From positions 1,302,001 to 1,366,000 of the forward strand of contig OZ251234.1 in NCBI GenBank assembly GCA_965240325.2: DNA of 64,000 bases, read 5' to 3'. The number at the start of each line of letters is the position of its first letter. The first letter of the stretch is position 1. Below are positions 1-64,000 of this stretch, piece by piece. Under the pieces are notes generated by a model. It was not told the origin of the DNA, searched no databases, and saw only the letters and a list, made by a program, of their open reading frames with translations. The stretch comes from Rebecca billardiae RCC1528. Its lineage: Eukaryota; Protista; Haptophyta. The translations under genes and the position numbers were made by a program.

Positions 1-2532
1 CCCGCGAGCCGCCGTCGTGCGCAGGGGCGGCGGCGACGGCGTGTGCGCGTGGAGTGGGCTCGCCGTCGCTGGCGGGCGCTCGCGCACCGGCTGCGCATGC
101 GCGCGGCCGAGCCGCCTCGACGTCGTCGTCCGCATCGGCGGCCGCGTCCACGGCCGTGCGCGCGGCATCGGGCCCGGTCAGCTCGCGCGCTGGCTCGTCG
201 CCGTCACCGCCGCCGTGCAGCACGACCGCGTCGATCAGCTCGGCGGCCACGCCTGCGGGCGGTAGCTCTCCCTGGTCGCTCTCCTCCTCGCCCCCCGCCT
301 CCTCAGCCTCGCACGTGCCGGACGAGCGCTCTGCGGCGCCGTGGGTGGCGGACGCCCCGCAGTGCGCAGCCGCCTGTACGCCGTGGCTGCCGCGGGCGGC
401 GCTCGCCGGCGCGCGCGCGTGCCCTCCAAAGCCGCGCGCGCCCGGGAGCCCGTCGAGCGCCGTGAACGCGCGTGCCAGCCGCTCCAGGCTGGGCAGCAGC
501 GAGGACACCATCTCCACGAGGTGCGGCAGGATGGAGATCGACCACTGCGCGCCGGAGCGGAGGGGCGGCGCGCGGTCGGTCGGTGCGGGTACGTGGGCGG
601 AGGGGCCGCGGTCGCTGAGCGCGAGTGCGGCCGCGTGACGGGCGAGCGGGCGCGCGGCGGCGGCGGCGAGAGGGCACGCGCGCGGCGCGGCGTCGCGCGC
701 GCACCCGCATCTGAAAGATCCACGAGAGCGCGGTGAACGCCACCGTGGGCGTGAGCACGCGGCGCTGCGCCAGAGTGTACCATCCAAACACGCTCGCTGG
801 CACGCCGATGCCGAAAGTGTATCCAATCATCTCGCTGAGCATGCGCAGGTAGCGCGTGAGCGCGAGCTGGCGGAGCTCCTCGTCGCGCGCGCACGTGAGC
901 CGCTGCGCCCACGTGCCCTCCGAGCCGCTCAGCTTGATCAGCCGCACGCCGCTCAGCAGCTCGGCGAGCAGCGCGCCGCGCGCGTCCCGACGCGTCTGCA
1001 GCGCGCGCGAGACCGTCTGCGAGACGCGCGCCACGAGCCACGAGAGAAGGTTGGAGAGCAGCAGCGTGCACACGCCGACGATCGCCGCGCTGCCCATCAG
1101 CGTGTGCCTGCGCATCGGCGGCGGCGGCGGTGGCGGCGCACGGCACGCGCAGGCGCAAGTGAGCGCGCAGCGAGCAGGGCGTCACGCGCCGCGCCGCGCC
1201 GCGCGGGACACGCGGCACGGCGACCGCGGGCACGCGCGGGCGCGCGCACAGCTGCCACAGGACGATCGGCAGGGTGAAGACGGCCCACAGCCAGCACGCC
1301 ATGCAGAACACGAGATCCGGCGACTTGCCCACCTTGTCCGCGTCCGTCGCCATCAGGTTGGTCAGCCGGCCCGAGACCGAGCCGGACTCCTTGCCATCCT
1401 TGTCCGGGGCCGCGGCGCCCTCGGCGCGTGCCGCGAGCCGCGCGAGCTCAGCGGGGTCGGGCGCGCGCAGCGCCGCCCTGAAGAGCGCGACGACGAGCGC
1501 CGAGCGCGCGTTCGTGGCCGCGCGCACCGAGTAGAAGTAGCAGAACTCGCCGAACGTCACGCGCACGAGCATGTTGGCGCCGAGCATCAGCACCGCCAGC
1601 ACCTCGCCCCGCGCGACGCCCGGCTGCGCGGCCGTCCGCAGGTCCTGCGCCTGCGCGGCATGCAGCACGCGCTGGAGCACGAAGGGGTCGACCATCGTGG
1701 AGAGCATGACGAGCCAGGTGGTTGCGAGCGCCGTCCAGAACACACGCGGCTGCACCGAGCAGAGCACGAGGCCGAGCAGCCGCCACGCGCCCGAGCTCGC
1801 CCAGCGGCGGCGGAAGCGCGCAAAGAGGCGCTCGGGCTCGTCCGCGCATGCGACGCGCGGCAGGTGCTCCATCTCGAGGGCGTCGCGCTCGCGCGCGGCG
1901 CGGAGGGTGCCCATCACCCACCAAAAGTTGAGCTTGGACATCCAGCCGGCGCGGTCGAGCTCGGCGCTCGAGCCGCGCGCGCGAGCCTTGTCGCGCGCGT
2001 GCGCGTGAGCGAGCCACGCGCTCAGCAGCAGCAGGGTGAAGCACAGCGCGCACAGCGACGCCGCCGAGTCCCAGTCGATGGGGTGGCGGCGCTCGGCGCG
2101 CCAGAGCGCGAAAGCGTGGACATCAGGCCGCAGCCAGCGCCGCGGCCAGCCGCGTACCGCGCCGCCGAGCGTCCAGCTCGCGCCGACGAGGCCGAGGATG
2201 GGAGCGATGGACTTGTCGGCGGCGCGCAAACACGCCGACGCGACGAGGCGAGAAGAGCGGGGCGGCGCGGGAGCGAGAGGACGGGGCGCGTTGTGGAGCG
2301 GTAGGACGTGGATTGTGCCGAACGAGTCGGGCGTTGGCGACGACGCCGTGCGGCTTGGCATAGTATGCGGTTGCGGTTGGGTACGATCGTCGGCGCGCGA
2401 ACACGCCGATGCGACGGGGCGAGAGGTGCGAGACGGCGGCGGAGGTGAGTTCGAGGGCGTCTCGTTGAGAAGCGGGTCTTGGAGCTCGTGGAGCGAGCTG
2501 GGCAGCGACGTGGAGTTCGTGCGGCGGGGCAT
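1..2532 (-). CDS. ABCC/MRP-type ABC transporter, 5' part (TMD1 and linker; runs off the window start). Inferred introns 1108-1249 and 545-704
   Basis: Lasso-like motif AGWMSKLNFWWV..., TM helices, GRLTNLMATDADK, ELLSGVRLIKL, REELRQL. GTGCGC...GCAG splicing joins the 235..2532 frame, the 303..1115 frame and a third frame into ...LWQLHTLMG... and FTALSWIFQMRWSISILP...SLERL, the typical end of ABCC TMD1. Confidence 0.88.
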
Positions 2533-4791
2533 GGCGGGCAGGTGCGTGCGTGCGGCGGTCGAGCGGGGCGGCCGGGGGCGTGTCCACGTGCGAAGCGCAG
2601 CGGTGCGTGTTTGCGCGGCAAGCGTGCCCTCTCAACGGTCGTGTTGGGGACAGGTCCTGACCAGGAACTTTGCCACGGAATCTTCGCCAGAAAGCTTCCC
2701 AGAAACGTTCGCGTGAGCTTCTGGCCTCTGTGAAGGTCTGTGATGGCTGCCGCCGGAGTGCCGGCAGTTGATCATCAGTGAGGCAAGAAAGGTATGCTGG
2801 GAGGCGTGAGAGTGCGGGCACGGCAGCGCGCGGGTGTTCGTTGGCCGCAGACGACTCTACTCTAGGCTTTGGCATCGTTGGGTGACTCGTATCCACCTCT
2901 CTTCAGTTCTTGTTGTCCCTGCTTGTGTATGGTCTGTGATCGACGCCTCAGCATGACGGCGGCGGCTGTGCATGCGTGGCGAAAACAAGTGCATAACGCC
3001 GGGAGAGGCCGGAATCGTCGGTGATGGGTGTTTGCACACCCTTCATTGAAAGGCGTAGCGCTCGCAGCCCGCCTGTAGCTTTGCTCGCCGCTCCAGGGCA
3101 AGCGTCACCGCTGCTGTGGTCAGGCGAGCGTGGGGCGGAGCTCTGCGGCGGGCAGGCGTACGATGACGATCAAAGATAAAGCAGCGGTCGGTTGCACAAG
3201 CCACTGAGCGGCATGCCAGGTAAAATGGAGGCGCCAAGCGCACACGCGCATATCATAGCCCGCAACGCCACACGCGCGCCGCGCCCGTGGTATTGGGTGG
3301 GCGCTCCCTCCCGTGGCGACGGGCAGCCATGCGGTGATGCGGAGTCGCAGCAAACTCAAACTGGCAAGCGCTGTACATCATTCTGTGAGCCGGACTCCCT
3401 CGCCGAGCCGGGAGTCCGCCGGGAGCAAAGAATGAAAGCCTGGACTTATTCTTGAGTTCTTGAAGACTACAAACGGACGGAGACTCTGTCAGGCCGTCGG
3501 GCCGAGACTCATCACACCCTGTACGTGACACCCAGGAGACGTGCGCCGTCCTACCTGTGTCGGTAAATCATAGAATATATATATATAATGAGTCCCAGAC
3601 CACGGCGCTCACGGACGTCCGAGTCCGAACTCCGAAGAGGCCAATGCCTATATATATATGGCATAGGGTGGGATTCCCAAAGCTCTATCTCGAGGCGATC
3701 TGAGATGTCTAGCCGTCCTCGTGAACGCCGACGCCAACTGCTGGCCGAAGGTGGGCACGCCGCCTGGCATGTCGATGCCGAGGCGGCTGCGTGTGTTCCT
3801 ACTCAGTGGGATTTACGTGTCCGCCGAAAGATGTTGGTCGGTGCACGCGACGCGCCACCCGCGTGCGAGCCGCCGCCGCCGGGGACGCAGGACGAGCTTG
3901 GCTGGAGCCATCTCGCACGCCGCGCCTGGCGAAGCAGGCGGCAGAGGCCGGCGCCGGAAACCGATCTCCTGGGCGGCAGAACAACCCGGACAGACTGTTT
4001 GTCCGGGAGCAGCGCCCTTTGAGGCGATGGTCTGGTAGAGGGCGATGTGGCTGATGAGCGGCGCTGGCGCCCGGCGTTCTTGTCGTCCTCTTAGACAATA
4101 TCATCAGTAGTTATATTATTATTGTACCAATGTCCTGCAATAATTAACGTAACCCCATTAAATATAACTGAATGCCGCCGGTTTTAAGACAGATAGTAAG
4201 CTCTGCATCGTCATCATCATCAACGCGCGCGCGTCACAAGCAGATATATATAGCTGTTCAGTGCCGCCCTCGTCGGAACTCACCCCTCCGCCGCCACACT
4301 GCACGCGCACAGCGGCCGCCGGGCGCCGGCGCGGCACACGGCGCACACGGCACACGCGGCCAGCAATCTCAATCTGAACCGGGGCTCGGCCGCGCGTGGA
4401 GGTGCCACAGCACGCGGCGCGGCGCAGACGCCACGGCCAGCTGCGACCGTGCCGCAGCCGTCGTGCAGCCAGCAGCAGCGCATCGCGGGAGAACGGACAC
4501 AGTCTCCCTGGCCGTGCGCCTCGCCCGTCGGGCCGACACTGCGCATGCGGCGCGGAGGACGTGCGTGCTGGCACGCCGCGGCCGCGCCGCGCCGCTCGGA
4601 GCCGTGCCGACCGTGCGTGCACCTCCAAGCCGCGCGCGCGGCGGGTTCCGAGATGGCAGCGCTCGGCAGGGCGTCGGCTGCGCTCAGCCCTGCGCGCGCG
4701 TCGCCCTGCGCGGCCGCCCGGCCTCCGCCCCGCGCCGTCCGCTGTGCGTCGGCCGGGCGCGCACGGCCGACCCGCTCGCGCGCGCGCGCTC

Positions 4792-6384
4792 TCAGGAGAT
4801 GACGCAGCAGGCGCGCGCCTTTTTCTGCGCCAACTCCTCCGCCGGCGCGTCCGCCCTCGCGCCCCCGGCGGGCGGTGTGCGCGCGCCGTTGGACGCGGCC
4901 GGCTCGAGCTGCACGTCGTCCGCGCGCACGGGCGGGTCGGAGGCCGGCGGCTTCGCGCCGAGCTGCGGCGACGCCGGCATCGGCGGCGACTCGGCCGCGC
5001 GCTGCGGCGTCGAGTGGTGCGACGAGGCAGGCGAGTCGAGCGCTCGCTCCGTCTTGGGCGGCAGCTCGGAGAAGAAGGTGCGCAGCAGCTCCGCCGGCGC
5101 CTTGCCGTCCTTTGGGTTCATGGCCTTGATCATCGCGCTGAACTCCTTGAAGTCGACGCTCCCCGACTTGTCCTGGTCCACGATGCTGAACAGCTCCTCC
5201 ACCTTGGCGGGCGTGAGCTCGTCGTCCCCGAGCAGTGCGAGCAGGTTGAAGAAGGCGCCGCGCTCCACGCTCACCGCCTCGCCCACGATGGCCTCCCACG
5301 CCTTCTTGAGGTCCGCGTCGGTCTGCTTGCGGAAGAGCGCGCGGCAGACGGCCTTGATCTGCTCGGCGGTGTACTGCGCCTCGCGCATGTTGTGCACGAT
5401 CCGGCCGGCGCGCACGCGCTCCGCCGGCGTCATCTGAAACGACGTGCCCGCGTCGAGCGACGACACAGACGTGATGGTCGGCCCGAGGTTTTTGGGGATG
5501 ACCTGCTGCATCCAGCTGCCCGTGCGCTTGTCGCGCTTCACGCGCATGTTGCCGTACTTGGCGCGCACGGCGTGCCCGCGGAGCGACGCCTGGATCGTCG
5601 TCGCCGCCTTCTGCCGGCTGTCCATCTCCCCTCGCGTGCCGTGCCCGCGGTAGTGGGCCTGGATGGAGGTCGACGCCGACGTCTCCTGCGCGGTCGGCGG
5701 GTGGTCGAGGTGCGGCGGCACCGGCGGCGGCGCCGGCGGCGTGCCCGCGGAGGAGAAGAAGAAGGCGAGCGGGTTGGACGCCTTGGGCGGCTCCTTCGGG
5801 TTCATGCTCTTGATCAGCCTGCAGAACTCGCCGAACTCGACGCCGCCGCTCGCGTCCGCGTCCACCATCTCAAAGACCTCGTGCAGCTTCGCCTCGTCCA
5901 CGTCCTCGGTGCCGAGCAGCCCGAGCAGCGAGCGGAACGACTGCTTGGGCACGACCTCGGCGTCGCCGACGAGCGACTCCCACGCCTTTCGCAAGTCGGC
6001 CTCGGACTGCGTGAGGAAGAGCGCGCGGCACACCGCCCTGATCTGCTCGGACGTGTACGCGGCCTCGCGCATGTTGGCGACGATCACGCCCGAGCGGTGC
6101 CGCTCGTGCGGCGTCATCTTGAAGGTGGTCTCGGCGTCGAGGACGGAGACGGACGTGAGCGTCGGGCCCAGGTCCTTCGGGATGAGCGCCGACATCCAGC
6201 CCCCCGTCTGCGGGTCCTTCTTCACGCGCAGGTTGCTGAACGACTTGCGCGTCTCGTGGCCGCGGTAATGAGCCTGGATGTTGCTCGCCGCGTGGTGCTG
6301 GTTGCCGATGCTCTTGCGGGTCTCCTTACCGCGGTGGTGCGCCTGGATCTGGCTCGCGGCTACCGACTCGTTCGCTGGCGCCAT
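4792..6384 (-). CDS. Tandem-duplicated IQ-motif / EF-hand protein with C-terminal CaaX box
   Basis: Four IQ motifs (IQAHHRGKETRK, IQAHYRGHETRK, IQAHYRGHGTRG, IQASLRGHAVRA), two EF loops (DADASGGVEFGEF, DQDKSGSVDFKEF), two clearly homologous halves, ends KKARACCVIS-stop. Confidence 0.85.
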   Translation of the reverse strand: MAPANESVAASQIQAHHRGKETRKSIGNQHHAASNIQAHYRGHETRKSFSNLRVKKDPQTGGWMSALIPKDLGPTLTSVSVLDAETTFKMTPHERHRSGVIVANMREAAYTSEQIRAVCRALFLTQSEADLRKAWESLVGDAEVVPKQSFRSLLGLLGTEDVDEAKLHEVFEMVDADASGGVEFGEFCRLIKSMNPKEPPKASNPLAFFFSSAGTPPAPPPVPPHLDHPPTAQETSASTSIQAHYRGHGTRGEMDSRQKAATTIQASLRGHAVRAKYGNMRVKRDKRTGSWMQQVIPKNLGPTITSVSSLDAGTSFQMTPAERVRAGRIVHNMREAQYTAEQIKAVCRALFRKQTDADLKKAWEAIVGEAVSVERGAFFNLLALLGDDELTPAKVEELFSIVDQDKSGSVDFKEFSAMIKAMNPKDGKAPAELLRTFFSELPPKTERALDSPASSHHSTPQRAAESPPMPASPQLGAKPPASDPPVRADDVQLEPAASNGARTPPAGGARADAPAEELAQKKARACCVIS

Positions 6385-6730
6385 CGCGCCCGACCCGCCA
6401 CGCCCCGCCCTGCGAGCGGCTGGACTTGCACGAGCACCCCGCCCGCGTTGGCTCGACAGCGAAGCCCAAAAAGCTGCCTGCCGCCTTGTTGGCCGTGAGC
6501 TTTCGGGACCGCTGCTTCTAACTGTCCAGCTTGCTTACTACGGTTGCGTGTCGTCAACAGCGCAAGCGCGCAACAGCTCGCAATCTCGCGCGCGCGGCAC
6601 AAATACGGCGCGGCCCAAACAGACCCAAAAAGTACGACTTATTACCGTACAGTTTACTAAGAATATTACCGATTTCGGGCAACCGAAATCGGCAAACAAA
6701 AGAAATAAACGGAAAAGTGAAAACCGATAT

Positions 6731-6865
6731 CGAAAACGAAAACGATTTCGAGAAAACGAAAACGTTTTCTCGTTTTCGTTTTCGTTTTCTCGAAAACGAA
6801 AACGTTTTCGAGAAAACGAAAACGATTTCGAGAAATCGTTTTCGTTTTCTTTCTCGAAATCGAAA
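6731..6865. repeat. GAAAAC / TTTCGAGAAAACGAAAACGA (about 20 bp unit) subterminal array, left arm
   Basis: Direct reading; units occur in both orientations. Confidence 0.9.
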
Positions 6866-6906
6866 TCGCTTTCCGAGACGCTGTCGACGAGGTTCGGTGC
6901 CGCGAT

Positions 6907-8130
6907 GATCCGCCGATCTGAGCGATCTCGCGCTTTTGGCGGCGGATGGCGGTCTTCTGCTCCGACGTGGACCACGTCGCGCGCGTGGCGGCACTCGCCC
7001 CGTCACGATCGCGCTCGGGCTCGTTGCGGCTTGCTGGGCACCGGCGCTGATACACGTAGCGCCCGTCTCCGCCCTCAGCTGACCTCCGCGCGCCTTCCGC
7101 CGCCGCCGCCGCGTGCGCGATCGACCTGTACCGCACAGCTTGCGGAGCGGTGCGACTGTCCGTCACCGAAAACGCGCAGCTAGAGTGGCACTGCTTGAGC
7201 GGGACGCCCGTCGCGGGGTCTGCCCTCGCCATCGCTACCCCAGTATGTCCTCCGACGCCGTGTGCGCCCGCGTGTGCGCCGCCTCCTGGCCACGGGCAGC
7301 AGCGCACAGACGGACGGCGCGCCACTTCACGCGACTGCCGCGCCATCCAAGGCGACGCGCGCGGGTTGGGCGCGGGTTGGGAGGCCAGGTCGCCAACGTG
7401 CGGTGTCTGCAGCCTGCAGTCTCGTCTATATGCATCGAGCAGTACTACTAGTGAGCCGCGTGCCGTCCCGGAAGGTCACTGAGCTCGCTGCCTCAGGGAC
7501 CTGCCATCTCGAGTGGGGTCGGCTCGTCTCACTTACCTTCAACTGTTTCTGCGCTCACCGATGGCCGTGTGTCCGAGCAAATGTGCTGACTCAGAGTGCC
7601 GTGTGCTGCAGGGCGACGCGTGAACTAGACATGCATGGCTCTCGGGCGAGGAGCACGACCTGGCCTCCCAACCCGCGCGCGTCGCCTTGGATGGCGCGGC
7701 AGTCGAGTGAAGTTGCGCGCCGTCCGTCTGTGCGCTGCTGCCCGTGGCCAGGAGGCGGCGCACACGCGGGCGCACGCGGCGTCGGAGGACATACTGGGGT
7801 AGCGATGGCGAGGGCAGACCCCGCGACGGGCGTCCCGCTCAAGCAGTGCCACTCTAGCTGCGCGTTTTCGGTGACGGACAGTCGCACCGCTCCGCAAGCT
7901 GTGCGGTACAGGTCGATCGCGCACGCGGCGGCGGCGGCGGAAGGCGCGCGGAGGTCAGCTGAGGGCGGAGACGGGCGCTACGTGTATCAGCGCCGGTGCC
8001 CAGCAAGCCGCAACGAGCCCGAGCGCGATCGTGACGGGGCGAGTGCCGCCACGCGCGCGACGTGGTCCACGTCGGAGCAGAAGACCGCCATCCGCCGCCA
8101 AAAGCGCGAGATCGCTCAGATCGGCGGATC
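6907..8130. mobile_element. Palindromic non-autonomous element (arms 6907-7392 and 7656-8130, about 260 bp spacer), AT target duplication, nested in the foldback left arm
   Basis: gatccgccgatctgagcgatctcgcg... / ...cgcgagatcgctcagatcggcggatc; AT at 6905-06 and 8131-32; the empty site ccgcgATaaggct is seen in the right arm near 10385-10397. Confidence 0.9.
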
Positions 8131-10426
8131 ATAAGGCTATTTCAGAACCGTTACGGCTTCTATTTGTCCGGAGTCTGAATACGGGAATTGGAGTGGCGCG
8201 CGAGGAGCTCAGAAGGTACACTGGGCCCCGGCCAGGCAGCGGCTGGGCGATGGCAACGTGCGTCGTGGGAGGGGCACGTTCGCGGTGCTGTGCGGCCGGG
8301 TGCGCGTGGGTGGAGAAGGCGAGGCTCGCGTACGTGCAGGAGCCGCAGCTTTAGGGCCTCAGGTCGCTCCAGCACGGCTGCGGCGTCGGCTTGCCCCCGC
8401 CCGCGCCTACCGTGGGCTACGAGCGTTGGCTCTTCTGCGACGAGCACGACCCTGCTGCTCTAGCGCCGATCGGCGACGTCGTCGTGGTTGAGAGCCTCTT
8501 CGGTAGACCCGGTCCGCGTCGTCACGGCGATCTGAGGTGTGCGAGCTACGTGCGAAGCTGCACGTGCAACGCACTCTGCTCTCGCGCGCGCGCGCACAGT
8601 CGACAACACGACATCTGCTTCTGGCGCAGCCTGTCATAACAGCGGCTTCGGCGCGCCCTCGCAGGCGCGCGCGGTTAATCCCTGTCGTGCGCGCACACGG
8701 CCAACGCGTGCGTGCGGCTGCGCGTTCGCGCATGCCGTCGAGCATCAAGGCGTCTTGCGTGCACCGCTGGTCCGCCCGTCCGCGGGCGTTTGTGGCAGCC
8801 GAGTAGTCAGTATACGTCTGTACTAGCGCTCTAGCAGTGTCATTGATGCGGTCGGCAGCGCGAGATCGACCTGGGCACCTCGGATGATGTGCCCCTGAGT
8901 TGCAGTCAGAGGCGCCAGACCCAGATCGGGCCCGGCGCCTGAACCTGGGCTACTTGTCAGCGGCACGGCCGCAGCTTGGCCAGCTTCTTGCTGGCTTGGG
9001 CGGTCCACTCCGGTCGGCCAGCGGCCGGCGCGCAGTAAATAGCTCATCCAGAGGCCGCGTGTCGCGCGTTCAGCCGCGCTGCCGAGCTCTAGCTGCACTT
9101 CGCCACGAGCTCATGCAGCGCCGCGAGCGCTGTGTCGCGCTGCTCGGCGTACTCACCCGGCGCCGCCACCAATAGGTCGATGCATACGGGCCACACGGCC
9201 ATGGCGATGAAGTGGCCAGCGGCTGCGTGGGGCTGGCCCTCGCGCAGCAGCCGCTGCCTGTCCACGTCGAAGCGCCGCGCGTACCTGCCACCGTCTGCGG
9301 CGTGGCTGCGTACACTTGTCGCCAAACGCCGCGTCCGCGTCCGTCTCCTAGCCGCGCACCGCGTGCCACTCGGCGCGCAGCTGGTGCAGCTTGGGCATTG
9401 GCGGGCAGCGCGGCGCGGAGCGCGGCGTGGTTCCCGGGCATTAGCATGTGCCGCATGCCCTTTGTCATGTCGCCCATCCTGTGCGCCAGCGCGGCCAGCA
9501 GCTTGCCCTGACGGTCACAGGCCGACGGACGCTTGAGCGTACTGCCCAAGGAGAGAGTGCCTCCGCCGTATCCTCCACCGGGTGGCGAGAGTATCACATA
9601 AATCTTCACCGTGCTCCCCGTCCGATTGTGCGGCTTGGTAACCGCGTGCCTGCCAGTCGAAGAAGTGGCCAGCCGCTCCTGCCCCGACTCCGCGAGAGCA
9701 GCAGCATCGTAACTGCTACCGTACACTTGGCTCTCGACCAGGGACGGGCGGACCAGCGGTGCACGCAAGACGCCTTGATGCTCGACGGCATGCGCGAACG
9801 CGCAGCCGCACGCACGCGTTGGCCGTGTGCGCGCACGACAGGGATTAACCGCGCGCGCCTGCGAGGGCGCGCCGAAGCCGCTGTTATGACAGGCTGCGCC
9901 AGAAGCAGATGTCGTGTTGTCGACTGTGCGCGCGCGCGCGAGAGCAGAGTGCGTTGCACGTGCAGCTTCGCACGTAGCTCGCGCACCTCAGATCGCCGTG
10001 ACGACGCGGACTGGGACTACCGAAGAGGCTCTCAACCACGACGACGTCGCCGATCAGCGCTAGAGCAGCAGGGTCGTGCTCGTCGCAGAAGAGCCAACGC
10101 TCGTAGCCCACGGTAGGCGCGGGCGGGGGCAAGCCGACGCCGCAGCCGTGCTGGAGCGACCTGAGGCCCTAAAGCTGCGGCTCCTGCACGTACGCGAGCC
10201 TCGCCTTCTCCACCCACGCGCACCCGGCCGCACAGCACCGCGAACGTGCCCCTCCCACGACGCACGTTGCCATCGCCCAGCCGCTGCCTGGCCGGGGCCC
10301 AGTGTACCTTCTGAGCTCCTCGCGCGCCACTCCAATTCCCGTATTCAGACTCCGGACAAATAGAAGCCGTAACGGTTCTGAAATAGCCTTATCGCGGCAC
10401 CGAACCTCGTCGACAGCGTCTCGGAA

Positions 10427-10630
10427 AGCGAAAGAAAACGAAAACGATTTCTCGAAATCGTTTTCGTTTTCTCGAAATCGTTTTCGTTTTCTCGAAATCG
10501 TTTTCGTTTTCTCGAAAACGTTTTCGTTTTCTCGAAATCGTTTTCGTTTTCGTTTTCGTTTTCGAGAAAACGAAAACGATTTCGAGAAAACGAAAACGAT
10601 TTCGAGAAAGAAAACGTTTTCGTTTTCGAT
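10427..10630. repeat. GTTTTC / 20 bp unit subterminal array, right arm of the foldback
   Basis: Direct reading; longer than the left-arm array. Confidence 0.9.
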
Positions 10631-10797
10631 TTCTGGAAATCATTTGTGGCACGATTTCGGTTGCCCGAAATCGGTAATAAGAGACGCACACAGCTCAGGC
10701 AGGCGAGATTAGAGTTCCGCATGCCTGGCTACTCGCGCAGTCCGGGAAAACGGGAAAAGATGATTCGCAGTGCTCTAGCTGGTTTGCAATAAGAAAA

Positions 10798-13275
10798 ATG
10801 GCCGCTCTTGCTCGATCGCTGAGGAGGACGGGCATCGTCGCGCTCCTCGTGCTCCACCACGGGCGCGTCTCGGCGCAGCACGACGAGGACCTTCGAGAGC
10901 GCACCTGGGTCGAGCTCATCGGCGCCTTCAACCGCGCAAAGGAGTCGCGCGCCGACGCCGACTGGGAGCACCTGGCGGCCGCGTTCGCGTCGAAGCGCTC
11001 TGCGCTGGGCAGAAGGCAGGTGTCAGTCTTGCAGGGGCTGTGGGACCAGCACGCGTGGCGACCCGACGGCGCCACGCCGCGCGCCACCCTCCTCGCCGAC
11101 GTCACGCCCCTCCCCGGCCGCTCCATGTTCAGCGCGCTCGTCTGGGACGGCGCGCACGGCGTGCACCACTCGCTCACCGGCATGCGCCCGTCCGGGGACG
11201 CGACGTACGAGCAGCGCGACGCGGCGTTCGGCCTCGTGCCGGGCACGCGCGCCTCCGTGCGCGTCGACGGCTGGGAGGACCCGCACGCCGTGCGGCTGCG
11301 CGACGGCAGCGCGCCCGGCACGCAGACGTACGCGTTTGTCTTCCAGCGGTTTGGCTGCGGCGGCCGCTGCGACATGCCCGTGGGCGTGGCTATCGTCGAG
11401 CTCGGGCCGGCCGGGCTGGCGGACGGGGCGGAGCTCGACGTGCGCCCCGTCTCGGTCGTGCATGGCAGCGCGACCATCCGCCCGCCCGCCAAGAACTGGT
11501 CCCCGCTCGCGCTGGGCGGCGCGCTCCACCTCGTGGTCGCGCTCGACCCGCTCACGGTCGTGCGCTGCGGGGACGGCGCCGCGCCGGCGGCGCGGGGCGC
11601 GGCGCGGGGCGGGGCGGCCGACGAGCGCGGGGAGGAGGGCGGGTCGGCGGAGGAGCTGCCGTGCACGCTCGTGCACTGCACGGGCTGCGACCCGTCCAAC
11701 CCGCTCAGCGCGCCCATCTTCACGCGCGCGCACTCGGCAACGCTCGCGCTGCGCGGCGGCACGCAGCTCGAGCCGGTCGATCCGGCCGGCGGGCGGAGCG
11801 AGGCCAGCGGCCGCTTCCTCGGCCTGGCGCACTCGCGCATCCCGGGGTGCGCGGCGACGCTGCCGCCGCACTCGTACTACGCGACGCACGCCTTCGTGCT
11901 GCGCGCGCTGCCCACGTGGCGCCTCGAGTACGTCTCGGCCGCGCTCGAGTTCGACGCGCCGCCCGGGCCGCTGCGCGCGCACACGCGCGCGCAGGTCTCG
12001 TCAGCCTCGTCCATAGTCCGGCTTGGCGCGCCGCGCGCCGCTCGTGAGGGCGCAGCGCCCGGCGCGGCGTCGAGCTGGGCGGAGCGCTCGGAGGAGGAGG
12101 CCGACGACGCCGCGCTCCTGTTCGCCGTCAACGTGGACGACACGTTCGGCGCCTCGCTCGTCGCGCGCCTCCACGCCGTGCCCCAACTCCTCGCGGACGC
12201 GGAGCGCACCGCCGCGCGCGGCCTGCCGCTGCCGGGCTACTGGAACCTGTCGACCGCGGCGGCGGCGGAGGCGGCGTGCGGCGCGTTCGCCGCGGCGATC
12301 GACGCCGGCGAGGCGCGGCCGATGGACTCGCCGCCCGCACTCACCCCACTGCACGAGGCCGCCGCCCTGGCGGACGTCGACGGCGTGCGCGCGCTGCTCA
12401 GCGAGCGCGCGTCCGTGCGCGCGAGCGGAGGGCTCGCGCACCACTCGGCACTGATGCACGCGCTCTGGGCGTGGACGCGCACCGCGGGGGGCAGCGGCGG
12501 CAGCGCGGGCGTCGGGGCGAGCGCGCCCGCGCGCGAGGTGGTGCGCCTGCTCCTCGACCACGGCGCCGACGCGAACGAGCGCGACCGCCACGGCTTCCAC
12601 CCGCTCGCCGTCGCCGCCGCGATCGAGAGCTCGCCTGAGCCCGACATGCAGCTGATGCTCGGGCGGCGCGGGCTGAGCGGCGACGAGAGGCCGCTTGTCC
12701 AGCTGCTGCTCTCCCACGGCGCGGAGCCGAACGCGCGGATTGACGGCGCGTACGGCGTGCTCATCGTCGCCGCGGCGTGGGCGGACGGCGCGCTCGTCGA
12801 GCTGCTGCTCGGCCATGGCGCGGACGTGGACGCACGCACCAAGCACGGCGCGACCGCGCTGCACGCCGCGTGCCAGTTCGGCGCCGTGCGCGCCGCGCGC
12901 GCGCTGCTCGGCGCGGGCGCGGACCCGAACGCCCGGACGCACGACGAGTGGATCACGCCGCTCCACGTCGCGACGCAGTACGTCGCGCCGCTCCCCTTCG
13001 GCGTGCTCGTGCCGCCGATCCCGCCGGAGCCGCCGATGATGGCCGCCGTCGGCCTGCGCGCCCTGCACAAGCGCGCTCCCGAGCTGATCGCCGCGCTGCG
13101 CGCGCACGGCGCCGACCCGAATGCGCGAGACGCGGACGGGCGCACGCCCATCGAGCTCGCGCGCGCGCACCGGCACGGCGCGGCCGCGCGCGCGCTCGCG
13201 GCTCAGCCAGAGGCAGTGTCGGGGTCGGAGCAGTGTGACGACCGCACGATGTCAGCTGACGCGGCATCGGGCTGA
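10798..13275 (+). CDS. Signal-peptide protein with a GH130/GT91(BMT)-like beta-propeller-type domain fused to C-terminal ankyrin repeats
   Basis: N-terminal hydrophobic leader; motifs WEDPH, KNWSPL, LRGGTQL, FLGLAHSR; ankyrin repeats TPLHEAA, LLLDHGADAN, GATALHAAC, LLGAGADPN, GRTPIELA. Confidence 0.75.
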   Translation: MAALARSLRRTGIVALLVLHHGRVSAQHDEDLRERTWVELIGAFNRAKESRADADWEHLAAAFASKRSALGRRQVSVLQGLWDQHAWRPDGATPRATLLADVTPLPGRSMFSALVWDGAHGVHHSLTGMRPSGDATYEQRDAAFGLVPGTRASVRVDGWEDPHAVRLRDGSAPGTQTYAFVFQRFGCGGRCDMPVGVAIVELGPAGLADGAELDVRPVSVVHGSATIRPPAKNWSPLALGGALHLVVALDPLTVVRCGDGAAPAARGAARGGAADERGEEGGSAEELPCTLVHCTGCDPSNPLSAPIFTRAHSATLALRGGTQLEPVDPAGGRSEASGRFLGLAHSRIPGCAATLPPHSYYATHAFVLRALPTWRLEYVSAALEFDAPPGPLRAHTRAQVSSASSIVRLGAPRAAREGAAPGAASSWAERSEEEADDAALLFAVNVDDTFGASLVARLHAVPQLLADAERTAARGLPLPGYWNLSTAAAAEAACGAFAAAIDAGEARPMDSPPALTPLHEAAALADVDGVRALLSERASVRASGGLAHHSALMHALWAWTRTAGGSGGSAGVGASAPAREVVRLLLDHGADANERDRHGFHPLAVAAAIESSPEPDMQLMLGRRGLSGDERPLVQLLLSHGAEPNARIDGAYGVLIVAAAWADGALVELLLGHGADVDARTKHGATALHAACQFGAVRAARALLGAGADPNARTHDEWITPLHVATQYVAPLPFGVLVPPIPPEPPMMAAVGLRALHKRAPELIAALRAHGADPNARDADGRTPIELARAHRHGAAARALAAQPEAVSGSEQCDDRTMSADAASG

Positions 13276-13585
13276 CATCTTGCGACGTGCACTGGGCCGG
13301 GGGGCCTGGGCGTACGTTCAGTATTCACTGGTCAGGAGGAAGACGACCCAGGCCAAGTTCCAGAGTTTCCGTGCGAAAGCGTTCTGACAAGGTGAGGAAC
13401 CGCCCTTGGTTCTGGAACGACGATACGAAAGCAAGGAAGCATTTGTTGCCGTTCATCGGTTGGAGGAGGCTGCGGCGGGAGGAATCTCCTATCTTGCGCT
13501 CAGAATCTGGAATCTGCCTATCCGCTGGCACACTGGGTGTCTGGGTCCAACGACGCCGCCCTGTGGTCGCACCCGCCCCGTCGGC

Positions 13586-14776
13586 ATGTCCACGCCCCTT
13601 ACGCCCGATCGGCCGCTCCGCTGGGGCATCCTCGGCACCGGCAAGATCGCTAAGGACTTTTGCGCGGCAATCTACGCCACGCCCAACAACGAGATCGCCG
13701 TGATCGCCGGCCGCTCGCCCAAGGCGGCGGCGGAGATGGCGGCGTGCTACGGCGGGCGGGGCACGAGCGCGTCTGGCCAGGCCGCATACGCCGAGCTCGT
13801 CGCGGCGACGGAGGTGGACATCGTGTACATCGCGACGGTGCAGCTCTGCCACAAGGACCAGATCCTCCTCTGCCTCGCCGCGGGCAAGCACGTGCTCTGC
13901 GAGAAGCCGATGTGCATGAACGCGGCGGAGACGCGCACGGTCGTCGCCGCCGCGCGCCGCGCACGCAGGTTCCTGATGGAGGGGCACTGGACGCACGCGT
14001 GGCCGGCCGCGCGCGAGGCGCAGCAGCTGATCGCCGACGGCGCGATCGGCGAGCTCGTCTCGGTCGCCTCCGACTTCTCGTACCCGAACTCGATCGACGG
14101 CGGCAAGAGCGAGATGCAGAACGACGCGGGCGGCGGCGTCTCGCTCATCCTCGGCGTCTACCCGATGTGCATGGTGCTGCGCACGCTGGGCACGCCGCTC
14201 TCGATCCGTGCGGCCGGTCGCACCGAGTGCCCCACGCCCGCCGGCGCCGTCGACTCGGCCGCGCTCGTCTGCATGCAGTTTGCCGACGGCCGGACGGGCG
14301 TCGCCAGCTACGGCTGGTACGGCGAGGGCGCGCAGGAGACGGTCTTTGTCGGCACCAAGGGGCGGGTGGTGCTGGGCAATCCGGCGCACGCGCCGACTGA
14401 GCTCACGCTCACGCTGCAGGCGGGCAAGCGCAACACGTACACCACCGAGCGCCGCTCGCACCCGCTGCCGCCGCACCCGCCCGGACTGCCGGCCGTGCTG
14501 CACCCGCACTCGGAAGGCTTTGTCTACGAGGTGCAGGCGGTGGAGGCGGCGCTGCGCGCGGGGCAGACAGAGTGCGAGGTGATGCCGCTCGACGCGTCGG
14601 TCGGGCTCTCCCAGGCGATGGACGAGGTGCGAGCGCAGCTCGGCGTCGCGTACGCCGTCGACCCGCTCGGCGCGCGACTCGCCGTGCGCGCGCCGAAGCT
14701 GCCCGTCGCCGCGATGCTCGCCGCCGCCGCCGCGGCCGGTGCGGCGCTCGCGCTTGCACTCCGCCGCGCAGCCTGA
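13586..14776 (+). CDS. Gfo/Idh/MocA oxidoreductase (dihydrodiol/D-xylose dehydrogenase-like) with hydrophobic C-tail
   Basis: LRWGILGTGKIA, VDIVYIAT, GKHVLCEKP, FLMEGHWT, GGGVSLILGVYP; ATG at 13586. Confidence 0.9.
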   Translation: MSTPLTPDRPLRWGILGTGKIAKDFCAAIYATPNNEIAVIAGRSPKAAAEMAACYGGRGTSASGQAAYAELVAATEVDIVYIATVQLCHKDQILLCLAAGKHVLCEKPMCMNAAETRTVVAAARRARRFLMEGHWTHAWPAAREAQQLIADGAIGELVSVASDFSYPNSIDGGKSEMQNDAGGGVSLILGVYPMCMVLRTLGTPLSIRAAGRTECPTPAGAVDSAALVCMQFADGRTGVASYGWYGEGAQETVFVGTKGRVVLGNPAHAPTELTLTLQAGKRNTYTTERRSHPLPPHPPGLPAVLHPHSEGFVYEVQAVEAALRAGQTECEVMPLDASVGLSQAMDEVRAQLGVAYAVDPLGARLAVRAPKLPVAAMLAAAAAAGAALALALRRAA

Positions 14777-15151
14777 GCACGCGCCGCATCAGGGCGGCGT
14801 GTGCGCGCCCTCACCCATCGCGCCCGTGACGAGCGATCGAGCGCGCACTGGAGCCGCTGCCCGCTACGGAGCATAAAATTAAAACATGACGCGGAGAGCC
14901 AGGTGCGAGGGCGGGAACGGCGATGCTGACACACCTAGCACACTACTCGTAAGCCGTAATTTTGTCCGACGGGCCTCTTCTACACCATCCTGGGCGACCC
15001 TAGGTGTGCAGGACCGACAGGGCCGCGGGCGCGGCGATTCGCGAGTCGCACGCCCCGGTGTTCTATTTTGCCGGACCCGGACCCACCATTCCCAGTGACC
15101 AGTGATCAGTCCTGACCAGTCTCAAGTCCCAGGCCGGACGCCGCCCCCAGT

Positions 15152-16255
15152 CAAGGGTGTCCAGGGTCCGCAACAGCCAGTGCGCAGCGCGGCAGAGGCT
15201 GTGACAGAGGCAGGTCGCCGCTCGCCAGTGGCACTCGCCCGCCCGCCGCCGTGCACGGCGGCGGAGCCGCTCGCGCCGTGCGCTCCTGCGGCCGTCGGAT
15301 CGGGCTGCGTAGGCGGCGCGCGGCTTGGGCCGTCGCAGAGCCACCCAGCGCCCCTCTCTGCGCCGCGCGCCTTCCTCGTCCTCGCCTCCTCCGCGCCTTG
15401 GAGCAGCACGCACACGCGCGGCGCCGCACAAAGGCAGCCCAGGCGCTCGCGTGCAAGCGTGCGCGCGCGCAGCGCGACGGGCTCGACTCGGGGCTCGCGC
15501 CGCTGCGGGGGCATGCAGCACCATCCCATGCGCGCGCGACGCCACCTCGAACCCGCGCATCGCTGTGACCGTCACGCGCCAAATGCTCACACGTCCTCGT
15601 GTTATAAAGTAGGCCCAATCTGACCAGAACCTGCCATGCGTCAGGACAACTTCTTAGGCAAGACACGATGACAGCTACGACGCGGCGCTTCTCAGCAAGC
15701 GTGGAGACCACAAGAGAAGCGCATGCAAGCATGACCGTCTCCGCATCGATCGCGTCGACGCACTCAAGGCCCATTGTGGAAGCTTCCGTCGCACGTGTGA
15801 TGATGCCAAGTCAGACCATTTTGTAACGTGCATCAGCGAGCACTGACGGTCAAACGCGCGGGTTCGAGGTGGCGTCGCGCGCGCATGGGATGGTGCTGCA
15901 TGCCCCCGCAGCGGCGCGAGCCCCGAGTCGAGCCCGTCGCGCTGCGCGCGCGCACGCTTGCACGCGAGCGCCTGGGCTGCCTTTGTGCGGCGCCGCGCGT
16001 GTGCGTGCTGCTCCAAGGCGCGGAGGAGGCGAGGACGAGGAAGGCGCGCGGCGCAGAGAGGGGCGCTGGGTGGCTCTGCGACGGCCCAAGCCGCGCGCCG
16101 CCTACGCAGCCCGATCCGACGGCCGCAGGAGCGCACGGCGCGAGCGGCTCCGCCGCCGTGCAGGGCGGCGGGCGGGCGAGTGCCACTGGCGACCTGCCTC
16201 TGTCACAGCCTCTGCCGCGCTGCGCACTGGCTGTTGCGGACCCTGGACACCCTTG
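15152..16255. mobile_element. Palindromic non-autonomous element with about 400 bp arms (15152-15558, 15856-16255), CA...TG ends, 7 bp TSD
   Basis: caagggtgtccagggtccgcaacagcc... / ...ggctgttgcggaccctggacacccttg; ccccagt at 15145-15151 and 16256-16262. Confidence 0.85.
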
Positions 16256-16979
16256 CCCCAGTGTTATGAGCCGCTACTTGCCAGCAAGGGCCATGGAGGA
16301 GGTGGTGAACTGCACGAGCGCGTGCGAGGAGATCTGTCTCGGCAAGGGTGGGGCGCCTGACGTCGTCGTCGATAGCGCATCGGGGTTCGGGCCGGTGTGT
16401 GAGACGCACTACGCGCCTCGTCGCGCTGATGCGCCTTCTGCTCGCCTGCGCTCACACGAACCTGCGCGCCCACGCATACCATTTGGCTGTCTTCGCAGGG
16501 TGTCGCGACGGGCATGCTGTCGTCGGTCATCACGATCGCGGTCGTTTCGGCGCTCCTGTACGCAAGCCGGGTGGTCACGCACAAGTTTAGGAGAAGTCCA
16601 GGCGGCGGTGCGCAGGGTGCCTCGTCGACGGCTGGCAACTCATAGGCGTCTAAAGGAAGTGCTTCGCATTGCGGCCTCCCATCACGGATGAGCTCACATG
16701 GCGTGTTAGCTACGCGACCAACTACGTTGCCGAGGTTCACTCGGTGTGCAACGTCGTTCAGCCCAGTGAGCCCAGCTGGCACTCGCCAGTCGCCTGGGCA
16801 GTCCGACCGACGCGGGCGAGTCTGCCGCTGACCGAGACGAGCCCGAGGCTAGCCACCCGGGGACTGCGCTCCGTCACTCGTCAGTAGACAGGAGCCAGGA
16901 GGCGGGACGAACTTCGTCTTCGACGACCGCTGATCAGTCGAGCCCGCTCGCCCGTGCCAGGCTGAACCGCATATTATTA

Positions 16980-16981
<2 letters not shown>

Positions 16982-17073
<92 letters not shown>
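16982..17073. repeat. (TA)n microsatellite, interrupted
   Basis: Direct reading. Confidence 0.95.
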
Positions 17074-17075
<2 letters not shown>

Positions 17076-17156
17076 AGTCGTCCATCGACTCGAACGTTGT
17101 TATCGTCCAATTCGTCCATTCGTCCGCGGTATCGCCTATCGGCATTGACTCTGATT

Positions 17157-17428
17157 AACCGGTTGAAAACCCACGGGTTTGCCGACTGAGCTAAATCGGC
17201 TCGCGCGAGCCGATTTAGCTCAGTCGGCAAACTGGGTTTTCAACCGGTTTAATATCATAACCGTAAGTCACCTGGGGACACCCCGCGAGGCGGGCTGTAG
17301 TCCGTCCCAGTCTACCGACTACGGATTTTTTGACGAGGTTGTTCCTTCCCCGCCCGGTCTGTCCCGGGTGTCCCGCCCGTGCGTGCTCGTCTGCGCCGAT
17401 GTAGTGGCTTCGTAGAGGCTCCGGCTTC

Positions 17429-17466
<38 letters not shown>

Positions 17467-17811
17467 CGGTGAGCCCTTCTGCGGCTGTGGCTTCTTGAGG
17501 CTCGTTGTGTCATCGTTGAGTTGAGTGTTGACCCGGGGGTGACTGTACGGTCCGGGGGCTGCGCTTCTCGCTCGTGGAACCGTGCTCGTCTTCTGTCGGC
17601 GGTCGGTCGTTGTCCGGTTTCTGTTCGATTCTTCGTCGTCTCCGGCTCGTCTCCCCCCCCCCGGGCCGTAAGGCTCTCGCGGGGAGCCGGAGAGTGATGA
17701 AAGACTTTTTTTTGTTGCACGTCGGTAGTGGGTGACTCGAACAGGCGACTTCTTAGTCATGATACTAACCGTTTGAAAACCCGTTTGCCGACTGAGCTAA
17801 ATCGGCTCGCG
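17157..17811. mobile_element. Dispersed repeat with loop-less terminal palindrome and a third copy of the arm at 17767-17811; contains (GT)n at about 17430-17464
   Basis: gtttgccgactgagctaaatcggctcgc|gcgagccgatttagctcagtcggcaaac; the body 17260-17745 matches 59025-59480 in reverse. Confidence 0.7.
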
Positions 17812-19645
17812 TATCATCAGACTCTACGGAGTCAATAATATACGTCGCGGTATGAGTTATGACCGCGTTCCGCGGTCCTTCCGTAGAACCAACGTAGTTA
17901 GGGGCCCGCGGTGCACCCTCCGTCGGCATATGCTGTCCGTCCAACGCGCGGCCGTAGCGGCAGCAGCAGCGCGGAGCGCCGTCGAGCACGCGCGGCAAAC
18001 GAATAATGGAATATTATGCAGCGCGGGCGAGTCGACGGTCTGGAAAATGCGCGATCACGCCACAGGACTGTCAGCAGGCTGGCAGAGCCCGCCCCGAGCT
18101 GCAGCATGCGCCGTAGGTGCTGCCCCAAGCTCTCGACTGCCCGTAAGCGGCGGCATGTGCGGCGGCGCCGGCGGCGGCCATGCTGCCCCGCCGTTGCGCG
18201 CCGCGGGGCGCTGCCAGCACCTCCGTGGTGAAGCGCACAGCGCTCGAGCCCACAGGGGCTGGCGACCGTCAAACCGACATCCCATGACACGGGCCGGGGC
18301 TGCGTGTGCCAGCTGCACGCACCCCCTGGGCCCACCTGGCCCGCTCGAGCAGCTCGCGCCTTGGGTGCGCACAGCGGCTCGAGTATACTGGTATGGGACG
18401 CCTGCTGCGGTGCCGCCGAGCGAGCACGTGCGGCCGAGGGTCACGCAGCACGGGCGACTCGACGGCGGCGAGCAGGCGCGACGGCCTCGCCGCGCCGCGG
18501 TAGAGCCTGCCCGGGCTGCAGCACGCCGTAGGAGCAGCCCAGCGCCCTCCTCCGCCCTCCAGCTTCGGCGCGCGCAGCAGGCCCGGCGGCGGACATGCTG
18601 GCGTGCCCAAGCAAGCAGGCAGATGGGCGCTGCCGGCCGCGCCGTCGCAAAGCGCGCAGAACTCGAGCTCGGGGGGGCGGACGGCCGCCAAACTGGCGCC
18701 GCAGGACGTGGCACTGCGTGCGCCAGCTGCGCGCACCCGCTGCGCCCGCGTAGCCCGTGCGAGCGCCGCGCCTCGAGCACACGCCGCAGCAGCTCGACAC
18801 AGCCACTGCAGCGCGCACGCAGCCTGCACGGAGTGCACGCCGTGGCCCGTCGGCATCTTGGAAGCCGCCGAGAGCGTGTGCTTTCCCCGCACGACGGCGG
18901 TAGCTGCCGCGATGTATACGAGCGTGCTGCCGCGCCGGCCGCCGCTGCCCGGCCGCTGCGCCGGCTTCCACTCCGCGCCCGCTGCGCGTCCGCAGCTGGC
19001 AGCTGCGCCCGCCGTCAGCCGGCCCGGTGGCCAGCTGCCGCGCTCGCTGGGCGACCACTCGATGATGCGCGCAGCGTAAAGTGCGCGCTGGGCACCTCCT
19101 CGTCGCGTGCAATTTCGAGGTAGTCCTGCATCTGCTCCTGCATCAGCCCCTCCCACCCTGCGCGCGGGCGCGGACGGAGTCGCACGCACGCGGTCCGATC
19201 GACGATCGATCGAGGCGCGGGCTGACCGCGGCGGGACGGGCGTCGACGCGCAGGTTAGGTAGGTATGGTCAATGGTGCCGGCGCTTCCCGCAGGCGTTGC
19301 GCGCTTGGGGCGAGTGGGGCGCGTGGGCGAGACCAGCGGCCAGCCAGCCCACGCCACCGGCGCGAGGGCACCGGCGCGGCGCGCACACACACTTTGGGCC
19401 GCGGACCTGGTCGCGGGGCCGCCGCGCGGCTGCGTGACCGGCAGCTGTGAGTGAGCTGATCGAGTGAGCAAGCCGAATGCGCGTCCGGAGGTACCTGCAG
19501 GCGCGCTCGGGGAGGGCCGAGGGCGATAGGTCGAGACCAGCGGCCGGCCGGCACCCGTCGCGCACGCACTCGGTGCGCGCCTTTGAAGGCGGCATCCTCG
19601 CTCGGGCCGATGTCGTCGCGCCGCTCGCGAGCACGAGACAGCTGA

Positions 19646-19922
19646 CAGGCGGGTAACTTGGTTGTGACAAGCGCTATTCAAAAGAATATCTTATTTCAAT
19701 ATTATCAAGGCGGTTCATCCATCGAGGCAAGCGGGTAACTGGCTTTAAATAGCGCCATTCAAAAGAATCTCTTCAATATGATGAGGAGGTTCATCCAACG
19801 AGACAGGTGGGTAACTTGGTTTAAAAGCGCTATTCAAAAGAATCTCTTTCAATACCATGAGGCGGTTCATCCATCGAGACAGGCGGGTAACTTCTTTTCG
19901 CAAGCGCTATTCAAAAGAATCT
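19646..19922. repeat. AT-rich minisatellite, about 77 bp unit, about 3.5 diverged copies
   Basis: Recurrent caggcgggtaact...aagcgctattcaaaagaat...ggcggttcatccatcgag. Confidence 0.9.
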
Positions 19923-20769
19923 GGCCTCATAGCTGTTTTCGACCCAAAACAATCAAACGTCGCTCGGCAAACTCGTACTCCAGCATACAAGAAGGACCAA
20001 AATACTCACTTGTTTCACCCCCGGGGTATCTGATCCCACGTCCGTCCATCGACTTATGCGGAATGGCGTGGGCGCGCTTATTTCGTCAAGCGCGTAGTTG
20101 CTAATGCAGAGCACTATGGGCCAACGTACCCCTCGAAAAATCGAAAACTCACCCTCCAACAGCCCTCAAAATCGTCCCCCATCCCCTTTTCTTTGATCAA
20201 AAGATCTTTTTGACAACGTAGTGAGGGCCCCCGGCGGGGCTCCACGCTACGCGCTCCGCCCTGCACCGCGGGCCATGAAAATAATACTCAGTATATAGCT
20301 TATTCTTTCGTCTGCAGCAGCTGCTGCTGCAGGATTTGACAGCGAGACTCACGCAGCGAGTCAGCGACGACGTGAGACTTCACCATTAGCCGACTGAAAT
20401 TAATGTTCCGCCATGCCCGGCTCGTACAAGGCGTCGGGTACGAATGGACTCTGGAGCTGGATGGTCGCGGCGCGCGGCGTCGTGGAGTAGACAGACCACA
20501 ATGATCAATCATGGAACGATCAGGTTAGCTATGTTGGGATTTGAGCAACGAACGACAGCGGGCGCTGGCAGCGGCGTGGCGGTTGAGCTGCTGCCCGAGG
20601 TCGAGAGGGCGCCCGCGAGTCCCGTTTATAAGTTGGAGCGGGCGTCCAAGTAGTCGTAACGATGAAGCGTGCGGGTTGACGCGACAGCGGCGAGAGCAAG
20701 AGACCATTGCATGAGGGGCGACGCGGCGAAGACAGATGATGACGTCGCGCCGCCGAACGATCAGGCGGG

Positions 20770-21251
<482 letters not shown>

Positions 21252-21252
21252 A

Positions 21253-23211
21253 AACTTTTCTGAGGATAGCGCACCAGCAAAATCCCTTGACCGCCATCCG
21301 GATTTCACGGAGGCCGCGTTTGGACGCAGAAACGCGCGATGGCGAGGCCCGCCCTCGCACCACCGCTCTCGCGAGATCGCGACCGTGCGACCTGCGGCGT
21401 TGCGCTCGACGCGCTCTTTCTGCTCGGAGGCCGCGAGGTCTCCCAGGTGCGCCAGCTCGCGAGCGCGCACCTTCCTCCTCGCCGCGCTCGCCGAGCACGA
21501 GCCGATCTGCAGCAGATGTGCAAGGAGCCGCATGTGGCCTTCCTCGCGCGCGCGGCACGGCTGCACACGAAAATCGTTAGAGGGCACTTCTCCGCGCATT
21601 CTACATTTTGGGGAAAGAACGCCTGAACTGCACAAAAAGTGCCCTCTAACGCTTCCGCTCCTCGCCGTTGCGTGCACGCGCAAAGGAGCACTGCAAAGGG
21701 TGCGACTGGGAGCATTCCTTCTCCCGGGCGGCCACCACGGCCTCGGAGGTGGTGAGGAACGCGTCGGCGACCACGGCGTGGACCACCTCCGTCGCGCCGG
21801 ACACTCCGGTCGCCCCTCGCCGGACTCCATCCTCGCTGCGCGCTGACCGTTTGCCGAGCGGGCTGCCCCCGCCGCCTGCCCGGCGTGTGCCCGCGTGGTG
21901 ACACAAGGTGGTCGAAGGCGTGGCAGCGCGGTGGTGCGTGCGATCGGGGGACCCCACCTGAGCCACGACACGGGCGCGCGCGCTCATCCGTGCTCATCAC
22001 GGTGGTGCACGCGCGCGTCGCGCGCTCGTCGGCTGTCGCGCGCTGACGGCTGGGCTGCTTTGGGGTGTCGGCGGCGGCCACAGCTCGCTGGTACGGGCGC
22101 GATGGTGGCTGCGAGTGGTACGCGGCGTTGCACCAGGTCCATGTGCGTCACGCACGACGCTCGGCCGGCTCGCCCTCGGACCATTGGCTGAGTTCTACTC
22201 GCCGCGCGCGCCGCGCGCGGGAGCCGCTCGGCAGCTGCTCGAGGCGCAAAGTGCGCCCCGCGCGCTGAACGTGGGCACGACGAGGTGGTGCGGCGAGCGT
22301 GCGCGGGTGTGTGTGCGTGATGGGCACCCCCATTGCGCTACTTGCCATGCACATCTGCCTCTCGCCAAGCCTTCGACACGATTGCTGCAAGCGCTGCTCG
22401 GAGGCGCGCTCGCGGGCTCGCGCGCGTTTGAATCTGGGCTCGGCGGCGATCGCGTGGACGAGGGGCAGCGCGGTGCACGGTGGCGGAGCGCGTGCGGAGC
22501 GCAGCCTACACCTCCTACACGCTCCATCCAGACACATCGCGCATGCTCGCGCGACCTCCTCGGTCCATCACGTGCGCGTGCGCGCGCGAGCAGGTGTGCG
22601 TTCGCCGGGCGCGTGCACGGCGCGCCGCGTTGGCGCGCGCGCACCGATACCCGTGCGCAGCTCGACGAGCGAGCGCGGTGTGTTTCGATGCGTATGGGGA
22701 GGCTCGAATTTACGCGCGCGCACGCGCCGGCCCTCGCCGCCCCTTCGCTCGCCCACGCCTCATCTGCGCGCTCGGCGTTTGCACGCAGCTGCTCATCCTT
22801 TCCAACACGTGCACAAACGAGCAGATGGCGCTGGGCGAGGTCGATTGGTGCGTCAGATATTCGGCAACGACCAGCCCCGCCCGTGTGCCGCCGCTCGTGC
22901 TACTCTTGACGACCACCTCTGGCTCGGTCGCGCGCACGAGGCTGCTCGCGGCCCCAATCGTGCCGTGTACCGTCAAGCTGTACCGTGCGCAGCGAGGCGC
23001 ACTCAGACGTCGGCATGGGCTCGCATGCGAGGGCCCGGCAGTGAGACGCGTCGATGGAGCATGCTCCGGATACGCTTCGGCGCACTTCCCGACGCGCACG
23101 AGCCGCTCGAAGGCGCGGAAGGGCGCCCAAACGGGGCAACCGCCATTTTGCGCCACTTCGGCCCGGATGGCGGTCAAGGGATTTTGCTGGTGCGCTATCC
23201 TCAGAAAAGTT
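21253..23211. mobile_element. Non-autonomous TIR element, about 1.96 kb, about 49 bp perfect TIRs, TA flanks
   Basis: TA|aacttttctgaggatagcgcaccagcaaaatcccttgaccgccatccgg ... ccggatggcggtcaagggattttgctggtgcgctatcctcagaaaagtt|TA. Confidence 0.85.
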
Positions 23212-23354
23212 TAATCATATATATATATTGCTAATACGTACAGTCGTATGGCACTGTGTTGATGACGACCGCCGGCCGTAGTGACGCGTGTGAGCACCGC
23301 CGTCGCCGCGAGCCTGCCCGGCGACCACCGCCTGACGGCCTGTCCGCCCCGTTC

Positions 23355-24115
23355 CTACTCTTCCGGGCCGTCATCCGTGCCGTAGAAGCGGTCGCCAAAG
23401 TCGCCCAGCCCGGGCACGATGAACTTCCGCTCGTTGAGCCGCTCATCGATCGCGCAGGTGACGATGCTCACCTCCGGGTGCGCCGAAGTGAGGGCGGCGA
23501 TGCCCTCCGGGCAGGTCAGCACGTTGAGGAAGAAGATCCTCTCGGCCCTCACGCCCGCCGCGATCAGGATTCTGATCGCGGCGATTGCGGAGCCGCCTGT
23601 GGCGAGCATCGGGTCACATAGCAGCACGTGCTTCTGGTCGACGCGCTTGGGCAGCTTGGAGTAGTAAACGTGCGGCTCGGCGGTCGACTCGTCGCGCTGG
23701 ATCAGGATCTTCCCGACGCTCACCGCCGGCCACACGGCACGCACAGCGTCGAGCAGAGCGTCGCCGGCTCGCACGATCGAGACAGCGCACACGGCGGACG
23801 CGTCTGGCAGGTCGACGCCGGCGTACTCGCCGGTGGGCGTCATCACGGTGCGCGGCGTCTTTGGGAGCAGCGCGATCCCCTCCTCAGCGAGCAGGCGCAT
23901 CAGCCGGCTGGCGTGCTCGGCGAAGACCTGATGAGGAGTATCCTCATCGCGGATCACCTGCGCGTGCACGGGCGCGCACGCACATCGGGTCAGCGTCGGT
24001 GGCAGGGGCAAAGCGGCGACGTGCCGCGCCGGTCACGCACTGTGAAGAGATGCGTCAAGGCGCGCGATTGTACGGTGTACACGCGCTTCTCTCTCTGCGA
24101 GTTGAAGATGTCCAT
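23355..24115 (-). CDS. UPRT: Uracil phosphoribosyltransferase; intron 23958-24040
   Basis: VSIVRAG, VGKILIQRDE, PRPP loop LLCDPMLATGGSA, IVPGLGDFGDRFYGT; splicing gives ...LTHLFT|VIRDEDT. Confidence 0.95.
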
Positions 24116-24230
24116 CGGAAGCGTGCGATGGGGCGGACGGCGAAGTCGGCGGCGCTGATCACGTCCGAGGCAGTCTCTGAGACATCGGAGTTTCGGTGAC
24201 CCACGCTCCCGGCCCGCCCCGGCGATCACG

Positions 24231-25559
24231 ATGGCGGCGCGCACGGGGCGCACCTGCGTCGTTCTCTCCAACGGTGTCGTCGGCGCGGAGAAGCAGGCGA
24301 TTGCCCTCGCGCGCGCGACGGGGCTCGACGTGACCGTGCGTCGAGTCCTACCCAACCGTGCTCTGGCGCGCGCGCCAACCGGCGCGCAGCTCGTCGCCGC
24401 GCGCACCCTCGGGCTTAGCGTGCATGCGTTCTCCCAAGCGAGCGCGCACGACGTGCGCGCGCTGCGCGAGGCCCCGTTCCCGGCCCTGGCGGTCAGCTGC
24501 GGGCGAGGATCGATCATGGCGAGCGCTGCGCTCCGTAGAGCAAGCGCCGGCCGCACGCGCACCGTGCACATCCAGCACCCGCGCTGCGCACCGGACGCGT
24601 TTGATTGGCTGGTCCTGCCGTCCCATGATCTCCTCACGGCGCGCACGCGCCCGCGCAACGCGCTCGTGACCGTCGGCTCGGTGCACGAGGTGAGTGCGGA
24701 GCTGCTCGAGCGTGCGTGTGCGCGGCATGCGCACTCGCCCATCACGCGCGCACCCGGGCCCCGCGTGGCGCTCCTGCTCGGCGGCCCGACAGCGGCCGCG
24801 CCTTACTCGGCGGCCGATGCGACCGCCCTCGTGCTGCAGGCGCAGCGCGTGGCGGCGGCTGCTGGCGGCTCGCTGCTCGTGAGCGCGTCGCGGAGGACGC
24901 CAGCAGCGGTGCTCGACGCCCTGCGCACCCTCGTCCGCGGCACCGCGCCCGTCGCCCACGTGTGGGACGGCCTCGCGCTGTCGAGCACCGCCGCTCTGCC
25001 GGCGCGCGCGCGCGGAGGCGCCGAGCGCGCGCAGCTGCCGGCTGAGCTGGCGTCGACGAACCCGTACTCGGCGTTCCTCGCGCTCGCCGACCACGTGATC
25101 GTGACGTGCGACTCGGTCAACATGTGCACCGAGGCGTGCGCCAGCGCGCACCACACGCGCGCGCGCGTGCACGTCGCGCTCGGCGACGCGGCCGCGCGCC
25201 GCTACGGCCGATCGCTGGCCGCGCTCGTGACGAGCGGTGGTGCGCACCGGAGGTTGCTCGCGTTCCACCAGTGCCTCTTCGAGGGCGGCGCCGCCGTGGC
25301 GTGGAGTGGCGAGCTGTGTGGCGTGGGGGCGCAGGCAGCGCCCTCGCTGCGCGCGTCGGAGCGCGCGGGCGCGGTGCCGCCGCGCGCGACGAGCGGCGGT
25401 GCAGGCAGTAGCGCATACGCGGGTGAGCACGCGTCGCCGCGGTGGGCGTCGAGCGCGGCGCCGCCACTGCAGCGCTCTATCGCAATGCAGACGACCGAGA
25501 TTGGCCGCGAGCTCGCGCGCGCGCTCTCCGAGCAGCCGGCAGCGGCGCCGCCGCTGTAG
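24231..25559 (+). CDS. ELM1: Mitochondrial fission ELM1 / GtrOC1-family protein
   Basis: VLSNGVVGAEKQAIALA, VSCGR, VHIQHPR...FDWLVLPSHD, LLGGPT, SASRRTP, NPYSAFLALADHVIVTCDSVNMCTEAC. Confidence 0.92.
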   Translation: MAARTGRTCVVLSNGVVGAEKQAIALARATGLDVTVRRVLPNRALARAPTGAQLVAARTLGLSVHAFSQASAHDVRALREAPFPALAVSCGRGSIMASAALRRASAGRTRTVHIQHPRCAPDAFDWLVLPSHDLLTARTRPRNALVTVGSVHEVSAELLERACARHAHSPITRAPGPRVALLLGGPTAAAPYSAADATALVLQAQRVAAAAGGSLLVSASRRTPAAVLDALRTLVRGTAPVAHVWDGLALSSTAALPARARGGAERAQLPAELASTNPYSAFLALADHVIVTCDSVNMCTEACASAHHTRARVHVALGDAAARRYGRSLAALVTSGGAHRRLLAFHQCLFEGGAAVAWSGELCGVGAQAAPSLRASERAGAVPPRATSGGAGSSAYAGEHASPRWASSAAPPLQRSIAMQTTEIGRELARALSEQPAAAPPL

Positions 25560-25948
25560 CCGCTCAGTCGCCTCGGAAGATTCAATCAGCCGTCCGCCTG
25601 AGGCGAGGCCAGGGCTGCGGCCGCCTCGACAGCGAGGCAAGCTGCCAAGGGCCGTAGTCGCGAGCAAGGGCCTTGTCTCGAGGGTCGTTGATGTCGTTCA
25701 GATGCGCGTCGTCATCACGCATTGCACACATCTAAAATACTCGATGAGTACACCGCCAAGGTTCTTGGGGAGGCACGATTGCTATCCAGCATTCCTCGGT
25801 GTTGTGGGCTCTCTATGTCGTTCGGTTACGGCGAGGTCCTTTGAACGCGCCGAGGCGGTCCCGGGAGCCGGGAGGCGTGCCGTCGCGAGCGTGCCCACCC
25901 ACGCAGCTCAAGCAGAACCCGCGCGCGTGCGACTGCTCTGCATTCGCG

Positions 25949-27996
25949 ATGGCGTCTCGAGGCGTCGGCCGGCATGGTGCGGCGATGGTGCGGATGGCAG
26001 TGCTTCTCGCGACCATCGCGTCCGTCGCCAACGGCCAGGCGGGACCTGGGCCCGCCCCGCCACCGTCCCCGCCACCCAAGCCGCCGCCAAGCCCGCCGCC
26101 GAGCCCGCCACCGTCCCCGCCACCCACGCCGCCGCCAAGTCCGCCGCCGAGCCCGCCACCATCCCCGCCACCCTCGCCGCCGCCAAGCCGCCCGCCTCCA
26201 AGCCCCCCGCCAATCCCGCCTCCTGCTCCACCGCCGAGCCCGCCGCCTTCGCCACCGCCAGGCCCGCCTCCGAGCCCGCCGCCATCGCCACCGCCTCCGT
26301 CATCCCCGCCGGCACCTCCGCCCGCCCCGCCCCCTTCTCCTCCGCCCACCCCGCCGCCCAGCCCTCCCCCGCCGCTCCCGCCTCCGAGCCCGCCGCCGAG
26401 CCCGCCACCAAGCCCGCCACCGCCTAGCCCGCCGCCCAGCCCACCGCCAAGCCCACCGCCGAGTCCCCCACCCTCGCCTCCTCCGAGCCCGCCGCCGAGC
26501 CCGCCGCCGACTCCGCCGCCTTCGCCGCCGCCGAGCCCGCCGCCGTCGCCACCGCCGAGCCCGCCACCGTCGCCCCCACCAAGCCCGCCGCCGTCGCCAC
26601 CCCCCAGCCCGCCGCCCAGCCCGCCACCCAGCCCGCCGCCGTCGCCACCGCCCAGCCCGCCGCCCAGCCCACCGCCCAGCCCGCCGCCCAGCCCGCCGCC
26701 CCCAAGCCCGCCCCCCAGCCCTCCCCCAAGCCCGCCGCCGCCGACTCCGCCGCCGAGCCCGCCTCCTAGCCCGCCACCGCCCAGCCCGCCGCCTTCGCCG
26801 CCGCCGCCGTCGAGCCCGCCGAGTCCTCCGCCCTCCCCGCCGCCGCCTCTCGATCCGTCGCCGCCCACGCCACCGCCCTCACCGCCGCCGCCCTCGCCGC
26901 CACCTTCGCCGCCGCCCTCGCCCGCGCCGCCGCCCGCCCCTCCGCCGCCCTCGTCACCGCCACCGTCGCCGCCCTCACCGCCCTCGGCACCGCCACCGCC
27001 CTCGCCGCCCCTGCCGCCACCGTCGCCGCCGCCCGTGCCGTCTGAGCCGCCGCCGCCGCCCTCGCCGCCGCCCGTCCCGCTCCCGCCGCCGCCGCCACCG
27101 TCGGCGCCCAGCCCGCCCCCGTCGTTCTGCTTCGATGGCGAGTGCGCGCCGCCCTCGCCGCGCCCCAGCTACTCCTACTCATACGAGTACAGCCCGCCGT
27201 CGTGGAGCCCGCCGCCGCTGCCGCCCGCGTCGGGCGCGCTCGTGCAGGCGAGCGCAGAGGCGCTGCTGCTGGCGGCGCAGCTCTCCGGAGTCGGCACGGC
27301 GCGCACCGAGCAGGTGCCGTTGCGCGCCCGCTTCGCCGCCTCGCTCGAGCTCCACGCGCGCGTGCCGCCGGGCTCGATCCTCGGCGTCCAGCCCACGCTG
27401 GACGAGGACGCGGACGGCGAGGTCTCGATCGGCAGCTGGCTGATGCTCTGGGCGGAGGCGGTGGAGGCGCTCGAGGCGGAGTACGCGGGGCTGCTGCCGT
27501 CGGACGAGGCGCCGCCGTCGCTGCACGCGCTGCCCGCCGAGTCGCTCGCGTACGTCGCCGAGCGCGTGCTCGGGCGCGACGCGGCCGAGCGGCCGCGCAT
27601 GCGCTGGGTCGGCGGCGCCGCCCAGACCAACCTGACCGAGGCGGACGCGCCCAACGCCACGCTGCTGCTGCTCGTCCTCGACGGCGTCGAGCGGCCGGAC
27701 GGGCTCGAGGGCGGCGGGGGCGGCGGCGAGGATGCGGGCGGGGCGCGCCGACGCCGCCGCGCCCTCGGCGAGCGTGGCCACGGCGCGCCGCTCCGCGCGC
27801 TCGCCGAGGCGGACGGCGAGCTCGCGGAGGGCACCGCCGCGTTCACGGTGACCGAGTACCCTGCGGAGGGGAGCGTGCCGCCGGAGGAGGCGGCGGGGCT
27901 CGGCGCCGGGCTCTCGGCGGTCGCGGCGGTGGTCGTGGTGTCGGCGGTGGGCACGGGCGTTGCGATCAGCGCTTCCGGCAGCAGCGGCGCCGCGCT

Positions 27997-28038
<42 letters not shown>

Positions 28039-30385
28039 CAGCGGCGCGGCGCTGCTGCTCTCACAGCTGCAGTTCATGCACGCGCTCTCGTTCGCCAACG
28101 TGCGCGCGCCCAGGTCGTACCTCGCCTTCCTCGGCGCGCTGCGCTGGGCGAACGGCTTCCTGCTCGGCGGCGGCGCGTTCGGATGCGAGACGACGGCGCC
28201 GTCGAGCGAGGCGCTGGAGCGGTTCGCGCACGTGTACCGCACGCTCGGCGCGTCGGGGCAGACGGTCGAGAGCCTGTGGACGAGCCACGTGCGCACGCTG
28301 CTGCTCGGCCTCGGCCTCTCCCTCGGCCTCTCCCTCGGCGTGTACGCCCACTGGCGGCTGCAGCTCAAGGGCGACGTGCCGGCCTCGCTCGCGCCGCCAA
28401 AGTTCCAGGCGGTCGTCGGCTTTGTCGCGTTCCCGGGCGCGGTGCTGGCGGCGGCGGTGGTGTTTGCGCTCGGCGCGTGCGACGAGGGGTACGTGGGCGG
28501 CGCGGCGCTCTTCTTCGTGCTGTGCCCCGCGCTGCTCTTCGGCTGGGTCCTCCTCGTGCTGCTGCACACCGTGATCCCCGCGCGCACCCTCGAGTGGCAC
28601 GCGTTCGATGGCGCGCGGCTGCGCGGACTGCTCAGGCAGTGGCGCAGCCGCGACCCGCTCGGCGCGTACGGGGACGGGGGGAAGGGCGGCGGCGGCGGCG
28701 CGGAGGAGGAGGGCGGCGCGCGCCGGCTCTCGCGCCGCCGCTCGAGCGTCGGCGGCGCGTCCGGCGGCGCGGGCCTCGCCGCCACGTACAAGCGGCTGGT
28801 CAAGGCCTCGCAGCTGCTCGCCTACAGCGGCGAGTGGCTGCCGACCGACGCCGCGGACGACGACGACGCGCGCCGCGCGGCGGACGCGCCGCCGATGGGC
28901 GAGCGCGTGCGCAGCCTGGGGCGGACGATGAGCGCGCGCGCGTCGGCGGCGGGCGCGGGCGGCGCGGCCGCGTTCGGCCGCGTCGCCAGCCGCGGCGCGA
29001 TCCGCGTCGAGCCGGGCGACGACGCCGCGCCGCCGCCGCCAGATCCGCCGCCCGCGCCGCCCACGCCCGCGCCGCCGACCGCCGAGGCGGCCGCGGGCGA
29101 GGCGGCCGCGGCGGCGGGCGGCGCCGAGGGCGAGGGCGGGGCCTCCGCCGCCGAGGCGGGCGCGGGCGCGTCAGTCGACCGCGCCGGCTCGGCGGGCTTC
29201 GCGCTGCTCGACCGCCTCGGCATGCTCTTCGACCAGCGCACGCGGCCGCGCGTGCTGCATCTGCCGTTCGAGCTCGGTCGGCAGGCGCTGCGCACGTGCA
29301 TGCTGGTGGCGGTGCCCGCGAGCGCGGGCGTCGCGCCGGGCGCGGTGGTGATCGCCCTCGAGGCGGTGGACGGGCTGGTCGTGCTGCTACTCCGCCCCTT
29401 CGTCTCGCGCGCGCAGAACCTCACGCGCGGCACCCTCGCCGTCGTGCGGCTCGCGCACGTGAGCTTGCTGTACGGCGGCCATTGGTCGGGCGTCGATCCG
29501 GCGTCCACCGCCGTCGTGGCGCTCGTGCTGCAGCTGCTCGCGCTCGTGGCGCTTCTGCTCTCGGCGGCGCTCGCGGCCGCGTCCGAGGTGCGCGTCGCCG
29601 CGCCGCGCGCGCTCCTCCGCGCCAGCCTCGCCGCCGAGCTCGCGGCGGACGACGCGCACGCGGGCGGGCAGGCCGCGCGCGAGCTGCCCGTAGGCCTCTC
29701 AGAGAGCCAGCTCGCGAGGCTCGTGCAGGCGGCGGTCGGCATCCTCGCCATCACCTACCCGCCGGGGCGCGCGGTGGTGGTCGGCGCGGCGCGGGCGGCG
29801 TACGTCGACGCGTACCGCGAGCGCGGCGCGCCGCACCCGGGCGCGCGCACCGCGCTCGGCGCCGCGCTGCGCGCGCTGCGCGCCAGGCTGGGCGGCGACG
29901 GCGGCGACGGCGTCGCGTACGGCGGCGACGGCGCCGCGACGCGCGAGCACCACGGCGCGGCGCTCGTCGGCGCGCAGACCGAGCTGCTCCGGCTGTGCCG
30001 CGAGGAGTGGCGCGTCGAGGTGGACGGCGCGCTCGTCGAGGCCGAGCCGCAGCCGACGGCGGAGAGCGCGCACGCGCTCGTCGTCGGCGTGCTGCACGCG
30101 GTCCTGCAGGCCGAGGTGGCCGACTCCGTCCAGATCGCCGCCGAGATGCGCGGCGTGGACGCCGGCGTCGCCGCCGCGCTCGGCGAGTCGCTCGCGCCGC
30201 GGCTGCACCGCATCTTCGACCGATCGCTGCGCGTGGACGCGCTCAAGGCCATCAAGGCCGTCGCGCCGCCCGGCCACGAGCCGCCTGCCGAGCTCGCGCC
30301 CGTGCCGAGGCGCGAGGCGCTGCTCGCGCGGGTGCGCGCCGCCTTCGGCCAGAGCAAGCAGCAGCCGCAGCAGGCTTCGCGATGA
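25949..30385 (+). CDS. Extensin-like (Ser-Pro3 repeat) surface protein with multi-pass TRP/Flc-like membrane domain
   Basis: Signal peptide MVRMAVLLATIASVANG; about 350 aa of SPPP repeats; SYSYSYEY; LLSQLQFMHALSFANVRAPRSYLAFLGALRWAN followed by about 7-9 hydrophobic helices. Confidence 0.8.
26050..27120 (+). repeat. Coding 12 bp minisatellite (Ser-Pro-Pro-Pro)
   Basis: agcccgccgccg / tcgccgccaccg units. Confidence 0.95.
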
Positions 30386-30544
30386 GGCCCTTTGTTTGGA
30401 CCCGAGGCCGCGATGAGACAGTCGGCGCATCCGATCGACTACCCGGACGATATGCCGGAATCGCCGATATATATATATATATTCGATCTGCTGCTCCTAG
30501 AGTGATAATGACGACGCGATGACGATATGACTATTAAATAATAT

Positions 30545-30569
30545 ATAATAATAATAATATATAATATAT

Positions 30570-30659
<90 letters not shown>
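30545..30659. repeat. (AAT)n microsatellite
   Basis: Direct reading. Confidence 0.95.
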
Positions 30660-30974
30660 CGCGGCTCGCGCGCGCGCATCTCTATATCGGAGGCGCAGCT
30701 GCCCGACCCTGCCCGTGGTCGAGAGACGAGAGGGCGCCCGTGAGGTCCGTCAGTCACGCAGAGGTCGACGGCCGATCTGGCTGACCAGACAGCACGGGTT
30801 GCACAGCACCGTTATCCCAGACAGAGGGTGGGAGGGTGGGCAAACAGTGATGAACCGCCGCCGCGGAGCTGACGCGGCAGCACGTGAGCTGCTGGACGAG
30901 AATGTGATGCCGGACGAGCGACGACGCGGCTGCGCTGCGGCGCTGCAGGGCGGAGGCGCTGACACTAGTGAGTG

Positions 30975-31445
30975 ACAGCAGCAACCTCACCGAGCAGAGG
31001 GGACTACCAAAGCAGCGTATACACCTCCTGTGTGCCGAGCTCACAATCTTGAGTGGTCGGAGGAGAGTGTAGCGTGCGGTGTCGTGGGCCCCCTGCTCAG
31101 CTCGGCGCCTTGAGTCATGGCGCCCCCGTACCTTGGGCCGAGCCGTGCCGAGGCCAAAAGACTTAAAGAGTCGCCTCGGATGGAACAGGAATCGCCGAGC
31201 AAGTCCTGCAGGCGGTGCCCGGTGCCCACCGGATTGGCTGCCGAAAAGGGTCCCGGTCCCGGACCAGGACTGCGCGCGCTGGGCGGCTGGCGCCCCGGCC
31301 GGACAGCTGGCTGCTGGTTGATGATGATGCCAAGCGAGCCGGATCTTGGTGTCGCTCTTAGACACTCAGTTATACTCAGAATGTCTAATTTACTCTAATG
31401 TGCCAATAACGCCACATATAATACATATATATATATATATATAGC
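30975..31445. repeat. Decayed dispersed repeat ending at (TA)n (family copy 2)
   Basis: Colinear with 20770-21125. Confidence 0.75.
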
Positions 31446-31601
31446 TTAGCTAGGCTCTGCTCTAGTAACTCTCTCTCTGTCTCTACTGTAAGTGTAATAT
31501 AGGTGCGGGCCCACTGGCTACTGTGGGGTTATAGTGGCGCAGAGCGCGAGCCCATAGCGCGGTGTTTACTTGACAGAGTGCAGTGCCAGTAGTGACCAAA
31601 A

Positions 31602-32315
31602 TCAGTCAAGGAAGAGTACTGTGCATTCGATGTTGAGCGTCTGCGCCTCGTCGATGGCCTGGCGCAGCGCGCGCGACCGATGGAGTGCGAACGCAATCAG
31701 CTGGTCCGCGCTGCCCAGCAGCTCGGCGTACACGAGCTTCGTCTCGAGCTCAGGCGGCAGGCCGCTGTGCCGCAGCTCGACAATGTTGCGTACGCCGCTC
31801 AGCAGCTCGCGCGCGCTGGCGGGCTCGGAGCTCGCGCTGTTGGCGACCACGACGTTGAGCATGCGCTCGTTCGCGCGGATCGCGCCACGCATCACCGCCT
31901 GGTCCGCGCCCGCCTTGGCCGTGGTGAGCACGCGATTGCCGCTCAGGACGAGCGCGTAGCTGAGCAGCTCGATGATCTGCCGCTGCAGGACGGTCGTCAT
32001 CTCGTCGCCGATGACGACGATGCTGCTCGGCTTGGACGCGTCTCGCTGCTGAATGCTCTGCAGCTGCGAGATCATCCGCTGCGCCTTCGCCACGGACGCA
32101 GCCGCTGCCTTGCTACTGGCGCGCACGGGCTGCTGGTTGATCTGCTCGAGTGCCGCCAGCTCAGACTCGCCGAGCACTGGGCCGAGCTCATCCGCGGCGC
32201 AGCGCAGGGCCGCCCTACGGGATAGTCTCGCGCGCCCGAACGCGCTCGCGCCGGGGGCATGGCCGCCCGCCACCGCTGAGCATGCCAGGAGCGCGCACGC
32301 AGCGAGCGCCAGCGT
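31602..32315 (-). CDS. Plastid-targeted cyanobacterial-type DprA/Smf-like ('DNA recombination-mediator protein A') Rossmann protein; apparent ACG start
   Basis: QIIELLSYALVLSGNRVLTT...VMRGAIRA...QLIAFALHRS...VLFLD matches the cyanobacterial family as I recall it; leader (M)LALAACALLACSAVAG...ASAFGRARLSRR. Confidence 0.8.
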   Translation of the reverse strand, partial: TLALAACALLACSAVAGGHAPGASAFGRARLSRRAALRCAADELGPVLGESELAALEQINQQPVRASSKAAAASVAKAQRMISQLQSIQQRDASKPSSIVVIGDEMTTVLQRQIIELLSYALVLSGNRVLTTAKAGADQAVMRGAIRANERMLNVVVANSASSEPASARELLSGVRNIVELRHSGLPPELETKLVYAELLGSADQLIAFALHRSRALRQAIDEAQTLNIECTVLFLD

Positions 32316-32489
32316 GCTGCCGTCGACCGAAGCGCAGCGACCGCCGCCGCCGCCGGTTCAGCGGCCGTGAATCTCCAAATCCACCACTGCAACACTTGGC
32401 AGCCGCGCCCGCCCCCGCCCGGAGCCCGCCCGGACACGCCCGCCCGGCAGCCCTGCCGCAAGGCCTGCCGCGTGGGCGGCAAGCGCAGC

Positions 32490-33047
32490 ATGGCGAAACG
32501 CAAGCCCGGCCAGCGTCCGAAGAAGAAGTTTTACAAGCAGAAGAAGGGCAAGCACAAGGTGGACGGCGGCGGCTCCAACGAGAGTGCCGCCGCGCTCGCC
32601 GCCAAGTACCTCGAGGACTGGACCGCGTGCAACGGCGGCGAGGGCTGGAAGTTTCAGAAGGCAAGGCAAGTTTACCTTCTGAGGCATGCGTACGATGCGA
32701 CGCTTGTGGACGACGAGCACTTCAAGCTCCTCACGCGCTACATTGGGCGTCTGCCAGAGGGAGCTGCACGTCAGAAGACCATCGAGCAGGCGCGTGCACT
32801 ACACACCGACGCTGACGTGCTGCTTGCGCAGTCTCCGACGAATGGCGAGCCACCCGCGGACACAGCGGCGGCAGCGGCGGCAACGGCGGCGGCAGCGGCA
32901 GCACCTGCCGCGGATGGGGGCACTGTGGCGGTATCGTCGCCGAGCTCCGCGCAGCTCGAGCTGACGAAGAAACGGGCCAAGCGGATTCTCAAGGCACTTG
33001 GCGCCTCCACGCATGCCTCTCCGACCGAAGCAAGAGGTGTCAGATAG
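32490..33047 (+). CDS. WKF-domain protein (DUF2373, C7orf50-like)
   Basis: Basic N-terminus; YLEDW...WKFQKARQVYLLRHAYD...FKLLTRYI. Confidence 0.88.
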   Translation: MAKRKPGQRPKKKFYKQKKGKHKVDGGGSNESAAALAAKYLEDWTACNGGEGWKFQKARQVYLLRHAYDATLVDDEHFKLLTRYIGRLPEGAARQKTIEQARALHTDADVLLAQSPTNGEPPADTAAAAAATAAAAAAPAADGGTVAVSSPSSAQLELTKKRAKRILKALGASTHASPTEARGVR

Positions 33048-33922
33048 GGCCCGTCGCGCTGCATGCTACGGTCGCGCTGCACTACGGTACGGCCGCATGC
33101 TGTTCGTGCTGCTGCCGGACTTGCAACGAGCCTGCGAGCACGGTGCCTGTCTAGCTGACGAGTCTGCTAGCTGACAGTCGTCTAGCTCGGACTCGTAACT
33201 GAATCTAGCTGAGCTCGGACTCAGTCGTAATACTACTCTGAGTACTGTCCGGGTACTTAATGCTGACTGACACTACGTTGTCGTTGGCTCGGTCACTGGC
33301 TCCGAAGTCCGAGTGGCGAGTGCGGTCAGTGCCACTGAGCCTGCCAGTCATTCAGTCGTCCGAGCGTTGTTGTGATTTAGTGACGAAATAATAAATCAGT
33401 GACAGTGTGCGGCCAGCAGCGCCAGTTTGGCAGTTTGCTGTTTAGTTAGTGTATCTGTGTTTGGGAGTTTGGGACGATCGCGACACTATGTACAGATGAG
33501 TCAGACGTCACTCCGTCTCGGCGGCCATCGTCCCCGGGGGCGGCCCGGCTCCGACCGTAGTCCGAGCCGCTCCGCCCGACAGTCGCATATGTATTATGTT
33601 TGCTTGAAGCGGGCTGCGGTGCCCAGGGATGGGGCCCAAGATGTCTGATGGGCCCGGTGTCAGCGGGCCTGCCCCGCTCGGGCCAGAGCCAACGGTAGCT
33701 AGCGCAACAAGCGCCACAGCCCGTCCGCGCCGCGGCCACGTGGGCGACGCCGGTGGGCTAAGCCGGGGGCACTGTGGGGCTGGCAGTCGCAGTGGGCGCG
33801 CCTGAGTGCCCACCGGCCATGCAGCGCCAGTACCGGAGGTTGTCGTCACGGACGACGAATCATCCATCTCTCGCAGTGTGTGGCCGTGTGCCATGTCCAC
33901 GCAGCGTGTTGCCATGCCACGA

Positions 33923-34876
33923 TCACGGTTCGCCCGGGACGCGCGCGCTGATCTGCAGCGCGTGCACGCTCGCGTCGAGCTCTTCCCTCAGCAGCGCGTA
34001 CACCAGCTGGTGCCGCTGCACCTTGCTCAGCCCAGCGAACACCGGCGATTCGACCTCGAGCGCAAAGTGCGTCTCGCCGTCGGCGGACAGCCCCTCGCGC
34101 TCCTTGTGCCCAGCGTGCTGCGCGGAGTTGTCCACCAGGCTGACGCGCGTCGGCTTGAGCTTCGCCGTGATCTTGCCGATGATGCTGTCGGCGACCGGTC
34201 CGCCGCCCTGCACGATCACCTCGGGCGCGCTCTCTGTGGGCGCTGCCGCGTCCGCACCGCCCGCGCCGGCAGCCTCGGCATCGCTCGCGCCGCTCGCGCC
34301 GCCCGCGCCACTCCCGCCGTCGGCCGCGAGCTCCTGAGCCTTCTGCTTCATCAGCTGCAGCATGTTGAGCAGGCCGTTGTTGCGGCCGGGCGTGAGCGAC
34401 TGCGCAATGCCAGCCTCCGCGATGAAGCGCGGGTCGACCGCGCAGATCTCCTCCGCCGTGTGCCCCGAGAGGCCGTTGGTCAGCAGGACGACCAGACCCT
34501 TGGTGAGCATCGCGTCCGAGTCGCCGTCAAACGCAATCTTGCCCTCGCCCACGTCGCGTGCGTGGACGAAGACGGTGGAGAGGCAGCCGGGCACCTTGTT
34601 CTCCGGCACCTTGAGCGAGTCGGCCATCGGCTTCGCCTGCTGCGCCAGGAAGAGAAGCTGCTGGTACCGCAGCTTCTGGTCGGGCACCATCTTGAACGTG
34701 GCGACAGTCTTCTCGAGCTCAGGGGTGAGCCCGAGGCCGGTGGCAGCATCAGCGCGCACGCCCGCGGCGCGGGGTGCAAAGGCCGTGGCGCCTCGCGCAC
34801 CGAGCGGCACGCCGCTCGGCGGCGGCGAGCCTGCCCACTGCAGGGCGAGGAGCGCCGTCAGCGCGGCCGTGTGCAT
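33923..34876 (-). CDS. SUFE1: Plastid SufE-BolA fusion (SUFE1-like cysteine desulfurase activator)
   Basis: LRYQQLLFLA, ENKVPGCLSTV, GDSDAMLTKGL, LTPGRNNG; BolA part SAQHAGH, ETHF, F.GLSKVQRHQLVY.LL..EL...VHALQI. Confidence 0.93.
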   Translation of the reverse strand: MHTAALTALLALQWAGSPPPSGVPLGARGATAFAPRAAGVRADAATGLGLTPELEKTVATFKMVPDQKLRYQQLLFLAQQAKPMADSLKVPENKVPGCLSTVFVHARDVGEGKIAFDGDSDAMLTKGLVVLLTNGLSGHTAEEICAVDPRFIAEAGIAQSLTPGRNNGLLNMLQLMKQKAQELAADGGSGAGGASGASDAEAAGAGGADAAAPTESAPEVIVQGGGPVADSIIGKITAKLKPTRVSLVDNSAQHAGHKEREGLSADGETHFALEVESPVFAGLSKVQRHQLVYALLREELDASVHALQISARVPGEP

Positions 34877-34963
34877 GGCCGATGACACACGTCGACTTCG
34901 CGGGAGCGCTCCAGACGGGATGCTTACGGCCGAGGTCAGTCCAGTCCGGGCGCTGCCACTGTG

Positions 34964-35965
34964 CAGTTTACTAAGAATAAGAGACGCACACAGCTCAGGC
35001 AGGCGAGATTGCAGTACTTGTGCAACTTACTTACTGCAAGGGTGGTCCTTACTGTGCATTATGGATTCAATCTTTCATGAAAGATTGAAATGGCCATTGA
35101 AAGTTTCAGTATTTTTCATGAAAATTTCATGAAAAGTGAAAGATTGTGAAGTTTTCACGTCCTGCGCTGCGGGAATTAATTTATTCCCGCAGCAGCAGTG
35201 ACTAAAATGATTTTCCGCCCACCATGTCGGCGGCATCGAGCCGCCTGGGCGGAGCAAGGCCGGGCGCTACGGCGCGTGCGGCGCGTGAGGCGCGCGCACG
35301 CACGCGCGTGGCGCGCTCCACCTTGCTTAGCCCCGGCTTTTGTCCTGCTCCCTGGCTCCCTGCTGCGCGTCTCCGCGCCGCAGACTGACGGCGCCGACTA
35401 CGACGAGCCGTGATCACACGGCGGCTCGGCGCGTGTGAGCCTGCTGTATGAGCGAGCTCAGACGACCGAGGTCGAGGCTGACTTCGACCGGCTGCTGCAG
35501 GAGAAGCCTCAGCAGGAGCTCGAGGCTGAGAAGGCTGCTGAGCGCTTGCGGACGCTGACTCTGGACAACCGGGTGATGGATTCTACGGAGCCACTGTCGC
35601 TGTCAGGCCCGAGATGTTGTTGAATGTTTCGCTGCAGGGTGTATGAAGGGCTGACGGAAGGCATGCCGAGGATAGTAGCATGTTGCGCCAAGGCCGCATG
35701 CCGTGACAGTGACGATCCACGCGCTGTCGGCCAGCACCGCTGGCTTGCCGTGCGCAGCCGCGCCACGCGCGGCCATGCTGGCAAGGAATATATTTTCGGA
35801 GAAAATCACGTCATTTTTTATTCCCGCTGAGCAATGAAAGATTGGAACGGCCTTTGAAACTTTCAGTATTTTTCATGAAATTTTCATGAAATGAAAGATT
35901 GTGAAATATTTCATCCAGATCCATGCCTGCCTGAGCTGTGTGCGTCTCTTATTCTTAGTAAACTG
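34964..35965. mobile_element. Complete 1002 bp MITE-like element of the CAGTTTACTAAG family; 41 bp perfect TIRs; 2 bp TG duplication
   Basis: TG|cagtttactaagaataagagacgcacacagctcaggcaggc (34964-35004) and its reverse complement 35925-35965|TG; internal about 80 bp direct repeats at 35077-35157 and 35834-35913. Confidence 0.88.
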
Positions 35966-36162
35966 TGCATTCGTGCTCGGCCCGGACGCACCGGTCGGAG
36001 TTCGCACGCAAGAGGTGTGCAGCCTCGGACGCACGCCGCCATTTTTGCGCGTCATCTTTTTGAGCTCATCGGAAAACCTGGTCTCCACCAGGCACCAGCT
36101 GGCCCACCTGCTGGCGCAGTGGCATCGGGCCGCCAGGGAAGCAAGGGCCTCATTCGGCGACG

Positions 36163-38069
36163 ATGCCCAACAATAACTTCTCTCTGGATGACGTGGAGCA
36201 GCGCATCCGGATGGCGGCGCCCGCGAACGTGATGGTGGATCAGTACGGCGTGCCGCGGGCGGGTGGCCGCATGGCCCCGCCCACATACGCGCCCACAAAC
36301 GCGCCGCGCATTCCTGTGCCAGCGGCTGCCGACGAGCCCGAAGGGGACCCGTTCTATGCACCACCGCCGCCGACCGCAGGGATCCCGCGGCAGAGCTCGT
36401 CGATTGCGAGCACGCCAACGCAGGCGGCCGCGCGCGGGTACGGCCTGCCCCCCTCGGGCCGCTATCATCCCGTGCCGCGCGAGGGCTACGGCGAAATGCA
36501 GCAGTACCCACGCTCTCAGTACTCGCAGCCCTCCAGCCCGGGTGCTGGGCCTGGGCCGTACCAGCAGGTGCCGGCGCAGCTGGAGCTGCCGTCGCAGCAG
36601 GAGGTCGAGCCGCAGCCACGGCCGGCGCCGCAGGCGGCCTCAGCGACGTTCGATCCGACGGCGGTGGACTCGCGCGACGCGCCCAGCCTCGACACACGCG
36701 TAGCACCGCCGGGCTCGCCGCCGTCGCCACACCGCAAGGACGCGGCGGCGAAGGTGCGCTGCGCGCCCGCTCGCGGCGAGTAGGCTCGTCCACGGAGGCC
36801 ACGCCCGCCCCGCCCGACGCGCGCCGACGCCTTCGCCCGATTGCCCGACTCACGTGCGCCCGGCGCGCGCGCCGCGCGACCACCGGCCCCGACGATGCTG
36901 CGTGGTGTCACGCAGGGCGTGTCCGGCCGGCGGCAGACGGACGCTTCCGAGCGCTCCGTATCCGGCCGGCGTCACACGGACGAGCGTCGCTCGATGGGCC
37001 GGCGGCAGCAGACCGAGCAATCCATCGCGCCCTCGGTGCTCACCTCGGACACCGGCGGGGACGCGCGCGCCGGGCGCGGTGCCAACCGGTTCTGCTCGCC
37101 CGTGTTCTGCGGCGTGCTCATCGTCTGCTTCCTCTTCTTCGCGCCGCTCGTCGGCCTCTTCTTCATGCAGCACGGCGGGATGAGCGCGACCGAGCACGAG
37201 GCCACAACCGGGCCGTACTTTTGCCGCGACATGCCGCCGCTCGCCGTGCGCAACCGCTCGTCCGGCCTGCCGGTGCGCGCGTGCGCGCGTGCGTGCGTGC
37301 TGCGCGCGTGCGCGCCCTCACGCGCGCCCGGCGTGGCCGCGCTCGTGTGCGGGTTGGCTTGGCTGCCGACTGCATGGCGCCCGCCCGGGCGAGGCGCACG
37401 GCGGCCCGCGTGTACTCGGTGTGAGCCGCTTCCGCTCGCCGCGCGCGCGTGCGCGTGCGCCCACGCCCGCAGGTCGGCTTCTCCGATCTGGCCGCAGACC
37501 CGGCGAACGGGTGCGCGGACGGGTGCGCTGCGGCTGTCTGGCCGGATGGGCACTCGACGCCCTCCGTGATCTCGGCCGCCGCGGCGCTGGGCGCGCTCTC
37601 CGTCGAGCACCGGAAGCCGGCGCCCGGCGCGCCCATCCCGCTCTTCACGCTGCAGCAGCGGCTCGCGCCGCCCGGCGTGGACTTCAACCCGGCGTGCGAC
37701 GAGCACGACCGCTGCTACGCGACGTGGCGCCGATCCGCGTCGGCGCGTTCGCACCGAGCGGCGTGCGACGACGAGCTGATGGCGAACTTGCACTACGCGT
37801 GCTGGGCGGTGGCCGGACGGCCGGGCACGAAGTTTGAGGGGGAGGCGGGCAGCGGCCCGCCATCGGTTCGCGAGAAGTGCGAGCTGATCGTCCAGCTCAC
37901 GGCCATGGTGGCGCACCAGAGCAACTACACAAACTCGCAGGAGCTCGCGCGCCTCTCGGTCGAGTCCGGGGCGGACGCGGGCGCCGTGCACACGCAGGTG
38001 ATCGGCCCGACCATTGAGACGGCCCTCGGCGAGCCAATGGCGTGCACCGTCGAAGCGTACGGTTGCTAG
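36163..38069 (+). CDS. Type II membrane protein with C-terminal phospholipase A2-like (group XII/prokaryotic-type) domain; introns 36754-36915 and 37273-37472
   Basis: P/Q-rich N-terminus, one TM (VFCGVLIVCFLFFAPLVGLFFM), ANGC, DFNPACDEHDRCY, RAACDDEL; both introns restore frame. Confidence 0.75.
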
Positions 38070-38288
38070 CTCTGCGCGTGGCTGAGCGCAGTGCGCGCCA
38101 GCCGCTTGCGGCGTGACCGCACGGTTTGATTGAGTTTACCCGGCGGTTATCGTTCAACTTCAAAGGACGAGGCCGAGCGCACTGCTAGTCCCAGTGGTAA
38201 CTAACAGAGGCATGCACTCGTCAATAGACAGACTGACTGACAGTCGTCGTTGACAACCGCCCATTGTTTCGGCGTCTCGGGCTCTCGA

Positions 38289-39901
38289 CAGTCGGCAGCC
38301 AAGCCGTTACACGGCACCCTCCGCCTCCGGCGGAGGGTCCGGAGGCCGTGTAACCAAGCCCCAAGGGGCTTACAAAGGTATGGCGGGCCGTAGGTCCGCC
38401 CCTTGTAGTGCCCGGGAAAAAGATAAGAAAAAGAAAAGGAAAAAAGAAAATCGCCTCGCAAAGAAAAGAAAATCGCCTCGCTCACTGCCGGGTCGCTTCG
38501 CTCACTACCGGGCGCCCTCGCAGCTCCCACTGGGGACGCTCGGCCGAAAACCATATGGCGCCTGGCGCGGAGCGCGTGGGCCGCGCGCGCCGAATCCAAC
38601 GCCGGCGCGAACATCGCGCGGGGATTCCCGAACGGTGTTTTCGCCCGATTCGCGATTGCTGCCCTCGTCGTCTCGCGTGCAGGTCGAACGGGCGCTAAAT
38701 CGACGCGTTTGGAGCGGTACGCTCGGCGCGTCGACACGATCGTGCGACCTGGGGCGATCCTCGCCCGACGTGCACGTCGAACGCTCGCACCGGCCATAGC
38801 ATCAAGCGCTGCGCACGATGGCCGCCTCGCTCGATTCACCGTCGCGCGTCGGGCTCGGTGCGGAACGGCCCTCATCACGAGGCGTCTCGCGGGCGGGAAG
38901 CGCCATCGCACGCGACGCAAGATTTGGCGCGGCCTTCTGAACACCATAACCGGAATCCACACACCGGACTGTCGCGTGCCCCGGTCCTTGGCAAGGTCGG
39001 GCGCATGCAAATCCGTTTGCTACGATCGGTGGTGTTCCTCGCGAGCTCGCGGGCAAAGATCGCTCGGCGCTCGAGGGCCCACGTCCGGCCTGCATGGCGC
39101 CGACGGTGACCAATGCGACGGAGGGGCAGCGCAAAGCGGCGTACGACGCGCACCGCACGCACCTCCCGGGTTTGCAGCCGTGGAAGGAACCGCGTCTTGG
39201 CGAGTCGGCGGCCCTCGTCGCACTGAGCGCTATGACCGATCCCAGAGGCGCATCCGCGACGAGCTGAAACGCCGAGCGTGCAACATTGTCGCCCCATCCT
39301 CCACCATGTCACGAGCGCTGCGGGACGAGGCCGACGTCGTGAAGCCAGTGGCACGTGCGCTGCGCTTCCTGTGCCTGCTCGAGCAGCGCGTGCCCACCCT
39401 CGATCGCGAGTGGCACACGCTCTCGCACTGCGCGCGCGCGCACCGCACTTCCAGACGACCTAAACAAATGAAACATGACATCACACTCCGCCACCACTGT
39501 TTAGCTCCGAGGACATTGAACCGTCACCGTCAGGCGTCACAAGCAAGCCGCCGTCGCACGCCAATCAGTTGGCAGTGCGTGCGCGCAGTCGACGCGGCTC
39601 GGCACCCGGGACTTGACGAGTAGCGCCGAGTGGGTGCACGAATAAATAACACGCGCAATCACACTGTCGGTGAGATCACCAGAGTCATCTGTCGCGTTAT
39701 TATTCGTCAGTGAGTCAGGTAGCTCACCATCATCTGTGTGTCGCATTGTTATTCGTCATCCTGCCCGTCAAACCGCTAAATAAAAGGCGCGAACCCGCTG
39801 GGGAAATATTGCGACAGCACTGGCACGGCCCGCCGACCCCCCCGCCCGCCAGGGCAGGGTTTTTTGTAAGCCCCTTGGTGTAACGGCTTGGCTGCAGACT
39901 G
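38289..39901. mobile_element. Non-autonomous TIR element, 1.6 kb, 10 bp TSD (Mutator-like length)
   Basis: gggctctcga at 38279-88 and 39902-11; ends cagtcggcagccaagccgttacac / gtgtaacggcttggctgcagactg. Confidence 0.85.
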
Positions 39902-39969
39902 GGGCTCTCGATGGGCGACGGCTCGGCGCGGGAAAAGGCGCCGTGCGAGTTGCAAGTAACTACACGCGC

Positions 39970-41809
39970 ATGCGCGTCGCTGGCGTCGCGCTTGTGCTTG
40001 CTGTCGCCGCCGGCGCACAGGGTTTGCACGGGCGAGCACTTAGGCGTGCGGCACATCGCCGCACCGACCGCCAGCCCCCTCCTTTGCACGCCGTCGCGCC
40101 CCGGGCAAGCTCATGCCCGAGGCCGACGCTCCGCCCTGGACTGTGGGAGTGCCATGGCTTTGTGCACGACGAGCAGCGCACATGGTCGCCCAAGCCGGTG
40201 GGGAAGCAAGGCAACATGTGTAAGGAGATCAGCAAATTCTCTCAGCTCTTCAACTCGACCCCGAGCGCACTCGTCGCCGCCACGCGCCCGCCGCTTGAGA
40301 GGCGCTTCATCGTGCTGGTGCCAAACAGGTACATGGCCGACAGGGGCGCTCAGCCGCTGCCGGTGCTCGTCATCAACCCGGACACCGGACGCGCGCCGAT
40401 GGGCATGGTGGTCGACACGGCTATCAACAGAGCCAACGATGCCGGAGTCATCGTTACGGTCCTCGGCGGCATCGACAACGCGTTCAACGTCATCCGCGAC
40501 GCGCGCTCTGACCCCTCAGGCGCGGACGACGTCGCGTACACCATCGCAGCGCTGCGCTACGTCTCGTCGCGGCTGTGCGTGGACCCGGCGATGGTATACT
40601 GCGCCGGGTACTCGCGCGGGGGCCGCTTCTGCGCGCACCTCGCCTCCGAGGTGCCAGACCTCTTCGCCGCCATCTCGCCGGTCGCGTCGCTGCGCTTTCC
40701 CCGGCCCAACAACGCGACCAGGCCGGTGCCAGTCATCGCCTTCCACGGCACAGGTGCGCGGCGGGGCGGCGCTCCCGGTGGGTGTGCCGTGCAGGGTGCG
40801 AGCTCATGTCCCCGTGCCGCGTGGGCGTGCAGCCAGGAGCGGCGGCCTCCCGGCTGTCACGCTCGCGGACACGCGCGCCCTGAGCCACTGCCCTTCCCGC
40901 CGCCGCGCCCATTTTTTCTGATGTCAATCTGTCCTTCTGCCTCTGTGCCATCCCGCTGATTAGCGCGCGCCCGTCCGACCGCGCCGTACGCGTCGCTCGG
41001 CGGCCGCAGCTGACCCGATCAACCCGTACAGTGGCGGCGGCGCGTCGTACTGGCAGACGAGCGTGCTGGACGCGTTTGGCGGCTGGGCGGGCTTCAATCG
41101 GTGCCGGGGCAACGAGAGCGCGCGCGTGGACAACCGCACGACCGAGCTGCGCGCCGGCAGGTGCGCGGAGCACGCCGAGGTGCGGCTGTACACGGTGACG
41201 GGCATGGGCCACGTGTGGCCCGGGTACGACATGGGCTTCTCGAAGAGTGTCGGCCCAACCTACAAGGCGCTGCCTGCCGACGAGATCATGCTCGACTTCT
41301 TCCATCAGCACCCGATGCCTCGGCGGTACGTGCAGCGGGCGGAGGCGCTGCTGGCAGGCGGGGGCGCGCCGTTGCGCATCGCGGCCGACGGGCCGCCACT
41401 GCCGCCGCCCCCGCTCTCGCCGCCCGCGGCGTCACGCGCGGGCGGAGTCCCCGCGGGTGCGCACGCGGACGGAGTGCGCGAGGGCGTGCGCTGGGTGGGT
41501 TGGAGCTGGACTGCCGAATCTACGCGCCGGGCAGCCGAGTCGCATCTGCTCGATTCGCAGGCTGCGGGTGCGATCGCGCTGGTGGACCCAACGGGGGCCG
41601 GCGGGAGCAGCAGGACTGCTGTGCTGTTGGCGGCTCTCGGTGGGGGCGGTGTGACGCTCTGGGCGCTCGCTCTTGGAGCGATGGCCGCGGTGTGCGTGCG
41701 CTGCTGTCGAGCCGCTCCGACCACACAGCTGGAGCGCCAGGATCGCCACTGGCAGAGCAGCCCTGCTGCGAAGCGTGTTGTGCCCGCAGTGATTAGTGAA
41801 ACGGACTGA
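39970..41809 (+). CDS. Secreted or membrane-anchored LpqC / PHB-depolymerase-family (CE1-like) esterase; intron 40754-41009
   Basis: Signal peptide, DDVAY, GYSRGG nucleophile elbow, PDLFAAI, spliced FHGTADPINPY, GMGHVWPG, C-terminal TM. Confidence 0.88.
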
Positions 41810-42441
41810 TGCTGCGCGACCGTCGGGGACCTCACCGTCGTCGCCGTCGGGGACCATTCGTTGGCTGCTTTGACCCGGCCGGGCCTGGGGCCTCAGGCCT
41901 GCGCCGCCTAGCTTACGCCGACTCATCAGGCTTAGCAGCGTTAGTGCAGCAGCGTACTGCGACTGTCTGCGTAGCTAGCATTATTAATATTAATTAAATA
42001 ATTCAATTATAAGGTAGCAGTGCTGCCAAGCAGTCGGCCCGCGCAGGTGGCCGTGATGCACGTGCTGAGCCGGCGCTACGCTTAACAGGAAGGCTTTGAG
42101 CAGTCACGGATGTCGACAATCACAGAACGACTGACAGTAACGCCTGTCACGTGGTACTAGTGTCACGATGCCAGTACACGCGAATGCCGCGTGCGCTACT
42201 CGCTAGCTACTGCTAGTAGCTGGTGACCATCCGCGCCACCGCCGCTGCTCATTTCTGCGCACCCACGGATATCATCATCGCGCCAGCAGCAAAAGAATTC
42301 AAGGCGGCGTCGTCGCCGGTCGCCATCGTGTCATATCGGATCTCGCGTCATTGCGCGCCCCCCTCACACCGCTCGCCGGCGGGGACTTCGGCGGCAGAGC
42401 GCACGTGGACACTGCTGGAGAGCGCGCTCTGCAGCCACGCC

Positions 42442-43386
42442 ATGTCGTCTGCGGGCTCGCCCGGACGCGCCGCCGCGACGGGGCTCGACTACGTGCACGC
42501 CGGCACCGTACCGCGCCAGCGCGTGCGTCCGGAGGCCATGTTCGATCCGAGCGATCCTCGCATCAAGCAGGACCTCGTGCGCATGATCCTGCAGTGGTGC
42601 GAGGATGAGGGGTACTACGCGTCGATGCTGACGATCCAGGATGAGGCGAACGTCAAGCTCGCGGAGCAGGAGCACCGCGAGGCACTGATCCACCGCATGC
42701 GGCACTCCATCATGGAGGGTGACTGGGCAGAGGTCGAGCGGCTGTGCACGCGGCACGCGTTCAAGAACTACAAGGCGCTGCTCTTCGCCGTGTACCGCCA
42801 GCAGTACCTCGAGCTGATCGCCGGGCAGGAGTACCAGAAGGCCTTCTCGCTGCTCAACAAGCGGCTGAAGCCGCTCGAGGCGCACGCGCGCTCGGGCCAG
42901 GAGTTCAAGGAGCTGTGCTACCTGCTCACGTGCAAGTCTGTCGCAGACGGCCTGCCGGCGTGGGAGGGCACGGTGCGCGCACGCGAGCAGCTGGTGGAGC
43001 ACTTCCAGACGGTGATCGTGTTCGACGAGCGCGGCGGCGAGGGCGCGGCCGCGACGAGCGGCGGCGGCGGCGCTGCCGGCGGTAGCAGTGGCGGCGGTGG
43101 GCCGGCGGGCGCAGGCGGCGGCGGCAGCACGCATGAGCGCGGCGCCAACGGCGGCGGCGGCAGCAGCGGCGGTGGGAGCGACGGCGGGATCGCGGGCGGC
43201 ATCAGCTCGAACCGCGCGCGGCAGCCGCAGAAGAAGGTGCCCGAGCGTCGCCTCATCGAGCTGCTCCGGCAGGCCTACGCGTACCAGGTCGAATTCTCGC
43301 ATTTCCACCCGAGGGTCCTCGCGTCGGCGATGGCGCTCGAAGGAGGGCGCGGCGCGGGCGGCGCGGCGGGCGGCGCGGCGAGCACG

Positions 43387-43418
<32 letters not shown>

Positions 43419-44724
43419 GGCGGCGTTCGGCGCGCGCGGCTCCGCGCCCATCGTGCGCTCCCTCCTCGTCGACTACAGCTGCCCGATGCTCCCCAACTCG
43501 CTCACTGCGACCCTGAGCGGACACTCGGCGGATGTGAAGAGCGTCGCCTTCCTCGGCCGCGCGGGCGCGCACGTGATCTCGGGAGGGTCGGACAACACGG
43601 TGTGCGTGTGGTCGCCGGGCGTGGACGGGGGCAAGCCGAGCCTGCGGCTGACGGGGCACACCGCGCGGGTGTGGTCGGTGATGGCCCCGCTCAGTGGCCG
43701 CTTCTTCGTCAGCGCCGGCGCCGAGGGCGCGGTGCGCGTGTGGCGCGTGGGCGAGGCCGCGGAGGCTGCGGCGCAGGCGGGCGATGGCGGCGGCGGCGGC
43801 GGCGGCGGCGTAGGCAACGCGCCGCTGACGCCGCCTGCGCAGAACAGGCTGCATCGCGCGCAGCTGGGCTCGCGCCGCGGGACCGAGGCCAACGTGGACA
43901 CGGGCGGCTCGCGCACGCCGCACATCGAGTGTGCGCACGTCCTCTCGGACGGGCAGGCGGGCGCCGTGTACGTCGCGGCCATGTCGGAGACTGAGCGCGT
44001 CGTCGTGAGCGGCGGGTACGACCGCAAGATCCGGATGTACGAGCTGGGCGCGGGCGGCAAGCTGACGAGCGTGCTCAGTGGGCACGAGTCGGCGGTCACC
44101 TCCGCCGCGTTCAATCCGGCCGCGAACCTCATCGTCAGCGGTGCGCGCGAGGCCGCGGCGCGCGCGCCCTTGCCGAGCCGCGGCGCGCGCGGCCACCGAC
44201 CAGCTGCCACGCTCATCCCCGCGCGTGAGGACGCCGCGCCCCCGCCTGCTCTCCGGCGCCGTCGCGCTGCAGGTTCGAAGGACTGCCGGGTCAAGTTCTG
44301 GGACGTGCGTAGCGGGCTGTGCATCAAGTCGCTCTCGTCGCCGCTCATCGGCGAGGTCTCATCCGTCGCCCTCTCGGCGGGCGGGCAGTCGTTCGTCGTG
44401 TGCTCGCGCGACAACGCGAACCGGCTGTGGGACCTGCGCTCCGCCAAGTCAGTCGTGACGTACAAGGGGCACACGAACACGTCGGCGAACTTTGTGCGCG
44501 CTCGCTTCGGCCCGAATGACGAGAGCGTGATCGGCGGCTCAGAGGACGGGTACGTCCACCTCTGGGACCGGCACACGGGCGCGCTGCTGCACCGGCTCGG
44601 CGGGCACGCATCGATCGTGTACGATGTCGACTGGAGCGAGCGCGCCTCGCAGCTGGCGAGCTGCTCGCACGATGGCACGGTGCGCCTTTGGATGTGGGAC
44701 GCTGCAGTCGGCTACGATTGTTAA
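42442..44724 (+). CDS. LisH-CTLH-WD40 repeat protein; in-frame intron 44141-44272
   Basis: DLVRMILQWCEDEGY (LisH), IMEGDW...QQYLELI (CTLH), WD repeats GHSADV...SGGSDNTVCVW, GH...SCSHDGTVRLW; splicing gives IVSGSKDCRVKFWD. Confidence 0.9.
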
Positions 44725-44966
44725 GTGTTAGCAGTGATGCCGTGCGTCATGGCTGATGGAGCGAGTGGTCGTCGCCGAGGCCGACGACCGACAGTTTAGA
44801 GTTAGTAGACTATTCGAGCGTTACTTTGCCATGTGGTGCCATGTGAAGCCTGAGGGCACTCCGCACTGAGGCGGTCTGAGGCCCGTGATTCGTGAAGCCT
44901 GAAGGGCCCGGCCGCGCGCGGACCGGGACATGCGTCGTATAACTTGACACTCGCGACGTCCCGCCG

Positions 44967-45082
44967 CGCTCACCAAGTGCTCGCAGCTCGGACTGCTGCC
45001 TGCTCCCGCTGTTGGCCTCCACCACGAGGCCTCCGCTCACCAAGTGCTCGCAGCTCGGGCTGCTGCCTGCTCCCGCTGTTGG
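44967..45082. repeat. 49 bp direct duplication just past the stop of the lumenal-protein gene
   Basis: 44967-45015 and 45034-45082 differ by one base. Confidence 0.9.
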
Positions 45083-45088
45083 ACTCAG

Positions 45089-45625
45089 CTATTCGGCTGA
45101 GCCCACGTTCGCAATGCGGATGATCTCGTCGATCGACTTGAGGCTGCTGTCGACCGACTGTTGCAAAGCCATCTCATCGCACTCGGGAGACGTCGCGGTG
45201 GTGATGGAGCGCATGATTGTGCGCTTCAGGTTGATCACGCTGTACGCCTCCTTCTCTGCGCTCATCGCGACGTTCGAGGCGCCCGTCATCACGTCGTCGC
45301 GCGCGCGGGAGAAGCCTTCGGCGGCACACAGCTTGCCACCATCGTCGTAGCTCTTGCGTAGCGCCTCAAACTCCGAGCGGGCCCGCCTGAGCCGCTCGAC
45401 GCCCTCCGCCTTCGACACGGTCAGCGCCGGTCCACCCGGCCCGCCCGCTGGCAGGTAGCGTTCATAGGTCTTGGCCATTTCGCTCGCCTCGCAGCGGCGC
45501 GTCGTGCGCGCGGCGAGTGTGCCCAGCCCTCCGATCACAGCCGCCCGGCGCGAGACCCCCGTGAGCCGCGGGGCGCCCTCGGCACCTGCCGCCACCGCCA
45601 GCAGCGCGACGAACGTGTGCCGCAT
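45089..45625 (-). CDS. Putative thylakoid-lumen protein (signal peptide + twin-arginine leader; helical, possibly PsbQ-like fold)
   Basis: MRHTFVALLAVAAGAEG, SRRAAVIGGLG, CEA cleavage-like site, amphipathic helices. Confidence 0.6.
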   Translation of the reverse strand: MRHTFVALLAVAAGAEGAPRLTGVSRRAAVIGGLGTLAARTTRRCEASEMAKTYERYLPAGGPGGPALTVSKAEGVERLRRARSEFEALRKSYDDGGKLCAAEGFSRARDDVMTGASNVAMSAEKEAYSVINLKRTIMRSITTATSPECDEMALQQSVDSSLKSIDEIIRIANVGSAE

Positions 45626-45809
45626 GACCGAGGAGGTTCCGATCGCGCGCTGCAATCACTGCAATGGCTGCTGCGCGAGCGATCACGTCGCAGCCATTTC
45701 CTACTACAATTGCATGTCCGTACAGTTTACCCTTATTTAGTTTACTAAAGTTATGTTTTTTTAAAAAGATAAGACTATCAATGCTGCAGACGATGATACG
45801 TCAGACGAT

Positions 45810-47360
45810 TCAGACAAGCGGCAACTTCGGCTCGACTCCAACTGCAACGTCATCACAGTCCCCTGCCCCTGGCTGACTCTGCGCGCCAGGCGGGGGCCTC
45901 ATCACCATAGCTGCCTGCTTCGACGTTGGGTCACTGTCTCCTCGCATCACGACAGATCCGCCTGCTGGGCCCTGAACCTGAGCCGCGTGGCTGCCATCGG
46001 TGCGAGAGGCGGTCAGGTGCCTGTCGATGAGGCGGTACAGGGCCCGCCGCGCGGGCTCTTCCACCCAGCGGTGAGTCGCCGCACTCACCACCGCCACGAG
46101 AGCCATGGCTGGCACAACGTCCCGCCCGCGAAGCAGCGGAGGGGCCGACCAGCCGGCAAGATAGCGCTGCGCGATCCCATCGTCCGGCGCGCGCGGAAGG
46201 CCCCTCAGCCACGCGTAGATGTAGAAAAGAGGCCAGTGCATGCAGTACCAAGAGTAGGAGACCTTGCCGAGCCACAGGAGGGGCGCGCGCGTGAGGAGAC
46301 GCTCGGCCGCGCAGCCCGGCGCACGCGTCAGCGCGTAGAGCCAAAGCGCAAACGCAGGCGCGACCAGCAGGTCAGACGGGTACGCGAAGGCGTCCCACGC
46401 GATGAGCGAGGCGGCATGCCCATAGGTGTGGGCGAAGAGCAGCGGCACGCAGAGATGGGCGAGCGTGAAGAGCGCGTACCCCAGCGCGCAGCCGTTGGCG
46501 ACAACGGCCCAGCGCGAGGAGGGCATGGCGCTCGTCGCCGACAAGAGACTGTCGCCGGTGCCGACCGCTGTCTTGGCTGCGCCCGCTCCGAGCAGCGCGT
46601 GGCTGCCCACCACTGCCCCCATCACGCACACCGGGAGCTTGTTCAACGGATGCATGCGCGCAACCATGCGTGCCTGGTGCAATAGCCGGGCAGTGGGCGC
46701 GAGCGAGGCCGGCTTCGGCTTCAAAGGTGACACCGTGCACATGAGGACCACCGCGGTCAGCACCCAGAGCAGCATGTACGCGAGCCACAGCCGGATGCAC
46801 AGCTCGACGACACGCGGCGCCGCGCGTGCCTTCTGCACGTGCCGCTGGATCGCGGGGAAGGCCGCGTAGAAGAGCACGAGGCCGTTCACAAAGAAGAGCG
46901 GCACGTTCACAAAGACAAAGCCCGGCACCCACGCTTGCACGCAGAGCAGGTTGAGCACAACCTCGAGTGGCATGTACCACCACGCGGTGGACAGCGCTTC
47001 GCGCCCACCCTTCAGGAGGGCGGTGACCGGCGTGCTAACCGCGACCGACAGCCAGTAGACGGGGCCCAGTCGCGCGAGCCGCCGCGCCCAAAATCGGCGC
47101 GCGAAAGGACCCCACCCGCGCGACTCTGACGTGGGAGCGTCGTTGTTGGCGATGCACGTCACGAATCCGGCCAGCACGTAGAAGAGCTGCACGGCCGCCA
47201 CACCGTTGAAGTACACGAGTGGCTGGTAGAGCATCATGGTGTAGAAGTGGCCTAGGCTCACCTGGATCGTTGCGATGCCGCGTAGACCGTCGAAAGCGGC
47301 GGTATGCACGCGCGGGGGATGTGGGGTGGCATCGACGCTCGACGGCGTCGTCGAAACCAT
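45810..47360 (-). CDS. Acyltransferase-3 (OafA/YrhL) membrane O-acyltransferase
   Basis: FDGLRGIA...GHF, AVQLFYVLAGF, FWARRLARLGPVYW, WLGKVSYSWYCMHWP, HRWVEEPAR. Confidence 0.92.
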   Translation of the reverse strand: MVSTTPSSVDATPHPPRVHTAAFDGLRGIATIQVSLGHFYTMMLYQPLVYFNGVAAVQLFYVLAGFVTCIANNDAPTSESRGWGPFARRFWARRLARLGPVYWLSVAVSTPVTALLKGGREALSTAWWYMPLEVVLNLLCVQAWVPGFVFVNVPLFFVNGLVLFYAAFPAIQRHVQKARAAPRVVELCIRLWLAYMLLWVLTAVVLMCTVSPLKPKPASLAPTARLLHQARMVARMHPLNKLPVCVMGAVVGSHALLGAGAAKTAVGTGDSLLSATSAMPSSRWAVVANGCALGYALFTLAHLCVPLLFAHTYGHAASLIAWDAFAYPSDLLVAPAFALWLYALTRAPGCAAERLLTRAPLLWLGKVSYSWYCMHWPLFYIYAWLRGLPRAPDDGIAQRYLAGWSAPPLLRGRDVVPAMALVAVVSAATHRWVEEPARRALYRLIDRHLTASRTDGSHAAQVQGPAGGSVVMRGDSDPTSKQAAMVMRPPPGAQSQPGAGDCDDVAVGVEPKLPLV

Positions 47361-47549
47361 TGTGCAGGCAGCTGCTGCGTGCCGCGGCGTAGGGCGTGGT
47401 GCCCGCCGCGGCGCCGCGCTGCACGTGTGCGAGCGATGCGCGGTCGTGCAGGGAGCGCGCTTCATCCGCCCTCGGACCAGTCCGGACTCACCACGCGGTG
47501 ACGCGGCTTCGCGAGTTATCTACGGAACTTGTAGCTGCCCGTCCACGCC

Positions 47550-48407
47550 ATGCTCGCGTTCGTCGTGCTGGCGGCGACAAGCTCGACGTCGCGCGCGATC
47601 ATCACGCCTATCGGTCCCTTCTGCCCCTTCCGATCAAAGGCGTGCGGCGATGGTGGCCCTATCGACACGTTCATGTCGCGCGCGTCGTCCAAGGTGCCGA
47701 GCTTTGCGGCAGACATGGCGCGCTTGCAGTTGGATGCGCAGATGGGCAACGCGCCCGACCTGGGCCGGCTGCGCGAGCTCACAGACGAGCTCGACACCAC
47801 TTTCCGCGCGTGGCAGCAGATGCTGGAGGCGATGGACGCGTCGCAGGACTTCCAGGCGCTCGAGTACTTCACACTCACGCGAGCGCACCTCGCCAGGAAA
47901 GGGCAGTCGTTCGAGTCGCTCTCGCAGGCGATTGGCTGGCAGGTGGAGGCGATGCGCGCGGTGTGCGAGGATCGCCCGCCGCCGCCGCCCCCCGACATGC
48001 CCCTCGAGGCGGCCGCATCCGCGGGCTCTCTCGGTGCGTCCTCGCTCGCGCCGCCAACGATCGACGCTCCGCCGTTCACAGATGGCGCAGCGGCCTTCGA
48101 GTCAGAGGTGGTGCGGGACGAGTACTCGGCGCTCGTGCGGGACCACGCGGCGCTCGTCGCCATGGGCGAGCGGTACGGCAGCTTCGATCCGCGAGGCAAG
48201 CTCGCCTTCCTCGACGAGATCGAGAAGATTGAGGCGCGGTGGGACACTTTCTTCGCCCGATTTGTTTTGCTCGGCACACTCAACCCCGAGTTCACTGAGC
48301 AGGGCGAGCGCTTCCTCGAGGCGCTCGAGCTGGGGCAGGGCGAGTTTCGCGAGCTGCTGCGTGATGCGCACGAGCGGATGCGCACATCGGCCAAGCGCGA
48401 CCTGTGA
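47550..48407 (+). CDS. Plastid-targeted protein with C-terminal DUF1825-like domain
   Basis: Signal peptide; FESEVV...LVAMGERYGSFDPRGKLAFLDEIE...RWDTFFARF resembles cyanobacterial DUF1825. Confidence 0.78.
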   Translation: MLAFVVLAATSSTSRAIITPIGPFCPFRSKACGDGGPIDTFMSRASSKVPSFAADMARLQLDAQMGNAPDLGRLRELTDELDTTFRAWQQMLEAMDASQDFQALEYFTLTRAHLARKGQSFESLSQAIGWQVEAMRAVCEDRPPPPPPDMPLEAAASAGSLGASSLAPPTIDAPPFTDGAAAFESEVVRDEYSALVRDHAALVAMGERYGSFDPRGKLAFLDEIEKIEARWDTFFARFVLLGTLNPEFTEQGERFLEALELGQGEFRELLRDAHERMRTSAKRDL

Positions 48408-48573
48408 ATGCACGCGTGGCTGGACCCGCCACCGAGGGGCGTGACTCATGAACCGCGCGACAGTGAGTTGACTGGTGATGATGATTGATGATCGCGCGGC
48501 GGTGACTCGCCCTTCGGGCTTACTAGTTACTGCCCTTAGCAGGTTACTTAGGCCTTAGGCTTAGCTAGCCTCA

Positions 48574-48576
<3 letters not shown>

Positions 48577-48641
<65 letters not shown>

Positions 48642-48670
48642 ATATATATATATCATATATATATATATAT
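48577..48670. repeat. (TA)n microsatellite
   Basis: Direct reading. Confidence 0.95.
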
Positions 48671-48995
48671 CAGCACAGTGACGTCGATCATTGGCTGGCT
48701 GCGGATCATCATCAATCATATATCATCATCATCTGTCTCCACAAGGGTATGCACGCAGCCGGTTGCTCGTCGCCTTGGCCGCGCTGCCAGTGTCGGCGAG
48801 CCGCGAGGGCGGGAGGGCAAAGTCCTCGCGGAGCAGCTGAAGCACGGCGACTCGGAGGACGAGCTCAAGCCGTGCGCCGCGGTTTCACACAGCGATGGCC
48901 AGAAGCTGCTGTCGTCTGTGCCCATCCCCGACACCAGCTCGATACGTCGTCCGACGGCCCTCGAGCACCGAGGCGCAGCTGGATCCGGATATAGA

Positions 48996-50226
48996 TCAAG
49001 ACGCCTTCGGCTTCTGCTCCGCAGCGCGCTGGCCCGGCGGCGTGGTGGGTGCGGGCGGCTCGGCGCCGCAGAGCTGGCAGAACAGGCTGAAGTCATCGCC
49101 ACGCTTCACGGCGGCGCGCACCCAGAGGTTGTACCCGAGCTCGTCGCCAAGCCGCGACGGCACCGTCGGCGCGCGTCGCCCGCGCTGCGCGCGCGCCTGC
49201 GCCAGCTTGATGCGCAGCTGCTCGTTCCCCGACAGCCGCGAGGCCGCCTGCGTGAGCAGCATCAGCGTGTACTCGTGGCCCGGGCACATCAGAGTGTCCG
49301 GGGACACCGCGCTGAAGAGCCGGCCCAGGTCGTCGTACATGAGGGCGGCGGAGCGCTCGAAGAGGGCGCCGCAGCCGCCGACGAAGAGGGCATCGCCCGT
49401 GAACAGGAGCGGCGGCGCCTCCGCGGCCGCCGCGCCGCCGCCTGCCGCTGGCGCGCGCGACACCTCGTAGCAGATGGAGCCTCGCGTGTGCCCGCGCAAC
49501 CCGTGGCAGCGCACGCGCAGCGCGCCGCCTGCCACGGCGAAGTCGTCGGCGTGGCGCACGAAGCGGCTGGCGCACGGCACCCGCCAGCCCTCCTCCGCGC
49601 CGCCGACCACCTCGGCCTCCGGCCACGCGGCCTTCACCCGCCGGTTGCCGCCCGAGTGGTCCCAGTGCCAGTGCGTCGTGAGCACGTGCGTGAGCGTGAG
49701 GCCCTGCTCCGCGACAAAGCGCAGGATCACCTCGGGGTCGGCGGCGTCGACGGCGATGGCGCGGCGCTCCGGGTCCGCCGCGTCGAAGACAACGTACCCG
49801 TAGTTCCCGCCGAAGATCTCGCCGAGGATGGGCAGCACCGCCAGGCGCAGCGACGAGCCTGTGCGCTCCTCGCCCACGATGGACGGCTGCGTGCCGCCCG
49901 CCTGCGGTGGCTGCGGCTGGCCCTTCTTGGTGTGCGCGATGTGCCCGAGCACGAGGTGCGTGATGCGCGTGCCGAACAGGCCATACCTGCCCAGCCGAGG
50001 TGCGGTCACGCCCGCGCCGCCCGCACGTGAGGGCGAGACGGCGCGCGGAGGTTTGGCGCACCGAGCCGCACGCGATTGCGGCGCCGCGCGCGCACATGAC
50101 ACGCAGGATGAGCGGAAAGGCGGGGCACGGGTCGTCGACGCCGAGGCGGGCGAGGGTCGAGATGTAGTAGCAGATGCCGGCGAAGCCGCCGAGAGAGCCA
50201 ATCCCCCATTTGGCGAGCCACCACAT
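48996..50226 (-). CDS. Hydroxyacylglutathione hydrolase (glyoxalase II / PNKD-like) with hydrophobic N-terminus; intron 49987-50095
   Basis: NYGYVV, THWHWDHSGGN, GHTRGSICY, LFTGDALFVGGCG, PGHEYT, TVPSRLGDELGYN; splicing gives ...LILRVM|YGLFGTR. Confidence 0.88.
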
Positions 50227-50727
50227 GCCGCCCGAGCGCCACTGAGTCCGTTGCCGCGCGCCTCGAGGACGCGATACTGCTGCGCGTCCGCGCCGTCTCT
50301 TTTCCTCGTAGTCGGAGATTGCATCTGCCGGCGCGACAGCAAAACGCGATCGACAGATCTAGAGTGACTTGGCGGGCGTCAATCTCCCGCCTGCCTGATC
50401 AAGAGAGCGCTGTGAGCAAACTGTAGGATCACGTGCGACACTGCGCGTATCCCACAGTACCTGACGCGGCTCGGTCGACAGTTGACAGTTGGCGTGCCCC
50501 TTGAGCGCGAGCCGGAATTGATTGAGGCCGCGCGAGTGGCAATCGAACTGCCGATGGGACCATTGCTGAGGCTGCTGAGGCTTCGCATTGGATGATGGGT
50601 GGCCACCGACGACGGACGGTTCTCGGACGACGTCCGACTCCGACGGTTCTTGAGCGCGATCGCCGCATGCCGACTCGGCGCATGCACGGCGAGGGCTCGT
50701 CGGCGCGCCCCCGGCAGGACGGCTGGC

Positions 50728-53287
50728 TCAGCTGCTCCGCCCGCCGCCCGCCTCGTCCTCCGCCATCGCCGCGCGCAGCGCGGCGCTGAGCACGGCGCCC
50801 ACAGCGGCGGGCGTCATCTCGGGTCGAAGCACGGTGAAGACCTCGACCGCTCCGCCGGGGGGGGGAGCCGCGCCCGCGCGGCCTGCGCACGAAGCAGTGG
50901 CCGCCGTGCTTGCCGAGCCGGGCGTGCGCGGCGCGCACGCGGCGCCGACGCTGCCCACGCGCACCGCGCACCACTCGGGCGCCGCCTTGGCCAGCGCGCG
51001 CAGCCGGCCGCGCATCTCGTCGCACGAGCCGTGGCAGTGCGCTGACTCTGCCACGAGCTCAGCCAGTCTGCCAAGCGGCATGGCGCGGCGGCCGCCGTGC
51101 GCGCGCAGACACGCGCGCACGCTGCTCGCGAGCGCGGGCAGCGCGCGCAGCTCGTTCAGCACGCGGTTGCCCTCCTGCGCCACGCGCTGCGCCTGCCGCT
51201 CCGCCTGCCGCCGCCGCACGTCCGCCAGCAGCTGCGGCGGCAGGCCGTCGAGCGAGGCCGGCAGCGCGGCGGCGGACGAGGCGGCGGCGTCGGGCCGGCG
51301 CGCGGAGGAGGCGGCGGCGGCGGTGGCGCCGAGCCGGGCGGAGGGCAGGGGCGTCGCGTCCGCGGCGCGCGCGCAGCTCGCCGCGGCGGCGCCCGCGCCG
51401 AGCGGCGAGCCGAGCGCCGAGCCGAGCACGCACGAGCTCGCGGCGCCGGGGCGGCACGCGGACGCGGGCGGCCGCGCGGCCGCGCCCCGCGGGTGCGGCG
51501 GGTGCGGGGAGAGGGCGGAGTGTGCGGCGCAGCTGGGGGACGGCGCGTGCGCGGCGGACGCGGCGCCGCGCTTGCGCGCCGCGGCCTCGAGGGCGCGCTG
51601 CACGGCGGGGCTGCGCGCGGGCGTACGCGCCGCCGCGTGCCCAGGCTCGCCGTCGTGCGCGCCGGCTGAGGGCAGCGCGTCGCGCGCGGCCGCGTGCGCG
51701 CCGTGCGCCGAGCCGTGCGCTAGCTGCGCGGGCGGCGGGCAGAGGTGCGTGGCGGCGGAGGCGGGCGTCGCGGGCGCGCGGCGAGCGCCGGGAGCGCGCG
51801 GCGGCAGCGGGGGCGGCAGCGGCGCGAGCTCCACGCCCGCGACGCCCGGGCTCGCGTGCCCAGCCGGCGAGCCCGCGCCGCCACCGCCCGCCACCGCCGC
51901 GCGGCGCGCGCACTCCTGCAGGCGCGCCCGCACGAGGGCGCGCCGCCGGATGCCTTGGGCCGAGCTGTTGGCGAGCTGGCGCTGGCTCATCGCGCCGGTG
52001 CGCGCGGCGGGTGGGTCGGCGCCAACCGCGTCGGTGCTCGCCGACGGCGCGTGCACGCCGTGCCGCGCGCCACTCGCGCCGCCGCCGGCGCCGGGCGAGT
52101 GCGCCGCCGCCGCGCCCGACGCGGGGGCGCCCACCGCGGCGCCGTGCGAATGCGCCGCCGCCGGTGGTGTGGGCTGGGCGTCGTGGGCGTCAGCGCTGTC
52201 CGCGCCGAGCTCGACGAGCTCAAGCCCATAGTCCGCGTCGGCGCCGAAGCTCGCGCCGCTCGTGAGCGCGCTGCGACTCGCCGAGGCGCCCCCCGCCCCG
52301 CCCCCCCGCGCGTCCTGCGCGCGCGCGGGCGCGAGGCTGTGGGCGCGCAGGGCGCCTGCACCCACGCTCAGGAGCTGCTGGAGGGTGCTCAGCGAGAACT
52401 GGCTGCGCGGCACGGGCGGGGGTTCGGGCGCGTGAGCAGCCAGCGCGCAGGGCGGGCCCCGGCGCGGGCGGCTCGCCTCGCGCGCCGCGCGATAGCACGG
52501 GCCAGCGCGCGGCGCGCGCGCGCGCGCGCGGGCGCGCGCCGCGCGCATGCATGCGGTGCGTGCGCGCGCGCGCGCGCGCGCGCCGCGCGCACCGCTTGGT
52601 GATGCGCTCGATCGGGCCCTTGACGGCGGCGTAGGTGCACTGCTGGCCGCGAGCGAGCAGGAACCCCATCGCCGTCTCGAGCGCGCAGTACTGCGCCTCC
52701 AGCCGCGCGAGGCTCGTCGGCAGCACCGTGTGTGCGCCACGCGCCCGGCCGGGCGAGAGCGCCACGCTCGGCGCGTGCCGCGGCGTCTTGGCCGCGCTCC
52801 GGGCGGCGTGCGCGAGCGAGGCGTCGCTGGCGGCGCGCGAGGCGGGCGTAGCAGGCACGGCTGAGCGCGCCGCCGAGGGCGTGCTCGCTCGGGGCCGCGA
52901 GCCGGCACGCGGCGAGTGCGCGCCGCCCGCGCTCGCCGGTGGCGTGCGCGAGCGCGCGCGCGCGCGAGCCGGCGTCTCGGGGGGGGCGGTCGGCGTGGCG
53001 GCGAGGGATGCGCGCGGCGACGGAGGGTGCGGCGGGGTCGAGCTCCGCCCGCCCCCGCCCACGCCGCCGGCGCCGCCCGCGCCACGCCCCGCCTCGCACA
53101 GCTGCGCGCCGCGCGGCCGACGCGACACGATCGCTCCCATCGGAAGCGCCGGCTCGTCGGCGACGGCGGTGGCTCGCGCGCGCTTGGCGGGGTCGTCGGC
53201 CTCGCCGGCGGCGAAGACATCCTCGAGCTTGCGCTTCCGGTGCGTCGACGGATTGCGCGCGCGCGGCGCCTTCTCGGCGCGCTGCAT
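50728..53287 (-). CDS. CDT1: DNA replication licensing factor Cdt1-like; intron 52403-52592 (alternative start 53494)
   Basis: LPTSLARLEAQYCALETAMGFL...TYAAVKGPIERITKRQFSLSTLQQL (geminin-binding winged helix); LDGLPPQLLADVRRRQ...LPALASSVR...LAKAAPEWC (C-terminal winged helix). Confidence 0.8.
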
Positions 53288-53520
53288 GGTCGCGACGCAC
53301 GGGGTGTGTGCGCTCGCCGTCGGCTCCCGCGGCCGCAAGGCTGGCAGCGCGTGCCGAGCAGCCTCAGCGGCAGGCTGCGCAGCTCTGTGCACCAGTCCTG
53401 TGCCTGCCCAGCGCAGCATCGCCCACCGCCGCCGTGAAGGCGCGAAAACTTTGGCGCCATCCGCGCGCTCCGGGAGCTTGCTCGTCGAGGGCATCCGGAC
53501 AGCGGCGGGGCGGGTCGCCG

Positions 53521-55478
53521 ATGGCCGGCCGCGGGTCGAGCACGCGCGAGCCGCTGCTCAGCCGCTTGACCGGCGGCGGCGCGGACAGCCACGTGGCCGT
53601 GCGGCCGTCCCGATCGCGCCTACGCCTCTTGACGCCTTGCCCCGAGGCGGCGGCGCGGTGCGCTGCTGGTGCCCTCGTTCTGCTCCCAGCGTCGCTGCTA
53701 GCCCTCCTGGTCGTGGCCACCCCGCTGCGCGACGCGCCCACGCGGCGCGGCGCGCCCGGCCTCGGCTCGACCGGCGTGCACCCTGCGCACCCTTCGGCCC
53801 CAGTCGCTCACGCGCGCGTCATCGTCGCCTCGCCCGCCAACGCCGCGTCCGTCGGCCTGAGGAGTGACGCGCGGCTTGTGCTGAGCGCCGACTTTGCGCG
53901 GGGCGATGGGCTGGACCGCGCGGTGTGGAACGTTGCGGACTCGCTCTTCGACCCGAACAACTCGTTCCAGCAGTACAGAGACGACCCGGCAAACGTGTAC
54001 ATCAACCGCACGGATGGCACGCTGCGGCTACGGCCACAGCTCTTCGCCGAAGGGCCGCCCGTGCGCGTGCGCGTGCGCGCGGAGGCGGCGATGGCAGAGG
54101 CAAGCGAGCTCGGCCGCGTGCTGCGCACGGGTGCGCCTCCGCCGTGCCCGCATCGGGGCGTACCCGACGGTTCCAGCGCGCACGCCGCACACGGCGGCGT
54201 CGGCGCGGCGGACCCGTGCGCGCCGCGCGCCGAGGGCGCAGCCAACGACTCTGTCCGCTGGGTGCCCGCAGCGGCGGTGCTCAGCGGCGACTGCGAGCCG
54301 TGGCCGGACTGCGCGACGCTGCTGCTGGAGAAGTGCACGTACGACGAGCGGCTCGACGGCTACCCGGGCGCGCCCCCGGGCTGCGTCGCCGTCGGCGGCG
54401 CGTGGAAGCAGGGCGAGGGCCGCGACGTCGTCAAGCCGGTCACGTCCGGCCGGATCGACACGCGCGGCAAGCTCGAGTTTGCGTACGGCCGGCTGGAGGT
54501 GGAGGCGCGGCTGCCAGCGGGGGACTGGCTGTGGCCGGCGTTCTGGCTGCTCGGCGCGACGGGCGCGTACGGCCCGTGGCCGCTGATCGGAGAGATTGAC
54601 CTCGTCGAGTCCCGCGGCAACGCGCCGGGCTTTGACGTGCAGGGGCAGGGCGCAGGCCGAGACGTGGTCGCCTCGTCGCTGCACTACGGCGCCAACTGGT
54701 GGTTCCACAACCTGCAGGCGGTGGGCACCGCCCAGCTCGACGGCGGCGCCGACGACGCCGCCGCGCAACCGCCCGACTTCTCCGAGCGCTTCCACACGTT
54801 CGGGCTGTTCTGGGCGAACGACTCGATGTATACGTACGTGCTGGACAGGAGGGGGCGGGAGCAGCGGGTGCTGGATGTGACGCAGGGGATGCGGACGGGC
54901 TTCTTCGACGGGCCGCTCGGCCGCGGCGCGCCGAAGCCGTCCAACCCGCGCGTCGCGCGCGACGAGACGTCCGACGTGCTGCGCGGCACCGCCGACCCGT
55001 ACGCGGGCGCGCCCGCTAACGCGCCGTTCGATCTCCCGTTCTATCTCGTGCTCAACGTCGCAGTGGGCGACCTGCGCCACGGCTGTCCAGAGTGCGTGCC
55101 GTGCGAGCGGCGCAGGCGGGGCGAGCCGCGCCTCCCGCGCTGCGCCTACCCACCCCTTGCGCACCGCGACGCCCACGCCCGCCCCCCCCCCGCCTGTCTG
55201 TGCCACCCGGCGCCGGTTGGTGTCATCGCGCGCTTTTCGCGCGACACGGCGCACGCAGCCCCCAGTACTTTGGCCGGCAGTCCATCTGGTGCCGTCCCAA
55301 CTGCAGCGCGGACGCCGGCCAGCGCCCACCCGACCGCTCGTTGCACCCACGGACGTGCGATCGCACGGCGGCCGCCGAGTTCTGGGCGCAGCGCGATGCG
55401 TGGCTGCCGAGCTGGCGCGAGGCGGAGGCGCGCGACCGCTTGTCCCTGGCGATCAGGTCGATCAAACTTTGGCAATAA
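53521..55478 (+). CDS. Membrane-anchored GH16 beta-1,3-glucanase (GNBP/CCF-like subgroup); intron 55092-55258
   Basis: PVTSGRI, YGRLEVEARLPAGDWLWPAFWLL, WPLIGEIDLVESRGN (ExDxxE), FHTFGLFW, APFDLPFYLVLNVAVG, final exon LAIRSIKLWQ. Confidence 0.92.
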
Positions 55479-55702
55479 TGACGATACAGTAGGCGGCGCG
55501 GTGATCATCGTCAGAGTCGTAGACGACGGCACCCGGAGGGCGGTCACCGCCAGCAGACACTACTCACTAGACAGCAGTCACGTCGTAGCTGACGACGTCG
55601 TGGCTATGTCACAGAACTGATGTCAGACGAAGTACTTGAATGAAGAGTGGGCGCACCTGCTAAGACTCGTTGTGGCTCGCCTACCGTCATCAGAAATCAG
55701 AA

Positions 55703-57160
55703 TCAGCAGAAGTACTTCAGTGGGTGCACCTCGTTGGCGTAAACTCGGCGCTCTGTGCCAAATGCGTCAAGCACAGGGACAATTGGCGGCGGCTTCTGTC
55801 GGAGCGCGGCGAGTGGTATGCTCGGGTCGAGCCCGACGTACGACCGCCCGACCTTCTTGCCGTGCCCCGCGCACCACGGCGAGTCGAGGCTGAGGTACGG
55901 CACGACGCAATCGCCCCCTTTGAAGGCGTTCGACAGTGCGAGTGCCTGCCGACCGAGGTTGGAGGTGAACTTGACGACGAGCGCGTCACAGTCGGCAAGC
56001 AGCAGCAGGTCAGTCATCGCAGCGAGCGCGTCGGCGCGCGGGTCGAAGGCGGGCTGCGTCTCGCCTTCGTCGCCCTGGCTCTGCTTGCCCTTCAGCACAG
56101 CATCCATCAGATCCAGGTAGTACATCGAACGGTTGAGCTCGATCGCGTACACCTTGCTCGGGCCAGACACGCCGAACAGCTCAAAGGCGTTGGCGCGCGC
56201 CTCTGCGATGATCGCCTCGTCGTCCGTGGCGATGAAGACGGCGCCGAGGCCGTGCGCAGCGACCATCGCGCGCGCGTACGGCGCGTACGCGCGCAAGCTG
56301 TCACACCGCCGCGCCGCCTTCGGGTTGAACGCGCCGTCCTCGAAGCCGCGGCTCGCGTTTCGTTCGTCCACCATGCACGTGTCGCCGCGCCGCACGTGGA
56401 GGCCGAGCACGCGGTCGCCGCGCTGCCAGCCCCACGCGTGCTGAAGCGTGCGGAGGTGCTTGAGCAGGGTGGGGCCCGGCCGGAGGATCCGTGCCGCCAC
56501 CTGCGAGGTCCACCAGAAAAGGCTCTTGCGCCCGGCGTACGGCTCCGGCACCCACGCATGGTTGTGCTGCGCGTAGTCGGAGGACTGTGTGAGCTGCGAT
56601 GGCGCTGACTGCTCGGGGCAGTGCGGCGCCGTCGGGAGCAGGCTGAGGCAGTCGCTCATCCGCTGTGTCGGGCAGAGCGGCCGGCGGTATTGCGCGTCGA
56701 CGAACGCCACGCCTTTCTCGAAGACGTGCGCGAAGAGCACGAAGAGCGAGCCAACCTCGGCGCCGATGCCCCAACGGCTGGTCAGCCTCGGCCGCACGTT
56801 CCTCCCCTTCTCCGAGCACGTAGGGTCGGGCAATCCCGCCCTCAGGCACGCGCACTGCGCGAGGCGCGTGAAGTTCTTCTGCAGCGCGACTGCCTCCGGG
56901 TCTGGCGCGCACGTCCGCAGCAACGAGCGCGCGCCCACGCCCACGCCCCCTGGCAGAAATCGATCCAGCTCCGGGAACGAGCTCACCTTGTCCTCGGCAA
57001 GGAGCGAGATCGTGTTCGCTGGTGCGCCAATACGGCGGAATGGTGACGACCGCAGGCCCGTCTCCACGCCGCGCGGATACGGCTCCGACTCCTGCCGGCC
57101 AGCCACGGCCACACTCACCAAGATAAGCATCATCCAGTGTGTGGGCAAGCCGCCCGCCAT
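55703..57160 (-). CDS. GT23-like (alpha-1,6-fucosyltransferase / NodZ fold) glycosyltransferase
   Basis: Signal or anchor peptide; LGLHVRRGD, VFIATDD, DLLLLADCDALVVKFTSNLGR, YLSLD. Confidence 0.85.
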   Translation of the reverse strand: MAGGLPTHWMMLILVSVAVAGRQESEPYPRGVETGLRSSPFRRIGAPANTISLLAEDKVSSFPELDRFLPGGVGVGARSLLRTCAPDPEAVALQKNFTRLAQCACLRAGLPDPTCSEKGRNVRPRLTSRWGIGAEVGSLFVLFAHVFEKGVAFVDAQYRRPLCPTQRMSDCLSLLPTAPHCPEQSAPSQLTQSSDYAQHNHAWVPEPYAGRKSLFWWTSQVAARILRPGPTLLKHLRTLQHAWGWQRGDRVLGLHVRRGDTCMVDERNASRGFEDGAFNPKAARRCDSLRAYAPYARAMVAAHGLGAVFIATDDEAIIAEARANAFELFGVSGPSKVYAIELNRSMYYLDLMDAVLKGKQSQGDEGETQPAFDPRADALAAMTDLLLLADCDALVVKFTSNLGRQALALSNAFKGGDCVVPYLSLDSPWCAGHGKKVGRSYVGLDPSIPLAALRQKPPPIVPVLDAFGTERRVYANEVHPLKYFC

Positions 57161-57240
57161 CGTGATCACGAGACAGCGAGGGCAAAGTCTCGGCCAGTTG
57201 GCTCGGCGGGAAACGGGCGGCAGTACTTTAACTTCTTGCG

Positions 57241-58413
57241 ATGGGCTACGCCGTGAACGAGCTCGCACTCGGCGCGGTGCTCGTACTCGTGTTACCCCTC
57301 GGGCCGCTCGCCCTGCCGGTGTGGTGCGCCCTCGTGGGCGGCGCCTGCCTGGCTGTGTGGATCTCTCTCGCGCTCGAGCGGCTGCGGCTACGCGTGCACG
57401 TGCCACTGGTGGAGAGCCCGCCCATGCCCGAGTGGGAGCGATTCACGTGCACCAGCCACGGCCTCACCCTCTCGTGCTATGCATCCCTCCCGAGAGCCGC
57501 GGGGGCGCCCCGCGAGGGGCGCAAACTCTGCCTGCTTGTCGCACCGCTCGGCACGAGCGGCCCGACAGTATTCACGCCGCTCATCGCGACTCTAGGCGAC
57601 GAGTGGCAGATCGTCGGCTGGGACTACCGAGGGTTCTTTCACAGCGGCCAGCCTGAGCGCAAGCGGCGCATCTCCATCGCCGCGCACGCCGAGGACGCCG
57701 CCGCCGTGCTGGAGGCAGTCGGGCACTCGGCAGCGGCGCTTGTCGTCGGGCACTCCATGGGCGTGCAGGTGGCGCTCGAGCTGACGGTTCTCTTCCCGGA
57801 GCGCGTGGAGCGCCTGGTGCTCCTGAACGGGTGCCCGGGGCACGCGTTCCAGACCGCCTTCCAGCCCATTGCCCGCGTCCCGCTGCTCAGCACATTTGCG
57901 TACGAGCTGATCAGGCAGCTGCGGCAGCGGCCTTGGATCTTTGACGGCAGCCGGCGCGTGCTCGCACCAGTGCTGAAGCACGCGGCGTTCCCGCTGCTCA
58001 CTCGAGTCCGCGGCTCGCCGCTGCTCAAGCGGCTGCTCGGCCCGACCTACCTGTTCGACTTCTGGCTCACCTACATGACCGGCCTCGACGCTCGGCGCGG
58101 GCGTCGTGAGCTCGAGCACTTCCTGTACAGCTTTCTCGAGATCGACGCGCACTCCGTCGCGCACCTGCTCGAGTTGATCGAGCAGCCGACCCTCGTGATC
58201 TCAGGGCTGCTCGACCCGCTGCTGCCCGCGCTGGTGTCGGCGGAGATGGCGGCGCAGATGCGAAGGGCCACGCACGCGTGTGACCCGCTCTCGGCGCACA
58301 CGTCGCTACTCGAGTCCCCCGAGTGGGCGCTGCACCACATCCACGTCTTCTTGCGCCAGACGGAGGGCAGGGCGCTCGATCTGGCTAAGCAGCGGCAGCG
58401 CAAGTCGCTGTGA
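57241..58413 (+). CDS. Alpha/beta hydrolase with N-terminal membrane segment
   Basis: GWDYRG, GHSMG, PERVERLVLL, PTLVISGLLD, AHTSLLE. Confidence 0.9.
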   Translation: MGYAVNELALGAVLVLVLPLGPLALPVWCALVGGACLAVWISLALERLRLRVHVPLVESPPMPEWERFTCTSHGLTLSCYASLPRAAGAPREGRKLCLLVAPLGTSGPTVFTPLIATLGDEWQIVGWDYRGFFHSGQPERKRRISIAAHAEDAAAVLEAVGHSAAALVVGHSMGVQVALELTVLFPERVERLVLLNGCPGHAFQTAFQPIARVPLLSTFAYELIRQLRQRPWIFDGSRRVLAPVLKHAAFPLLTRVRGSPLLKRLLGPTYLFDFWLTYMTGLDARRGRRELEHFLYSFLEIDAHSVAHLLELIEQPTLVISGLLDPLLPALVSAEMAAQMRRATHACDPLSAHTSLLESPEWALHHIHVFLRQTEGRALDLAKQRQRKSL

Positions 58414-58549
58414 CTCGCGCATCGGCTGCTACCAGGGTGGCCCCGTGCGCCCGGAATGATGCGGTGTGCTCAGCGTGAGCGATCACGCGCACGCCAGACT
58501 AATAAACGCGATGATAAGTAGCAGTAGTAGTAAACTATATAGTACGACC

Positions 58550-58550
<1 letters not shown>

Positions 58551-58604
<54 letters not shown>
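58551..58604. repeat. (TA)n microsatellite
   Basis: Direct reading. Confidence 0.95.
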
Positions 58605-58605
<1 letters not shown>

Positions 58606-58744
58606 CTATATGTCTATACGACGCCTGTCAAGTCATCGGTCAGTGACAGACAGACAGTGTCGCCGGGCTGTGCCGTGTGCGGGCCGGCTGACGCGCGACT
58701 GACGATGACGATGATATATCATCGCGTCTAAAATTTCGTCCATA

Positions 58745-58824
58745 TCTATCTATCTCTCTATCTCTCTATCTATCTCTCTATCTCTCTATCTCTCTCTCTA
58801 TCTATCTATCTCTCTATCTCTCTA

Positions 58825-58873
<49 letters not shown>

Positions 58874-58874
58874 C
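58745..58874. repeat. Compound (CT)n/(ATCT)n microsatellite
   Basis: Direct reading. Confidence 0.95.
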
Positions 58875-59024
58875 TGACGACGAGCCACGGGCGTAGCGGG
58901 AGCCGGCGATGTGGGATGTCCAGCGCAACGGTCGCCAACCGGCAGTTCGCGGTCCGCGCGGCGTGGGCGGCGGCACGGCCATGGACCGTGCCAAGCGGCG
59001 AGCGCCGCCAACTTGAACTATCGT

Positions 59025-59585
59025 GTCTGTTCGAACTATGGCCATGCAAAAAAAAGACGACTACGAAAGAGGGGACGGGCACGAAAAAGATGACCGACGA
59101 CAAAGAAAGACGAGATATATTATAAACGAGCACGGTGACACGCGACGTGCAACCGTTACAGTCGCCCGGGTCAAGTGTCAACTGCAAGTACTGCAACAAA
59201 TTACAAAGACACATGCAAGAAAGCAGTAAAGCTAGCCTCACGAAGCCACAGCAGCAGAAGGGCACACCGCCCACAAAAAGACGGAGCCTCTACGAAGCCA
59301 CAGGCACAGAGCAGACGAGCACGCAGGGCGGGACACCTGGCGGAGAGTAGAGACCAGGCGGGGAGCGAAAAACCTACTCGACAACAAATCCGTCATAGAA
59401 ACTGGACAGGAGGACAACAGCCAACCAACAGGCGAACAGCCCCTCGCGGCCGCGGGGTGTCCTGCAGGGGACTTAAGGTTTTTATGTTAGAGGAGTTGAT
59501 GATGAAGACCCGCGAATAATAAACGACGACTGAGCTACTGCCGGTTCGCGCGAACCGATTGTAAACCGAAAGCTCGCATCAGTCA
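59025..59585. mobile_element. Diverged second copy of the 17157-17811 repeat, including a degenerate terminal palindrome
   Basis: Shared blocks cggagcctctacgaagccac, gcagacgagcacgca, ggcgggacacc, cgcggggtgtcc; palindrome gactgagcta..cggttcgcgcgaaccg..agctc..cagtc at 59528-59584. Confidence 0.7.
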
Positions 59586-59800
59586 TAATAATTCAGTGAT
59601 TCCTAAGTAGTCCGGTTTCGCGCGGGTTACTTCCGTCCCGCGGCGTCCGTCTGACCGAGACTCTCAAGCTCTAACTCTGAGTCCAGAAGTCCGAACCAGT
59701 TCCCGAGTGACAATAATTAAATATACATCATATATATATATAGTATATATATTATTATTATAAAATACAATGCTGCCTGTTCGCGGTCTTGTCAGTCTCA

Positions 59801-60970
59801 TCAATGGTCTGGCTCCTCTGAAAGCCGCGCAGTGGCAGTCGCGAGGGTGCGCACAATCTCGCCCATGTCGGGACGCTCAACAGGATTGAAGGCCATGCAT
59901 GCGCGCATGAGCTCAACGATGGCGCTGGGCGCATCGTTCGGGAGCTGCCGCACATCGCACGGCAGCTTGGCCTTGCGCGTCGCGCGCATCACCTCGAGCG
60001 CAGAGTGCCCAGCGTACGGCACCTCTCGCGCGAGCAGCTCGTGCAGAAGGGCCCCGAACGAGAAGACGTCGGACGAGCAGCGCGAGGGCGCAATGCCGTC
60101 TGCGCCGAGGAGCTCGGGCGCCATCCAGCCGGGCGTCCCGACGCCGAGGAGGCACATCGCGTCGTCGCCGGTGGGAGCAGGCGTGACGCAGCCTAGGTCA
60201 CATAGCAGCGCCCGACCGCCGTGGTCGAGCAGCACGTTCCGTGCCTTCACATCTCCGTGCAGCAGCGGCGTCGGCCGCTGCGCATGCATGAACGCGAGTG
60301 CGAGCGCGACGTCGCGCGCCCACTGCGCGCGCTCGAGCCAGCTCAGCGGCTCGGGCGCAGCCAATGGCCCGCCGAGGCACGCGCCATCGTCATCGACCAT
60401 AGCGACGCCGCCGTGCAGCTTGTCGTGCAGGCTTCCGCCGTGGGCGCGCTCGAGGACGAGCAAAGCCGCTGGCTGTGCGCATGCGCCGAGCAGCGTCACG
60501 ATGTTTGGATGACGGCTGAGCTCGGCGAGCGCGCGGAGCTCGGCGCGGAACGAGTCGTCGGTGCCTTCTGCGAAGCGCTTGGCGACCGCATCAACGCCGT
60601 GCCATGTCGCCCTGAACACAGCCGAGGTCGCGCCCGTGCTCACGCAGTCATGCACGCTCACATCAGCGGCAGACAGCTCGTAGCCGCTGCGGCGCACAAT
60701 CTCGGCTAAGGGAAGGGCGCGGGTGCGCTTCAAGACACGCTCCGGGGACTCGAAGCCCTCCTCTTGCGCTTCGTCTACGCCGCCGTCGGCTGCGTCGTCG
60801 TCGTCGCCGTCAGCGTCGGCTGCGTCGGTGCCATGCGACTCGCTCGTGCTGATGTGAGGCCGCTTGCGCACGCATGCATTGTACGCATGCCCGACGAGCG
60901 CGCGGAGCGGCATCTTGACGATCTGCAGCGCCGCGTCAGTCGACTGGAGCATCGTCATGGTCCCGTCCAT
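59801..60970 (-). CDS. Tyrosine-kinase-like (TKL) protein kinase, non-RD
   Basis: HPNIVTLLGAC, HGDVKARNVLL, DLG, GTPGWMAPE, SDVFSFG, ERPDMGEI. Confidence 0.9.
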   Translation of the reverse strand: MDGTMTMLQSTDAALQIVKMPLRALVGHAYNACVRKRPHISTSESHGTDAADADGDDDDAADGGVDEAQEEGFESPERVLKRTRALPLAEIVRRSGYELSAADVSVHDCVSTGATSAVFRATWHGVDAVAKRFAEGTDDSFRAELRALAELSRHPNIVTLLGACAQPAALLVLERAHGGSLHDKLHGGVAMVDDDGACLGGPLAAPEPLSWLERAQWARDVALALAFMHAQRPTPLLHGDVKARNVLLDHGGRALLCDLGCVTPAPTGDDAMCLLGVGTPGWMAPELLGADGIAPSRCSSDVFSFGALLHELLAREVPYAGHSALEVMRATRKAKLPCDVRQLPNDAPSAIVELMRACMAFNPVERPDMGEIVRTLATATARLSEEPDH

Positions 60971-61282
60971 TGTGCCAGTCGCGAGGTGCAGGACAGTTCG
61001 TTCAAAGGCTTCGGCAGCCGCCCGCCCCGTCGAGGGCCAGCAAGCCTGCCACTTGCCGAGCTCTGCTCACCCGCGGACCCGCCGCAGAGGCGTTTCGGCC
61101 GGTCTGACCAGCGCGAGCGCGAGAGATCGCGAGGCAATTTGATGCGCCGACGGGAAGAAAGCGACGATTCATTTTGCTGCTTACCCAGTAGTGCAGCACC
61201 CGGACTCGCCTGACCACGGCCCGGGCGGCGGGGCGACTCGGCACGTCACGGGCGTACTGGTAACACCCACCGCACGGCCATC

Positions 61283-63463
61283 ATGCTTCAGTTCTCGACG
61301 ACGCCGGTGAGCGCGGCGAAGAAGCGCCTCAAGTCGCTGTGGCGCGAGAAGCCGGCGCGCATCGTCGAGCTCGTGCGCGCCGGCGACCCGGAAGCCGTCC
61401 CCGCGCTCATGCTCTCGACGGAGAGCGAGCCGAGAGCGACCAGCGCGCAGTTTGCGAGCATTGTGAACGCTGGGCTCGTCGACGCGGTGATGTCGCACTT
61501 CCAGCATCCCGCGGCCGCGCGCGAGGTGCCCGCGTTCAACGGCGCGGCAATCGTGCACCTGCCCGGCGCATTCCTTGCCATCCTCATCAACCTGACCACG
61601 AAGGTGAACGGCCCGCGTCTGCCGCCCGCGCAGCTTGACGAGCTGCGCGTGCAAGTCGCGCGCGCATTGCTCAGCGGCGCGCTGCACCTGTTTGCCGTGG
61701 GCGATCCGGCGTGCCCGCGCGTGCTGTGGGGCGACGCGCGCTTCTGGCACGCCGCCATCCCGCAAGTCATCAGCGTCGTCTCCAACGTGATGCTCACGCG
61801 CGAGGCGCGCGAAGTGCTCGTCCCGCCGCCCGGCAGCTGCGCGGGCTGCGACCTCGTGCGCGACCTGACGGCGTACTGCCTGTGCGTGCGCGCGCCGCGC
61901 GCGCTCGAGCCCTCGGAGCCGGCGCAGCGCGCGCGCTACGAGCTCGAGTGCCACAACGCCGCGGCGGCCGCCCTGCAGGAGGTCGCCGACGAGCCCCGGC
62001 AGCACGACGGCAGCTTCTCCCGAGCCGCCCTCGTCGCGCTGCGCCACCTGAACGCGCGCCCGGCGCCCGTGTACGCCGACGAGCAGCCCGGGCCCGCGCG
62101 GAAGAACCCGGCCGGCGTGGAGCAGGCGGGCAGCACCACGTTCGCCCAGGCCTTCCACGCCGCGGTGGAGCGCTCCCGCGCTCTCGACGCGGGCGTGGAC
62201 TCGTGTGCGTACGCGTTTGCGCTGATGGCGCACGGCGGCGGCGCCGCCGCCGACAGCGCGGAGACGGGGTTCGGCGACCATCTCGGGATCGGCGCGCTGG
62301 CGGCGCACGCGCGCAGGCTGCTGGACGCCGCGCCGCCGCCGCCGAGCGAGACGCTCGCTGAGGCCCTCTGCTCGATGCTCGTGAGCGCGACGCTGGGCGC
62401 GCAGGATGCGACGGGCATGCAGCCGGCGACCGACCTGCCCGAGCGAGTCGCCGAGCTGGTCTCGGGGGGCGGGCTCGAGGCGGCCATCGAGCTGCTCGGC
62501 GCGCACGCGCGCTCGCAGAAGGTCGCGACGACCCTGTGCGAGCTGATCAGGGTCGTCATGACCGTGTCCCTCGTCGACGCGCCGCGGCGCGCGCTGCGCG
62601 CGCGCCGCGAGCAGCTGGAGCGCGCGCTGAGCGCGCGCAGCGTGGCAGGCTCCCCGTTCGGCGGCGTGCGCAGCGCGGCGTCCGAGCTGCTGCAGCGCAC
62701 AGGCGGCGGCGCGGCCGGCAGCGGCGCGGCTGGCATCGCCGGCGTCAACGTCCGCTGCTCGCGCTGCCGCAAGGCCGTGCCGAGCTCGCAGATCAAGCGG
62801 TGCGCGCGCTGCAAGCAGAACTACTGCTCCGCAGAGTGCCAGAAGGACGACTGGAAGCGCGGCAACCACCGCGAGGAGTGCGCGCGGCGGCAGGGGGTCG
62901 GGCCGGCGACGGGCAACGTGGGCGGCGTGCGCGCGAGCGCACTCAGCGCCGCGGGCGAGCGCGTGCTCTGGGAGCGGCTCCCCGCCGTGCTGTGCGCGTG
63001 CCACGCGCGCGGCCTGCGCTTCTCTGACTGCATGGTGATTGTCGTGATCGAGGCGGAGACGAAGGCCTTCCCCGTGACCGCCGAGGAGTTCGAGGCGGAG
63101 CACAGCGGCGCGGGCGGCGAGATCGACGAGGAGAATCGCGCGCACACGCGCGCCATATTCGAGCGCAACCGCGCCGCCGGCCAGGGCACGGCCGTCGTGT
63201 ACGCGCTGAACGACAGCGGCGGGACTGACGGCGGCCGCACGCGCATGCTCAAGACGCTGCCGAGCACGCCCCCGGCCTCGGGCGGCGCGGGCAGTTGGGA
63301 CGCGGTGCAGGAGCAATGCGTGCGCGAGGGGCCTGGTGCGCTCATCTTTGCGCGCGGCGTGCCGACGGGCGCCGCGCTCGACACGCTCCTCCGCCGGCTG
63401 CGCGACGAGGGCATCAGCAGCGCGCTGCTCTCGCGCGAGGACGTCGAGGCACTCGCCAACTAA
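61283..63463 (+). CDS. MYND zinc-finger protein with helical (ARM-like) N-terminal region
   Basis: CSRC...KRCARCKQNYCSAECQKDDWKRGNHREEC. Confidence 0.88.
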   Translation: MLQFSTTPVSAAKKRLKSLWREKPARIVELVRAGDPEAVPALMLSTESEPRATSAQFASIVNAGLVDAVMSHFQHPAAAREVPAFNGAAIVHLPGAFLAILINLTTKVNGPRLPPAQLDELRVQVARALLSGALHLFAVGDPACPRVLWGDARFWHAAIPQVISVVSNVMLTREAREVLVPPPGSCAGCDLVRDLTAYCLCVRAPRALEPSEPAQRARYELECHNAAAAALQEVADEPRQHDGSFSRAALVALRHLNARPAPVYADEQPGPARKNPAGVEQAGSTTFAQAFHAAVERSRALDAGVDSCAYAFALMAHGGGAAADSAETGFGDHLGIGALAAHARRLLDAAPPPPSETLAEALCSMLVSATLGAQDATGMQPATDLPERVAELVSGGGLEAAIELLGAHARSQKVATTLCELIRVVMTVSLVDAPRRALRARREQLERALSARSVAGSPFGGVRSAASELLQRTGGGAAGSGAAGIAGVNVRCSRCRKAVPSSQIKRCARCKQNYCSAECQKDDWKRGNHREECARRQGVGPATGNVGGVRASALSAAGERVLWERLPAVLCACHARGLRFSDCMVIVVIEAETKAFPVTAEEFEAEHSGAGGEIDEENRAHTRAIFERNRAAGQGTAVVYALNDSGGTDGGRTRMLKTLPSTPPASGGAGSWDAVQEQCVREGPGALIFARGVPTGAALDTLLRRLRDEGISSALLSREDVEALAN

Positions 63464-63484
63464 CGAGTCCGCCGCCGTTACTGT

Positions 63485-63525
63485 TGCCTGAGCTGTGTGC
63501 GTCTCTTATTATTCTTAGTAAACTG
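63485..63525 (-). mobile_element. Solo TIR of the CAGTTTACTAAG family with a 3 bp expansion at the TA target
   Basis: Reverse complement reads TA|cagtttactaagaaTAaTAagagacgcacacagctcaggca. Confidence 0.85.
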
Positions 63526-63729
63526 TACGACTACAACTACTACACATCGGCACTAGCCACAATGATACTCGCTACTACTAATTTCGAGGCTGAGGAATAT
63601 GATATATATATTAACTATAGGTTTACTGCCAGATTAATGATATTTATTTTAATGCCGCTGAGTTCGATCGGCAATCTCGGCGCATCGGGCACGATATATA
63701 TATATATATGTGTGTATAGATAGATAGAT

Positions 63730-63761
63730 CTAGAGAGAGACGGAGACAGAGAGAGAGAGAG

Positions 63762-63837
<76 letters not shown>

Positions 63838-63848
63838 AGAGAGAGAGA
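63730..63848. repeat. (GA)n microsatellite preceded by (TA)n/(GATA)n
   Basis: Direct reading. Confidence 0.95.
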
Positions 63849-64000
63849 CCTGCTACTGCATTGCCTGAGCATAGCTGCCAGCAGCCAGCACGGACGACCA
63901 GACACTTGAGTTCGCGCTCTGCAGCACCTCAGCAGCTCGCCAGATCAAGGCCCAGAGCCCTAAGATGATCCCCACGGATGACGACCGAGGCATCACGGTC

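Follow-up and report, generated by a model that had tools for sequence, protein, structure and literature searches.

A three-layer nest of mobile elements between two genes of the haptophyte Rebecca billardiae

Positions 6650-10710 of the window (that is, the whole stretch of 64,000 nucleotides analysed here) hold three layers of mobile elements between two genes. We suggest, with a probability of about 0.8, that this nest is a chance pile-up of three unrelated mobile elements, namely the 3' tail of a LINE-like retroelement, a foldback element (FB) and a palindromic element (Q). The nest is ordinary, and FB and Q are fresh members of familiar kinds; the value of the analysis is mainly corrective, in that an apparent hunting of one transposon's end by another would come down to a chance nest in LINE-tail scrap. 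The three-level nest with legible duplications described by the first-pass annotation stands, as does its 4-kb foldback level, but its identities for the host and the innermost insert (two of the three levels) were wrong. The locus is laid out as follows:

4795-6384, minus strand: EF-hand/IQ protein gene, the upstream neighbour of the nest, reading away from it
6650-6665, minus strand (LINE sense): outer part of the LINE 3'-tail snippet (CAGTTTACTAAGAA + TA), with the usual TA just before it (6648-6649)
6666-10677, no strand assigned: FB together with its passenger Q, 4,012 bp, of which 1,752 bp (6666-8132 and 10393-10677) belong to FB itself
10680-10710, minus strand: remainder of the LINE tail snippet, its inner part (AGAGAC...GGCGAGAT[T]), with (T)A directly after it and then unique DNA
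10798-13272, plus strand: ankyrin-repeat protein gene, the downstream neighbour, with its ATG 88 bp past the end of the nest

In the proposed order of events, a LINE-like retroelement would have deposited 46-47 bp of its 3' tail at a TA as a 5'-truncated copy, such scrap probably originating from aborted target-primed reverse transcription. The gene-less FB would then have entered the TA of an AT-rich stretch of this tail (AAGAATAAG) with duplication of the TA, and Q would finally have entered an AT between the core and the right arm of FB, duplicating the AT in turn.

The middle layer is the clearest. As previously claimed, a 4-kb element with perfect ends and a TA duplication interrupts a 41-bp sequence (the 41-mer) at the inner TA of the latter (6650-6665/10678-10710). 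The ends of FB are perfect inverted copies over 26 bp, and intact 41-mers, of which the genome holds 861 and which were used as empty sites for the FB insertion, carry a single TA at this point. The parts of FB, none of them assigned to a strand, are:

6664-6665, with its second copy at 10678-10679: TA target duplication
6669-6692, mirrored at 10651-10674: tip hairpin with a 10-bp stem and a GCAA loop
6730-6850: left one of two subterminal arrays, its 20-bp units being of the GAAAACGAAAACGATTTCGA type in either orientation; the right array lies at 10448-10622
6907-8130: P, the palindromic core, with 466-nt arms and a 296-nt loop
10393-10677: right arm (inner 41 nt, repeat array and tip hairpin)

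The TA duplication is present in the three complete FB copies; an ATA or AATA parse is possible, but the ends then become asymmetric. Folded as single-stranded DNA, the tip hairpin reaches -12.1 kcal/mol (z = -6.4), and the 20-bp array motif, searched for genome-wide, is absent beyond the FB loci of the window and C8:615697. Pfam was blank in the FB segments tested, and FB has no long gene-like open reading frame. An exhaustive genome search with the tip places the family at four loci (two full copies, one mini form and one fragment, the last on C21), including a MITE-sized member of 198 bp; identity between the FB of the window and the 2,047-bp copy on chromosome 8 (contig C8, 615697-617743) is 96.7-99%. 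Weak tip matches also occur at C15:874890 and C29:51102. For annotation, FB offers a low-copy family recognizable by its hairpin tips and TA duplication.

Q is the true innermost insert of the nest. Its features, again without strand, are:

8131-8132, with its second copy at 10391-10392: AT target duplication of Q, the single AT in the C8 copy of FB being the paralogous empty site
8133-10390: Q, a gene-less palindromic element of 2,258 bp (arms 8133-8788 and 9735-10390, loop 8789-9734)

Including the AT, the inverted arms (8131-8788/9735-10392) match at 99% over 658 nt. Three stand-alone copies (C14:246358, C7:1361940 and C33:871675) are 99.4-99.6% identical, and AT flanks all four Q copies (eight termini altogether) in the contexts C-AT-C, C-AT-C, G-AT-A and T-AT-T, the ends beginning with AAGG. 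Six stop-free segments from the loop and inner arms gave nothing real against Pfam, and the fold of the Q tip hairpin is insignificant. For annotation, Q offers a young family of palindromes that is marked by an AT duplication.

Both elements resemble known systems in part. In foldback transposons, short tandem repeats make up part of the inverted arms, which surround a middle domain; these elements have no coding function, few of their copies are complete, and most foldbacks described duplicate 8-10 bp and have been placed in Mutator (PMC4079207). FB likewise has long inverted repeats with tandem sub-repeats around a middle domain and shares with Drosophila FB, Tetris and Galileo-type long-TIR elements the tandem-repeat arms, the middle domain, the absence of coding, the small number of complete copies and the absence of a recognized autonomous partner. 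It differs in its 2-bp TA duplication in place of the 8-10-bp Mutator type, in the GCAA-loop hairpin of 10 bp at each tip and in its GC-rich algal host. The TA duplication and the 198-bp member are shared with non-autonomous Tc1/mariner elements (Stowaway-like MITEs), whereas FB has no transposase gene, no autonomous element with the same tips and tips other than the CAGT with which those of Tc1 typically begin. The 2-bp TA duplication points to a Tc1/mariner-type cut-and-paste enzyme that may act in trans. Replitron-type elements were also considered for the hairpin tips and rejected, given that Replitrons have terminal direct repeats and not inverted arms. For Q, the closest parallel is the ISL2EU group of PHIS (that is, PIF/Harbinger-ISL2EU-Spy), in which a 5'-AT-3' duplication is diagnostic, the target context is A-AT-T, the TIRs begin with GG and the members surveyed came only from animals (PMC4482050). 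The 5'-AT-3' duplication of all four Q copies is the signature of this group and suggests PIF/Harbinger-like transposases; Q differs in lacking A-AT-T flanks, in its AAGG rather than GG ends, in its 658-bp arms and in having no genes.

FB and Q are both gene-less and low-copy. They could be imagined as one undescribed algal group of gene-less palindromes, mobilized by a single enzyme that cuts A/T dinucleotides with a 2-bp stagger and favours LINE tails, although we consider this unlikely. A terminal motif common to FB and Q (ATTTCNG..AACCG, at equal offset) was matched by shuffles (1001/5000). No transposase could be tied to FB or Q and no longer element with the termini of either was found in the genome, which has two DDE_Tnp_4 loci (C15:1907816 and C7:714907).

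In the host layer, the 41-mer had been labelled a TIR. We propose that this sequence is the invariant 3' terminus of a giant LINE-like element that encodes an RT. The 861 copies are nearly all solitary, occurring as 5'-truncated scraps that adjoin a TA, and an inverted partner within 1.5 kb was found for none of the 30 sampled copies, so that the two copies expected of a TIR are not seen. Tail snippets in the genome number ~860-1,400. The length shared by tail copies varies between 42 bp and at least 539 bp, with a constant start at one end and a variable other end; 16 of the 30 sampled copies measure only 42-47 bp, the commonest shared length class is 47, and the copy that hosts the nest, at just 46-47 bp, has this shared length. 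By coordinates only, six of the seven best RVT_1 matches (open frames of 1,880-3,371 aa) are followed on the correct strand, at a constant 5.02-5.05 kb, by a tail copy that measures at least 539 bp; C5:1894139-1903000 and C17:675000-684364 are two of these six RT-bearing copies. The fixed 3' end, the variable 5' truncation and, again by coordinates, the RT of the full-length element with its large open frame are features of 5'-truncated LINE copies and LINE-tail-sharing retroposons. In contrast to usual LINE copies, the truncation is extreme, poly(A) is lacking and TA occurs on both sides. A discrete unit of 464 or 539 bp was considered for this family and rejected, those limits being the truncation points of the query copies. 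Exact scans of metagenome contigs returned no match to the LINE tail or to the FB tip. The abundant 41-mer can serve to flag 5'-truncated LINE tails, not TIRs. Two further tail snippets lie in the window:

34964-35011, minus strand: separate 48-bp LINE tail snippet, the reference copy of the first-pass annotation
35925-35965, plus strand: separate 41-bp LINE tail snippet, its second reference, abutting an unrelated repeat of ~865 bp

The 41-mer itself is indeed intact at 34964-35004 (+) and 35925-35965 (-), where the chance expectation is 0. These two do not represent the TIRs of one unit, because the bracketed ~865-bp repeat (35060-35924) is unrelated and its four other copies stop at the identical base without the tail. 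As this is the only apparent TIR pair of the window, it also weakens the proposal of a Tc1-like DNA transposon with the 41-mer as its TIR, in which the solo copies would represent long excision footprints from aborted gap repair. TA-CAGT, a hallmark of Tc1, fits such a TIR; TA lies outside 29 of the 30 sampled 41-mers and, in about 16-17 of them, also marks the inner junction; and three inner junctions have the sequence CAG-TA, similar to the canonical Tc1 footprint. However, the constant spacing of ~5.03 kb between the tail and the RT open frames and the strictly one-ended fragments (inverted partner, 0/30) are at odds with this proposal, which we regard as distinctly improbable.

The suggestion that FB preferentially targets the 41-mer (that is, transposon-on-transposon parasitism by way of an FB transposase that prefers the 41-mer) fails because the remaining three of the four FB loci lie outside the 41-mer, at unrelated and mostly AT-rich TA sites (gaaTA/TAaac, taaTA/TAaat and ccaTA), the very outcome that the first-pass annotation had named as refuting it. 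The data favour the alternative raised at the same time, a TA-rich site within a genome of high GC content: the left 50 bp at three of the four FB sites have a GC content of 38%, compared with 68.7% for the window and 69% for the genome. FB would have landed in the tail because the latter is a small AT-rich pocket in such a genome, rather than through sequence recognition. One FB insertion of four does fall within a 41-mer, although 41-mers hold only ~0.06% of the TA sites and ~1% of the AATAA sites of the genome, and AA-TA-A at three of the four sites is consistent with a preference; however, the shared AATAA is a general A/T-rich context and the sites number only four. By rough estimate, the chance that at least one of four FB insertions would hit a 41-mer is ~1-4%, which is not likely a priori, yet the case was singled out post hoc. 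A preference of the FB transposase for the 41-mer is, in our view, a little harder still to credit than a Tc1-like origin.

The innermost layer had been described as a 1.2-kb palindrome (P) splitting the left arm of FB with an AT duplication, and this is wrong: P is the FB element's own core, and Q is the insert. Although the duplications are legible, as claimed, the further claim that all empty sites can be rebuilt within the window and the order of insertion read from it holds only in part. With the layout L-AT-P-AT-Q-AT-R, the window alone does not decide between P and Q as the insert, and Q could have joined FB before the composite moved here, which makes the order only partly readable. 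The choice between P and Q is made by the C8 copy, which reads L-AT-P-AT-R (that is, P in the same place and Q missing), together with the three stand-alone, AT-flanked copies of Q. The inverted arms of P (6905-7370/7667-8132) match at 99% over 466 nt, and the C21 fragment has P adjoining the tip of FB. Its single-arm relatives (81-82% identity) lie within a ~1-kb repeat. The opposite arrangement, in which P would have entered the left arm of a base element L-Q-R and duplicated an AT, can draw on the right arm in the window, where L'-AT-Q could be used as an empty site for P. Against it, the C8 copy lacks Q, Q is mobile by itself, no stand-alone palindromic copy of P occurs in the genome, and homology of P to the ~1-kb repeat passes the supposed junction, in one alignment, by running across the AT for 16 nt into the FB arm; we consider this arrangement very improbable.

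Large near-perfect palindromes are a known class of assembly artefact, but an origin of the arms in foldback chimeric long reads is the least credible reading of all, given that FB structures (two full, one mini form and one fragment) and the Q palindrome (four loci) occur repeatedly, at independent loci that have separate flanks and 2-bp duplications, and that the nest lies mid-contig.

An Rfam scan of 6000-11500 returned sub-threshold microRNA-like matches and one spurious bacterial sRNA match on the hairpin arrays. The neighbouring genes are divergently transcribed, and the nest represents ~4 kb in addition to an original intergenic gap of ~0.4 kb, a gain by which the expression of both could be affected.

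The nest lies in a 72-Mb, 41-contig eukaryotic assembly, in a window (C17:1302001–1366000) of 68.7% GC, and because it sits between an EF-hand/IQ gene and an ankyrin-repeat gene, it occupies an otherwise ~0.4-kb divergent intergenic gap. The split 41-mer, which the first-pass annotation took for a terminal inverted repeat (TIR), starts normally at 6650 and reads up to ...AAGAATA (6665), after which come a 4,012-bp element (6666–10677) with perfect 26-bp inverted ends, TA (10678–10679) and the remainder of the 41-mer. As intact 41-mers carry a single TA at that point, this TA was duplicated by the element. Splitting at an internal TA by a ~4-kb element with perfect ends and a TA duplication, as originally described, is therefore borne out, and inverted-repeat analysis of the window reproduces the inverted repeats described within the nest.

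Features of the window outside the 4,012-bp element
4795–6384, minus strand: EF-hand/IQ gene, flanking the nest on one side
10798–13272, plus strand: ankyrin-repeat gene, flanking the nest on the other side
34964, (+): uninterrupted 41-mer, sequence match
35060–35924: ~865-bp repeat of an unclassified family, 4 other genome copies at 95–96% identity
35925, (-): uninterrupted 41-mer, sequence match
63485–63525: LINE tail snippet, tail positions 1–38, 93% identical

The 41-mer is not a TIR; the element interrupted by the foldback is a scrap of a LINE tail. The genome holds 861 occurrences (up to 3 mismatches) versus 0 for a control, and in a sample of 30 copies no inverted partner lies within 1.5 kb of any. 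Placed in a common orientation, all of these have the same outer end and diverge further in (after 42–47 bp in 16, 53–60 bp in 9, 92–218 bp in 4 and at least 477 bp in 2, counting the reference copy itself), and past that point their sequences are unrelated to one another. Longer queries are matched by dozens of copies as far as the query's own truncation point (477, then 539 bp), and in ~340 kb of genome DNA each tail fragment begins at tail position 1 or no more than about 10 nt from it, none comprising the inner part alone. The seven best reverse transcriptase (RT)-domain matches genome-wide fall within open frames of 1,880–3,371 aa; by coordinates, six of them are followed 5.02–5.05 kb downstream by a tail copy at least 539 bp long and correctly stranded. 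Such a pattern is that of a large LINE-like element, heavily 5'-truncated. TA stands outside the tail in 29 of the 30 copies and at its inner junction in about 16–17; the copy at 6650 is just 46–47 bp long, with (T)A and then unique DNA after it. The reference 'pair' at 34964 and 35925 consists of two distinct snippets, of 48 and 41 bp, and was rejected as one unit, given that they surround the unrelated ~865-bp repeat, whose four other copies lack the tail.

The interrupting foldback element is rare, its 26-bp tip occurring at only four genome loci, plus two places with 3 mismatches where a related family, or a partner element, may have one of its ends.

Foldback copies and tip matches
Window 6666–10677: copy, 4,012 bp
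C8:615697–617743: copy, 2,047 bp
C8:2069855–2070052: mini form, 198 bp
C21:514229: fragment, left end alone, rearranged
C15:874890 (+) and C29:51102 (-): single tip matches with 3 mismatches (TTACCGATTTCGGGCAACTGAAAACA)

In a genome search, the 20-bp subterminal unit was confined to the window copy and the 2,047-bp copy. Each tip folds into a hairpin (10-bp stem, GCAA loop; -12.1 kcal/mol, z = -6.4), and open-frame analysis and Pfam found no genes in the foldback. Rfam matches on its 20-bp inverted arrays at 10436–10625 ('Clostridiales-1', 53.2 against a gathering score of 48, and many microRNA precursors) were rejected as artefacts of hairpin repeats. The right arm of the 2,047-bp copy holds an additional ~170-bp insert within the repeat array (L050:4365–4535); the sequence at its end (...cgttgcataccacgtcgtta) is identical to that flanking a LINE tail in L032, which places the insert in yet another repeat family.

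The 1.2-kb palindrome, P, had been read as an insert in the left arm, a role that falls instead to Q, a palindromic element at 8133–10390. The window has the order left arm-AT-P-AT-Q-AT-right arm; the 2,047-bp copy is a single continuous palindrome (left arm-AT-P-AT-right arm) and matches the window copy without Q at 96.7–99% identity. P also adjoins the tip in the C21 fragment, and never occurs in the genome as a palindrome by itself. Its sole other relatives are single arms, 81–82% identical, within a ~1-kb repeat (CATGGCGCGCGC...CCCCCGGCTGAA; L057:1053–2032 and L058:1060–2036, 93% identical to each other), and one such alignment crosses the AT and extends 16 nt into the foldback arm. As the 3' half of this repeat resembles the foldback core arms (81–82%), sequence similarity makes it the likely source of the long arms. 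Q (658-bp arms, 946-bp loop, no recognisable gene in a Pfam scan) has three stand-alone copies of 99.4–99.6% identity, each with AT on either side, and exactly eight termini in the genome. The 2,047-bp foldback copy has a single AT where Q would lie, and is therefore the empty site for Q.

The claim that the order of insertion is readable holds in part: the LINE tail is older than the foldback at this locus, and the foldback core is older than Q, whereas Q may have entered either before or after the foldback's arrival here.

Both elements have inverted ends, no genes, low copy number and a 2-bp duplication (TA for the foldback, AT for Q) with an empty site, and we suggest that they were moved by cut-and-paste in trans. 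TA duplication is typical of Tc1/mariner. AT duplication marks the ISL2EU group (PMC4482050), which Q resembles in this respect but not in the A|AT|T context or GG ends, both of which it lacks; two DDE_Tnp_4 loci are present in the genome. The foldback structure has been proposed to arise independently in several superfamilies (PMC4079207).

Preferential targeting of the 41-mer by the foldback, as first proposed, is contradicted by the flanks of all four loci (gaaTA/TAaga in the window, gaaTA/TAaac, taaTA/TAaat and ccaTA), the other three not lying in a 41-mer. The TA hit in the tail represents about 0.06% of TA sites (~1.4 million genome-wide, scaled up from 1,212 in the 64-kb window) and about 1% of AATAA sites; the chance of one tail hit in four insertions is at most a few per cent, for an event picked out post hoc. 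The data fit the alternative also offered, of a TA-rich spot in a GC-rich genome: three of the four sites are 'pockets' in an AT-poor genome, with 38% GC in the left 50 bp.

Several minor observations concern repeats around the tail. The ~865-bp repeat bears ~82-bp direct repeats near either end (35077–35157 and 35834–35913, 89% identical). Tail snippets cluster 50–200 bp apart, in tandem and head-to-head (C8:3348896–3349042, C19:1093856–1094061, C7:1169731–1169936, C39:597730–597821 and C14:117002–117103), which suggests that the same TA sites were used repeatedly for insertion. Another repeat, beginning CAGTTTACTATGTTTT(T)AACGTGCA, adjoins the tail at L042:1547–1575 and in L048 (minus strand); it has only its first 10 nt in common with the LINE tail and may represent a sister family's tail. 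At L034:1440–1500, a 45-bp snippet lies upstream of a 477-bp tail copy and is preceded by TA-CAGT-TA, which resembles a 4-nt remnant of that tail end lying between TAs.
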